A stretch of DNA of 64,000 nt from Lophium mytilinum (GCA_010093605.1 MU004183.1:2170001-2234000); one strand, 5' to 3'; counted from the first letter of the stretch, positions 1 through 64,000 are shown. The notes: generated by a model not told the origin, from the letters alone. Numbers and translations are program-made.

Positions 1-131
1 CACTTCTCGCTTTCAAGTTATACTCTATTTTCTTACCATCACATTCCTTTGTCGCCGGCCGACCGTTTACATTCTCTCAAAAGCCATTTCAAGTCAACTC
101 GTTTCGTTATCACACGCCTTAAACCGCAACT

Positions 132-336
132 ATGAAGTTCACCGCCATTATCGCTGCTGTGCTCTCTTTGGCTACGTTCGTTGTTGCGGCTCCAGTTCCT
201 GCGACTGAAGGTGGGGACAGATACTGTCTTGGTGCAGGACCTCAAGCTAATTCGTGTAGATGTTAAAGAACGCCAGAACCATGGCATGTGCGTCACTTCC
301 GACGGCACCACAGTCACCCAGATCGAGGGCTGCTAG
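132..336 (+). CDS. Small secreted peptide precursor (~51 aa, 2 exons)
   Basis: ATG at 132 and a signal peptide MKFTAIIAAVLSLATFVVA-AP. Intron 211-259 (GTGGGG...GCTAAT...TAG). Exon 2 gives DVKER-QNHGMCVTSDGTTVTQIEGC*. Not in the ORF track. Confidence 0.7.
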
Positions 337-792
337 ACACACCACCCATGGAATTGAAGGGTGAAGGGATCCTGCGCGAAAAGGAAGGCTGACGACGAGC
401 ACGCGTAGACAGGCGACCAATCCAAACATTGCCTAAGAGTACTGTCAAATGGAGGTACGGGGTTTTCTGGGTCGTTGAAAGACCCGGTCGCTGTAGTCTT
501 GTTCGACATTGGAGTTTTACAAAGGAAATTAAAGCTTCTTACGGCTATTAGTAATGACGGATGCATATCATGGGAAGACTAGAGTGGAGGTTTTGAATGA
601 AACTGTACTGGATTTGATACCGAGTCTTAACAGACAGGAAGATGATGATAATGATGATGCTAGTGAAAGGGTATATTGCCGTATTTCCGAAGATGCCATA
701 TTGTAAATGCTAAGAGTGATAGTGTCGCCCCCGCTATAGACCATATAAGTCTCGGCCATGTCTTTGAAGCAAGAGATCAATTCCTCTCCCCA

Positions 793-1827
793 TCAATCAC
801 CCTCCCCGAAGTCACTGTGACCAGTCGCTGTTGCATGCTTGACCGCGTCCTTTTCACCCTTCCCCTTCCATCCGCAAAGATTGCATTTGATCGAGAACTT
901 CTGGGTATTGGTGTAGTATCCCCCCTTCTGTAGCTTCCGGCAGAGCTCTACGGCAGCTTCCAGGATCTCATCTGCATCGGCGTCGAAGACTTTCTGGTCC
1001 AGCTCGGCGCCCAAGTCTGCATGCGTATGCGGAGGATCTGACGGGCTGATTGCTATCGTATCGTAGTGGACCCCGGAGTACACCACAATACACCTCCGCG
1101 GTTGTCCCTCGTTGAACCGGTAAACATGCAGATTCTCGACGTCGATACTGCAGATCTCAACGCCAAATTGCTCCGACAGGATGGTGAGTTCAATGGATCC
1201 ACCCCACGACGACTCCATCTGTATCCACTTGCAGTACTCGTCGGGTGTTTGCTCGAGTGTGACGGCGTTGTATTTCTCCGGGTCATTTTGGATAGCTTGG
1301 GCAACCACTGATCGCAGCTCCGTCATGGCATCCAGCTCATCGCTCAGCACTGCGCTTGAGATAGCCCGGAACAAACAGCTGTTATCATCCGGCATGACGC
1401 GGAGTACTACAGTGGCGCCGTGAGAGGGCAAAGGTATTTCCGGTGGATCTTCGAGATTCTTCCGCCGCTTCAAGGAGAGAGGTCCCATCTGATCCTTCGG
1501 TTTCGACCTCGAAGGTATAGGGGGAGGTGTGAGGGTGTTCGATGTACTCTGAGAGGACGGATCTGAAGTGGAAGGTTGTGCGGAGCCTTCGCTTTCTCGT
1601 GCCAGTACAATAAGTTGTTCCCCGTTGAGTTTCAGATCTGTCTCTTTGAGGAGAGTCGGAAGACCGTAGAGCGAGGGATCGAGAGGCTGTGGAGGGAAAC
1701 CCCATTTAAGGTCGAACTCTGCAAGACTGGATGCTTCTGATATGCTGGTGAGCAGATCGCAGACAGTGGCGTCATCGGAGAGAGTGATGGTAGAAACGCC
1801 CGAGGGCGCTCGTATTCTTAAGCGCAT
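793..1827 (-). CDS. OTU1: Ubiquitin thioesterase OTU1 (UBX-like + OTU + C2H2 zinc finger)
   Basis: Catalytic motif MPDDNSCLFRA, WGGSIEL, YSGVHYD and C-terminal CNLC...H..ATGH zinc finger. The first true ATG is at 1827; the ORF track start at 1842 is TTG. Confidence 0.95.
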   Translation of the reverse strand: MRLRIRAPSGVSTITLSDDATVCDLLTSISEASSLAEFDLKWGFPPQPLDPSLYGLPTLLKETDLKLNGEQLIVLARESEGSAQPSTSDPSSQSTSNTLTPPPIPSRSKPKDQMGPLSLKRRKNLEDPPEIPLPSHGATVVLRVMPDDNSCLFRAISSAVLSDELDAMTELRSVVAQAIQNDPEKYNAVTLEQTPDEYCKWIQMESSWGGSIELTILSEQFGVEICSIDVENLHVYRFNEGQPRRCIVVYSGVHYDTIAISPSDPPHTHADLGAELDQKVFDADADEILEAAVELCRKLQKGGYYTNTQKFSIKCNLCGWKGKGEKDAVKHATATGHSDFGEGD

Positions 1828-2517
1828 AGTCGGTCGTGGCAAAGGTCGGTCGAGTGGATTCTAGAGGTAAGGTTCTCAAGCAAACAGGTCGTAGCAATCC
1901 TCGGTTCCTTCCGAGGCTCGGTCGCGGGCTGTGGTGCGATGCAAACACGCGGATTGAAGTGCAGGAGTCCTTTGAGAACAGCGAGGGGTGTGGTATCCAC
2001 GTATGGTGAGCTGTTGTCTGGACTGTACGAGCTCTTTGAATGGACACGAGGTGAGGAGGCGAAGGAAGAGTTCCGGGCAATAAGATGGTGAATGTCCAGC
2101 GCCCTGGTTGCAACTCCAAATGATAGACGCACCTGCACGTGCCCTTCGGTGTCGGCTTGGCGGCAACAAAAGTGTAGAAGCACGGTACCCACCGCTAGAA
2201 CAACGACGAAGTGAATTGAATATTCCAAAACTTTTTTAAATATATGATCAAACCAGGTAATTCGCACCCTGGTGTCAAATCTGTGATGCGACTTGTAGTT
2301 GTTGAGCTATAGGTAAAATGGTGACGAAACCTCGAAAGCCTTTGGCTTGAGGTCCTGCCAAGAGTTGACGGAAGGGGCAGTAGCGCTACTCACTAGCGGC
2401 AGATCGCGCGATCCCAGCTTCGCGAACTTCAAACCACGCGTTTCCCAAGTCATCCGAATGCCTAACGCTTCGCTACTCACGGGGTTTAAATACTAATTTA
2501 GGGCATTCAGAGCAGAC

Positions 2518-5376
2518 ATGGCAGCCAAGCGCGCCGAGAGCGACACACCGATCCCGTCGACAGAGACCAACCAGGTCGATGGCGGATCCTCGACCGTTAC
2601 CGAAGATGAGTGGAAGGGGATGTCGACCGTGATGAACAGCATATATGCGCATCGCATGGAAGAGTACGTATGGACTATACATCCTAGTTTGGTGGGGAAG
2701 AGAGGAGCTGTCGGGCGCATGAGCTAAGATGAATACGCAGTGGCTACGACCCTTCCAAAATCTTCCAGCGCAAAGTGAACAAACGAGCGGTGCCGGACTA
2801 TTACGACGTGATCAAAGAACCGATGGCGCTTAGCATCATCAAGCAGAAGATTGCCGCGAAGGAATACAAGAACTTCCTTGAATTTGTGAGGGACTGCGCG
2901 CTCGTTCCCTACAATGCCCAGGTCTACAATCTGGCCAACTCCCAGGCCTATCAAGATGCTCTAGAAGTCAAGGGTGTGCTGGAATCGGAACTCAAGAAGC
3001 TCGTTGACGAGAAGGTCATTACAGAGGAGGTTGCGACCCTTCCATACATCGGCGAGATTCCCGACCCGGACCAGGCAGTGGCGGAAGAAGAAGAGGAAGA
3101 GGATGACGAAGATGATGAGGAGGACGATGAAGACGGCGAGGGCGAGGGAGAGGGAGAGGACTCCGAGGACGACGGCAAGCGGAAGAGAAAGCGGGGTGTG
3201 CGGTCGACTGCAGCTATCGCGAAGCGTGAAGGCGGCGCAAAGGCCAAGGAGGACCCGGCGGCGAAGGCGAATGATCCCGAGTCGAGAAAGAAACGAGGCC
3301 GTCCCCCACGTGTTGACACCCCTATGGAGGCCCGTATCAAGGCGATCATGAAGGGCATTAGGAAGCCCAGGAACTCATTAAACAAGCTCATGGTCAGCCA
3401 TTTCGAGCGCGTTCCTGACAAAGCTGCTATGCCAGAATATCACCAGGAGATCAAGAGCCCAATGGCCATGGACCTCTTGAAGCGCAAGCTCAAGCGGAAG
3501 AAGTACAACTCTGTGGACCAGTTCATGTCAGATGTGGAACTGATGTTCGAGAACGCGAAACTCTACAACGAGGACGATAGCCAAGTCTACAAAGATGCTG
3601 TTCACCTTCAGAAGGAGGCCCGTGTTATTGCTCAACAAGAAAAGGAGAAGCCAGATAATGAGTACGTCATGGAAGAGGGTCGTCTGCCTATGCCGAACGG
3701 CATCTTACACAATGGCGAGCTATGGAAAGTTGGTACGTAGATGATCATGCAACGCATAGAAGTGAATGGCTCTAACGTTTTTAGGTGATTGGATTCACAT
3801 TCAAAACGCCAACGATCTTACCAAACCGATCGTCGCCCAAATCTATCGAACCTGGCAGGATGCTGAAGGCGGCAAGTGGGTCAACGCATGTTGGTACTAT
3901 CGCCCAGAGCAGACAATCCATAGATTTGATCGCCATTTCCTCGAGAACGAAGTGGTGAAGACGGGCCAGTATCGCGACCACCCGATCGATGAAGTCGTGG
4001 ACCGATGCTTCGTCATGTTTTTCACTAGATACAACAAAGGCCGACCTCGTGACTTCCCAGCTGACAAGGAGATATATGTCTGCGAAGCTCGCTACAACGA
4101 AGAGAAGCACAAATTGAACAAGATCAAAACCTGGGCTAGTTGCTTACCGGACGAAGTCCGTGACAAAGACTATGTAATGGACCTGTTCGACGCTCCACGA
4201 AAGCTCAAGAAGGTGCCTAGCCCGATCGCCTACTTGCTCAAAGACGAACAAAAGGAGACCGATGATCTCCCAAAACCCGAGTGGGGCGCAGAGAACGCTC
4301 CACCGAAGATTGGAGCCGTTCATAGGCGGCCTCGTGATCCGAAGGTAGGTCTTTCACTTCCTTCTCACTTGTCTACATGCTGACAACCCAAATAGGAATC
4401 CCCACCACCAGAACCGACTCCGACACCTCCTCCACAACCACCTCCACCTCCGCCACGACAAATATCAAACATTCAGCCTCCAGCTACGAACGGCTATAGT
4501 AACGACTCGCGGATGGACTACACCATGGGACAGCCCTCGGGACAGACGCCCATGCCTGCGCCAACCCCGCAACCCCAGCACATCCAGCCTAGCTACACGC
4601 CGCAGCAATCACAGCAATTCAATCAGCACTCCGCCTCACCTGTGCCTCCAATGCAGCATATGCCGGCCTCCCAGCCATCGAGCTTTTCGGCAATCACCCC
4701 ACACATGCCCTTTGCAACACCTCAGCCGACCCACCACCTGGCTCAATACGCGACGCCTCAGACACAAACCATGTATCAACAGAACCCAGTCAGAGCGCCG
4801 CCACTCGGGTATAAAACCCCGCAGCCCGTTGAGGTATATCACCTGAACGACCACGCCAATGCGAGCATTCCCCCGGAGATCCGCCAACAATTTCACTGTG
4901 ATGAACAAGGCCACGTTCTATTCTTCACCGCGCCTCCGATTGATCCTCAGACTCCGCAAAAGGAGGGTGCAGCACTTGGCCACTCAGCTAAATATCTCGC
5001 CGCGAAGAAGAAACGAGAAGCTTTGTTGGCTGCTAGGCGCAAGGCGGAAGAGGCCGAGCGCCCTGAGAAAGAACATTTGGCGAAGCGTAAGAGAGAAGAA
5101 GATGATCAGAAGTTCCAGGAAGCGGTAGGAGACTTGCGGGTGAAGGCGATGAAGTTTCTTGAAGATCAGCTAGCTGTGGCCACGGCGAAGGAATACCAGG
5201 TACTCTTCAATGGCGACGTGGAGAGTGGAATTGAGGCGACCGTGGACCAGCTGTCCGGAATGCAACAGACACAGGCGGAGCGGAACAAGACGATGGCAGA
5301 CCGCAAGGCTAAAGAAGAAGCTTCTGCCAATGTTCCAATTCGTGGCTTGAATGTCACTCTTGGTGAGAGCACTTGA
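2518..5376 (+). CDS. RSC1: RSC chromatin-remodelling subunit Rsc1/Rsc2-like (two bromodomains, AT-hook, BAH domain); spliced
   Basis: Bromodomain motifs (PDYYDVIKEPMAL; PEYHQEIKSPMAM...MFENAKLYN), KKRGRPP AT-hook and BAH domain (VGDWIHIQN...ACWYYRPEQT). Introns at about 2664-2740, 3733-3785 and 4345-4395. Confidence 0.92.
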
Positions 5377-5895
5377 GGGTGATGGAGCAAGGACTGTACT
5401 TTTAATTTCGCATGTGTGTGGAGTAGGGGAGTCTTGGAGTCGACTTCTGGGCTGATACGGAGTTCCAAAGGATTTCACTGCTTGTATTGAGAGTTTTGCC
5501 CGACTTGGCTTCTAGAAGAAGCTAATTTGTAGCTCGAAATAATCATCCTTGACCAATCAAACCCTTACACTTCTCCATCACCCAAACTGTAACCCAACCT
5601 GCGTCGTCGAAATAAGCGGCCGATTTGAGGCCTGTGCACCACCTCATCAACGTTGGATTTACCAATAATAGAAGCCTTCTTTTGAATTCTTTTTAACTTG
5701 TATGCTTTATGTAGCATGCAAACTCTTCGTATTAGAGTTCTGGGAATTATTTTCGAAGAGTTGGGGGATATTTGCTTGTTTTCGTGCTGTGCTGCGTGTG
5801 CCTCAAACCGGCCGCTTATTTCGACGCCGAAGAGCCCAGTCCCATCTTCACAGAAAGCACCACAACGTCCATCTTACGTCTCGATTCCCAGCAAT

Positions 5896-6633
5896 ATGCC
5901 AGCCGCCCCAGTCAACAGCGCAAAGACCTCACGCGTGAGGCGGCGGAAGAAGCGTACAGAAGGTAAGCTTCAAGCAGCAGAATTTTCATTTCATCTTTTC
6001 CCTTCGGTGTACTAAGCCCAAACGCGCAGTCTCGTCGTCTGAGTCCTCTTCGTCGTCAGATTCGGAGAGCAGTAGCGAGTCAGAGAAGGAGGTGAAGCCT
6101 GCTGTTGCTAAGGTATGTTTCGCCTTTGAAAGGATGGGGAGAGCTGGTGGCTAACGTGCCTAAAGGCTCAGCCGCCGAAGGTAATTAAGAAGAAGAAGAG
6201 CACGAGGAAAGTACAGAAGAGCGAGTCGCCCGAGTTATCGAAGAGCTCGGAGAGCTCAGAGGGGAGTGATAGCAGCGTAGGTAATTTTCTTGTTACCTCG
6301 ATTCTATACCAGGAGGAAAGACTTGCCACATTTCGATTCTAGCATCACTTTCTCTCCTCGCCCAACGTCTCGGACATACCTCTACTTCTTATACTTGGTT
6401 AATAAGTCTAACGTGGTCTATAGCCCCCACCAAAACCCCAAGAACCCAGCGAAGATTTCAAGTCCTTCTACCTCCGCAGAGTGACGACCGAGCTCGCAGA
6501 TGACCTCGACAAAGTGCGCCAGTCCAACGATTTCCACGACCGGAGCTTGCCAATGCTCGTGCATGCTCTGCAGCAGGGAGAGAGTATCTTCTCGAAGGAG
6601 GAGAAGGCGAGGATTCTTGCAGGGAAGAAGTAG
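5896..6633 (+). CDS. RSA3: Ribosome assembly protein 3-like (4 exons)
   Basis: Basic RRRKKRTE plus a Ser/Glu-rich N-terminus. The last exon DFKSFYLRRVTTELADDLDKVRQSNDFHDRSLPMLVHALQQGESIF resembles the Rsa3 C-terminal domain. Three GT-AG introns. Confidence 0.8.
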
Positions 6634-7273
6634 GCGGTGTGCTTTTGGGTTTCCTGGGGTTTGGAGTTTATAGGGGGAATTTGAATCTCTTTCAGGGCCG
6701 TGAGGACTTGACATCAAGATCGCGTGCTGAGTAGTATGTTTAGAGGCCCTTCAAGGTTTTCAGTCCCCGCTCAAAATCATTGTACGAGGAGGCTGGTTTT
6801 GAGTGTGGTGCAATAGGATGGTAAGAACGACTTAGTCGCCTTGTGGTCTGATTCAGGGCGTTGAAAATGTTGCATTGAATTTCTTCTTTGAGCTGTACCC
6901 GCAGGCGTCCCTCAGGGGTCTTGCTAGATGTTCAAAAACATCTTATGACTGCCACTGATTGGAGCCTATTGCATAAGAATGTCATTCGTAGATATCAATT
7001 ACAAGTTATTCACTTCAGCTCGTTGAAGGCTTTACATCTCAACCTTGGTGGAGATAGTACTCGGGGAGGGACTTCAAATCATCAACCACGTATGCAAAGA
7101 CATCACCTGGGGCATCTAACTCGAAGCGTCGTAGAAAGACGTGTTGACATTGATTTCTTTTTGCTTCCCCAAGTCTAGAGCTAGCAACCATCATCATGTT
7201 TATCGTAACGTCGTTGCGATCATTGACAACAAGAAGACGACCTCAGGAAGACCTCCACTAGATCTCAACGCTC

Positions 7274-8225
7274 TCAGCCATCCTTCCATTCAAACTCGAT
7301 TCGCCATGCCAACAAGAACGGATGCTTAATGATGACCATATCATGTGCCAGCTTCATGACCTGCTCCCTCTTCTCCTTCTTCTCTTGAATGGGCAATACG
7401 ACGAGCAAGTCATAAGCGCGTTGTAGTAGCTTCTCCTCGTACCCCCTCCGCGTCTCATCTTCATTTGTCCAATCGATGATGTTCTGGTATAAATCCTCCA
7501 ACTCGCTTTTTTGGTAGACCTCTCGCCTCGTTTCCGAGGTTACTTCTGCGATCCTCGCACCAAGCCGTGTCTTGCGCTCGCCAATAAGCCGGTTTATAAG
7601 CTCTGATTCCGACGTCTCCGTGATTTCAGCCAGGCGCGTGAAAGTGAGGGAGGGGTGCGGCAGGCGGCCTTCGAGGAACGAGTAGATAGAGCTGGTGGGA
7701 AGCTGCGTCGCAAGAGCTTTGGCGTATTGGGCCTTGGTGCCGTGCTTGCGGGCGAAGTCGACGAGCTTGTCGATGCTGCTTTGGGCACGGTGTGCATCTT
7801 CTCTGCGAGTTGTTAGATTTTTCTTCAGCTATGGTCTGCATTATAGGTCATGCACGTACGCAGCGGCGTAGATCTCAGCCAATCGAAGTCCCACGGGTAT
7901 GTATTCGTCCACTCCTGCCGGACCCTGGCTCTCCAACACACTCTCTAGGCCCCTCCATGCCTGAAGGTCGTCGGGTTTGATCTTGGTCGCGGACTCGTAC
8001 GCTTTGGCGGCTTCTTGGGGTTTGCCTGACTTGTCGAGAGCGCGCCCTAGAAACAACTTCCTGAGTTGCTGTTAGATCTAGATGGCCAGGTGAAATCGGT
8101 CGACCTTACGCGAAGTAGTTCTGCGCGTCCGATTCGAGGACCTTGTTGGCTTGGGAAATCGCTTCAGGCCAATTTTGGGCGTCTATAGCAGCCTTTGCCG
8201 CTTTGAGGGCTGCTTTGGCGGACAT
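7274..8225 (-). CDS. SKI3: N-terminal half (281 aa) of the Ski complex TPR subunit Ski3, encoded as a separate gene
   Basis: Exons 8225-8110, 8060-7860 and 7802-7274 join in frame (846 nt): MSAKAALKAAKAAIDAQNWPEAI...NYFAKLFLGRAL...QAWRGL...FLEGRLPHP...IGERKTRLGA...MVIIKHPFLLAWRIEFEWKDG*. This matches the Ski3 N-terminus as I recognise it. Confidence 0.88.
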
Positions 8226-8565
8226 GGTGGGGGAGTGGTCTGGCAATTTAGATTGAATCACCGTTTAGGACGTACGGGAATGAGAGGGCTGGGCATCTTT
8301 ACAAGTGAAGAAGATAGCTAGGAGCTATAGCTAGGAGCATTAACGAGTCATGCGTTGTAGCTGTGAATAGTGAAGAGGTGATTGTAAAAGCCTGGAACGA
8401 TTGATGTCAAGGTGTCGATCTGCCGCTAGCATGAACGAGGTCAAGCGTCTTCCAGCCCTACGCCCAATACCACCACACAGGCCACCACATCCCTTCGACG
8501 CCGCTCATACAGTCACCTAACCTTGTTCTGTCTATGGAAGCATCAGGTAATCATACGCTTTCGAA

Positions 8566-11500
8566 ATGATGGATCAGATAGGCCTCGGCCTAGACGGTGC
8601 ACAAGATCTTCAAGACTTTGATATTGGCGTCGTCCGCGAATTCATCACGTTCTTCCCTGACAATGGCCTCTCCAAGGTCCTGAAGGGTTATCTGAGTAGT
8701 GGCGCCTCTCAATTTCCTCTAAAAGCAGCCAGTGCTACCGAAGAAGGAGGTGTCAGCCTCGAGGAGGACGAAGAAGATGTGCCCCTCACTTCGGAAGATT
8801 GTTTGGTGCTCATGACGGTTAATTCCCTATTCTTTCAGATTATACTTTCGACTGATAATTTATAAGGACGGCGTAGACGAGGCCAAAGACTCAGTTCTAG
8901 CCCACCGCCTGATGAGCGAGTACTATCTGTTTCTAGAAGAGTATGAAAGCGCCGTCGAGACTACCCGTAGGGGAGTCAAGCTTGTTGCTATCGAGACTAA
9001 GAAGTCGGGCCTCAAATTCCAAAAGTAGGATGCCCTGTCTTTTTCATTCTGAATATTGAATTAAAATGGTTGTGTAGGATTCTAGATGCGTTCAATAGCA
9101 CCCTCGCGACAGCATTGATCCACCACCAGGCCCCAAAAAATCATCCAGAAGCAAGAGAAATATTCGAAGAGATTCTTCTTCGAAAGCCACAATTCACTCC
9201 TGCCCTTATAGGGCTTGGTCTGATCTTAGAAGAGGAAGAAGAGTACGCCGAAGCAGTTACGTTTCTTGACAAAGCCTTCGAGAATGACCCGGGCAATGTA
9301 CGCATCGGCGCCGAAGCAGCCTGGTGTCGAGCGCTCAACGGAGATTATACCACTGGTCTGCGTGAGCTCGAAGAGTTCCTTGAGTATCCTCAGATGGATT
9401 TGAAGCTGCCTCGCGCTAGAGAGCTCCGAGCGCAGACATTGTATCGAATCGGTATCTGCCTTTGGGAATTGGACTCTTCTGCCGCTGCTCGGAAGGATCG
9501 ACAAGGAGCATATGCAAAATTCCTTGCCTCCATAAAGGCCAACCCCAACTTCGCACCTCCATATACCGGTCTCGGGATCTTTTACGAGGACTACAAAAAG
9601 GACCGAAAGAGGGCTCGACAATGTTTCCAGAAAGCCTTCGAGCTTTCTTCCTCTGAACTAATCGCAGCCGAACGTCTTGCCAGGTCGTTTGCGGATCAAG
9701 GAGAATGGGACATTGTCGAGGTTATCGCACAACGGGTGGTCGACTCTGGAAAGGTTAGGCCAGCACCTGGCTCTAAAAAGAAGAAGGGCGTAAGTTGGCC
9801 ATTCTCTGCTTTAGGTGTTGTTCAAATGAACAAGCAAGAGTACCAGAAGAGCATCATTTCGTTCTTGTCGGCCCTCAGAATCAGTCCAGACGACTACCAT
9901 TCTTATGTTGGATTAGGAGAGAGCTACCACAACTCTGGTCGCTACAATTCAGCTTCGCGGACGTTCAACTATGCCGAAAACCCGACGGATGGAGTCGACA
10001 TGAAGAAATCCGACGAGAGTTGGTTTACCAAGTACATGCTAGCGAACGTTCACCGTGAACTGGGTGAGTTTGAAGAAGCTATTCGAGGGTACGATTTAGT
10101 GCTAGAGGAACGCCCGAAAGAATTTGGAGTTTCCATTGCTCTACTTCAAACTTTGGTAGAAAGCGCGTGGAGGAATATTGAGACTGGCTTCTTTGGGGCC
10201 GCCGCCGATAGCGCTATACGAGCCATTGACGTCGCTATATCCGTGTCCGAATACAAGCCGCAAGCATTCAACTTATGGAAAGCCGTTGGAGATGCTTCAG
10301 TTATATTTTCCTGGGTTCAAGAGCGGCTAAGCGACATACTACTGCGGAAGATAGAGAGCCTGCTTAAGGTTGATGTCGACAGCGGCATCTATGGCCTCTT
10401 CCATGAGACTGATGGTATCGGAGCCGACCAACTTGATCTCCTGTCTGCAGACGGCCAGACAAGCCCTATGCTCGCTCGGTCTCTCCATGCATCGATTCTT
10501 GCACAGAAGCGGGCTATTCATAGCTGTGCAAACGATCTACATGCACAAGCAGTGGCTTGGTATAATCTGGGATGGACAGAACACCGCGCTCATGTTTGCC
10601 TGGAACAGAAACAAGATTCTTCCCAGGGAAAGGCAAGCACCACACTGCTTAGAGCAGCCATGAAGTGTTTCAAGCGCGCTATCGAACTTGAGGCAGGTAA
10701 TTCCGAATTCTGGAACGCTCTCGGTGTCATCACAACACCATTGAATCCCAAAGTAGCTCAGCACTCCTTCGTCCGCAGCCTGCACCTGAACGAACGTAGC
10801 GTGCGCGCATGGACGAATCTAGGGACCCTTTACTTGATCCAAAATGATTTGGAACTCGCTCACCAAGCGTTTTCTCGTGCACAATCTACAGATCCAGATT
10901 ACGCTCATGCCTGGCTCGGAGAAGGTCTAATTGCTCTCCTTTACGGTGATCCAAAGGAGGCCCTCTCACACTTCACCCACGCGTTCGAGATTTCCGACTC
11001 TGCGAGCTTAGTCTCCAAGCGCCAGTACGCCCTTTCGTCGTTCGACTACCTCATTTCCACCCCGTCTGCCTCGAGCAACATTACGAATCTCATACAACCC
11101 CTCTTCGCCCTCCATCAACTCGCATTCCAGAGGCCTGATGATGTGCCATACCGGCACCTCGCGTCCCTTTTCATGGAACGCGTTGGCAACCACGACGCCG
11201 CAAGTGAGGCTCTGACTTCTCTATGTGCAACAGCCGAGCAGGAATACGAAGAATCCGAAGCCCCGGCCTCGCTCTCCCGATATGCGCACGCGAAGACAGA
11301 CCTAGCGAGGAATAAACTTGCCGCCCACAACTATTCCGAGGCTGTAGAGGACGCAGAGACGGCATTAGATCTGACTTCTGACGCTGACTCCTGCTCCATG
11401 ACCCCCGAGGTGCTTCGCAAGACTCGACTTTCTGCTCGGCTTACATCTGGGCTTGGCCACTTCTACCTCAACGATATGGACAGCTCTCTGGCAGCTTTCC

Positions 11501-12090
11501 GCACGGCACTAGAGGAGAGTCACAGTTCGCCTGATGTTGTGTGTCTAGTTGCTGAGGTCCTTTGGGCAAAGGGCGGCGAAGAAGAGAAGTCGGTCGCTCG
11601 CGAGCAGCTCTTCGAGAGCGTTTCGAAGCACCCGGACCACGTTGGCTCGATCACGCTGCTTGGTGCCATGGCTGCGCTGGACGAGGATACTGAGACGATG
11701 GAAGCAGTTCACGATGATCTGGCTTCGTTGAGGACGAAGCCGAATCTAGATGTCATCCAGCTTACTCGCGTCGAGAAGGTCCTTGATGCCATTGCGTTCA
11801 TCAGCGGGGGTGAAGAGGGCGCCGAGAGGGAGACTAGACAGAGTATCATGCTTGCACCTGGGAAGGTGACTGGATGGGCACAATTGGCCGAGGTCAGCGA
11901 AGAGATATTCCCGGCACAGATGGCACTCAAAACGGCGGAAAAGAGTGTCCCGCCATTAGGCGTGCTGGGTGCGGTGGACTTGAGTGCAGCATTCTCAGGT
12001 ATAGGAACCCTGGGAGATGCTCAGAGAGCAGTCTCATTGGCGCCCTGGGCTGAAGGCGGCTGGGAGGCTATGAGGACTGTCCTCGAGTGA
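8566..12090 (+). CDS. SKI3: C-terminal part (~1140 aa) of Ski3, TPR-repeat superkiller protein
   Basis: Exons 8566-8817, 8867-9024 and 9078-12090 are in frame. Motifs include FFPDNGLSKVLKGYL, ARQCFQKAFEL, FWNALGV, AQHSFVRSLHLN and AFSRAQSTDPDYAHAWLG. An alternative start at ATG 8534 with intron 8547-8593 is also possible. Confidence 0.93.
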
Positions 12091-12577
12091 GGCGAGGCGG
12101 AGATTCATGAAGTCTGGAGGCGCGGAGACTCGTCTCGATCCTGATAAGCCCAAGACATCAAGATCAAGCATATCTTGTTTGGAGTATTGAGCGTGCGACT
12201 AGGCCCCGAGTAGTTCCCCTTCGTATACCTATACGAGACTAGCGTGGGAGTTGATTGGCGTGATGCTTACACTCCCCTGTTCTGCAAGTCGTGACTCGAA
12301 ATCCCTCAGCTTCGTGTGGCAATAGTGAATCACCTCGCTGAGACCTGCAGAATGCAGCAGCCGTTTAGCCATTTCCACACTGCAAATCTTGGCATGGAGG
12401 TGTGGTTGGTGAGCATAAGGGCGGATCACGTGAGAGATTAAGCGAGAGGCCAACTTTCGGGGCGAACGTCAATTTGAATTGATAAGCAGCGGATCGCACA
12501 AAACACCGACGTCGCCGTCGCCATCTTTCTTTCATCCTCCCTACCACCCCCCGAAACCTCACCTCGACACCTTCAAA

Positions 12578-13559
12578 ATGGCCCGCCGACCAGCCCGCTG
12601 CTACCGCTACTGCAAGAACAAGCCGTACCCCAAGTCCCGCTTCAACCGCGGTGTGCCCGACCCCAAGATCCGCATCTTCGATTTGGGCCGCAAGCGTGCC
12701 TCCGTCGACGATTTCCCGCTCTGCGTCCATCTTGTTTCCAACGAGTTGGAACAGCTCAGCTCCGAGGCGCTCGAAGCCGCGCGTATCTGGTAAATAACAC
12801 CCCAGGCGAAGCTTCAAGACAGCGACTGTCAGCTATATGAATTTTTACTAACCTGTCACAGTGCCAACAAGTGCGTAAACCCCTCAAACCTCTTCTCCGA
12901 CCGTCGGCGGACATATACTGCATACGAGGAAGAAATTATGGGCTGATACATTGGATTTAGGTACTTGACTAAGAACGGTGGCAAAGATGCGTTCCATCTA
13001 CGCGTGAGGGTATGTTTCGAACAGAAGATATCAAAAAATGGCATTGACTAATTATATCCAGGCCCACCCTTACCACGTCGTCCGCATCAACAAGATGGTA
13101 AACAGATCACCCTTTTGAGTGACGAGCGGAAATCTAACAATCTCAAGTTGTCGTGCGCTGGTGCCGATCGTCTTCAGACCGGTATGCGTGGTGCCTTCGG
13201 AAAGCCACAGGGTCTCGTTGCCCGTGTCAAGATCGGACAGATTCTCCTCAGCGTCCGGACTAGGGACTCCCGTATGTCTCAATCGCTTCAAAACCTGGAT
13301 TACAAATACTGATTATAAATGCAATTTAGAACGTGCTCACGCTCTCGAGGCCATGCGCCGATCCCAGTACAAGTTCCCCGGCCGCCAAAAGATCATCGTC
13401 TCCAAGAACTGGGGCTTCACCTCCATGCGCCGCGAGGAATACATCGAGGCCAAGAAGGCCGGTACCATCAAGCCTGACGGTTGCTACATCAAGATTCTGT
13501 CTACCAACGGACCGATTGCGAAGAACGTGGCGGCTTTCCCCTCTGCTTTCACTGCGTAA
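12578..13559 (+). CDS. RPL10: 60S ribosomal protein L10 (uL16), 6 exons
   Basis: [39 protein letters not shown]...[20 protein letters not shown]...KFPGRQKII. Five introns, including a 9-nt micro-exon at 12862-12870. Confidence 0.98.
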
Positions 13560-14107
13560 GGATGATGGGTGACATGGGGCAGCGAATGGAGAGATGGAGA
13601 GAGGGTTGTGTTGATTAAAACCCGGCGGTTGTGTAGCTCAGATACCAATGCAACATGACCCGGTTACTCTATGACAATCCTTCTTTGGAATGCCAATGAA
13701 ATTGGGCTATTGGTGATTCAAGCAGGAGTTCAAGGAAATAGTTGGAGATCTTGAATTGTCTCGATCCGCCATATTTCTTGCAACGCGATCATAACAGAGG
13801 CCAACCCGCAATCTCCCAAATACGCTAAATAACACTAACCCATACACACAAGTAAACCGAGCCTAGCAACAGGCGTATCGCGTTTACACTTCCGATAAAT
13901 GGAGGGTGGGGTCTCGAAAATAGTCAACACGAACCTCGGCACCTCGCACTCCGCCAATCGCAGCGCTCGAAACTGACCTTACGCCGAATCGACAAGCCCT
14001 CAAATCCTCCATTGAGCTCCACAATGTAGACCCAGAGCTTCATCCCTCCGCTCCTTCTTCTTTTCTCCATCCTTCCTTTCAAGTTGTATCTTCATTTTTG
14101 CGCCATC

Positions 14108-16322
14108 ATGCCCCACCAAACGCTCACCCGCGCCGCCGTTGCGGAGCACAATACCCCAGACTCCCTGTGGTGTATCATCGACCACCGCGTCTACGACCTC
14201 ACCGACTTCGCCGACGCGCACCCTGGCGGGAGCGTCGTGCTCGAGCAAGTCGCCGGCACTGGTATGTAAAGCCCTCTCACACATACGGGAGTCATTTAGT
14301 ATAAATGTACCTGGAAATCTGTTGAAGCACGCCTTATGTCGTGCTTGAAGACCCACCGAAGCCGCATCCAAACGTTCTAGTTGCTTCAAGGCCGGTAAAT
14401 GGTGTCTTCAACACGACTTAAGAGGTAGACAACCACGCCGGGCATGGAAAAATGGCATACTCATCAAGATCTGTCTTTTGCGGTCGTGTGTACACCTGTC
14501 TGCCACTGCCTGGAGTGCTTCAATACGTTTCCAGATAGCCCAAAGCTATCTCATTCCTATTTCTAGATATGTATTGAAGCACCCCAAACAGCGGCAGCCA
14601 GGTGTATAAGAGGCAGAATGCGGTTGAGTGTGCCACCTTTTTCATGCCCTACGTGACAGGGACAATTACCGCTATCGGATCTAGCATATGTCGCAAAACC
14701 TCCTGATTCGTAGAGAACCTACTAACGTGTAGACTGCTACTTCAAGACGCCACCGAAACCTTCTACAACCTGCACCGGCAAGCCATCCTCCAAAAATACG
14801 CCTCCCTCAGCATCGGCGTGCTCGAAGGCGAGACGCCCGAAGTCATCGTCCCCCAACCCGGCGACCTCTGCCCCGTACCCTACGCCGAACCACTATGGCT
14901 GCGCCCCGAGTTCAAGAGCCCCTACTACAACGACAGCTACTGGCGGTTGCAGAAAGCGTTGCGAGTATTCGTAGACACCCACGTCTACCCCGAGGCACAG
15001 GAGCGCGAGCGAGATGGGAAGTACATCAGCCAAGAGCTGATTGACCGGATGGCGGCGGAGAACATGCTGGGGCTGCGGTTGGGGCCGGGGAAGCACCTGC
15101 ATGGGAAGATCCTACCTGGGGACGTCAGGGGGGAGGAGTTTGACTACCTGCATGATTTGATCCAGGCGCAGGAGTTCAATCGGGCGAATGCGAGGGGGTT
15201 CCAGGATGGGAATATGGCGGGAATGGTTATTAGTTTGACGGCGATACTGCAGTGGATGGGGGATGAGGGGGTGAAGCAGAGGGTGGCGGAGGAGGTGCTG
15301 AGTGGGAGGAAGAAGGTGTGTTTGGCGATTACAGAGGCGTTTGCGGGGAGTGATGTGGCGGGGTTAAGGACGACGGCGACGAAGACGGAGGATGGGAAGT
15401 ATTATGTTGTGAGTGGGACGAAGAAGTGGATTACGAATGGGATGTTCTGTGACTATTTTGTTACGGGGTGTAAGACGGAGAAGGGGTTCTCGGTCATTTT
15501 GGTACCGAGAGGGGAGGGCGTCGACACGAGGTTGATCAAGACGGCGTATTCGACGGCTGCGGGGACGGCGTTTGTGGAGTTTAAAAATGTGAAGGTTCCG
15601 GTGGAGAATCTGCTGGGAGAGGAGCATAAGGGGTTCGCGGTGATCAGTAAGAGAAGAAGCCCTATCAGTCGATGATTCAGGATGCTAATCTGTGCAGTGA
15701 GCAACTTTAACCATGAACGTTTCATGATGGTCTGCGCCGTAGTACGAGGCTCCCGGACTGTAGTAGAGGAGTGTCTGAAGTGGTGCAACCAGCGGATCGT
15801 TTTCGGGAAGAAGCTCATCGAACAGCCTGCAATTAGGCAAAAGTTAGTCCCCACCTATATTGGGTTTCTCTTTTTCAAATTAGTCTCGAAGCGTCGGGCT
15901 TGGAACAAAACCAGCTCGTGGCCTCATCCAGCGTTGCATCCCATAGGTGATCCGAAAGGCAAGTTACCCAGGCTGACGATTACAGGCTGGCAAGAATGAT
16001 ATCGCACGTAGAAGCCAACCAGGCGTGGCTCGAGCAAATTGCCTACCAGATGAACAACATGAGCTATGCGCAGCAGGCGAAATCGCTGGGTGGCCCGATT
16101 GGGTTGCTGAAATCGTACTCGACGCGGTCAGCCCATGAAATCGCAGACGACGCGGTCAACATATTTGGAGGACGAGGTCTGACCCAGACTGGGATGGGGA
16201 AGGTCATCGAGGGCTTCCACCGAGGCTATAAGTTCGATGCAATTCTGGGTGGTACGGAGGAAATATTGGCAGACTTGGGTGTGAGACAGGCCATGAAAGG
16301 GTTCCCCAAGAGCATGCTCTAG
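14108..16322 (+). CDS. Acyl-CoA dehydrogenase with N-terminal cytochrome b5 heme-binding domain
   Basis: LWCIIDHRVYDLTDFADAHPGG (b5 domain), CLAITEAFAGSDVAG, GTKKWITNG, FNHER and AILGGTEEI. Introns at 14262-14746, ~15647-15698 and ~15843-15986. Confidence 0.93.
14434..14655. mobile_element. MITE/foldback-like element with ~85-bp imperfect inverted arms, inside intron 1 of the acyl-CoA dehydrogenase
   Basis: Left arm CACGCCGGGCATGGAAAAATGGCATACTCA...ACACCTGTCTGCCACTGCCTGGAGTGCTTCAATA. The right arm is its approximate reverse complement (TATTGAAGCACCCC...TGAGTGTGCCACCTTTTTCATGCCCTACGTG). A second copy lies at 47246-47481. Confidence 0.75.
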
Positions 16323-16397
16323 GCGAAGCTGTTGTGTGTAACACTCCGAACCGTGGGGAGACAGGGCTTGTTGAACACAAAGTGGCAGCCTATTCTG

Positions 16398-16492
16398 ACG
16401 CCGTCTGAGGTGGCCCGAAAACCTATCAGGCGTGCCAGAGTCGCCTTTTCTCGATTCACAATGACATACTAGGGGGCCTTAAGCGGTGCCAG
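16398..16492 (-). repeat. Copy of a dispersed ~95-bp element with short inverted ends
   Basis: GCCGTCTGAGGTGGCCCG...GGGGCCTTAAGCGGTGCC aligns by eye with copies near 23583, 27247, 45455, 45676, 47137 and 55643. Confidence 0.65.
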
Positions 16493-17366
16493 GAGTGTAT
16501 ATAGCCCTGAAGGTTTGTATCTAAAGTATCAGAAATTCTAGAATATGGTCATAGATTCGTGGGCTACCACTTGTTGTTCAACGACCCCTAGGAGCCTCCC
16601 AGGCACAAGAGAAATGTGGACGTAGCACCCGCATCTATAAGTGTCCAGGGGTGCCACCGAGCTGCAGAGGACGGACGGAATAGGAAATGTAAACGTAAAT
16701 TCCAACCTACCACACTGTATCACAACCAACCCGGGAATACAGGACGGAGAGTGTCTTGGATGTCCGCAGTCTGCTCTCCCTGCCTAGATGCAAGTCTCCA
16801 AGCGAACGTCGAGGTGAAGAAGGCTGCCAATGTTCTATGCAGCAAGGGCGCGGCGGTATTGGAGCAGCCTAAACGACAGCGCGCTCTCTAGCTCACTAAC
16901 ATCGGTACAGCCAAAGTGTCGGTGAGGAGAGCCTTTAGGTGGCGCCGCGCAACACGGCGGACGGTACCGAGCACTGCAACTAGGTACGGTAGAAGATAGC
17001 TAAGCGTGCTAAGGCGCTAAGCCATATTAAGCAATTTCCATCAATATAATACAGAAGTAATTAACTACTTAGTAAGCTTACTAGGCCTCCTTCAACGGCG
17101 TTAACTACTTAATAACCTCCTCGCCTTGTCCAAGGCATTCGTCACCTGCTACCCTTTCACCACCACTCTCTCTGCTTATTAACTGCCGGCGTCTTATCCC
17201 TCCTCGCCACACTCCTTCCTGAGCTCTTACACCCTCCTCGCCCCAACAACCTCACCACCATCTCCGCGTCGCCTTAGCCTTATCTCCACCACTGCTCAAA
17301 GCGCCACTACGCCTGTCGTCATCACAGCAGCCTCCTTCACTCACACTTCCGCCTACGCTCACCGCC

Positions 17367-17934
17367 ATGCCTCGCTCCAACAGCATTTCCTCCGTTTCGT
17401 CGGCCTCGTCCCTTGCGGAGTCCGAAGAACGAATGCAGATCTTCGTCAAGAACATCGCAGGCGACAGTGAGCACCCTCCAGCAGCAGCAGCTCCGTTCAT
17501 CCGGCTAACCAGCAGCAGCAATACCACTCACCATTCCCTCAAACACCTCCATATCCACTCTCCGCTCGCTGCTCGCACTGCGAACGAACCTCCCGTCATC
17601 GGACCTCCGCCTAGTCTTTGCGGGGAAGCACCTGTGTGACTCCGAGTCCACCCTCGCCGATTACAGCATCGCGCGGGAATCGACACTGCACCTGGCCCTA
17701 CCTCTGCGCGGTGGAATGCCGCCCAAGAAGATCCGGTGCAGCTACAAAACCTGCAAGGACGCGGCCCAGCGCATCGTCGGCGACTGCGGCTTCTGCTCCG
17801 GCCACTTCTGCGGCAAGCACCGCCTGCTAGAAGACCACAAGTGCGAGGGGCTCGAGGACTGCAAGAAAGAGAGCCACGAGCGGAACGCGGACAAGCTCAA
17901 CTCGGAGCGAACTGTGGCTATCAAGGGGATATAA
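17367..17934 (+). CDS. Ubiquitin-like domain + AN1-type zinc finger protein
   Basis: MQIFVKNIAGD, then intron 17467-~17518, then TIPLTIP...LRLVFAGKHL...TLADYSIARESTLHLALPLRGG, followed by AN1 finger CSYKTC...CGFCSGHFCGKHRLLEDHKC. Confidence 0.9.
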
Positions 17935-20659
17935 CGGGGCCAATGTCGGGATCGGGATTCAGGATCTTATGCTTGGTTGGCAGCACAGCGCGAAATGCTC
18001 CCCTTGATTATCTGAAGCGTTTTCGGCAACAGGCGTTCATCTGCTTTTGGAAGGATCCGGGTTGCGGGTCTAATACTGATTATGGGAAGGAATTGTCTTC
18101 CATGTTTTTGTGGCGGTATATGGAGCAGCAACTACTACTCAGGGGCTTGAGTAGCTGGAGTAGCTAATACCTTTGACTCAATTCCCAACTCATAACATAC
18201 ACAGCCACACATCTTCCTGACACTCGCACACGCGTATGACTCTAAAGCCTGAAAAAGTTTTCCGGCCTCTCTGCCCATGTGGCGAGACCGCCTGCCTGCA
18301 CCTGCATGGAACATGAATCCAACCTGGTCACGCGACATGCACCCCTTCGCCAAACTTACTCTCCCGCTCCTCTCAGGCCTAACTTCGCGGACCGAACTAA
18401 TTGTTGCGCTTATCGGCCTGGTGCTGTAGCACTGCCGCAACTCTCCCTTGACTCTAGACTCACAAAGAGACTGATCTGCTATCACCGCTAGATTGCTCGC
18501 AGCGTTCAAGATTGTCTCCAGACTTCTTGGCCAAGATGATGCATTCTAGACAACCAAGCGGCCATGGGAGCAGAACATTGGCGCCTAGAACCTGGTTCGT
18601 GACACGAGAGCATGTTGGAGGTCAGAGGGAGAGCTGGAGGTCGCGACTCAGGTGAGAGTGCGGCATGAGCTAGAGTCTAGAAACCTTGGAACTCTGGGAT
18701 TTCGGAGCAGCGAGCTGGGCACGTGGTACAGTACATCTAATATTTGGCTGAACCTTAAGATTTGTGGCTGCTGACACATAGGATTCTAAAGGACAGTCCA
18801 CAAAGACTATCGCCTATAGACCTATAGTTTAAAGTACTATTGCGGCGTTCTCAGCGAGCCAGCAAAGACCATACCTGGCACCGGCATCGGATGTCCGTCA
18901 TGTTTGCCTCTACCCCGGAATTATGCTGATAAGATAACTATGCATGGAATCTCCTTGCGCGAGTACAACATACTTTTCGATTCTGGTCAGCGGTCTTCAC
19001 TAGAGCAGACCTCACGAGTTATTGTCTGAATTGCAATGGCGAGCACCGCACAAAGAAAGCCTTTGTTGCTTTCAAAGATCGACCGGGCGTATTTCGGAAA
19101 GATTAGATAGAGTTCACCAGGGAGATGGAGTAGCAATCCTGCCGTCTTGCCGCCACCAAGAAGCTCCGGAACGTGTCCGTGTTTCCAAGATCTGCTCACA
19201 CTCGGCGGTGAGTATCGTCGTGGTACAGCATCTTGGCGACGCTTCCAAGTCGGGCCGGAACACCTGTACGCATCAGCTTCTAGGGGGCTGTGTCGAGTGT
19301 CCCCATCTCTACCCGACTCCAGAACACGCAAGTCTTCAGTTCGATTGCATCCGCGGCCACGGGTCTCTGAGATGGTGGATCTCAACGCGACGCACCATCC
19401 CTTGGCCCGAGGACTCAGCCCTCTGGGGTCATCGCCCGGGTGACGAGGCAGCCGTGAGACAAGCTTTCCGGCAATCTGCGACTGGAAGATTTTCCTTGGG
19501 TTGCTTCTTTCATGATAGTATATTTGCTCAATGTTTTTGCTGTTCCCGTTATATTCCCTTTTTCTCTCCTTTCCTACGCTGTCATATAATCTACGTTCTA
19601 TTTACGCCCTGTCCTTGTGCTCCCATGCCAAGAAGCATGCATGTATCATGCCTCATGCCTAGACGTTGCAGGCCCCATGGGATATGCGTCGGTCGTCGTA
19701 CTATCACTCAGAATTGTTTTCAGAGATGAGAGTTAGACCCGCCAAGAGACATGAGTGAATAGGAAATGGACGGATGACTGCATAGAGCCGCAGCGGATTG
19801 GAAGAAGCCTCCTACCCGCTTGGCGATGGGGCTTCTGAGTGAGCGGACGACCACATTTCACACTTCGCAGTGCACTCCGCCGGATTGCCAAGCATGTGCG
19901 GGCCTTCCCGCTCCGCTAAGACGCACTACGACGCCTCCTTGCAGAACGTATCTGTATCACCCATCGGGCACAAAACTCTTGGACCCTCTCTAGGCAGAGG
20001 CGGAGCCGCAACCCGACGGCCCCTTTCAGTTACTTCCATGTTCTTATCGAGACGATCTGACGTTCTGATGCTCTTCATGGGACCTAGTCGCGACGGGATG
20101 GCATTGTTGACGTTCTGGGTAGGGGGGAACCGTGGAACCATGACTGGCTGCTAGCACTCCATTGGTAGACCATACTTTTATCTCTGGCCAGACTGCCAAC
20201 ATCCTTGGCAGCCATAGTATTAATCTTCTCCCCACGACGCACAAAACGAAGAGTATCGGAGAGTGGACCGTATTGTCGTCTTGGCGTGTCTTGGGTTTCC
20301 TCCGCCATGGACGGGCCCTATCATCCTCCGAAATAACGTCACTACCTCATGAAGCACACCGGCTATATAGATACCGGCTAGCCCCCACTAAATCTGGTCG
20401 CTATATTTCCCCCGCTATACTCAAAGATTGACCCAAGACCCAATCTTTTGATTGGAATTTTCAGATACACTTTCTACGTGTCCCTTATTACAAAGGCCCA
20501 TTCTTTTATCTACTGAAACCCCCTGGCACTAGAGGACCCTCCATTATCATACCTGTATTGACGCTGTTATACAGCTTTGATGCAGCCTGGTTCACATCTA
20601 CCCAGTCGTCAATATCTGATCATACTTCGCAAGGACGTAACTCAAAAGCCTTGATTCGA

Positions 20660-22788
20660 ATGTCAAACATCGCTACGATGAATTTTGATGAGGCCGCGCA
20701 CCAAAGGTCTGCCGCCGTCCGCATGGAGGTCAACTGGCCACGAAGTTGGCGAGCTTACTTTTGCTGGCTCGGATGCTTCTTCCTCATGTTCAATAGCTGG
20801 GGCCTCGTCAACGCCTATGGAACCTTCGCCTCCTACTATATGGGCCACACGCTCAAAGGCCAGGCCGGTGGTCAGCTTTCTCTCAACTTGATCGGTTCGA
20901 CGCAGTCATTTTTAGTCTTGCTCTTCTCCGGGCCCGTGGGGAGGTTGCTCGATGCTGGACACTTCCGTGTGGTCATCGGGACAGGCGCTTTCCTCGTGCC
21001 ATTCGGTTTGATGATGCTCAGTATTGCGGTACCGAGTGGAGCGGGCGCGAAAGGGAATTATGCTTTCATCTGGCTTACTCAGGGTCTCACCACTGGCCTG
21101 GGAATGGCTTGCTACTTTGTAACCAGCTCTCAAGGTATTTTGGGATGTCGCAAAAATGATTCCATTGATCACTAATAGGGTGATCTTTAGTCGCTGCTAC
21201 CTGGTTCCCTCGCCGTAAAGGACTGGCTGTCGGTTTTGTCGCATGTGGTGCGAGTGTTGGTGAGTCTCTTAACTCCTGATTAATGGCTCCACCAGAATCT
21301 CATCCATATTCCTTGAGATCTCAAAAGCTAAAAAGGAATTAGCCGGTGTCATCTACCCAGTAATGATACGATACATCACTGCCCTCATCGGATTCAACAA
21401 TGCCGTCAGATGCGTAGCCGCAGTCGCAGCCGGCACCGGATTCTTCTCGTTCGTCTTCGCAACTCCCGATCCACATCACGAGCATCCACAACCGCAAAGC
21501 TATCGAAAACTGAAAACGTGGATCGACACCGCAGCGTTCAAGAATACTGCATTTTGCTGGTACATGGTGTCGATTTCATTCCTCTTCTTTGGCTTCTACC
21601 CTGTATTCTTCAATTTGGAAGAGGTGAGCCCCATATATAGCCGTACTCGTATGAGACTCTCTGATGCTAACATATATTCCCTCTACTCAGTGGGCAGCAA
21701 CCCGCAACTTTGGTTACCGTGACGGTCTCGGTGCCGCAGAAAACCAGGGCCCGCCGAGGCCATCAGGCCGCGAAGATCCCATCCAAACATTCTGGCTCCT
21801 GAGCATCATGAACGGCTCCAGCACCTGCGGACGCCTCATCATGGCCTTCCTCAGCGACAGGTAAGTTTCCAACACCCATCATCACCAACACACACAGCCA
21901 TGCCTAACACCACATCCACCCAGTTTCGGCCCCCTAAACATGCACATCGCCACCACCCTCATCTCCGCCCTCCTCATCCTCCTCTTCTGGACTTTCGCCG
22001 CCTCCACCACCCACGCCATCGCCTTCTGCGTCCTCTTCGGCGCCTTCTCGGGCGCCGTCATCGGCCTGCCCCCCGCAGGTGTCGCCAACATCCTCGCCAA
22101 CAACTTCGCCCGCATCGCCCTCTCGCGCACCGTCTCCACCTCGCGCGCCCCCTCCCTCCACCTCAACCACGCCGCCACTGCCGCCGACGACGACACCCTC
22201 GCCGCCCTCCCCACCACCCTACCCCCGGCCACGCTGCAGAACCTCCGCCAGGTCGCCATGGCCGACGACCTCGGCCCCAGCTTCGACCCCCACACGCGCC
22301 TCGGGCAGTGGGTCGGCATGATGTACTCTGGCGCGGCGGTGCCCGCGCTCGCGGGGCCTGTCATCGCCGGCGCGCTGATCCAGCACTATCGCGACTACAT
22401 TACCGTGCAGATGTGGAGCGGGGCGTGTCTGGTGCTCAGCGCGGCGTGCATGGGTGTTGCAAGATACCATCTGCCGAGCCGCGGCGGGCTGCGCTGGAAC
22501 GAGCGCACGATGTCGTTCTTGCCGTGGCGGTCGGAGAGGAGCGAGGCTGGGAATGAGAGTGAGAGAGATGAGATTGTGGGGCCGGTGAGGGTGGGGACTG
22601 GGGAGAGTGGGGGGAGTGAGACGATTAGGGTTGAGGGGGAGGAGGAGAAGAGGAGTTTGGGGGGGAGTGGGGGGAGTGAGAGGGTTGAGGGGGAGGAGGA
22701 GAGGAAGAGTTTGAGGGGGAGTGAGGATGGCAGGATTAGGTTTGTGGGGGTTGAGGGGGCTAAGGAGAAGGGTGGGGAGGCTGTTTGA
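20660..22788 (+). CDS. MFS transporter, monocarboxylate porter (Mch-like) family; multi-exon
   Basis: WRAYFCWLGCFFLMFNSWGLVNAYGTF, IGSTQSF, GRLLDAGHFR, ATWFPRRKGLAVG and multiple TM segments. At least four GT-AG introns. Confidence 0.88.
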
Positions 22789-23582
22789 GTGCTGGTGCTC
22801 CTTTTCGTTTATTTTTGGCTTTTGGGTAGGGCGTTCGGATGGGTAGGCGCGTTGCTTGGGAATCTGGATGATCGTGCTGTGAGCTAGGGAGGTTGGGTTC
22901 CCGATGAGATATGGCACAGTTTCTCTCACTTTTAACGACTTCATTCCGGATGCCAGGATCAGCACAGGGTAGTTTCAGGAGCCTCGTTGTTGGCATTAAC
23001 AACGACGAACCTCTCTTTCGTTAGATACCCATAGATAGATTAGATTGACTGATCTTAACGCTATCGCGCAAACTTTTGACCTACTGCTCTGTGGCCTACC
23101 CTATCGATCAGGCTGCGGCTAATAAGAAGCTCTGGTTCCTGCATCCGTCATGAGAATTACGTTGACTTGCGGCTATTCTAACTTCTTAGACATAACCATG
23201 CAAACTTAGTCTCCAGATTTGAGCTTCGCCAGATAGCCCCTAACCGCTGAGGTGCAACACTCGGTGCAGGGGGCATCTACAAAGCATTTAAGTAAGCAAG
23301 TCGACTTAGCTAGCTCCCTGGCCCCAGATTGATGCAATAGAATAACAAAACTCCACTCTGGGTAATGGTATACCAAGGTGAGGAAGTTCTATCTCCTTTC
23401 TATTTCCGCGAAGGTGTTGGGGCATATACTAAGCAGTGTCATACATGGGTATACGCATGAGGCGACTCGCAAGGAATAGGGTTATAACTTATTCTATGCC
23501 TAGGTGGTTCGTAGGGTCAAGAGACCTTTCTTTCAAACATAAACGTTGAGAATGTTTCCAAGCGGCATACCTACCCTTGTTT

Positions 23583-23708
23583 GGCACCGTTTGAGGTCCT
23601 CCAGTATGCTATCTGCTCTTTATAAAATACCAGCTTTGGAAAGCCTAAGAGCTCTCCGGGCCACCTTAGATAGTATTAAACTACCTAGAAGTGCTACTTA
23701 TTTCCTGC
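23583..23708 (+). repeat. RIP-mutated copy of the ~95-bp element plus flank; direct repeat of 27247-27372
   Basis: GCACCGTTTGAGGTCCTCCAGTAT...AGCTCTCCGGGCCACCTTAGATAGTATTAAACTACC versus GCACTGTCTGAGGCCCACCAGTAT...AGCTCTCCGGGCCACCTCAGACGGTTTTGAACCGC. Many differences are C>T or G>A and create TpA. Confidence 0.75.
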
Positions 23709-24449
23709 GTAGCGCCGGAATAAAGTTACTTTATGAATTCCTTGAATTCCTAAATCCCGCTATACTGTTCAGATTTTATATAGTTCCTGCCGGTAAAAGT
23801 AGGATAAATCCAGGCGTTTATATTCAGGGTAGTCAAGGCACTAAAGCAACTATAGACTCAAGATTCGGTGGAAAGGGAACTTTATGAGGAGGATCCCAAC
23901 GTTATGTGCACGGTAGAGCGTGAGGTGCTCACTGAGTTAGTCTGAAGTATGTATCATAATTCAAGTGTGTATGCCTTGGGGCTCTAAATGACGAATACGT
24001 ATTTTAGAACCTAATACAATCTCCCAGTCATCCATTCTCTCGAAAGAAGGAGAGCCTCCAGAGCATTTCAAGTCGCGGAAAACACTTCACTGCCGCGTTT
24101 TAGGGCGCAGAGTGAGCGGGAGCATGCTGAAGAACGCAAAGACCGTGAGCCGCCGAGCAGAAGGAGGCCTCGAAGGAAATCGTAGCAGCCCGGTGCCACA
24201 GCATCCGAAGGGCGCGATCTTTGCACACAGCATTGCTCAGTTCCGAGAAGCACGCCTTCTTGATGTAGTCATCGTCGCGATTCAGGATGGCGGCAGCTAT
24301 ATCGACACCGGCGACGGGGCATTGTAGACTCGCTCCCCAACGCCTCGAGCCAGTCCAAATCACTCATCAGGCTGACAACAAAACTTGCATGTGCGCTTAC
24401 TTGAGCTCCCAGTTAGCATCTGCCCAGTCTAATGAGAATAGGATTTCAC

Positions 24450-24965
24450 TCACTTCGTGAAATGATTCTCGCCGAAGAAGAGAGCCCCACCCTTGGGATT
24501 GGAGATCGTGAAGTTTTTAGAAGAGCCTTGGAAGTATATGTTACAGCTTCTAGGATTATCTATCGTGCCGTTTGCATCATTCCATATGTAGATGTTGCAG
24601 CTGACAGGGTTGAAAATATCGCTCGCGCTGTATGTGTGGACGTTGATATTGCAGGTATTCGCGTTGGTGATATGGCCAGTACTGCCTTGTTGAATGCATA
24701 GGTTGCAGCTTGTAGGAACGATGTTGCCATACTTCTCTGTCGTGGTATTGATATTGCAGTATGTGAGACGAAATATCTGTATGAACGGCTCTGGGTGGGA
24801 CGAGGAAATAGTGAGGTTCATGCTGGTGACGTTGCCTGATGAGGTTGCTTGAATAGCAGTAGATCTAGGCTGTTCCTGCACCTCGACTCTAGTACTATTT
24901 TCGGCCAAGATAGCATTGTAGGGTGGAGGGTGCTCCTCGCAACGTGCGCTTGAAGAATTGCCCAT
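24450..24965 (-). CDS. Orphan protein with ~18-aa C-N-I repeats (predicted beta-helix)
   Basis: Five periodic units: CNINTTTE..., CNLCIQQG..., CNINVHTY..., CNIYIWND..., CNIYFQGS.... Clear paralog of 25259-25969. The apparent stop overlaps a GTGAGT donor, so a short extra 3' exon (to ~24360) is possible. Confidence 0.7.
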   Translation of the reverse strand: MGNSSSARCEEHPPPYNAILAENSTRVEVQEQPRSTAIQATSSGNVTSMNLTISSSHPEPFIQIFRLTYCNINTTTEKYGNIVPTSCNLCIQQGSTGHITNANTCNINVHTYSASDIFNPVSCNIYIWNDANGTIDNPRSCNIYFQGSSKNFTISNPKGGALFFGENHFTK

Positions 24966-25258
24966 GGTTTAAAAGAAAGGAATAGATCTCAAAATTCTCT
25001 CTAAATGGTTTTGAAGAATGTGGGCAAGAGGGCAGCTGTAATGGTATGGAACTTGAGTTGTTTAATTTCCAAGGTCATTCGTTGTAGCTAGACCGTTCTT
25101 GACTCTATCGTGCCGTGGTTGTAACATCGCCATGGCATGGTAATACCAAGAAACAAAAGAACGCCCCATCCCGCAATAAGCCAATCAAATGATCAATCCA
25201 CAATAACACTTTTCCGACCGTCAACGCCGACGTGCAATCTTACAAGGGCAACTTCAGA

Positions 25259-25969
25259 TCAATTTTCAGCAAATCTGAGCCCGGGTCCGCTAAAGATATT
25301 GCGTCCACGTGATTCGGAAACACTAGGCCAGGTATGGGGGCCTTCAATATAGATATTGCATCTCCTGGGATTCGTAACGTGGTCGTTTGTCCTGCCGTAA
25401 CAATAAATCTGGCAATTGACAGGCCCTTTAATATTGCTTGCACTATATGAGTTGACGTGGATGGTACAGTCTTCTGGGTTCGTAATAATGCCGCGACTGT
25501 TCGCCTGAATGAAAATGCTGGATTTTGCAACGTAAATGGTGCCGTAATGCGGTGTCACAGCAATGATGGTTGATTGGGTTGCCTTGACTATGAGATTTTC
25601 GTCGGGGCTGCGGATGGTGTATGATCCGTACAGGATATGAGTATTTCGTGGAGGAGGTGCTGATGCATCGAGACTCGGCGTAGGCCGCCAAGCTAAGTCC
25701 AAGGCAGGGCCATCCTCAGCTTCGGAGTCAGACTTCGAGTTGGTGGAGACTGTATCGGGACTCGGCTTAGCCTGCTGAGTGCACTCGAAGGCAGGGCCAT
25801 CCTCAGCTTCGGAGTCAGACTTCAAGCTAGTAGAGTTCGTAGCATCTCTGGTGTTGATATCGGAGTGTCGTCTACTGATCTTAACGGCCGCTAGCGGTGG
25901 AGTAGGAGTACACGCTGGTGAATGCTCTTGGGGATCATTCTGCCGTTGTGAGCTTGAAGCGTTCGTCAT
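25259..25969 (-). CDS. Orphan beta-helix-like repeat protein, tandem paralog of 24450-24965
   Basis: YGTIYVAKSSIFIQANSRGIITNPEDCTIHVNSYSASNIKGPVNCQIYC...NPRRCNIYIEG aligns with its neighbour. The N-terminus has a duplicated KSDSEAEDGPA motif (36-nt direct repeat at ~25701 and ~25788). Confidence 0.7.
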   Translation of the reverse strand: MTNASSSQRQNDPQEHSPACTPTPPLAAVKISRRHSDINTRDATNSTSLKSDSEAEDGPAFECTQQAKPSPDTVSTNSKSDSEAEDGPALDLAWRPTPSLDASAPPPRNTHILYGSYTIRSPDENLIVKATQSTIIAVTPHYGTIYVAKSSIFIQANSRGIITNPEDCTIHVNSYSASNIKGPVNCQIYCYGRTNDHVTNPRRCNIYIEGPHTWPSVSESRGRNIFSGPGLRFAEN

Positions 25970-26145
25970 TTCCACGGCAGGGATTCGGGTTCAGTATTCG
26001 CCCGAGGAGGTTGTGATTCACGAAGTGTGTACGGAGCTGGGAGGCCTGCGAGGTAATCATGTGTAAATTTCGGCTCTCAGCTACGCCCTCTTCCATTGTC
26101 AAGTCGTTCTAGGCCCAATAAAGCCGTGGTAGTAACCAGGGAACG

Positions 26146-26885
26146 TCTGACGGCGATCTTGCAGTGGATGGGGGATGAGGGGGTCAAGCAGAGGGTAGCG
26201 GAGGGGGTGCTAAGTGGGCGGAAGGTGTGTTTGGCGATTACGGAGGCGTTTGCGGGGAGTAATATTATAGGGGTAGCTTCTTCATCTATATAGCATAATT
26301 AGACCTTAAACTCCCCGCAAATTATAACTCAAGATTATAAGTATTCAAATATATTCTATAACTATTTTATTACGGGGTATAAGATAGAGAAGGGTTTTCG
26401 GTCATCTTAGTGCCGCAAGGGGAGGGCGTCAGACGAGGTTAATTAAGACGTTGTATTCAACCTATGGTGCATCATCGACCACCGCGTCTACAACCTCACC
26501 AACTTCGCCGACGCGCACCCAGGCGGCTCTATTGTGCTCGAGCAAGCCGCAGGTACTAACGCCACCGCTACCTTCTACAACCCGCACCGCCAAGCCATCC
26601 TGCAGAAACCTCGGGCGTCTCGCCATCAGCGTGCTGGACGGCGAGACGCCCGAGGTCATTGTGCCGCAGCCCGGCGACCTCTACCCCGTGCCCTACGCGG
26701 AGCCGCTATAGCTGCGGCCTAAGGTTAAGAGCCCGTACTATAACAACAGCCACTGGCGGCTGCAGCGGGCGTTAAGGGTGTTTATGGATACATATATGTA
26801 TCTAGAGGCGCAGGCGCGCGAGCGCAATGGGAAGTATATTAGCTAGGAGCTGGTGGAGTGCATGGCGGCGGAGAATATGCTGAGG
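26146..26885 (+). pseudogene. Rearranged, RIP-mutated, intron-less fragment of the b5/acyl-CoA dehydrogenase gene
   Basis: 26146-26460 matches ~15235-15552, with ~75 nt replaced by an AT-rich filler. 26461-26885 matches ~14165-14261 joined directly to 14747-15070. It carries in-frame TAG stops and frameshifts. Confidence 0.9.
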
Positions 26886-26988
26886 AAGTAGGGCCATTCT
26901 AACTAAGCGCGCACACTTCAAATTGGAACGCTTGCCGAACGTCCTTCCTTCCCCACTCTCTCCACTTTCTTCCAATCCAACAGCGATC

Positions 26989-27247
26989 ATGCCGCCGGGA
27001 TCCTGGGCCTGCCGACAACACCAGACTGACAGCCATGCTTGGAGATATTGCTCCCTGAATCCTGCTCGTATCCAGCCTGGTACTCTCAAGAGAGATCGAG
27101 GTGCTTTTGAATTGGATTCCGTGAGTATCCCCGCCTTTTGCTTATGTTTTTACTAACAGAATCTAGGGATTGCAGGGTGTGCTTGATAGGTTGGACCTTG
27201 CTAAAAAGAAGGTAGCTGTTCTTGAGTCCCAGCGTCCGCCTGTATAG
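26989..27247 (+). CDS. Putative 70-aa micro-protein with a CX2HX4HX4C zinc knuckle and short coiled coil
   Basis: Exon 26989-27120, intron 27121-27166 (GTGAGT...TACTAAC...TAG), exon 27167-27247: MPPGSWACRQHQTDSHAWRYCSLNPARIQPGTLKRDRGAFELDS-GLQGVLDRLDLAKKKVAVLESQRPPV*. Confidence 0.55.
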
Positions 27248-27372
27248 CACTGTCTGAGGCCCACCAGTATCCTGTTACTATTTGAAAAACGACTAAGTTG
27301 GCGAGCCTGTAAGCTCTCCGGGCCACCTCAGACGGTTTTGAACCGCTTGAGTGTACCGTAATTTACCCTTGC
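27247..27372 (+). repeat. Copy of the ~95-bp element plus flank; direct repeat of 23583-23708
   Basis: See the alignment with 23583. A second shared block, CGAAAGAAGGAGAGCCTC...AGCATTT, occurs at 24041 and 27443. Confidence 0.75.
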
Positions 27373-27888
27373 AGTCACCTGCACGCTAACTACAGGATGC
27401 GAGAAAAGGTTGTAGAATCTGAAAGCTCCGTGAACGAGAAATCGAAAGAAGGAGAGCCTCTGGAGCATTTAATGCAGCGGAGAACACATCAGCAATGTTG
27501 TAGATGATCCCGAATGACAGAGACTGGGTGCAGATTCAGCGTGAGGGATGATAGTGGCTAATGGCGAGTGTCAGCTGGCATATGAATGAGTTTTGTTGAG
27601 GCATCGATAGCCTGTCACTCGTAACAGCAGTCATTCTTGATGCGTGGATGTTGGTTCAGCGACAGGTCATTCGTGGTGATCAGAGAGTGATGGGCAATCA
27701 AACCCCCTTAGATTGTAGGCTGCCAAGCTCAGTCACGTGGATTACCGTGGTGCTCTAAAATCGCCCACGGACCCGCAACCAAGTTCGTTCGTCATTCCAA
27801 ACCGCAACACCTCGACCCCCCCTCCTTCTGTTACAACCTCCACCCATATTTCTGCTCTTCTCCTCCCCACACTCAAGACTCCGTCGCC

Positions 27889-29099
27889 ATGGTCGGTGCT
27901 ACTACAACTCCCGAATTGAAGACGGACCCCAAGTACGATGACTACGACTACCCATATATTGCCCCGGAACCTCAACCAGGACATCCTGGCTATACCACTC
28001 CAGCGCAAGATGCGCAGGTCTTCCAGCTGCGATCCATGCTCGAGGGTGCTGGAGTCACCGAGCGACTAGATACTCTGACTCTGGTGAGGTCTCCGCTCTT
28101 CTCTCCGCTCTATCTAGCCTGATTAACTTTTTTGTAGCTCAGATTCCTGCGAGCAAGAAAATTCAACGTCGAGCTCTCGAAGCAGATGTACGACACAACT
28201 ATCCCTTTAAACAAATCTTCAGGCGTTTACAACTCTCAGGTTCCTCGACTGCGAGAAATGGCGGAAGGAGTTCGGTGGCGGTGTAGATCAGCTCCTGCAG
28301 ACCTTCGACTACAAGGAGAAGCCCCAGGTCTTCGAATACTACCCGCAATACTACCACAAGACGGACAAGGTACGCCTGGCTTTAACATGTAGTTGGATTG
28401 TGCTGACCGACCCAGGACGGCCGGCCGGTGTACATTGAGCAGTTAGGAAAGGTCGACATCACTGCGATGTACAAGATAACCACTCAGGAGCGCATGTTGC
28501 AGAACCTGGTCTGCGAATATGAGAAGGTCGCCGATCCTCGCCTTCCTGCTTGCTCTCGGAAAGCTGGCCATCTCCTTGAGACATGCTGCACCATCATGGA
28601 CCTAAAGGGTGTCGGAATTTCGAAGGCGTCTTCCGTTTACGGTTATATCCAAGCAGCTTCTGGCGTTTCCCAAAACTACTACCCCGAGCGGCTCGGAAAG
28701 TTATATGTCATCAACGCGCCGTGGGGCTTTTCTGGCGTCTTCAGCTTCGTCAAACGCTTTTTGGATCCCGTCACGGTGAACAAAATACATATCTTGGGTA
28801 GTGGCTACGAAAAGGAACTTCTCGCGCAGGTTCCTGCCGAGAATATGCCAAAAGCATTTGGCGGCACCTGTGATTGCCCAGGCGGCTGCATGCTGAGCGA
28901 CGCTGGCCCATGGCAAGATCCCCAGTGGGTGAAGCCCGCCAAATGGGAGAAGAAGCAGGGCGCCACGGACGGTGCATCCGACGCTATCGATACCTCTGCC
29001 CTGGGTGGAGCTCCAGTAAAGACAGAAGAACAGGCTCCGCTCAATGGCAAGGCACCCGAGACTGGTGAGGTCACTGCCGGTGCCCCTGCAACAGCATGA
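27889..29099 (+). CDS. SEC14: Sec14 phosphatidylinositol/phosphatidylcholine transfer protein (CRAL-TRIO)
   Basis: [42 protein letters not shown] and [22 protein letters not shown]. Three introns. Confidence 0.96.
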
Positions 29100-29494
29100 T
29101 AGACAACCATCTCGTTTGCTGTTTTGGAATACTCTTTTCTACCATTGTTTCCTCATCACGTTATCCCTCCCCAGCCTTCGCAGGCACGTTAGAGTGGATA
29201 TTCTGGACCTTGGATGATGGCGGGACAAGATGTGCAGTGTGCAGCATCGTGCTCAGATTACATAATGCACGATCATCATGACCAGGACACTGTCACTTGT
29301 TTCATTGTGATGTATTCCTTTGTTATTTTGTGGTATTCTGCGAAGCACCCACCTTTGTCCTGAAGTCTCATCAGAGGCCATTGTCTAATTACACTATCTA
29401 CGTCCAGCTAATACCACATGCATTATAGATTACAGATTGAAGTTCTCGATCACGGAAACTACTAGTAGTGCTAAAAGTAAGTGACAACGACAAC

Positions 29495-30901
29495 ATGGCG
29501 CAGCAAGATTCCCCACCAGGCCCCCAAAAGTCTGCCTCTCACCCTACCCTTACATTCCGAATCTCCCTCGACTTCATCCTCATTGGCTCCAAAGCCGCCT
29601 CCGCCCTCATCTACGAGCCCTCCGACCCCCATCGCCCCATCTACGCCATGCGTACCCTCCTCCAACATCTTCTCCACCCAGCCCCAACTAACGCAGACGA
29701 AGATCTCCGAGTCCTCGACATCCAACTCTCCCCCTTCTCCCTCCTCAACCTCTCCGCTCTTAACACCACAGCCTGGACCCTGATCCCCTACCCCGCTGCC
29801 ACTCTCACGCCCCACTCCGCCCTCAAACTCCCAGACACATGGTTCCAAACCGGCATCCGCCTCCAAAGCCCACCCTTCGCCCACGATGACCCTCGCTTCA
29901 GCTGCCGCGAACAGCTCTGGCACATCCTTCGCGCGCTGCACGCCAACTTCGACAATGCGAGCCCCGACTTCCCCTTCCGGCTCCTCGTGAATGAGAATTG
30001 CTCCTACAACATCCGCGTCAGCATCGGCGACGACGACGACAACAGCGCGAAAAGAGCGGTAGACACGGTGAGTCGCGTATGGCAGCTACTCACCGGCTTC
30101 GAACGACTCTTCGCGCAGATCAGCACAATCAGCCGGCTCGCAGGGTCGTGGCAGCCGAGCGCGTTTTTCAGGCTGCAGGACGGCGCGACGACGCCGCTGC
30201 AGTGGTGTCATATCATCCGTCGTGCAGCAGCGGAACCCGGGGAGTTAGCGGTGCTGGGGCGGGAGTTTCAATGGGCGGGTAGAAGGAGTGGGAGAAGGAA
30301 AGGGTGGGCGTTTGATATCGATGGGGTGCGGGATCAAGGGGCTGAAAGGGGCTTCCGAGCGAAAGAGATGGCGGAGGTTGACTTCAGACAGCATAGGGGT
30401 ACGCTGGATTACACGGATGTCGTTGCTTGGCTTGATGTTGTTGCGGCGATGGTGGATAGCTGTGCACGGAACGCGGATTCGGTGGTAGAGGAGCTGATAG
30501 AAAGGCATGTTGGGGATGACGCGTTTTCGCCCCACGACCTCCTTTGTGAGCTTGGCACGCGTAGGTCTACACGAGATCACTATCGCTGGCGTACCAGTGG
30601 CCAGGACAGTGAGAATGGCACCGCAGGCGCGGAGCGAAGGGAGAAGATGCGAAGGGCGACTGGGGAGGGAGCGGAGGTCGTAAGAAGAGTTGAGACGGAG
30701 AGGTGGTTGGATCGGAGGGGGGATCGGGTGGGGAAATTCATTGGGCGGTATGAGCGGGTAGGCGGATTTGGGGATTTGGGTGCAGAGGGAGAGGTTGAGA
30801 ATGAGGACGATGAGAACGTTGAGATGGGGAAAATGGCAACAGAGGTAGAGGCGATTTTGGGAATGCTTGGATACGAAAGGATGTCGCATTTTGGGATGTG
30901 A
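29495..30901 (+). CDS. Putative amidoligase-family (COOH-NH2 ligase-like) protein with degenerate catalytic motifs
   Basis: Motif order TFRISLDFIL / GIRLQSPPF / NENCSYNIRVSIG / VDFRQHRGTLD..VVAW parallels the fungal amidoligase-like pattern (GvElEf / ElvSP / CGlHVHv / iEFRqh.gTld). Single exon. Confidence 0.6.
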   Translation: MAQQDSPPGPQKSASHPTLTFRISLDFILIGSKAASALIYEPSDPHRPIYAMRTLLQHLLHPAPTNADEDLRVLDIQLSPFSLLNLSALNTTAWTLIPYPAATLTPHSALKLPDTWFQTGIRLQSPPFAHDDPRFSCREQLWHILRALHANFDNASPDFPFRLLVNENCSYNIRVSIGDDDDNSAKRAVDTVSRVWQLLTGFERLFAQISTISRLAGSWQPSAFFRLQDGATTPLQWCHIIRRAAAEPGELAVLGREFQWAGRRSGRRKGWAFDIDGVRDQGAERGFRAKEMAEVDFRQHRGTLDYTDVVAWLDVVAAMVDSCARNADSVVEELIERHVGDDAFSPHDLLCELGTRRSTRDHYRWRTSGQDSENGTAGAERREKMRRATGEGAEVVRRVETERWLDRRGDRVGKFIGRYERVGGFGDLGAEGEVENEDDENVEMGKMATEVEAILGMLGYERMSHFGM

Positions 30902-31250
30902 TCTAGTCAGTGCTGGACTAAGCTTTAGAGAATGGGCTGAATCTCGCTTAATCATCTCGCTATTGCTCTGCTTTCCTGTGGAGTGTCAAAATGTTACCCT
31001 TGTTACAGTCCTAGGCCACAAGTCTAGGCACGGGCTCGCTCCAGTTTGTCCACCCAACACCACTGTTTGGGGTAGCCTAGCTGCTGAGCAGGCAATTAGT
31101 CAAGAAGCAGTCCAGTCTGCACTGCTTGAAGCTTGACATCGCCCTTGAGTCTTCAAAACCCCGTGGGGGTACCCCAAGCAGTGGTGTACCATTGTGCCCA
31201 GACTTGTGGCCTGTCACTGTACGCTGTCTGATATCTAGCTCATGGCAATA

Positions 31251-31500
31251 ACATGCCAGGATCGACTTCAGATCGCACGGACTGGCTCCCGTTTATACTC
31301 CAGCTTCTCACGGCGTCCAAATCAGCCTATTTCTTAGCTCTTGATCTAGGGCGACTAACAGTAATATGCCAAAATCGACCTCAGATCGCACGGACTGGCT
31401 CCACTTCATACATCTCACAACACCCAAATCAACTCTTTTCTCGAGTCTTAATCTAGGGCGTCTGTCAATAGCATGTCGAAATCGACTTCAAATCGCACGA
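31251..31500. repeat. Degenerate tandem repeat, ~110-bp unit, ~2.3 copies
   Basis: ATCGAC(T/C)TCA(G/A)ATCGCACG at 31261, 31374 and 31481. The ATCTAGGGCG block is also repeated. Confidence 0.85.
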
Positions 31501-31713
31501 TATTCTTTAGAAGAGCATATATTCTCATGAGTCTGCCGAGGGGGCCTTCAAGGATCTACCAACTCCCGTCCATGCATGCAGTCATCAAAAGCACGCAAAA
31601 ACACATCATTTACCGCTGTAAAACCTAACATCATCCCATTACTTCATCAAACCATGCAAGCTAATTATATACACCCTCATCCCACCTCAGTTCATCTCAT
31701 CTCATTCATTACA

Positions 31714-34502
31714 TTATAACACCACTCCCACAACCGCCATCAGTCCCCCAAACACCTCCCACGTCCACCCCCTCAACCTCTCTCCCGCCCCTGTAAACTG
31801 CGCCGGCGCCTCCCCCGTCTGCGTCCCCGATGCCCCAGCCCCCGTCACTATCAACACCGTGCTCGTCAACGACGGCGCCACAATCACAACCCCACTCGGG
31901 CCCACACTGATCGTCGTCCCAGACACCGTGAGCGCCGGCCCGCCGACCGAGAGCGTCGTGCCAGGCGCGAGGACCACAGCGCTGCTCGTCGGATCAACGG
32001 TGAAGGTCTGGCCGCCAGCTGTGATCGTCGCAGAGGACGGCTCGGAGACCGGCGTCAGGGGTATCGTCTGTGTGCCAACGACGATGCTAGAGCCCGAAGA
32101 GGGGATGAAGACCGGCGTTCCTGAGATCGTAGCCGTCGCGCCGCCGGGTGTGAGTGTTGTGCCGTCCACGACGAAGCTCGGGTTCGCGGGGTCGGTGGGG
32201 TTCGGGATGGCGGTTATAGAGCTGCCGCCTACCGTGATGACGGGGGGCGTGGGTGTGGCGTTGGGGGTGGGCTGGAAGGGGATGGTCTGCGCACCTGAGG
32301 GGCCAGAGATGATGACGCCGGTGGTGCCGACGCTGAGGATGGTAGAGCCCGGAAGCGTGATAGGGGGTGCGCCAGGGGTGAGGGTGGTGCCGGGGCCGAT
32401 GGTGACGCCGGTCGTGGGGTCGACGACGAGAGTGCTGGAGCCGAGGGTTATGGTGGCGGAGGTGAGGGTTGTGATGGGAGGGGCGGTGATGGCGATGCTT
32501 GAGCCTGGTACTGCGGTAATGACGACGAGGGAGGAAGCTGGGGGAGCGCCTGGGGCAGAAGATGCGGGTTGGCCTGGGCCGCTTGGGTTGACGACACTTG
32601 TAGCTGGATTTCCTGGATCTACAGCACTTGTAGCTGGATTGCCTGGATTGCCTGGATTGCCTGGATTGCCTGGATTGCCTGGATTGCCTGGATTGCCTGG
32701 ATTGCCTGGATCTGCAGCACTTGTAGCTGGGTTGCCCGGATCTGCAACACTCGTAGCTGGATTGCCTGGGTCAACGACGCTTGTACCTGGGTTGCCTGGG
32801 TCAACGACGCTCGTGGCCGGATCGCCTGGACCAACGGCACTCGTAGCTGGATCCCCAGGATTTGCAATACTGGTAGCTGGATCTCCAGGGTTTGCGACAC
32901 TCGTAGCAGGATCGCCTGGATCAGCAACGCTCGTACCCGGATCAATTACGGTGCCAGGATCTGCAGTAGACGCTGGAGGAGCAGGATCATTCGTCGAAAC
33001 CGGAGGGGGGTCAGCAGCTGAGCTTGGTGCTGCTGCAGTAGTGGTGCCCGGATCAGCTCCCGTTGTTTGAGGAGGGAGATCTGAAGATTGAGCTGGTTCC
33101 GCAGGCACTGATGTGGACGTAGGAATCCCGAACGGCGCAGTCTGCACAGCGGTAGGCGGATCTGCCAGACCGAAGAAACCAAGAGAGCAAGTCGACCAGG
33201 AAGGATCCAATTGGCGAATAGCCGCCGGCATTATTATCTGAGGGAAATACTCGTTGTCGTAGACCACGGAGCAAGGTGGAAGTCGAACTTGACAGGCAGG
33301 CTGGCCATAGTATGCACTGTATGGGATTGGTGTGTTGAAATCCGCGAAGTTGAAAGAATAGGGGATATCGTTCTTTGGGTATCCTCGCATGCTCTGGACT
33401 TCGCTCGAGGGAAGCGCGATGAGCGAACCGTAGTGAGTTTGACCGACCGCCCCTCCACATGGATCATGAGCAGAGGCCGTCGCGATGGAAAAGTACACAT
33501 TCCCGGCATAAAGCGTTTGCCCATTCACCACTCCGTAAGGCCCCGTGGTCACCGGATTGTACGCTGCTCGATATCAACCCTGAACGCAATTGGATATATA
33601 GCGCTAACGGAACTTACTGGTAGTAGGATAATCGGGGAAGCTTGTAGCGACACCACCAGCAGGCCAGTCGGTACACAGGTCTCGCGTCACGTTTGCAGTG
33701 ACAGGAAAGTAGTACACGTCAATGCTAGCCGGATCAATGGTACACCTAGTGCTGACTGCTTTACAGTTGTTGCATGCTGGCTCGCTGGGTGACGGCGCGG
33801 TCGTTATGGCTGCGCTCGCCCACACACTCGATGATGAGCTATAAGAACTCCATAGATTTGTGCAGTCGGAAAGGTCGACAGAGCATGTGGGAGAGGGCAC
33901 GGTGAAATCTGGGGTCGTAGAAGTGAGAGTCGTGAAGGCGTAATTGCTTACGTCTACGCTCGTACTCAAAATGGTATGAGATCCTGCGTAGCATATCGTC
34001 CCACAGCTTGTGTGGCACGTGTCTGACGCATAGATTGTGTCGGTTACCGTATAGTCGACTGTTCCGGTTGAGAGGAATGTTGTGTAATCCGATGGGGTAT
34101 AGCTTATGGAAGCCGATTTCCACGATGATAATAAGCTATCGCACGCACTTGCATATGAGCTTCCTGAAGGGCTGTTATTTGTTGGTTCCCTAGCTAAGGC
34201 AACCGTCGGGCCTCCCATAAAGTGCCAGGTGAGCACCGTGCCAGACCCCAGACGTGGTCACTCGTGAGATGGAACAGGGCAAATCGAAATTTCTCGTACC
34301 ACTACCGATAGAAGCGAGCGAGGTAGGGCTGCTCGACGCCGTCCAATTTCCCGTCGCTGTTACTGAAGGCACGTGTAAGCGACAATCCTTTGCGCAATTC
34401 CCGCGATCCGAGGCTGGTGTTCTTACAGGTGGAAGTTTGCGCCCTTGCCGTCCACGCAGAGCACCACGCCACCAATGCTATCTTCCAGTGTATCTCCAAC
34501 AT
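31714..34502 (-). CDS. Secreted, probably GPI-anchored Ser/Thr/Pro-rich cell-wall protein with Cys-containing N-terminal domain
   Basis: Signal peptide MLEIHWKIALVAWCSAWTARA at 34502, Cys-rich N-terminal exons, ATSVADPGDP and PGN repeats, TLTPGG.A.T.SGT repeats, and a QFTGAGER omega-like site followed by a hydrophobic tail. The 5' exon boundaries are uncertain. Confidence 0.85.
32590..32945 (-). repeat. Coding tandem repeats: 8 x 9 bp (PGN) at 32634-32705 within ~30-bp units (ATSVxDPG[DN]P)
   Basis: Perfect (CTGGATTGC)8 flanked by degenerate 30-bp units. Confidence 0.95.
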
Positions 34503-37500
34503 GATTAGGGACACAGCAGCTGCGGAACCCTTCGTAAAACAATGCGGACATGTCTCGCTATTTGTAGGACTCGGAAGCGGTGGCTTTAACTTCCCAAGAC
34601 GGTCACGCCGACGAGCAATATATTTCCAAGGTACAGTCGCACAACAAGCCTAGTGTAGTTGGTGCCTGGTTACGTGGTTGCGCAATTGGACAGCCGGTGG
34701 CTGTTTATGCGACAACGCAATATCACCTATAGCCAAGAATCAAGGGTGCAGGCATGTACCAAGGGGCCAGAAAACGTTTTAGGTGGACCTCCGCAGGGTT
34801 ATAGATTGCACACACTCCGTTTCGAAAACGCTTACGCTCTTTCTGACACTGAGCGGAGCTGATGATCTCTCGTCGGCCACATTCCTGCATTGGCAAATGG
34901 GTTGCCTTTACGTCAAAAACGGGTACTTTTAAGGCGACGTAAATCTAGACATGTGGTGTGAAGAAAGAGAGGTGTGGAAAGCATGAGTGGAATAGCTGAG
35001 AACCGATTTTCCTAATAGAAGCCTGAATCGAAGTAGAACAGAAACAAAGTTGTCCTGCACAACAACTCTTACGCTGGTACCTGTCTGCCCGCGACTGAGT
35101 GCTTGATCTAATACCTAGCCAAAAGATCAAAAAGAGGTACACGATCCCTACCTGGTTGTGCTGGCATTGCTCCGCAGCAGAGCCCTGCACTTCTATCCTA
35201 AGTGCTTAGCCATTCAGTCTCGCACGCGTGATAGCATCTGAGGTGGACAGCTTGATGATCCACCAGAGTAGCGCTCCGGGCGTATCTGAGTCGCTGAACT
35301 GAAGCTGAGAGTGAAGTGCAATCTGAGCAGACTCAGTTCGAACGGAGGCAAGCGTTTGCAATGTCCTCAATTGCTGCTAATTCCCATGGATCTACGATAG
35401 AAAAACAAGGAGCACAGGGAGCTGTCAGATCGTCTCGTTTCGTCAGAAGGAACGAGAGAATGGCGACGGTGATACTACAGCCGCAACAGGGTGCTCTCGA
35501 CGATCAGTATTGTATGTGTAGCCTTGTTGATATCTTGGTGATGCTTTAGCCAGCATGTAGTAGGGCAGACAGTCTTTTAAGAAGGGAAGGTCGCACAGTG
35601 TCCTCAGATCAAACAGGGCGAGCTGTCTGACTGACATGTGATCGGAAATGACTTGCAGTGCCTAGCCTAGTCATCTCTAGCGTATTGACACTCCTCGCCA
35701 CGATTGTGTCGCATGGGTATATTTTTAGAGGTCTGGAGATGCGCGAGATCTTGACCCCGTGGATGCTCCCTCAATAATGGACCCCTCTTCTGGGGTGCCC
35801 CGGTGGGGAAGCGGTTGGTCAGGATGACAGTTTGATATCTCATCCACGGTCTTGAAGCATCGAAGTTCTCCAAATGGTAGCATACAGTACAAGTGCCAAC
35901 GCACTAATGCACACCAGTGCCGACTCCGGCAGATGGTATTTCTTTCGTAGATACGCCTCTACTCTTGCGCCGGCCCCACAATGCACCCGAGAATCAAGCG
36001 GCGAAGTTGAAACGAAGAGATCTAGAACGTGAGGTTATTGTCACCATGTGCCATGTGGAAAGAAACAGACCCACAATTTGAGCACACACTCGTTCGCTCC
36101 ACTCCGCAGGCCCACTTCGCCGCACTTGTAGACTCAGGGTCTGATTCATGCACTTGAAGGCGAGTTACATGTACCCGCATTACGACCGGCTCCAGACGTC
36201 GTCCCCACAAACAGACACGGTCAAACGGGGTGCGCGATTCTGCTGCTGGAGCATTCAATACTGCCACACTACGACCTCGCGAAGCACGTAGCAGCACGCT
36301 AATGGCTTTCTGGCCTGACAGTCGCGCGAGAGAGCGATTGCGGGAGCGGGTCAGCACTCAACTTCCCCAGGATCTAGCCAGGCTGCGGACACACTCCCCA
36401 ACGCGGAGATGCATCCCCTCAGCTAACGGCTGGCTGGCGACAAGATAAAACGCCTCCCGCCGCGGGGTGCATGGCCAAACAGGCTGCGGGGAGAGGCGAG
36501 AGGTAGTATGGCACGGTGGTGACTTTGTTACTGTTTGGATTAGGCAGGAGGGCAACAACGCGAACGCGACTCGGAGATGGGGCCGCGCATCCATGAGCCA
36601 GGACGCAGAGAAGCACTAGATTAGGTGATAGAGCCGTCGTTCCAAGGTTGGGGAGCGGCGCTAGGGCCTCGGGCGGTAAATGCACGCGGCAAGAGATCTC
36701 GGGGGTTGGAGAGGTTGGGGTTGGGGTTTGGGGTCTCCAGGCTGGGACCACGGCGGCGTGATATTCGACGGCACGCGTCCGTCCGGGGCGGTGCCGACTC
36801 GCTCGTTGCAGCTGGAGACGAGTCGGTGAAGGCTGAGAGATAGGCCGTCTGCCGGTAGTCACGGCAGTTGCGCGGTTGATATTCGGGACCGCGAGCCGGG
36901 TGAATTGCGGGCAACGTCCAGAACAAGGACGTTGAGGTGGAAAAGACTTCGTCGGTGGCGTCTAGATCTAGGAGGGTGGTGCGTGATGCTCCCGGAGGCG
37001 CTGCGAGAGAAGGGGAAAGGTTGCAGTGCTAGAGCCAGAATGCGTATTTGGCGGCGCCCAGGATTCCAGAGCATTGTGTGTTTATGCAGTTCATGGCGTT
37101 TTATAGTCGTATAGTCAGCTAGTTAAGCAGAGATGGCGGTCCAGAACACTTCTAGTGCTGATATTCTCACCCAAGTCGATCTGTAGCAGGCCAAGCTAGC
37201 TGATTAAGATCACTCTTCCGGTAATCTAAGAGGGGCGAACAAGTCCTAAAGATCCGTGTTTCAAGCGCTGGGCAACGCTAAATACGCACATGGCTGAATG
37301 GCTGGAGGCGCTGACGGCGGCTTTTGCCCCTGGCTCGCCGTTGCATTGCTGCCCTGCAGCCACTCAGTCTGCTCCAATTGCTTGTTTGCCAGAAAGCCAC
37401 TGGTGTAGATGATCAGGAGGCCAAGAGGAGCCTTAGCCAAGCTTATCGGGACCTCCGTCCTGCGTGCCAGTCGCTTGAAACAACACATCGCCGTGCATCG

Positions 37501-38766
37501 TGAGCCCCGTGGCACGGCAGACTCAAGGTACGCCGCAAACGGCCCCCTTCCTGGCGTGTATGACGGTAAGTTTGTCCAGACGGCACAGTGAAAACAACAC
37601 AGGGCGGGTCAGCATCCAGAGCCTCGACTCCGGGCCGCATTCCTTTGGGCAGACCTGAGCTTTTAGAGTTACCAATCTAACAGCCTCCCGGTAGACCAAT
37701 CAGTAGCGGAACATATATTAGCGCTGGCATCGCGTAGGATGATGCTAGCAGCGTCTCGCAGCCATGGATGGACTTACCCAGCGCCGGGACTGGGAGCATA
37801 TGGAGCTAGGACTGCGTGCGAAAGCATCTCGTCGCGGACCGGGCCTTGGCAGACCGCGATGGTGGTCTCCTTCGAGCGGCAGTATGCACATCCATGACCT
37901 GAGCCATGGATGATCAGCCTGCTCGGAGTCCCGCAACGTCTGTGATTGTCGCGGCACGGCGATGCCAACCTGGAGCTGCATGTAAGGAAAGGATCAGGCC
38001 GCCCACGTCCCCGTACCTACAACGGCCCTGTCAGCCGTCTTCGCGGGCATCACAAACGTCGCCCTCCCCAAGCGTCACAACTCACAAACCTCGTGAACAA
38101 AGCCGCAAACACCACAACTCGGCTCCGCGACGGCGAAGCCCACCGCTAGTTAGATGCCTCGGCGAGCGTCCTCCACCACCAGGGGGCGTAGTGCAAGGCA
38201 CGGGAAGGATGCGGTGGCGGGGCCACCACAGCGTGCACAGCGCGTCTGGCGTCTTCGGAGGCTCACTGGATCAAGCCTGCTCCGCCTGTAATCTCGTTGT
38301 AATTCGCTCACTGGAGCTCCCGAGGCCACGGCGTCGCTGGCTGCACGAAAAATCTGCAGGCCACACAGCTAGGCCGAAGCTTGATACCTCCTCCCGTGAC
38401 CCCAGGCTTTGCTCCATCTCCGCCACGATTCCCGCTAGAACTATGGGGTCTCCACCTCCGCCCTTTGTCACGACGCTCGCCGACTACCTCGTGACAGTCC
38501 AGCTGGAATCAGCAAGGGAACCGCATGGCCCAGCCGCGCTTCAGCCGCCGCCAGCCTGGGGCCCGGCTGCTGGGAGCTACACATTGGCTGGGTGCGGGCA
38601 ATCCTTCGAGAAGGAATTCGGGCTCCTGGTGTGCTGGGGCACGGATGGGCAGCCTGATCCGGATAGGTCGAGGTGAATGCTACTGTACCCGCACCAAAGC
38701 GCCACAGCTCTGCAGTATCACCATCGCAGGGGACACATGTATTAAATAGAGGCCGCCCGCGACGAT

Positions 38767-38849
38767 CTGGGGTTTTTCCTCCTCCATCCCCAGCTCTTAA
38801 TTCTCCCCGGGCCCCGCTCCAGCTGCAGCGCAGTTTCACTCACTATAAA
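38767..38849 (+). promoter_or_regulatory. Cluster of five CreA/Mig1 consensus sites (SYGGRG) next to a TATA box
   Basis: CTGGGG at 38767, CCCCAG at 38788, CCCCGG at 38805, CCCCGC at 38812 and CTCCAG at 38817. TATAAA at 38844 lies 85 nt before the sugar transporter ATG. Confidence 0.6.
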
Positions 38850-38928
38850 TTACTTCCTCCCTCTTTCCTCCTCCACCAAACACACTGCACCACCAAAACA
38901 CAACTCCACCCCCAACACAACCGCAACC

Positions 38929-40775
38929 ATGCCTGGCGGAGGAGTTGTCCCCATCAGCGGCACGACCGATGTCAATCGCGTCGAAGCCCCCGTGACAGTG
39001 CGCGCCTACCTCATCGTCGCCTTTGCTGCCTTTGGCGGTATCTTCTTCGGCTACGACACTGGCTGGATGGGAGGTGTTCTTGGAATGCCCTACTTCATCA
39101 AGCAGTACACCGGCAAAGAGTACCCCTCGACCAAGTTCCCCGGCGACACCAGCAGCGATGCCTACAAGGCCTACAAGGACACCTTCAAGGTCCCCGCCTG
39201 GGAGCAGTCGCTCACCACCTCAATTCTGTCTGCCGGTACCTTCTTCGGAGCTATTATCGCTGGTGATGTCGCCGACTTCATCGGTCGCCGAACCACCATC
39301 ATCATGGGCTGCTTCATCTTCACCGTTGGTGGTATCCTCGAGACTGCCTCCACGAGCATCGGTGTGATGGCCGCTGGCCGTATCATCTGCGGTCTCGGTG
39401 TTGGTTTCATCTCCGCTATTGTCATTCTGTAAGCGCCTCAAATCCTCGGTTCCGTCGCAAAACTAACAATTGTAGGTATATGTCTGAAATCGCGCCCAAG
39501 AAGGTCCGTGGTGCCGTCGTTGCCGGATACCAATTCTGCATCACCATCGGTATCCTCCTCGCCAATTGCGTTGTGTATGCCACCCAGAACCGCAAGGACA
39601 CTGGCTCTTATCGTATCCCGATTGCCGTCCAGTTCCTGTGGGCGATCATCCTCGGCACCGGTCTTGCGCTTCTCCCAGAATCCCCGCGTTACTTCGTGAA
39701 GAAAGGTAAGCAGCAAGGATCTCATATATTCACGTATTCGTACGCTAATCACGTGCAGGCAAGCTCGACAAAGCCGCAAAGGCTCTGGCTTCCGTCCGCG
39801 GCCAGCCTATTGAATCCGAGTACATTCAGGACGAACTTGCTGAAATCATTGCCAACCACGAGTACGAGATGTCCATCCTGCCGCAAACCACCTACCTCGG
39901 TGGCTGGGCCAACTGCTTCAAGGGCAGGATCACGGACGGATCGTCCAACGTCCGCCGTACTATCCTCGGTATTGGTCTCCAGATGATGCAGCAGCTCACT
40001 GGTATCAACTTCATCTTCTACTTCGGCACCGTTTTCTTCCAACAGCTCGGCTCCATCTCCAACCCCTTCTTGATCTCCCTGATCACCACCCTCGTCAACG
40101 TCTGCTCTACCCCGGTCTCGTTCTACATTGTCGAGCGCTTCGGTCGCCGAACTCTCCTCATCTACGGTTCCATGGGCATGATCACTATGCAGTTCATTGT
40201 TGGTATCATCGGTGCGACTGCCGGAAAGACCTCGGAGCACAACCATGCGGCCGTTAGCGCTATGATCGCCTTCATCTGCTTGAACATCTCCGTTTTCGCC
40301 ATGACCTGGGGTCCCACTGCCTGGATTCTCGTTGGAGAAATCTTCCCCCTCACCATCCGATCGCGCGGTGTTGGTCTCTCGACCTCGTCCAACTGGTTCT
40401 GGAACTGCGTAAGTCAACTCCCCAAAAACTGTTTCCAAATAAAACAGCCTCTAACAGTCTACACAGATCATTGCCGTTATCACTCCTTACCTCGTCGGCG
40501 ACGGCCCCCACGACGCCAACTTGGGCTCCAACATCTTCTTCATGTGGGGTGGTCTTTGCTGCGTCTCGCTCGCATTTGCCTTCTTCCTCGTTCCAGAGAC
40601 CAAGGGTCTTTCGCTCGAGCAAGTCGACAAGATGTTGGAAGAGTCTACTCCTGCCACCTCAGCCAAGTGGAAGCCCCATTCCACTTTCGCTGCTGAGATG
40701 CATCTCGCCGAGAAGCACCTCGAGATCCCTGTCAACACTGAGCATGTCTCCGACAAGGCTGCCGACAATGTGTAA
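38929..40775 (+). CDS. MFS sugar porter (monosaccharide/hexose transporter), 4 exons
   Basis: FGGIFFGYDTG, DFIGRR, YMSEIAPKKVRG, PESPRY, QQLTGINFIFYFG, VERFGRR, GEIFPLTIR and PETKGLSLE. Confidence 0.96.
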
Positions 40776-41581
40776 ATAGTTTCTCGTGTGATGGAACTTG
40801 CGATTGCTTGCGGAGGAGCGAGGTCGATATATCCCGGAGCGTGAAATGGTCTTCCCTTGCCTGCATTGTACCTGGTAGATGGCTATAGTGTCTTGCCGAT
40901 TGGACATAGAAGCATAGAGGAAGCATCATCCTAATACCATAGCTTTCCAGCTTTCACTTTTGAAACTCCCTGCATTGCATGTGATTGTTCTTGTGTCGTG
41001 CATGTTTCGCCTGACAGGGCTGAGAAGTTACTCCAATACCCAGCATTTCTCGTATATGCTGTGCCTCAAGAGTCTGCTATGCGGTTGGGATCGGGGAAAG
41101 ACTTGTTTCAGCTGTGGATTGATGAGGTTGGTTTTGGAGTTGATGTGTTGCACAACGTAATACAAGGCTAGGACCCAGACCCAGCGTCTGGAACTGCTGC
41201 AGGAATCCAATACCAAGGCGCTGACCCGCATTCCTGACATGGAACAGATCATCTAGTTTAGAGGGCTGTACCTGGTCTCTGGTAGACTGATGCAGAGAGC
41301 ACGTGACTAGACGCTTGGGCCATCTCGGACTTCATCTCATCCCCGCTCAAGATACTCCTTCGCGATGGGGATGTTGACGACTCAATGTGACGATTAACGA
41401 ATTAAACTCCATCATTCTATAGCTAATTGAACTGTTTAACGCTGGCGTGAGTCAATTTAGATGCTCCGCCTTCTCCAAGCCAGGATTAACGGCAGTCCAA
41501 GGCCCGAAGGCTTTGGGCTTACCTTGTAGGCTGATGTACAGGTATATACTTTGATGCCTTAAGTCCTTTTCCCATCACAGG

Positions 41582-43284
41582 ATGAAGCTTTCCCAGAGTT
41601 ACTGGTTCTTCATTTCTATCTTTCCTACTGTCGCGTTGGGCGGAATCCAAACGGCTCTCCAAGCCACGGGTGGAGTCATAAAAGGAGTTCGTCATACGTG
41701 TTTCTTCAATCACTCTGTTCCATCCTGTCTTAGATTCTATACTGGGTGCTAACAATGAACTGTTAGTGTTTGGAGCTACAAAGGCTCCTCCCTAGTCAAA
41801 CTTTCTTCGCAGATTCTCCGGAATATCAAACCCAACAGAGTCACTACTGGACATCGCAGCAGGCGACAGATATCCATCCACGCTGCCGTGTAACACCGTA
41901 CTCCACAGACGACTTACGCAGTATCGTCAAGGTTGTTGGAAGGCACCAAGCCACGTTCGCCACCAAGAGCGGCGGCCACTCTACTGTTTCGGGGGCTTCG
42001 AACATTGACGACGGAATCACCGTTGATCTGGCCGGCCTCAACAGCACTGAACTATCTGTTGATGATTCCAGTGCCTGGGTCGGTATTGGAAACACTTGGT
42101 TCTCCGTCTACCGTGACCCTACGCTCACATCCGCGGGCCTCTCCGTTACCGGCGCGCGTGCTGGTACCGTTGGGGTTGGAGGCTTCCTCCTTGGCGGCGG
42201 GTTTTCCTGGCATTCTGGACGCAATGGCTGGGCCTGCGACACAGTCCTCGATTTCGAGGTCGTCCTTGCGAATGGCAGTGTCGTCTCTGCAAATGAAAAC
42301 GACAACCCCGATCTCTTTTGGGCCTTGAAAGGAGGCGGAAGCAACTTCGGCATCGTCACGAAAGTCAAGATTCCGGTGTTCAAACAAGATTCAATGTACA
42401 TGGCCACAACATCGTACGAGGGTAACGATCTCCCTGATGTCTTAGTCGCTATGGAAGACTTTACCGCGGAAGCTGAAGACCCCGATGCCGGTCTGTTCAT
42501 GACTATTGCGTGTGACGCAAAATGGGGGATGTGCTATAACGTAATGATGTTCGTTAACACCGCCAGTAACACCTCTTCTTCAACATTTGAGCCCTTTGAG
42601 AAAATCCCAAGCTTCGAGAACGGTTCAGAAATTATGGACATGGGGGATCTTAGTAAGATGTTGAGCGACCAACCTGGTACGAAGTTTAGGTAAATTCATT
42701 GCTATATACCTTGAGGCCATTGGTCTCTAGATTTGAAAGCTGTTCTAATCAGGTCTAGGAAGGAAAAATTTACACTCACATTTCGAAACCACAGATCCGT
42801 ACCATTGATGCTATATCTGGCGTCTCGTATTCATCACTATGTTCATGACCCTGCCTACCTTAGAGGCGCTCGCGTGATTGCCATTACATTCCAGCCTCTC
42901 ACGAGCCGGCATATTTCCTCTTCCGGCAATGCATTTGGGCTAGACGCTGAGAAAGAACCTTTGATTCGTGAGCCTCTCAGTCTTCTTCCCTTCAACTATC
43001 CCTGATCGGTCTTGTTAGTGTTCTCCGCGGAGGTCCACTGGGAGAGCTCGACCCGAGACCAGCACTTCCACGACGAGTTTCAATCACTAGAGAGCCTCTT
43101 TCGCAAGGAAGCGGAAAGTTCGGGCCTCTTACACCCGTTCGTGTATCTCAATTACGCTGCTAGCTGGCAGAAACCGTTTGAGAGCTATGGCGACCGGAAT
43201 CTGAAGCGGCTGAAGGACGTGAGAGGTCGGTTTGATCCGGATGGGGTGTTTACGAAGCTGCAGCCCGGGAGTCTACATCTGTGA
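41582..43284 (+). CDS. Secreted FAD-linked oxidoreductase (VAO/berberine-bridge type, FAD_binding_4)
   Basis: Signal-like N-terminus, KSGGH (covalent-FAD His), VGVGGFLLGGG, DLFWALKGGGSNFGIVT and YLNYA...FDPDGVF. Three introns. Confidence 0.9.
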
Positions 43285-43563
43285 TTATGGAGTGCGTCCA
43301 GTTGACGGCGTTTCCTATGAAGTAGTCAACAACGGCATGAAGCTGTGGCTTGCAGCTCATGTGCTGATTCCGATGCTGAAGTGGCTCGGAGTTTCCTTGC
43401 CATACTAGACTTCCACACAACAGGCAACAACGGCTCGGCAATGATAACAACAACAACAATTCTGTACTTGAACACCTCTCACACAACTACAATGCTACCT
43501 CTCAAGCTTAACCTATCATTAAATACCACATCCACTCAGCCCATTGATTCAGACACGTTTGGA

Positions 43564-44573
43564 ATGTCCTACGAAGGCTACGTCCAAGACTGGTGCGACG
43601 AATGCAAGACCAGAGGCCGCGCACTCAAATACCTCGTCTTCCACGACCAAATCATCTGCTCCAACTGTAAGCTTCTATCCCTCCACAGCCCAACCATTGG
43701 TACTAACGCGAGCCCCAGGCCGAGAACAACATGTCTGCGACCATCTTTCGAACCCCCTTTACCACCCCCCCACCAACCGCTGGTACGACTCCGACCCATA
43801 CAAACGACTCGAATGGATGGGCCGCTTCGCGCGCCAGCTCTCCGCCGACGCCGTGACGCGCCATTTCCTCACCCGCGACGCGCTCACCGCAACCGGCCTC
43901 CCCCACGACCTCTGCCCCTCAACCAGCCTCGACAGCCTGCACGCGCTCTGGGCGGTCCTCTCATCGGCTTACGAGGCCATCGGGCCCCGTTTCGCGGCCT
44001 CGGGCCACACAACGGCAGAATGGTGCTCGCGCGCGTGGTACGGCGGGATGCGAGCGTGTGTGCGGTTCACCGTGGCGTAGGTTTACTTACTATTCGAAAA
44101 CTAGGCGGACGTGACTGTGGATGGCTGGCTAACTGACTGTGCGATGGGGAATCAGGTATCTGCCTTCCTGGCGCCAGCGCGATATCCCCGAACGGGCGCT
44201 CAACGTCAAGCCGGTGGGGTTGTTGCATCCCGAGGACTGGGAACTGGTTTCGTACGTCCCAGAGGTTTCGTACGCCCCAGAGGATGCGCTTAGTGACTGG
44301 ATTCGGCTACCGTCGGCGACGATCACGCCTGAGGGGGACGCGGCTGTGATAGGGGCGCAGAGGGGGGTCAGCGAGGGGCAGAGGTGGACGTTTGAGCAGG
44401 CGCACGATGGGCGGATTCTGGATGCGGTGCCAGGCGAGGAAGCTATAATTCGGCGCTTCACCCCCATAGATGTATATCTGAGGGACGTTACTGAGCGGCT
44501 GGCTCTTTGGGTGCGGAGAGGGGCGGTGCAGCGGGTGTTTAGGAACCCGCCTTTCGAGGATGGAGAGTTGTGA
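43564..44573 (+). CDS. Hypothetical protein (3 exons; N-terminal CxxC...CxxC-like motif)
   Basis: MSYEGYVQDWCDECK...IICSN, intron (GTAAGC...TACTAAC...CAG), then the ORF to ~44080, a second intron, and a final ORF ending at 44573. No family recognised. Confidence 0.55.
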
Positions 44574-44821
44574 GAAAGATGATGGCGATTCGACGATGGC
44601 TAGAGGGTTGGAAAGGGCTGAAAGTTTGGACATTCGGGAGCTTTGGGCAGGTAGATTTTGGGTTGGGTGTGACTTGGGGGTACGAAACACCACGATACTG
44701 TAAATTAGATGTATACTAAAGTCTGTAAGATTAGCGTTGTTACATTAGTGGACGTTATATGTGTGATCCCTCGCTCTGGATGTTACCTTACTTTTTTGAT
44801 AGTTCCCGCTGTCTAAACATA

Positions 44822-45035
44822 GCACGCATCGTAGTGCCTTTTAATGGAAAAAGGTACAAATCTAACGGCGTGAGACAATCTTCGACAGACGCCAGGGCAC
44901 GCAAAGGATCACTCTACGTGCACTCAGCGTAGTCCCTCTTATTGGAAGAAGTCACATATCTAACGGCATAAGAGAATATTTCATAAACGCGGAGGGGCAC
45001 AAAAGGGGCACGCTGCGTGCACCTAATGTGCCACC
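44822..45035. repeat. Degenerate tandem repeat, ~98-bp unit, ~2.2 copies
   Basis: ATCTAACGGC at 44860 and 44958, each followed by GGGCAC..AAAGG...CGTGCAC. Confidence 0.75.
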
Positions 45036-45454
45036 TAGGACCGCATGTTTTTCCAGGCATAGCCCCAGCTATCGATCAGACAAAGGTAGGGCTGGTGAGT
45101 ATCACGCAAGAGAGAATATGTAGTTAGAATGATGTATCGGTCATTCATGCCTTGAAGGCATATGTAATTGAGAGACTAGTCCGATTCAGTGAGCACGCCC
45201 TTCTTCGCCTTGACCTTCACATTCAGAAACTCGTTGTAAGCCTCCTTCTCCGCCGAGTCCAAAGTCCAAGATTGCTTTAAAGCCCGAACAACCCTGAAAA
45301 CATAGGCTTCAAGCTGAGCTAACTTCGTAGGGATCGAGTTCGTGAGGTTGCGGATCTTAGGAAGTACTTGGAGAGCCTACAAGACATGCTAGCTTCAACC
45401 CTATGCTTGCAATATTGTAAGGGTATACAAGCTGCTTAAGTAGTAGTCTGTCTT

Positions 45455-45772
45455 GACACCGCCTGAATTGGCCTAAAGAGCGATTAGGCTTGCCAAAATC
45501 GTCGTTTTCCAGTCATCAGCCACGTATTGGGGCACCTCAAGCGGTGTCAGATACGTGTACAGTCTCTGTCATAAATTTGTGCACACCCGGTGACCCATTT
45601 GCCACTACTAAGATACCCCCGTTATCGTCCCCAAGCCTCGCATATAGCTTTCGACTTTCTGTAGTACACTAGCCTAGCACCGCCTGGGGTCTTCTAGTAC
45701 ACTATAAGACATTGGAAAAGGTCAGTTTTAACAAGACTGAAGGCTCTGTGGGCCACCTCAAACGGTGTCAGA
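45455..45772. repeat. Two oppositely oriented copies of the ~95-bp element (45455-45550 and 45676-45772)
   Basis: GACACCGCCTGAATTGGCC...CACCTCAAGCGGTGTCAG and GCACCGCCTGGGGTC...GGGCCACCTCAAACGGTGTCAG. Confidence 0.6.
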
Positions 45773-45870
45773 CTGTCCCTTTGCACAGTTTTTTCAACAG
45801 AAAGTAGGTTTGTTTGAGACCTATACTAGTGCTTCCGAGCCAATGTGAGTATTGCCCGCGGCGATGTCGA

Positions 45871-46985
45871 TCACAACTCTGCCCTGACAAATCCCCTCCT
45901 GGCGTGTAGGTCGTGCGCCTTCTTCACCCTCCTCCATTCCGACCACACCTTATGACCTTTTCCTCTCCAGGATTCCTGAAATGCGTGAGCACACTTCGCC
46001 AGTTCCAGATGATCCTTGTGGGTGTGATAGCTGCAGAGATCGTGTTTCTCGAAGGCTTTGTGCTTCGTTGGATCGTCGGACTTGTATGTTCCTTTCAGAA
46101 CCGACAGCAGGATGAGAATCATGGGTGTCAGAGCCTCCCTCGAGAGTTGTGAAAACTCTTCAGTAATCGCGTCATTGAGAAGCGACGACTTCACGACGTT
46201 GGCCGCGTGGCTCTCACGGACAAGCTCAACAATAGCGATGAAGACAGCCCCGAGCATGCCGTCTGGCAATTCTTCGATGATAGATTCCTCAGAGCCAACC
46301 TTCGCAATGGGAAGATAGGCTAGAGGTAGACGGTACATTAGCACATGGTTGAATGTAGTGAGATGAAGGTAGTTTATACCATAAACGAGGCAATCCATGA
46401 AGTACTGTATGATTTTCGAGTTCAAGCGGATCCGCCTGTCCAGGTGATCCAGTGACGAAGCAGGCGAGAAAGCAGGCGAGTCCATGTCCGCGAATGCGTC
46501 TCCAGTCCAGCCATCGAAAAAATTCTCTGCTCGGGCCATCCTCTTGGTGACTTCGACGACGCGGCGCTCGTGTATCTTGTCAATGATGCCGTTCTGTAGG
46601 GAATTGACCAGCTCACTATCCGCGAAGATGTAGAGGTCCAGCAAGTCTAGGTGATCCTTGACGTGGTCAAGGCTCTGCGTCTCTAGCCACTGATGGAAGT
46701 GGGCGAACACACGGACGCTCACATCAGGGAGAGGGACGATGCCCGATTCCCCTTCTTTCCATCTCTCAGAGTTGAAGATCGCGCGGAAGTGAGGAGAATA
46801 GTGGCATATAAGCTCCTTGTAGATGAGATACGGCTCAGCATCGGGACCAACGTTGACGGTGATGAGGGTCCGATGCAGATCACTGAGTGAGGTAAAACAG
46901 TCAGTGGTGGCTTTGGATGGCGGTTTAGTGTGACTTACCGAAAGGACGGGCTGCCATCTGGAACTGGCTCCATGACTGCGACCAT
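45871..46985 (-). CDS. BTB/POZ-domain protein
   Basis: After a short first exon and intron (~46938-46886): ITVNVGPDAEPYLIYKELICHYSPHFRAIFNSERWKEGESGIVPLPDVSVRVFAHFHQWL...LLDLYIFAD...LQNGIID, a typical fungal BTB pattern. Start is 46985 or 46973. Confidence 0.8.
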
Positions 46986-47136
46986 GTCGTGTGGGTGGAA
47001 TGTGGATGGAAAAGCAGGTTGTAGGTCGAGGTCTTTAAGATTGTGGAGGACGCTTACTAAGGCACGCGCAACCACGTGGAAACTGTGAGCTGGTCGCGAT
47101 AAGTGCAGTCTGAGGTCGGTTGGGACGAAAGGCTTG

Positions 47137-47481
47137 CCGCTGTCTGAGGTGGCCTGGAGAGCTATGAGGCTTTCCAAAGATGACATTTAGTAGTTGCCGA
47201 GGACATCCAGGGGGCTTCAAGCGGCGTCAGGTAAGTGTACACAGAAACGCTGGACATGAAAAAGTGGCACACTCAGCAAGCATTTTGTCTCATGCGGTCG
47301 TTGTGTACACCTGTCTGCCACTGCTTGAAGTGCTTCAACTAGTTTCCCCATAGCCCAAAGCTAAGAGTTTATATCTCTTTCATATGGTTAAAACCCCATT
47401 AAAGCACCACAAGCAGCGACAGACAGGTGTACACAAGGTAGATCTCTTGGTGAGTGCGCCACCTTTGTCATGCCAGGCGTG
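47137..47481. mobile_element. ~95-bp element (47137-47230) abutting a second copy of the foldback/MITE (47246-47481)
   Basis: TGTACACCTGTCTGCCACTGC and ATAGCCCAAAGCTA are shared with 14434-14655. Inverted arms CATGAAAAAGTGGCACACTCA...TGAGTGCGCCACCTTTGTCATG. Confidence 0.75.
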
Positions 47482-48228
47482 ACAGAGTGTGTATTGCAAG
47501 AATAGGAAATTGTGAATCAGGATCACGGATTCTTCAATTTGAGATCAGAGGAACGGTGAATAGGAAACTCTTCATTTTTTGAGAGGACTTGAAATAATCA
47601 CCTATATACTTGCCGTATCACCAGAATCATTCGAGAACTGCGTAAGTGACCGAAGCAATAGCCATGCGAAGGCATCTGCAAGCCAGAGCCAACGCGGCCG
47701 CTTTTTAGACTATCTAGTACAACTGAACGCTCGCCCTGCGCAGGCTCAGCCTAAACCGAACCGGAAATCCCAATTCCGTACCCCGACATTGACGAAAACG
47801 ATTCAAGACGAAGGAATATGAGTCCATCAACAAATGACACCGCCGAGAGAAGGATCGAAAAACAAGGATAGAAGACAAAAAGGGTAAAATTCGTGTACTA
47901 CCCACCCTGCCCCACTCCACCAGGCCCCAAGCCCAAAACTCTGGACTTTCGTTCCCCCGTGGCTTTCTCATCAAAGCGTGGAACAAACTCAACACGGATA
48001 CTCATCGGTTAAGTCGATTGTCGAGAGCAGAGAATGACTAGCTGAAAACACACACCAGAAATAGACTCCTGTAGCATACATGACTGAACTCCTGCGCCCA
48101 ACCGCCACTTTGCATATTTCCAAACAGAAAGCAAACATCTCCACTGTGAAGCCATGACCAGAACTCGTAGATCTATAGCAACGTAGGTCGAGCGCTTGGT
48201 GGGAAATCTCCAAGGCAAGAGGTTTGGC

Positions 48229-50583
48229 TCAACGACGGTCCCTGTCTCGATCCCGGTCCCGCTGAGGCCCGAAGTCGGCTTCGACAACCTTCTTTTCTTT
48301 CCGTGATTTGACTACGAATTGAGCGTACAGTGCGAGATGATCACTAGGAAAGTGGTAATTGGGAAACCCTGGGACCCGTTCGAGGTATTCCGGATCTACG
48401 TTGCCGAGTAGTCCAGCCACTTGGATAGCGGTTGTCGAGTACCAGATATAGTCAATTACCCCGGTGAAGTTTGGCGTATAGTTCGTGAAGCTCAATTCTC
48501 CGACTGACGAGTAACTTGATTTCAAGCTGAAAGGGTGGGACATGCCGTCCCGAGTGATGTTTCCGTAGTTGCGACTTCCCAGATCCTTGTGTGAACTTGG
48601 TAGAGATCCTTGCGAGAGAAGTGTGTGAACTCCTGAGCCTGGAAGAGAGTTGAAATCGCCGCACATGATCAGCGGGATTTGAGAACCACTAGAATATTCC
48701 ATCGAGGGGGCGGGCTCTTGGGGGGTTTCTTCTGGATCATCTTCGCCGTCTCCGTTGGTGAACCTGTATAACACCTTGTCTGTGCACGCCGGCCATTTCG
48801 CATATTTTTCGGCGAGCTTCGTGATCTGCTCCATAAGAATGGCAACCTGTACGACTTTGACGTCTACAAAGACCTCGTTCCAGAAAATGTGCGCGTTACT
48901 AACGATCAGACGTGCTCCAGTCGCGCGGTTCTCCAAGAATATTATAACGGCGATGTCATCTCGAGGCATTACCCGGTTGAAAACATCATGCTCTCCCTTC
49001 ATATCTGGTCGGTTGATGGCGGTATTGGCAAAATCAACGAGGTGCTTGTCTAACAGGATGTACTTGCTGTTTTTGTAGAAGGTCGCGCATCCATCTACCA
49101 ACTTTGCTTCTTTTTCTGCCATCGTCCTCGCTCTTGACTTGGGCCAGAAGACTCCCTTGTAGTCGTTATGCGCCAGTGACGGGCGGAAGTAGTCGTTGTA
49201 AGATCCGAGGTCGATTTCCTGGAGACACACGACATCGGCATTCCGTTCACGGAGTTCTGCTAGAATGACTTCTTTCCGGTGATCCCAAGACAGTGCTCCT
49301 GAAGGCGTGTAACCATACTGGGCTTGCGTAGCATACTTGTCACACAAGGTATTGTAACTTAGAGCCGTGAACGTTTCTTGACCAGGCGCTGGCGTGTCGT
49401 CAAGAATAATCCAGTCTCGTTCTTGTGGTGGATCTGGCCCTGCTTGGTTGTGAGTAAAAGATGAGATTTTGGTCATGAAAGGGTCTGAGCCACCTTGTGC
49501 ATTTTCCCGGAAATATTTGATCAACTCAACAGTCCCGTGATCGACAACGATGGACTTGATGTCTTCCGACATCGGATTTCCTTCGATTCCTAGCATTTCC
49601 AGTTGGTACAGGGATCCCATCTCGAAAGGAAGCGTCTCCAGCTGATTATCAAACAGCAAGAGTTGCCTTAGATTGACCAGCATCCCGATTTCAGCAGGTA
49701 TGCTGTGCAGCTCGTTCAGAGAAAGGTCTAGGTGATTGAGATTACGTAGCTTCCCAACGGTGGGAGACAACGACGACAGCTTGTTGCAATTCAGATATAG
49801 CTTAGTCAGGAACTCGTACTGAAACAAAGGCGCAGCCAACACTTTGAGGTTCTGGCCGCCAAAATCCAAGATAGTCCACGTCTGGTCTTGTCGAGCGTCG
49901 TCGTTACCGTGGATCAGGGCCCTATTCCGCTCTTCTTTCTCCGACTCTTTCGAAGCTCCGTTTGTTGATCCAGCTACCACGTTCTTGTTCACGCTTGGGT
50001 GATTTCGGGCGTGCGGGTGTGACTGCGTCATCTCTCTGGCCTGTTGAGCCAGCCGCAATTGCTCATACCAGTGATCGTTCGCGGGCTTTGCAGGCCCACT
50101 ATTTACGCTGCCGGGTGTGCCGTTCTGCAGGTGACCGGGAGTAAAATGCGGCGTGGCATTCGACAGCCCTCCGCTCGATATCGTATGCTGGTGGTTTGCA
50201 AAATTGGCCCCATGGTTGGTCCCATTGTGTTCCTGGTGCTGTTGGTGTTGTTGAATGCCATGGTGCTGATGGTTTTGCTGGTGTTGGAACGGCTTGCCCA
50301 GATTCATGTGCATTGCGTATCGCTGATGGGAGGCGCCATTCAACATAGCATGGTTCTGGTTGTGGTGCCCTGTGTTGAACATGCCGTAGTGAGCTGGAGA
50401 CTGTGACCCAGGAGATCGAGTAGGTGAGGGAGTGTCCGTGCTGAAAGGTAACCGTCCGTTGTGAGGGGGCGACCCGGCGCGGTTTGCAATCGGCCTCGAA
50501 TGGTAGTTTGGCGCGTGTTGTTGTTGTTGGGAGTAGAAGGACTGGTTAGCACCCCGCTGGTATCCCGTGTACGCATCGGCCAT
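48229..50583 (-). CDS. CCR4: CCR4-NOT deadenylase subunit Ccr4 (Q/H-rich N-terminus, LRR, EEP nuclease)
   Basis: LRRs (LTKLYLNCNKLSSL), SYNTLCDKYAT, VCLQE, CGDFNS, IDYIWY and FPSDH. Probable 54-nt in-frame intron at 49440-49493. Confidence 0.97.
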   Translation of the reverse strand: MADAYTGYQRGANQSFYSQQQQHAPNYHSRPIANRAGSPPHNGRLPFSTDTPSPTRSPGSQSPAHYGMFNTGHHNQNHAMLNGASHQRYAMHMNLGKPFQHQQNHQHHGIQQHQQHQEHNGTNHGANFANHQHTISSGGLSNATPHFTPGHLQNGTPGSVNSGPAKPANDHWYEQLRLAQQAREMTQSHPHARNHPSVNKNVVAGSTNGASKESEKEERNRALIHGNDDARQDQTWTILDFGGQNLKVLAAPLFQYEFLTKLYLNCNKLSSLSPTVGKLRNLNHLDLSLNELHSIPAEIGMLVNLRQLLLFDNQLETLPFEMGSLYQLEMLGIEGNPMSEDIKSIVVDHGTVELIKYFRENAQGGSDPFMTKISSFTHNQAGPDPPQERDWIILDDTPAPGQETFTALSYNTLCDKYATQAQYGYTPSGALSWDHRKEVILAELRERNADVVCLQEIDLGSYNDYFRPSLAHNDYKGVFWPKSRARTMAEKEAKLVDGCATFYKNSKYILLDKHLVDFANTAINRPDMKGEHDVFNRVMPRDDIAVIIFLENRATGARLIVSNAHIFWNEVFVDVKVVQVAILMEQITKLAEKYAKWPACTDKVLYRFTNGDGEDDPEETPQEPAPSMEYSSGSQIPLIMCGDFNSLPGSGVHTLLSQGSLPSSHKDLGSRNYGNITRDGMSHPFSLKSSYSSVGELSFTNYTPNFTGVIDYIWYSTTAIQVAGLLGNVDPEYLERVPGFPNYHFPSDHLALYAQFVVKSRKEKKVVEADFGPQRDRDRDRDRR

Positions 50584-51954
50584 CTATTCTCGATGCGCCG
50601 TGCGACTCACTAGCTCCTCCAGTCGGCCAAGTGTGTAGTGGTATGAAGTCTGGGGCGGAGTTTAGATTGGTGATTGTGTGGGAGGTGGGGATCGAGGACG
50701 CTGTCTTCTTCGTTTTAACATCTGCAAGCGAGCAGGCGGCACGCATAAAGGATTGGGGCTACAGCCAGCCGCACGGCGGCGTAGTGAATGGGGCTTCTGC
50801 GGCTGCGGTGGTGCTGGATACGGGCGGTTCAACGATGGTGGCTGCAAAGAGCGAGGGAGAGCCGGCGGGCGGGACAGCGGGTGATGCCAAGTTGGACTCG
50901 TGAATCTCGGGGTCACGTGGCTAATTGGTGTCTCGATAGCCTGCGGGTGTGCATTCACTGTAGTCAGCGCGGGCGGTCGAGATGAGGGTCGGGTATGGCG
51001 ATGGGATGTGCGACTGCTCGTCATAGAAGGACGTACGCACAATTGGAGACGCGGGAGAACTCGAAGCGGGCTTCCAACTCCTGTTCAATGGTTGCAGAGA
51101 GGCGATATGCTGCACCAAGAGGCGGTCCGCGAAGAATAGTCGGCTGGTAGGTGATGCTGGCTTGGTCCCACGAGGTTGAGGCTCTTCGCTGGACGGAAAC
51201 GCTGCTGCCAAGAGCGAGAATGTCACGTGACCTTATATGCGCTAGACATGATATACGTGGAGCCAGCCAGCTCCTCACCACCACCTGCGTCCGAGGCCGC
51301 GCCGGCAAGACATCTTGAGCATCTCTCCAGCCTCACTGACTCCCGCCGCTGCTGCTCGTCTTCTCTCGTCAGGTGCAGGCCCCTCCAGCCCCATGACGCC
51401 AAGGCTTGAGGAGATGCACCGTCTCGCGCCGGCGGAGATCACTTGCCCCGGACCAGAATCCGCGCGCTGCTGCGATCTTGGGGCTGCTGCAAGCACCTTA
51501 CCTTCAGCATGTTGACTATGGTTGCCAGTTTTCTGCGTGACTGGAAGAAGCAAATCTGGCATGGGCACCTCGGCTTCGGGCCCATACAGCATGCTGGTCT
51601 CAGGATGTCCCCTCAGCTGCCCTCGCCCTAGGCCTGCTGGTGGTAGGATTTAATATAGCCGGGACTGGAGTACACATTGCGTCTCATACCGACTCCTGCA
51701 GCTTCATTTCTTTTTTTCCCCCACAGCGTCCTCCGCGAACCTCGTTCAAACGCAGCTGCGCATCCTCCCTGGGCGAATCCCCGGCCGCACGTGCTTATCT
51801 GACGCCTGCGCAGGCACGGCAGGGCATAATTGCAGATATACCATCCGCCAGCCGCTAGTTACAGTGGGGCAAGGGGGGACCATGGCGGAATGGATGATGG
51901 TCTTCACCTCCAGTTCGCGCGAACCCGGTCGCCTTTTGCTAACCTGAAACCCAG

Positions 51955-53307
51955 TACCGGTATACCAACGGGCCAACGATAAGACCAAAGCCCACGTCTG
52001 CCGACGCAAAGCAATGGGACTTTACCACTACTGACGCGCTGGGGCGGACTATCTCGGGCGGCACGTCTAGCTCTAATGCTTCTGCACCAGGACATTCAAT
52101 GGATGCAACGCGGGGCTCCATCTCGAGCTCGTCAACTCAGAGCACAAAGGACGAAAGCGCCTCGAGTCCCTTCATTCTACGCCATGGCCGCCGCTATCTC
52201 CGCGATCTCCCATACCCGCTCCCTTGCGACCTCCCGGAGCTGCAGCGCCAGAACCTCCAAACCCTCCTCGCGACTTCAGTGCTTGGCCAGGCGCTGGGCT
52301 CCCCTCCAAATTTCCTCACCCGGCCACCAACAAAAGTGCTAGAGATAGCATGTGGGAGCGGATACTGGTCATCGCTGTGCCACGACCAATTGGAGGCAGT
52401 GGGCCATAGGGTGACGTTCACTGGGTTGGACATTGTCCATTTGGCTGGTAGTCTAGAACAGCAAGGCGTCGACTGGAAATTCGTCCAGCATGACTTGCGC
52501 AAGGTGCCGTTGCCGTTCGACGACGACGAGTTCGACATCGTCGTCGTGAAGGACTTGAGCTTGGTAGTGCCCTTGGGTTCTCCCTCTCAGCGGATACTAG
52601 ACGAGGGTATGCGAGTCCTGCGGTCGGGAGGGACTCTGGAGATGTGGGATTCAGACGTGAGCAAGCACACTGTGCATTTGTTGGTCGAACAAAGTACTGA
52701 ATTGATTTAGCATATAATACGGAGTATACTCCCACATCCACCACCGCCTCCCGGAGCGAATCCCGAGGTCTACAAAAAGGCAGTAGCAACCGGCACGTTC
52801 CTCATCTCTCCAGGAACTCCATTCACAGATGCGCACAACAAGTTCCTCCAAGACTCCAACGGATGGATCCAAGAGGCCCTTGATCGGAGGAAGCTGGCAC
52901 CAACTCCATGTTCCCTTCTGTCGCAAACACTATTACAGGAGGTGGAGACTCTCTGCGATGTCGGCTATAGACGCATTGCAATCCCGCTGGGAGAGTTGCG
53001 CTGGGAGCGCGAGGCGGCGGACCGGAATCCTACAAAACGCCGGGAGAGCGAATCGGCGAGAGGCAAGCGAAGTGTTGCTGAGGGCGGAGCGCTAACGGAA
53101 GAGCAGGCCTCACTCAGGTACACGGCCCTTCTGGTCGTAATCCAGATGATTGAAAGCTTAGAACCACTGCTCCTGGAGGTTAGTGGCAAGAACCAGGAAG
53201 AGTGGCAGCGATGGTGGGGATGGATGATGGCAGATCTGCTTGAGGGAAAGGGTGCATCGAATGGAGAATGTTTGGAGATAGGAGTTTGGTGGGCTCATAA
53301 GATTTAG
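51955..53307 (+). CDS. SAM-dependent methyltransferase-like protein (5' end uncertain)
   Basis: PYPLPCDLPELQRQ, KVLEIACGSGYWS, FVQHDL...LPFDDDEFD and RVLRSGG. Intron ~52657-52709. The frame is open from an acceptor at 51954, but the upstream exon was not resolved. Confidence 0.8.
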
Positions 53308-53372
53308 GGTTTGTTTGACTTACTCGTCGCTTTGTTGCACTTGCTTGGCTCTTCAATTGGAGTACGGATTGC

Positions 53373-53791
53373 TCATGTCTTTTCATATCTTTGGCGTAGG
53401 GTGCGGTATCGCTTCAGATAATACCTGGTCATGTAAATGTTTTTTCTAGTTCATTCAGACGCCGTCTGCACTTACAAGGCCTCGATTTCTGGCCGTTGAC
53501 GATCAGCTCTACACTTGCAAGCCACCACAGTACTGGAGGACTCACCCTTCTTCACGAACTCTGCTCTCTTGATGCCCTGTCGAATTTGCTCTTCATCCTT
53601 GATGCCGGCTTGACTCGCAAATGCCTTGTGGAGTCGAGGTCTGAAGTAGTCAAACCCCAATGGATATTCCCGGCCCAAGTATAGCAACTCTTGGAAACGT
53701 CAATACCTCCTCTACAAATCCTAGCTTTGCCGAGGATCATACCTTTGTATATACGAATGACTTCGTGTCGTAGACTCGAATTCAAGGTCAT
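53373..53791 (-). CDS. LYR-motif protein (LYRM5/ETFRF1-like), 4 exons
   Basis: [40 protein letters not shown]...[28 protein letters not shown]. Confidence 0.88.
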
Positions 53792-54075
53792 AATTACGGC
53801 TACCCACAGCACGCAGCGTGGCACAAACTAGGTAGAGCAAAAGCGAGCGTGGCGAGATGTGCGTTGTATAGAGGCAGATGATGCCCTCATCCACCCGCAA
53901 GGTGGGGAGTGGGAGCTCAGACCGATCGCCCTGACGTCGAGCTTCGGTTCTAACAGCCGAGCTTCAATTGCTCCTCCGCGAACAGCCATCGCGCAGTCCC
54001 TACAACGCGTTCGTCACTGTAGCGCAGCCTTCTGTACTCCCCGGATCGCCCTCGGTCGCCGAGACACAGCCCACG

Positions 54076-55239
54076 ATGCGTCTTCGAGTGCTTGCGCCGT
54101 GTCTCACCCAGACACTCACTCGGCCAACAGCCCAGCGCGTGCAGCATACCCGATATGCGTGGACCGCGCAGCTATCCAGCGAGGCAGCCACGACAGGGCT
54201 CAACCCACGCTGGCTCACAGAGGTACAAAGGCGGATCGGGAAGTGTATAATGTTTGGGCTACAGCCGGAGCAGACGGCGGAGGCGGGGTTGATACTACAA
54301 GAGCTGGCGACGGACTGGAGGGAGCTGGTAGCTGGGAGCGAGGGCTTCCTGACAGGCAAGAACCGGGCAGGCCTTCACCGGCAGAAGGTGGTGTGGGGAG
54401 AGATGGTAGACACCCTCGACACAAGCAATTGCGGGAGTACAGCAGCTAACGCTTAGTTTTGCGGGTGGCTATAGGATAGTATGGTAAGACAGCCCTGAAC
54501 CAAACGGTCTTTGTACAGATGTACATCACGCATCGGATAGCTAAAGTCGAGTCAAGGGTACGCAATCGAGGCATGGTCCACTCCTCGGAATTTAGATTGA
54601 CATGTGCAGGACACGTAAACAACGTTACATATAATCGGTAAAGAAGCTGCCCCTTTATGACCAAAGAGGAGATTAATGAGTTATAGATACGCCGAATCAG
54701 CACGCACTCAATGGGTGCTCAACTTCGCCAACTTCATCGATCCATCGCGCAAGCAGGAATGGAGCCAGCTACTGAAAAACCAGGGCATTGGACTCATCCT
54801 CCGCAGCATCCGAACCGACTATAAATTTGTAGGAGGCTGCGCTGTCTTAGTAAACGGCCCGCATTGCTGACAAGTTTCAACGCAGCCCATGGAATGGCCA
54901 GATCATGTAACCGTCCTGCATAAACTGCGGTCCAAGCCAACGCCGGATACCGACCATTTCATCCTCGACGTGATGATTCTCTCGGAGCTGCATCGGCGGC
55001 CCGCGGCGAGGTGTGTCGAGGACACGGTGGTGTACGACTACAAGAAGGGTAAGAAGGCGACGCTGCTACCTTTCATGGTGGACAAGTTCCGCGAGACGTT
55101 CGAGTTACAGGAGCAGGCAAAGGCCAAGTACGGCAGCCGGGTGCTAGACATGCTGCAGCGAGTTGAGGTGCTGGAGAAAGGCAGTTGGGATAGAGCAGAT
55201 GCCAAGGAAGATCTAGGTAGCGTCCAGGCGAAGCCATAA
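54076..55239 (+). CDS. Mitochondrial-type hot-dog-fold thioesterase (4HBT-like), 5 exons
   Basis: The spliced motif VVWGEM-DSM-GHVNNVTYNR-YAESAR needs a 9-nt micro-exon at 54475-54483. Also YKF-PMEWPD and VVYDY, with an Arg-rich presequence. Confidence 0.88.
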
Positions 55240-55642
55240 CGTCTTACCTTATCGTGGACTCTCCACCAGGGATGCAAACCGAGTTGATCGACATGCATTC
55301 CCGTTGCGCGCGTGACCGAAACGCCGTTTCAAGCCCGCGTAAGGCCGTTGTGATTGGCTTCTCTGCCGTAAAGACCCATGAGAAGGGGGTGGAGACGCAG
55401 AAAGCTCCGGGTTAATAACAAGCGACGTGTAAAAGTCCCCTCGCTCGACCATGGTCCTTCGTGGCGGCCGGAGATTGCTACCTTTGTAGGAGGGCTCAAT
55501 GCCGCTGTAGCTTAACAGCAGGTATTGTGTCATCATTTTCTCACCTTTTGACATCACCAAGACTGCGATACCGCGGCAGCAAGAGCGCAAGAATGAGGCT
55601 GGTGAGCAGGCTCATTAATTGAAAAGCGGCAGTTCATTCTAA

Positions 55643-55732
55643 CGTCGTCTGAGGTAGCCCGAAGAGCCATCCAGCCATCAAACGTTTTTCCGTTCACAAG
55701 GACAGACTAGGGGACCTCGAGTGGTGCCCGGC
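55643..55732 (-). repeat. Copy of the ~95-bp element
   Basis: CGTCTGAGGTAGCCCGAAGAGC...CTAGGGGACCTCGAGTGGTGCC resembles the 16398 and 47137 copies. Confidence 0.55.
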
Positions 55733-56774
55733 GAGTGCGGTTATCCACAAATTAGGTAGGTGTATCTCACGCCATAGAGTCCGTAGGGCGGATAGGTGTA
55801 TATCGGAAAATTCAGGATATGATCATAAATGCTGTGAACTACTGTGCTGCCACTTTTTGGTCAGCAAACCCTGGCGGGGCGGCGGACAATGAGGTGAGTC
55901 AAGAGAGCAGCGCGCGCAGTTCGATTCGCCAGCATCGAAACGGGCATGATGCGGTGTGCAGTGCTGCTCGAATAGGGCCTGCCACGACCTCATTTGCTGC
56001 CGATCGCATCCGGAGGCAGCAGAATTCTTCGCGCACTACACAGGCCATCCCGGGCGCCCGCAAATGAAATGGGAGAGCTAGGCGTGGTGGGGGCAAACAT
56101 CATGCGTAAGGTTGATGGCGCTGGAGAGAGAGCAGCTCTGCGCATGAGGCCGCTCGGAACTGGTACTTCTAAGATGGGTAGTTGCATGCTCTTGGACGGC
56201 GCGCAAAGGGCAGACGGCGGAGGTGTGCAAGAAGAGGGCATGAAACGTCGGCGGGCGCACTGCTTTCGGTCGGCGGCATCCCGTTCACGGCTAAGGCGTC
56301 CGATCTGCGCGGTGCCGTGTCGATGCGAGACGGATGGGCCTGATGCTTGCCTCGCCACGCTGCGTGCGGGCGAGAAGCTGGAGAAGAGAGCGCAAAAGTG
56401 CCCGCAAAGCAGCCCAGCACACGCTGAAAGGGTGCCCGCGCTGACCTGCCGATTGGGTTATCGAGACGCCGTTGGCCCGCTCTGCTGCCCCCCAAGCCCG
56501 GAGTTGTTAGTCCCAGATTTGCGGCTGCTTGCTGCGCTGTGGTGTATTCCACTGGGAGAGTGGGCCTCAGCTGCCGAGCCGAATCTTGGCTCAACCACCG
56601 ATCTCCCATCGCAGACCTTTCCACGGGCTCCCCTCGACATCACCTCGCTCCACCCACCACGGCGTCCTCAGCCCGCCGTCCCCCACCGCACGCCCTGGGC
56701 TCTGTTCCTGTTCCCTGGCTCGTCTCGCTGCGTCCTGTCGAGCCAGCCCTGGGACTGTCAGCCTAGGCCTGCTG

Positions 56775-59703
56775 ATGCCACCGAAGAAACGCAACGCCCA
56801 GCACGACAGAAAGCATGAGAATGGCCTGGCCGCCCCTGGAAAGCGCATCCAGAAGCAAAAGTCCAATCCCCAGCTCAACGGACACGCCAATGGAAGCCCC
56901 CAGCCGCCCACGCCCCCGCTGCCGCCAGATGTAAACCAGCATATGACGTTGCCGGCCACGACCAACGGCGATGCCTATGGACCATCGCCCGACAACACCA
57001 TGGCCCAGCAGCCGCCCACGAGGCCTGACGGACGGGTTCGCGCCGTGTCCGACCTGTCTCTCGATGGCCTCGAGGCCGGCCGCTTCGACAACGCCAACGG
57101 GTCCGCCGACCAACCGCCAATGCCCCGTCGGATGGAGACCAAGCACGCGCCTTCGTACAATGTCAACATGCTCACCGTGGCCACCACCATTCTCTCCTCC
57201 TGTCCTCTGCGGGACGTTCTCGCTATCCTCATAATCCTGCTCCAGCTCCCCCCGACCGTTCTCACCATCATCCACTTCCTCTTCGCGACCCTCACCTTCG
57301 TCCCTCCGCAAACAGGGACCTCCCTCTCCGCCCTCTCCGCACTCCCCTCCCTCACCGACATCTTCCAGGGCTCGGGCGGGACGCCCTCCCTTTTCACCAT
57401 CATCTTCGCCGATGTCTTCATCCTCATACTCTGGCTCCTGATGTGGGTCCCTGTACAGAACTTCTTTCTGGACCTCGCACAGGCCGTCATTGCCATATCG
57501 CTCGGAGGGGCTGCCGCTGGGAAGGGTGGCACGACGAACAGCATATTTTTGTGCATCGTCATCATTCTTTCCTCGCATCTCTTCCGATTCAGGCCTCTCC
57601 GGCAACACATTGTCCAATTTCTGTGGGCCGGGCTCTCCCGGGGAGGCCTTGATTTTCTATTGAGTCCGCCAAGTACACCGACATATTCAGATTCTTTCAC
57701 CATGCCTCATGGGTGGCCTCGCAGTTTGCTTGGCATTCACATACTAACACAAGGCGTCGTTCGCCTCATTCGCCGCTCACTCTCTCGGCGAGAATCATCT
57801 CAATCAATGCCAACAGTCAAAAGGACAGATCCTGAGGCTGCAGTTGCTACCTTAACACCTCGTACAAATTCCAGTCTGCTGGAGTCTGGCCTCGACGTGG
57901 CTAGCAGCTCTAGTACCGACGGACGCCCACCTGGGCCTTCCCCCGCAACCCGCGACTATAAAGAAAAAGCTACTAGCGGAAAAAAGAAGAGGAAGCAGGC
58001 GACCCATGTCCGGAGTCAGCAACCATTCTGGGCCGCTCTTGCGAGTACAAAAGTTACTGTTTTGAAAGAGATGGAGCAAAGCCAGGCGGCGAATGACGCT
58101 GGCGAAGCCAACGCAAAAGATGCACATCACATTGGAAATGCTGTTTGGAGAGCGGAGGACGATCGGGTTTGGATCGCCAACGTGGGGCCTACCGATGTAT
58201 ATTTCCTGGTCAGCTTGTACCGGATGGGGGACTCGAATTGTTACACTAGGGACGGAAATAGGAGGAATTCTGGGCCAGGTATCGACAAGACGAAACCGTT
58301 CTATCTGCGTGTCAACGGAGCGGATTGGAGTTCTGCACGCATTGAGAAAGCCAATCTGGAAGGATATTTGGGAGAGGAGGGAACGGATATGTGGACTGGA
58401 GAGATTTTCGGGTTGACCGCTCTGTCGAATTACTCTTGCGAATTCGTACGAACGGCCGACGAGGAGGTCTTTTATTCTGCTAGTCTTATTACCTCTGCCG
58501 CCCCCAGCGCAGAAACAGGTGAGCTCAGAGAGCCAAGCTTTCCCCTCTTCATACTTACAGTCAGCCTCAGCTTCCCTAGTCACTCCCACCCACCAAACCT
58601 TACGACCATCGTCGCCTACCACGACCCTTAAGAACTCCATAGCCGCTGCGGACCAGAAACTTCAAGAGCAACGGAATCGCCTTAAGCGCAATCGCAAAGA
58701 CCACAAGTCTGCCATCACTAATATCAAGAAAGAGGTGGAGACTTTGAGCAACCGCTTGTCTACCGCTGGTGGTAGTGATGACCGACAACGTCAACGTGCT
58801 CTCCAGTTCAGCCAAAACATTCGCCAGGCCGATGACGCTGCCGCCGACTTCGCCCTTCAGATCGACTCTTTGGGTGAGATTCCAGAAAACGAACTGGAGG
58901 AGTCAGCAGCAATGAAACGCGCTTGGCAGAAGGAGCGCAGCCACAGGAACGCCGTCACCAGTCATTTCGATCAAGCCAAAGCCGAGGCGGACCGTCAGCT
59001 TGCAAGCGTCCAGTCTGACATCAGCTCAACCATTCAGAAACGGGAACGTCTTCAGTTGAGGCAGACCAGACTCAACGAGCAGCACGAGCGTCTGCATGCA
59101 GCCAACGCCGAGGGCCTTCATGCCAAAACCAAGAAGCAGCAGGATCGCTTAGCCGAACTCAACAACCGAGCGTCTCTCGAGAACCAGTACGCCAGCAATA
59201 TCAATGGATACGAACGTCGTGCGTCGGAGAACAACCGCCACACGGCTCAGATCCACCAGACAATTCATCATCTCGAGGCAATGATCACGCAAGTACAGAT
59301 GTCGGTTCCCACGACCCCTGAAGGCGCGCTCCCTGGCACCAATGGCATGAACGGCGTTCCAATGACTTTCCCGGCATTCCAGTTCCCGCTCGGCTCGCAT
59401 CCCAATGGCACACCTGGTTCCATGCGTGGCGGTCGCGGCCGCTCATCCTCGATGCTCTCTAACATCAGCGGCTTCACCGACGGCTTCGACGACCCTTCAC
59501 CCTCTGTCGCTGTTCTCGCCAACCCCTTTGCGTTCGCGAACCATCTGACTGGCCGCAAAGACAGCAACGGCAGTGGATCGGGGAGTGGCAGTAGTAGCCA
59601 GAGCTCTAGTCCGCGCGATCCGATGAGTCCGATGCCGAAGCGTCTGGCGAGTCCGGGCAGTGGGAGGAGTTCGACGCCGTTGAGTCCGGTTGGTGGAAGG
59701 TAG
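56775..59703 (+). CDS. acrB: Ubiquitination-network signalling protein AcrB-like (TM segments + coiled coil)
   Basis: MPPKKRNAQHDRKHENGLAAPGKRIQKQKS, CPLRDVLAILIILLQLPP, VRSQQPFWAALASTK, LRVNGADW and LRPSSPTTTLKNSI plus coiled coil. Intron 58519-~58563. Confidence 0.85.
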
Positions 59704-60849
59704 ATGGTCCCGATTCTGAGGAAGTGGATTCGGCAGTAGTGTCAATGTGATGTGTTCTCTTTTTGTGCATCTGGGATTCTAATGTGATGTGTGATGCGTG
59801 ATACGCGTGATCCTTACTACCAGCGCCATTGGCTAGTCGAATTCTCCGTTCTACAGTCTTCTATGACTCTTCTCACTTATGCTGCAAATCCTCTAGACTC
59901 TTTTCAGAGGCTACGCAAAGTCGAACGGATGAAAGCTGAACGAGAGCTGCAGTAGCAATTCCTATGGTCCGTAGCACGAGGCCGCCAAATTTGCATGCCT
60001 CGAAGGCATGGTTCTGCTCTATCGTCGCATCCCCCCGCTGAAGCTGTTCCACAGGCTATCAAATATAGACCAGTAACGATTTTTAGATAGCTATGATCGA
60101 TGAGGCCATGTCAATATTAGTATCGGAATGGTAGATAAACGCTTTTCGGCTAGCAAAGGATAGCTAGGGTTCACACACATATCTAATGGAATCCTTCAAA
60201 TGGACATTCGTTTACGTACAAAAGTGGTGTAAGGGTACTGTGGGAGAAGATAGTAGACAATAGTGCTGTAACGTGGCCACAAGTTAACGAGTAGTGCTGT
60301 AGACTTCATTAGTTGAGCTTTTTTACACGGAATCAGGAACTGTGAACTGGTGATGTAGTGCCTAATAGTGTAGCACATTGAATGAAGCGGTAGGCCGGCG
60401 TAAAGCGCAACGATACACCAGCCCTGTGCAGGGGCAGCGATATCGCTGCGTTACATAACAGTTCCTCAGTCGCTGGTTGGTCCTAGTTGACTGGGCCGTG
60501 CTATCATCAAACCACATCCTTGCAGCTCGAGAAGCCCGTTATTCTCCGAGCTTGAACCAAAATCATCGCCCTCTGGCCGAAGCGGTGTGCTGACTCCGAA
60601 AATGCGCTGAAGGACGCGTCGGTGGCCTCTCTCAAGCTTCAACTTTTCACTACTCCTTCAACCTATTAATATCCGCTTTGTCCGCGAATCAACAAGCCAT
60701 CGTCCTCGGCTGTTGACACATTCTCCAGTGTGGCGAAGCCCCTCCTCAAAAAGTTCAACATCCTCTCCACAGCTCTAGTCGAGTGAAAAGGCCCCAAAAG
60801 CTGCCCACTAGGGCTCTCTATCACTCAATTGAGCTTCGAGCTCATCAGG

Positions 60850-63800
60850 ATGCAAGCAACATGGCTCAGGCCAGGCTTCTCTGCCAGCCGGTTGGCCGTT
60901 CGTGCTCGACAGTCTTCGTCTCGACCAGCGTTCGCCCTCCGAAACTGTAACAAGAGCCAGACCTTCCAGTCCCTGAGGACGCTGAGTGGTCCTGCAAGAA
61001 GAACATTCTACTCCAGTGCTACAGATGAGCCTCTTGATGGCAAAGCAGTCACCGCGTCCTCCGATCCCTTCCAACATCTGGATACATTTGCCCGCCGCCA
61101 CATTGGCCCTACAGCTACTTCTGCCACCGAGATGCTCAAAACCTTGGACCCCCCTGCCGCGACACTCGACGAATTCGTCAAGCAGGTCATACCGCCGGAC
61201 GTCCTCTCTTCTCGAGATATAAAAATGTCATGGCAAATGAACGAGAAGTTCCCTGTGCGCGACCAGGCCGGACCTATCTCTGAAGCACAGCTGCTTAAAC
61301 ACCTGAAAAGCATTGCAAAACAAAACCAGGTCTTCCAAAACTTTATTGGCTGTGGATATGCGGGCACGAAAACACCAGAGGTGATAAAACGGAACGTCTT
61401 GGAAGGACCTGGCTGGTATACGAGCTACACGCCGTATCAGCCTGAAATCAGTCAGGGCCGGCTAGAGTCTCTGCTGAATTTCCAGACGATGGTGACCGAT
61501 TTGACCGCTCTCCCGATTGCAAATGCATCAGTCTTGGATGAATCCACTGCTGCAGCGGAGGCCATGACACTGTCCCTCAGCAGTCTTCCCGTTTCGAGAC
61601 AGAAACGGCCCAACAAAACTTTCTTCGTATCCCATCTATGTCACCCTCAAACGATCGCGGTGCTAGCGTCCAGAGCCGAGGGCTTCGGAATCAAAATCGA
61701 AGTGGGAGATGTCCTTCAGAACGGTAGCGAACAGATTGAAAACCTCGGCGATGACCTTGTTGGAGTGCTCGTTCAATACCCGAATACCGATGGTGGCGTA
61801 GACGACTTTAGGGCCCTTGCGGATGTTGTTCACAAGCAAGGAGCTACGTTCAGCGTTGGGGCGGATCTGCTCGCCTTGACAGTGCTGACGCCGCCTGGAG
61901 AATTTGGTGCAGACGTGGTTTTTGGAAACGCTCAGCGTTTTGGTGTGCCTCTTGGTTACGGTGGTCCTCATGCTGCGTTCTTCGCTTGCACTGACAAATA
62001 CAAGCGGAAAATACCCGGACGACTTATCGGACTCTCAAAGGATCGACTCGGCGACAAGGCCGCTAGACTTGCGTTGCAGACGAGAGAGCAGCACATTCGC
62101 AGAGAAAAGGCCACAAGCAACATCTGCACAGCTCAGGCGTTGCTTGCCAACATTAACGCCTTCTACGCTGTCTATCACGGCCCTCAGGGTTTGAAAGAGA
62201 TTGCCGAGAACGTCAACGCTATGGCGAGGTCTCTTCAAAACAGCCTTAAAATGCTTGGATATTCTACCGGTCAAAGGGGAAAGCTGGACAACGCGCCAGT
62301 ACTATTCGACACGATTGTAATAGGTACCGGCGATAAAACGCGATCCATCTTGGACACAGCGGGTAAGAAGCCATATTGGATCAACATGCGGGAAGTCGAC
62401 GCAGATCATATTGGAATTAGTGTCGACGAAGTGACCTCAAAAAAAGTAGTCAAGCAGATTGTCGACATTTTCTGGGCACATAGTGCTAATAAGGAGGAGC
62501 TTCTCGAAGACGCCAAGAGTCAGCTCACACTCCCTCCACCATTTGAGCTGCCGCCTCTTTTCAAGCGCACGTCGCCATATCTTACCCATCCGGTGTTCAA
62601 CTCGTACCATTCAGAGACCGAGCTTCTGCGATACATTCACCATCTTCAGTCCAAGGACCTTTCTCTAACGCATTCTATGATCCCTCTGGGTTCCTGCACG
62701 ATGAAGCTTAACGCGACCACAGAAATGGTACCAATATCCTGGCCAGAATTCTCATCAATCCATCCTTTCGCTCCCACATCCCAAACCAAGGGGTACCAAA
62801 TCTTGATCCGGTTATTGGAGAAGGACTTGGCTGAAATTACTGGATTTGATGCTGTATCCCTTCAACCGAATTCTGGTGCCCAAGGAGAGTTCACTGGCCT
62901 ACGAGTAATTCGGAAATACCTAGAGCAACAGCCGGGCAAAAAGCGTGATATCTGCTTGATTCCCGTATCTGCACATGGGACTAACCCAGCCAGCGCCGCG
63001 ATGGCGGGCATGCGCGTTGTACCAATCAAGTGCGATACTGGAACAGGTAATCTCGATATTGCGGATCTCAAAGCCAAGTGCGAGAAGCATAGCGAGGAAC
63101 TGGGGGCTATCATGATTACCTACCCAAGTACCTTTGGTGTATTTGAGCCGAAAGTTAAGGAGGCTTGCGAACTTGTCCATCAGCATGGTGGGCAGGTTTA
63201 CATGGATGGAGCCAACATGAATGCACAGATTGGGCTTTGCTCTCCAGGAGAAATTGGAGCCGACGTCTGCCATCTCAACCTTCACAAGACTTTCTGCATT
63301 CCTCACGGCGGTGGAGGACCTGGTGTTGGGCCCATTGGCGTCAAGAACCATCTTGCGCCCTTCTTACCGGGCCACCCACTCATTAAGACTGGAGGCGATC
63401 AGGCTATTGCCCCCGTCAGCGGTGCTCCCTGGGGCAGCGCGAGCATCCTGCCAATCAGCTTTGCGTATATCAAGATGATGGGCGGTGTTGGCCTCACACA
63501 TGCAACCAAGATCACCCTTCTGAACGCCAACTACATTCTTTCACGTCTAAAGCCGTACTACCCTATCCTTTACACCAATGAGAACGGCCGTTGCGCCCAC
63601 GAGTTCATCCTTGATGTCCGAAAATTCAAGGAGTCAGCAGGGATTGAGGCAATTGATATCGCCAAGCGTCTTCAGGACTACGGCTTCCACGCTCCGACAA
63701 TGTCGTGGCCTGTCGCCAACACACTCATGATTGAGCCGACAGAATCGGAGGGCAAGGATGAGCTGGATCGCTTTTGTGATGCGCTGATCTCTATCCGCAA

Positions 63801-63988
63801 GGAGATTGAAGCGGTCGAGAAGGGCGAGCAGCCGAGAGAAGGCAACATGTTGAAGATGTCTCCACATTCACAGAAGGACTTGATCGTTGGTGAATGGGAC
63901 CGAAGCTACACTAGGGAAATGGCCGCGTACCCGTTGCCGTATCTCAAGGAGAAGAAGTTCTGGCCGTCGGTCACGAGGTTGGATGATG
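60850..63988 (+). CDS. GCV2: Glycine dehydrogenase (glycine cleavage P protein); truncated by the window end
   Basis: Mitochondrial presequence, FARRHIGP, WYTSYTPYQPEISQGRLESLLNFQ, QHIRREKATSNICTAQ, MIPLGSCTMKLN and PLP-lysine motif HLNLHKTF. The exon ends at a GTAAGT donor at 63989. Absent from the ORF track because it has no stop in the window. Confidence 0.97.
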
Positions 63989-64000
63989 GTAAGTCCTCCC

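Follow-up and report, generated by a model that had tools for sequence, protein, structure and literature searches.

Ski3 is the TPR scaffold of the Ski2-Ski3-Ski8 exosome cofactor, and in yeast it is made as one chain of 1432 aa. In the window analysed here, a stretch of 64,000 nucleotides from Lophium mytilinum (GCA_010093605.1 MU004183.1:2170001-2234000), the same protein is encoded by two genes on opposite strands, which give two mRNAs. This raises the question whether the split is real, how it came about and whether the detached N-terminal piece still serves the scaffold from which it was cut. We argue that one old inversion, leaving a two-chain Ski3 on a shared divergent promoter, is very probably the best explanation of the locus as a whole, and that the split itself is almost beyond doubt real, old and selected.

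Gene models of the two halves

Gene models were rebuilt from the window sequence (Table 1), and they confirmed the two intact head-to-head SKI3 halves at 7274..12090, one of them a 3-exon minus-strand gene of 281 aa, which an initial annotation of this DNA had described. Both models are 100% identical to database proteins, the N half to P0121 (281 aa) and the C half to P0241 (1140 aa). The sizes of 281 and about 1140 aa given in that annotation hold, while the sum is 1421 aa rather than about 1410, and the gap between the genes, formerly put at about 310-340 bp, measures 340 bp. The two N-half introns (49 and 57 nt) are GT..AG on the minus strand. The N-half protein ends in ...EFEWKDG, immediately followed by TGA at 7274-7276, and in protein alignments the conservation of the N halves stops at ..EW(R/K), after which come variable tails of 2-8 aa. 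The C half starts with MMDQIGLGLDGAQDLQDFDIGVV from an ATG at 8566, an in-frame TAA (8548-8550) lying five codons earlier, and a short leader precedes the point at which the homology restarts; the stop at the break and the in-frame start close by are both present as claimed. The spacer between the two start codons is presumed to be a bidirectional promoter. The C half of Lophium and of Gloniales-type loci also carries an upstream ORF that overlaps its start; in Lophium it sits within an RNA contig (X3 record 6), an ORF of equal position and length is present in the metagenome loci L010 and L053, and Pleosporales-type loci lack it. The neighbouring Rsa3 gene was found spliced in RNA contig X3 record 4.

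Table 1. Features of the split SKI3 locus, in window coordinates
Feature	Position	Strand	Description
N-half gene (Ski3 distal N-arm)	7274..8225	-	3 exons, CDS including TGA stop, 281 aa
N-half CDS exons	8225-8110, 8060-7860, 7802-7274	-	rebuilt model
C-half gene (remainder of Ski3)	8566..12090	+	3 exons, 1140 aa
C-half CDS exons	8566-8817, 8867-9024, 9078-12090	+	rebuilt model
Divergent spacer between the two start codons	8226..8565	.	340 bp, common to both genes
Left junction	7274..7279	.	last Ski3-like codons, directly the stop codon, then non-Ski3 sequence
Right junction	8593..8604	.	homology to unsplit Ski3 restarts, D-G-A-Q = C-half residues 10-13
Upstream ORF in C-half leader	8534..8569	+	11 codons; TGA overlaps main ATG
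Rsa3 neighbour gene	5939..6749	+	tail to tail with N half; Pfam PF14615 Rsa3, E 8e-22
N-half mRNA extent, one RNA contig	7168..8354	-	X3 record 5, 1106 nt, 0 differences

Identity of the halves as Ski3

Residues 4-280 of the N half align to yeast Ski3 5-293 (E 3e-22), and the C half matches yeast 295-378 with its residues 13-93 and yeast 388-1327 with its residues 59-1022 (E 3e-111); human SKIC3/TTC37 is matched by both (N half E 1e-12, C half E 1e-43). The N half corresponds to yeast 2-294 and the C half resumes at yeast 295, the two abutting within about one residue, and full-length fungal orthologues align across both halves with the same abutment (alignment A1). This bears out the earlier expectation that the pieces adjoin on full-length Ski3 orthologues, yeast 293 being followed by 295. 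In Pfam searches the Ski3-specific N-terminal domain PF18833 (TPR_22) was found at residues 141-228 of the N half (E 5.4e-28, 97.6 bits, cut-off 27.2) and was absent from the C half. The AF2 model of the N half (pLDDT 91.4, pTM 0.80) matched yeast Ski3 (4buj_B) in Foldseek with TMq 0.78, generic TPR proteins reaching at most 0.40; in VIA-align, model residues 1..281 superposed on 4buj_B 2..294 (Z 18.3, rmsd 3.0, 272 residues aligned), the sole match spanning the entire model.

S. cerevisiae Ski3 (PDB 4BUJ, 5MC6, 8Q9T) is accordingly orthologous over its whole length, the N half has a similar predicted fold, and an acidic linker lies shortly past the cut site in yeast and Lophium alike. What is new in Lophium as compared with yeast is a stop codon and 3' UTR on the N half and a leader and start codon on the C half. 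Human SKIC3/TTC37 (PDB 7QDR, 9G8O) belongs to the same family and is a single chain of ~1560 aa, for which the available part of PMC8860381 reports no natural split. The locus holds not the canonical single Ski3 polypeptide of ~1400-1600 aa but proteins of 281 aa and 1140 aa, encoded on opposite strands and represented by separate spliced RNA contigs.

DNA and RNA contigs across the junctions

A DNA contig produced by a different assembler (X1 record 1, 7370 nt) spans 6000-10230 with 0 differences and bridges both junctions; X1 may be the source of the window's assembly. X3 was recognised as RNA from its intron-less contigs and, with 0 differences to the window, may come from the assembly's own strain. 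The RNA evidence consists of assembled, unstranded contigs, and transcript ends were taken from these rather than from mapped reads. X3 record 5 falls into pieces 8354-8109, 8059-7860 and 7802-7168, which give the N-half mRNA a 5' UTR of ~129 nt and a 3' UTR of ~106 nt; sequencing-adapter letters stand past position 8354. Both N-half introns are spliced out in RNA contigs of X3 and X4. X3 record 6 begins at 8478, bridges the right junction and has the C-half introns (8817/8866 and 9024/9078) spliced out. X3 therefore holds two distinct spliced transcripts, 8354..7168 and 8478 onward, each crossing its junction into non-Ski3 UTR, which agrees with the two divergent mRNAs foreseen for this locus. 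RNA contigs leave 8355-8477 uncovered, and the transcripts end within the shared spacer. The left junction is bridged by X1 record 1 (DNA), by X3 record 5 (RNA) and by X4 record 8 (7226-7483), which belongs to a ~95% identical organism and retains the stop codon there; X4 and X5 leave 8416-9019 uncovered, the right junction lying outside their reach. The X3 contig depths are 1120 for the N half and 281 for the C half, single figures per contig that cannot rank the two genes.

Distribution of the split

A protein search with the N half gave 177 matches, 120 of them listed. Among these 120, the 58 entries that carry an organism name are without exception N-only proteins, 261-301 aa long (typically ~281-288 aa), which we take to belong to Pleosporales, Mytilinidiales, Gloniales or Zopfia, the taxonomy having been looked up for 4. 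Matching C-only proteins of ~1140 aa were present among the listed C-half matches; both halves were listed with contigs of equal size in 33 species, and their locus tags are adjacent in 5 species. Among the 120 longer matches listed, no named entry came from the split-clade genera and no protein exceeded 68% identity, which rules out a further full-length SKI3 in Lophium, though only by an indirect route. Two database proteins, P0003 and P0010, were considered as intron-truncated forms and rejected, being ordinary N halves read through an intron; L002, whose contig has the length given for P0010 and which is thus probably its locus, is head to head.

At the DNA level 54 metagenome loci were compared. 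SKI3 is split in 30 of them (21 head to head, and 9 with the N half followed by Rsa3 and no C half downstream) and collinear in 21, counts that overstate distinct organisms since many loci are near-duplicates; the other 3 are too short to tell. In a tree of 45 protein rows the 22 split rows form one clade (22/22, SH-aLRT 100, 1 change needed), and all 23 rows outside it are unsplit. On these sequence comparisons the split is old and clade-wide (Pleosporomycetidae plus Zopfia), not strain-specific. For the ages involved, the available part of PMC5023957 gives ~280 My at class level and 71 My for Cenococcum-Lepidopterella. Our literature search found no paper describing a SKI3 split.

In 21 loci the C half is found upstream of the N half and on the other strand. 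Of the 22 split loci with ~450 nt or more upstream of the N-half match, 21 retain the ~300-bp divergent spacer. The start-to-start distance is 293-370 bp, with a median of 307, in the 7 cases, the window included, that allowed both starts to be placed. The exception to the retained spacer is L007, in which the 990 nt preceding the N half contain no C half, so that adjacency is not obligatory. In 25 of the 30 split loci the N half is followed by Rsa3 on the opposite strand, and Rsa3 was seen beside none of the 21 unsplit ones, which come from distant taxa (47-62% identity, 72% in L035); RPL10, the other neighbour in the window, is likewise near none of the unsplit loci and adjoins the C half in the window only. 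Botryosphaeriales and Patellariales lie outside the locus set on which this comparison of ancestral order is based.

Selection on the two halves

For the ratio of N-half to C-half p-distance, 120 split pairs give 1.03 and 120 unsplit pairs 1.00; measured against the C half, the rate of change of the detached N half is no higher than in unsplit fungi. In the N-half CDS, 16 of the 18 listed differences from the ~95% identical relative are synonymous. The helices that flank the cut are better conserved in split than in unsplit proteins (N half 244-278, 0.77 versus 0.59; C half 13-48, 0.72 versus 0.54), while of the other seven segments five have ratios of 1.06-1.15 and one of 1.19, in a contrast that sets clades of unequal depth and non-independent pairs against each other and in which the poorly alignable acidic linker has an even larger ratio. 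Both halves are thus shown to be transcribed, spliced and under purifying selection, and the suggestion that both are maintained is upheld by this and by their clade-wide sharing.

Function of the detached N half

In the available part of PMC10659929, yeast Ski3 402-639 contacts the Ski2 arch and residues 1-401 are not modelled; in that of PMC8860381, all structural data show a flexible human N-terminal arm (TPR 1-8), which fits a module needing no rigid covalent link. As far as their available text goes, both papers treat Ski3 as a single-chain scaffold and name no partner of the distal arm. The nearest engineered counterpart is yeast Ski3 without residues 1-521, of which the same part of PMC10659929 says that the scaffold can assemble armless and that arm and Ski2 arch jointly restrain activity. 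The natural cut differs in three ways: it falls at ~294 instead of 521, the main chain keeps the stretch that touches the arch (yeast 402-639), and the piece is retained as a separate protein, not deleted. The detachable N-terminal arm of the initial annotation is therefore right in that a piece is detached, but it is only the distal arm (yeast 2-294), and to call it a detachable regulatory arm overstates the detachment, the arch-contacting stretch being on the C half.

We propose that the 281-aa protein would fold on its own into a seven-hairpin helical module, the distal N-arm, as the model predicts, and may still serve the SKI complex as a non-covalent fourth chain. It would probably stack on the C half's first two helices, which would themselves be joined to the rest of the scaffold by the acidic linker, and with the Ski2-arch-contacting part remaining on the C half, core autoinhibition would be unchanged. 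We infer binding between the two Ski3 chains, of which the equal relative rates of the N and C halves and the well-kept junction helices are hints, and somewhat favour a continued role of the N half in the SKI complex. It is less likely, though it deserves to be weighed, that the split is real and old and that the 281-aa protein works outside the SKI complex, at a job of its own (a new one, or an ancestral arm function independent of the scaffold), the C half alone being a working Ski3. Such independence would agree with a distal arm that is without cryo-EM density or flexible in the yeast and human structures and with yeast complexes that assemble without residues 1-521 and are used for structure work (available parts of PMC10659929 and PMC8860381), as well as with the lone N half at L007 and a model predicted to fold confidently by itself; it sits poorly, on evidence that is indirect throughout, with an N half whose relative rate is that of unsplit fungi, with a divergent spacer kept in every eligible split locus but L007, and with cut-flanking helices that are among the best-kept parts in the split clade.

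Within our reading, in which the N half has kept its role in the SKI complex, a further step is that the distal N-arm is an autonomous, exchangeable fourth SKI subunit with its own mRNA, its level set apart from that of the scaffold; with this, and with the upstream ORF on the C half of Lophium and Gloniales-type loci, the amount of arm-bearing complex would be tunable. We offer this tentatively and consider it possible but doubtful. If it were true, arm dosage could tune substrate docking or the strictness of autoinhibition.

Origin of the split

The halves diverge from a shared spacer, which points to an inversion. SKI3 was cut once, in an ancestor of the Pleosporomycetidae, at the equivalent of yeast residue 294, and a ~1.3-kb inversion would have turned round the promoter and, with it, the first ~280 codons. 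The inverted N piece would then have read into foreign DNA, meeting a stop within 1-8 codons, and come to lie tail to tail with Rsa3; the C piece would have acquired a short new leader with its own ATG, and the old 5' region would have become the ~300-bp divergent promoter between both genes. A search of the window found no sizeable inverted repeat at the breakpoints, only short chance-like pairs, and no intron was seen at the cut position in collinear loci, where N and C matches are continuous in most. We consider a simple inversion the likely origin. The intragenic inversion suggested earlier thus fits the layout and is more probable than an inverted duplication with reciprocal loss.

In that alternative SKI3 was duplicated in inverted, head-to-head orientation, and the two copies then lost complementary regions, one the C part and the other the N part. 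It seems to us unlikely, as it takes three events instead of one and would have to bring the halves to abut within about one residue, although it also yields a head-to-head pair with a short spacer and passes through no moment without function. Breakpoint repeats favouring either route are absent. Asp-Gly occurs on both sides of the cut in Lophium, with similar residues in Lepidopterella and Zopfia, and could be a small duplicated remnant; tblastn over the window and all loci found no C-like leftovers beside the N half and no N-like ones beside the C half, a weak test since remnants decay with time.

It is very improbable that the two products are rejoined into one full-length Ski3 by trans-splicing of mRNAs or proteins: assembled contigs drop rare forms, so that a minor joined RNA is possible, and nothing else was found in its favour, whereas the stop of the N-half ORF coincides with the cut and is not preceded by a GT donor, the N-half tails vary between lineages in length and sequence while the C halves carry their own conserved leaders (e.g. 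MASHAD.. in Pleosporales), the RNA contigs carry ordinary UTRs, and there is no intein-like segment, the Pfam matches being to TPR families only. An assembly inversion or a recent inactivating rearrangement in one strain, both held open by the initial annotation, can, as far as contigs show, be dismissed even if X1 is the assembly's source and X3 the same strain, because DNA and RNA contigs follow the order of the window through both junctions, a contig of the ~95% identical organism bridges the left one as well, the same architecture recurs in dozens of independently assembled genomes and in the 30 split metagenome loci, and purifying selection is evident with no relaxed constraint.

Implications

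In fungal gene fissions generally, one ancestral gene gives two adjacent genes and both are retained. The SKI3 case is distinguished from these by halves that diverge on a shared spacer, by its subclass-wide occurrence and by concerning a well-studied structural scaffold; with the inversion that we favour, the locus is a tidy example of how a small inversion splits a gene and leaves both halves on one divergent promoter. Annotation labels of the halves are inconsistent ('hypothetical', 'TPR-like', 'protein prenylyltransferase', and 'Superkiller protein 3' for both), so SKI3 orthology tables in these fungi may be wrong. Many Pleosporomycetidae host dsRNA viruses. The 281-aa protein is a clean handle for study, as it can be tagged, pulled down, deleted or titrated alone, and if the arm is indeed an exchangeable subunit, its long-unclear role would be accessible in trans in these fungi. 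The split amounts to a natural experiment over a fungal subclass with Alternaria, Pyrenophora, Plenodomus, Parastagonospora and Bipolaris among its members: separation of the arm predates the divergence of these orders, and the arm is conserved as strongly as the remaining Ski3, which implies a selected function that needs no covalent link.

SKI3 is divided between two intact divergent genes

The initial annotation had described SKI3 as two intact genes placed head to head, and this was borne out by our gene models and by alignments to yeast Ski3. The two genes, hereafter the N half and the C half, lie start to start on opposite strands within 7274-12090, with 340 bp between their start codons, and the C half begins five codons 3′ of an in-frame stop. 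Both models are identical to proteins already deposited for Lophium mytilinum, P0121 (N half, hypothetical protein) and P0241 (C half, TPR-like protein), which come from a same-sized contig of 2,719,435 bp. PF18833, a Ski3-type domain, is present in the N half (E 5e-28), whose residues 4-280 align with 5-293 of yeast Ski3; residues 13-93 and 59-1022 of the C half align with 295-378 and 388-1327, respectively, and its residues 1-12 form a new leader. The earlier expectation that the halves would abut also held, since alignment to full-length fungal orthologues shows the N half ending at the conserved ...LAWxIExEW(R/K) and the C half picking up within about one residue. Predicted on its own by AlphaFold, the N half gave a confident model (pLDDT 91.4, pTM 0.80, 14 helices). 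This superposed on yeast Ski3 (4BUJ, residues 2-294; Z 18.3, rmsd 3.0, 272 residues), which was the sole structure match covering the entire model. By sequence, domain and fold, the two genes are two parts of Ski3. Canonical Ski3 is a single polypeptide, and the presence of two polypeptides is the only point at which the pair departs from the canonical features compared here.

Features of the split SKI3 locus (window coordinates)
Feature	Position	Strand	Details
N-half gene	exons 8225-8110, 8060-7860, 7802-7274	-	281 aa; introns 49 and 57 nt; ends ...EFEWKDG, then TGA
C-half gene	exons 8566-8817, 8867-9024, 9078-12090	+	1140 aa
uORF in C-half leader	8534-8569		11 codons; its TGA overlaps the main ATG (ATGA)
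Asp-Gly codons, N side of cut	7277-7282		N tail ..KDG
Asp-Gly codons, C side of cut	8593-8598		C half ..LDGAQ
Spacer repeat	8314-8339		13-nt tandem repeat with a 10-nt palindrome
Ribosomal protein L10 gene (Pfam Ribosomal_L16)	12575-13556		just downstream of C half

The ends created by the cut differ among lineages. N-half tails vary, and C-half leaders read MASHAD.. in Pleosporales and M plus 5-7 residues plus GLDGA.. in the group of Lophium, Glonium and Lepidopterella. In Lophium both flanks of the cut encode Asp-Gly, and the residues near the cut resemble this pair in Lepidopterella (..RNG / ..LDGAQ) and Zopfia (..GHG / ..FDGAH); the pair could be a remnant of a few bases duplicated by staggered breaks, or chance. 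The short uORF ahead of the C half occurs at the equivalent place and with equal length, encoding another peptide, in two metagenome loci (L010 and L053). A third, L054, aligns like these at the uORF, though our scan put its start codon elsewhere, and the uORF was missing from loci with a C half of the Pleosporales type, beginning MASH/MASP/MASQ... Through this uORF, translation of the C half may be coupled to reinitiation.

DNA and RNA contigs across the junctions

Mis-assembly had been left as an alternative, and it is rejected by contigs from public sequencing runs aligned to 6000-10500, as a DNA contig of run X1 and RNA contigs of run X3 match the window at the junctions. The X1 contig, built by a different assembler from that of the window, although the run may be the assembly's source sample, spans 6000-10230 with 0 differences. 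At its loose end at 10230 it carries 35 letters foreign to the window which resemble a library recombinase-site linker; these are an artefact of the run and not genome. The X3 contigs are without introns and X3 is therefore RNA. One of them runs from 8354 to 7168 with both N-half introns removed and ~106 nt of non-Ski3 3′ UTR, with adapter letters beyond 8354; a second begins at 8478 and passes through the C half with two introns spliced out. As judged from these contigs, every transcript crosses one junction as assembled, with no run-on into the other half. Given its 0 differences from the window X3 may be the same strain, and it counts as an independent library but not as an independent isolate. 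The C-half contig is long enough to reach into the ribosomal protein L10 gene. Runs X4 and X5 represent a different organism, ~95% identical, and both hold spliced N-half contigs; in X4 a record (7226-7483) reads across the left junction and retains the stop codon. Among the best-supported 40 of 89 differences from this organism, 16 of the 18 in the N-half CDS are synonymous. One X4 contig changes strand in the spacer, at a joint 8336/8374 of depth 8.3, where the palindrome most likely misled the assembler. The split is not an assembly error.

The split is old and clade-wide

An N-half search for proteins of similar length gave 177 matches, 120 of them listed, and all 58 named entries among those listed were N-only proteins of 261-301 aa. 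Their sources included Glonium, Lepidopterella, Delitschia, Zopfia, Dendryphion, Lophiotrema, Didymella, Plenodomus, Pyrenophora, Stemphylium and Alternaria, the last contributing ~20 of those listed. Lophium belongs to Mytilinidiales, Glonium to Gloniales and Alternaria to Pleosporales, and Zopfia is incertae sedis; the other named genera are assigned to these three orders. For the species with N-only proteins, the C-half search returned matching C-only proteins (~1140 aa); among the matches listed both halves lay on contigs of equal size in 33 species, and their locus tags were consecutive in five (Alternaria rosae, A. dauci, A. incomplexa, Plenodomus lingam and P. biglobosus). No longer protein with an organism name from a split genus was present among the 120 longer N-half matches listed. 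Full-length proteins of 1397-1434 aa were found in outgroups, for example Macrophomina, Aplosporella, Rhizodiscina and Aureobasidium (N-half search), and also in Diplodia, Coniosporium and Patellaria (C-half search).

We then retrieved 54 metagenome loci with an alignment of 16 N halves and examined them by tblastn with both halves and the window neighbours; the counts exceed the number of organisms, since many loci are near-copies of one another. The C half lay upstream of the N half on the opposite strand in 21 loci, a further nine had the N half followed by tail-to-tail Rsa3 without a C half downstream, 21 were unsplit (N and C collinear, same strand), and three were too short to classify. 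Rsa3 (PF14615), which is also tail to tail with the N half in the window, stood 3′ of the N half in 25/30 split loci and was found by tblastn at none of the 21 unsplit ones. Together these layouts give one arrangement common to all split loci: C half, spacer, N half, Rsa3. The spacer between starts measured 293-370 bp (median 307; n=7 placeable, including the window). The ribosomal protein L10 neighbour was not kept in other split loci (tblastn). One 1069-nt contig, L001, holds a complete intron-free N-half ORF of 287 aa and is mRNA-like. In locus L007 no C half was found in the 990 nt that precede the N half, so adjacency of the halves is usual, not universal; positions 1-990 of this locus contain AT-rich DNA and an ORF resembling the DNA-binding part of a transposase, and in that organism the halves may have been separated by an insertion.

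A maximum-likelihood tree was built from 45 proteins, all of named species: 22 C halves and 23 full-length sequences. The 1136 columns retained amount in effect to the C region common to both. Every one of the 22 split rows fell into a single clade (SH-aLRT 100) lying within unsplit Dothideomycetes, and the split requires one change on this tree. The ratio of N to C protein divergence was 1.03 in 16 split species (120 pairs) versus 1.00 in 16 unsplit Dothideomycetes (120 pairs), which indicates that the detached N piece is under unchanged constraint. A recent null mutation, the other alternative raised at first, is thereby rejected, as the split is clade-wide and the N half is as constrained as in unsplit fungi. 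Segment scores at the cut were 0.77 versus 0.59 (split versus unsplit) for N 244-278 and 0.72 versus 0.54 for C 13-48; among the other seven segments the split/unsplit ratio was 1.06-1.15 in five and 1.19 in one, and the poorly alignable acidic linker exceeded the junction helices. The comparatively strong conservation, in the split clade, of the two helices flanking the cut on either side is only a hint, since clade depth differs, pairs are non-independent and the linker ratio is larger. The split is old: it predates the ancestor shared by Mytilinidiales, Gloniales and Pleosporales but postdates the class, whose age is put at ~280 million years in PMC5023957.

Proposed origin and function of the split SKI3

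The data show two genes with two spliced mRNAs, lasting purifying selection and a divergent layout that has been kept. The most likely origin is a single inversion of ~1.3 kb, which would have flipped the promoter together with the first ~280 codons. The flipped N piece would then have run into foreign sequence and met a stop within 1-8 codons, the C piece would have gained a short leader with an ATG, and the old 5′ region would now serve as promoter for both genes.

According to the yeast study (PMC10659929), Ski3 1-401 has no density, 402-639 touches the Ski2 arch and jointly with the arch keeps the complex closed and autoinhibited, and a construct without residues 1-521 assembles regardless; for the human complex, PMC8860381 describes TPR 1-8 as flexible throughout the data. 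With the cut at ~294 and the arch contact at yeast 402-639, the distal arm alone is detached and the arch contact stays on the main chain. We consider that the 281-aa module is probably still part of the SKI complex, joined non-covalently. The main rival, that the 281-aa protein acts alone, appears less likely to us. As a non-covalent part of the complex, the N module would stack on the first two C-half helices, which the acidic linker would tie to the rest.

As far as searched, both halves are publicly deposited under assorted names and the split itself is undescribed: a full-text literature search, with most subscription journals outside its scope, found no paper describing a SKI3 split in Dothideomycetes or Pleosporales. 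The source names include hypothetical protein, TPR-like protein, protein prenylyltransferase and TadD, and in one species 'Superkiller protein 3' is given to both halves. Such inconsistent naming of the two halves of Ski3 could mislead orthology tables.
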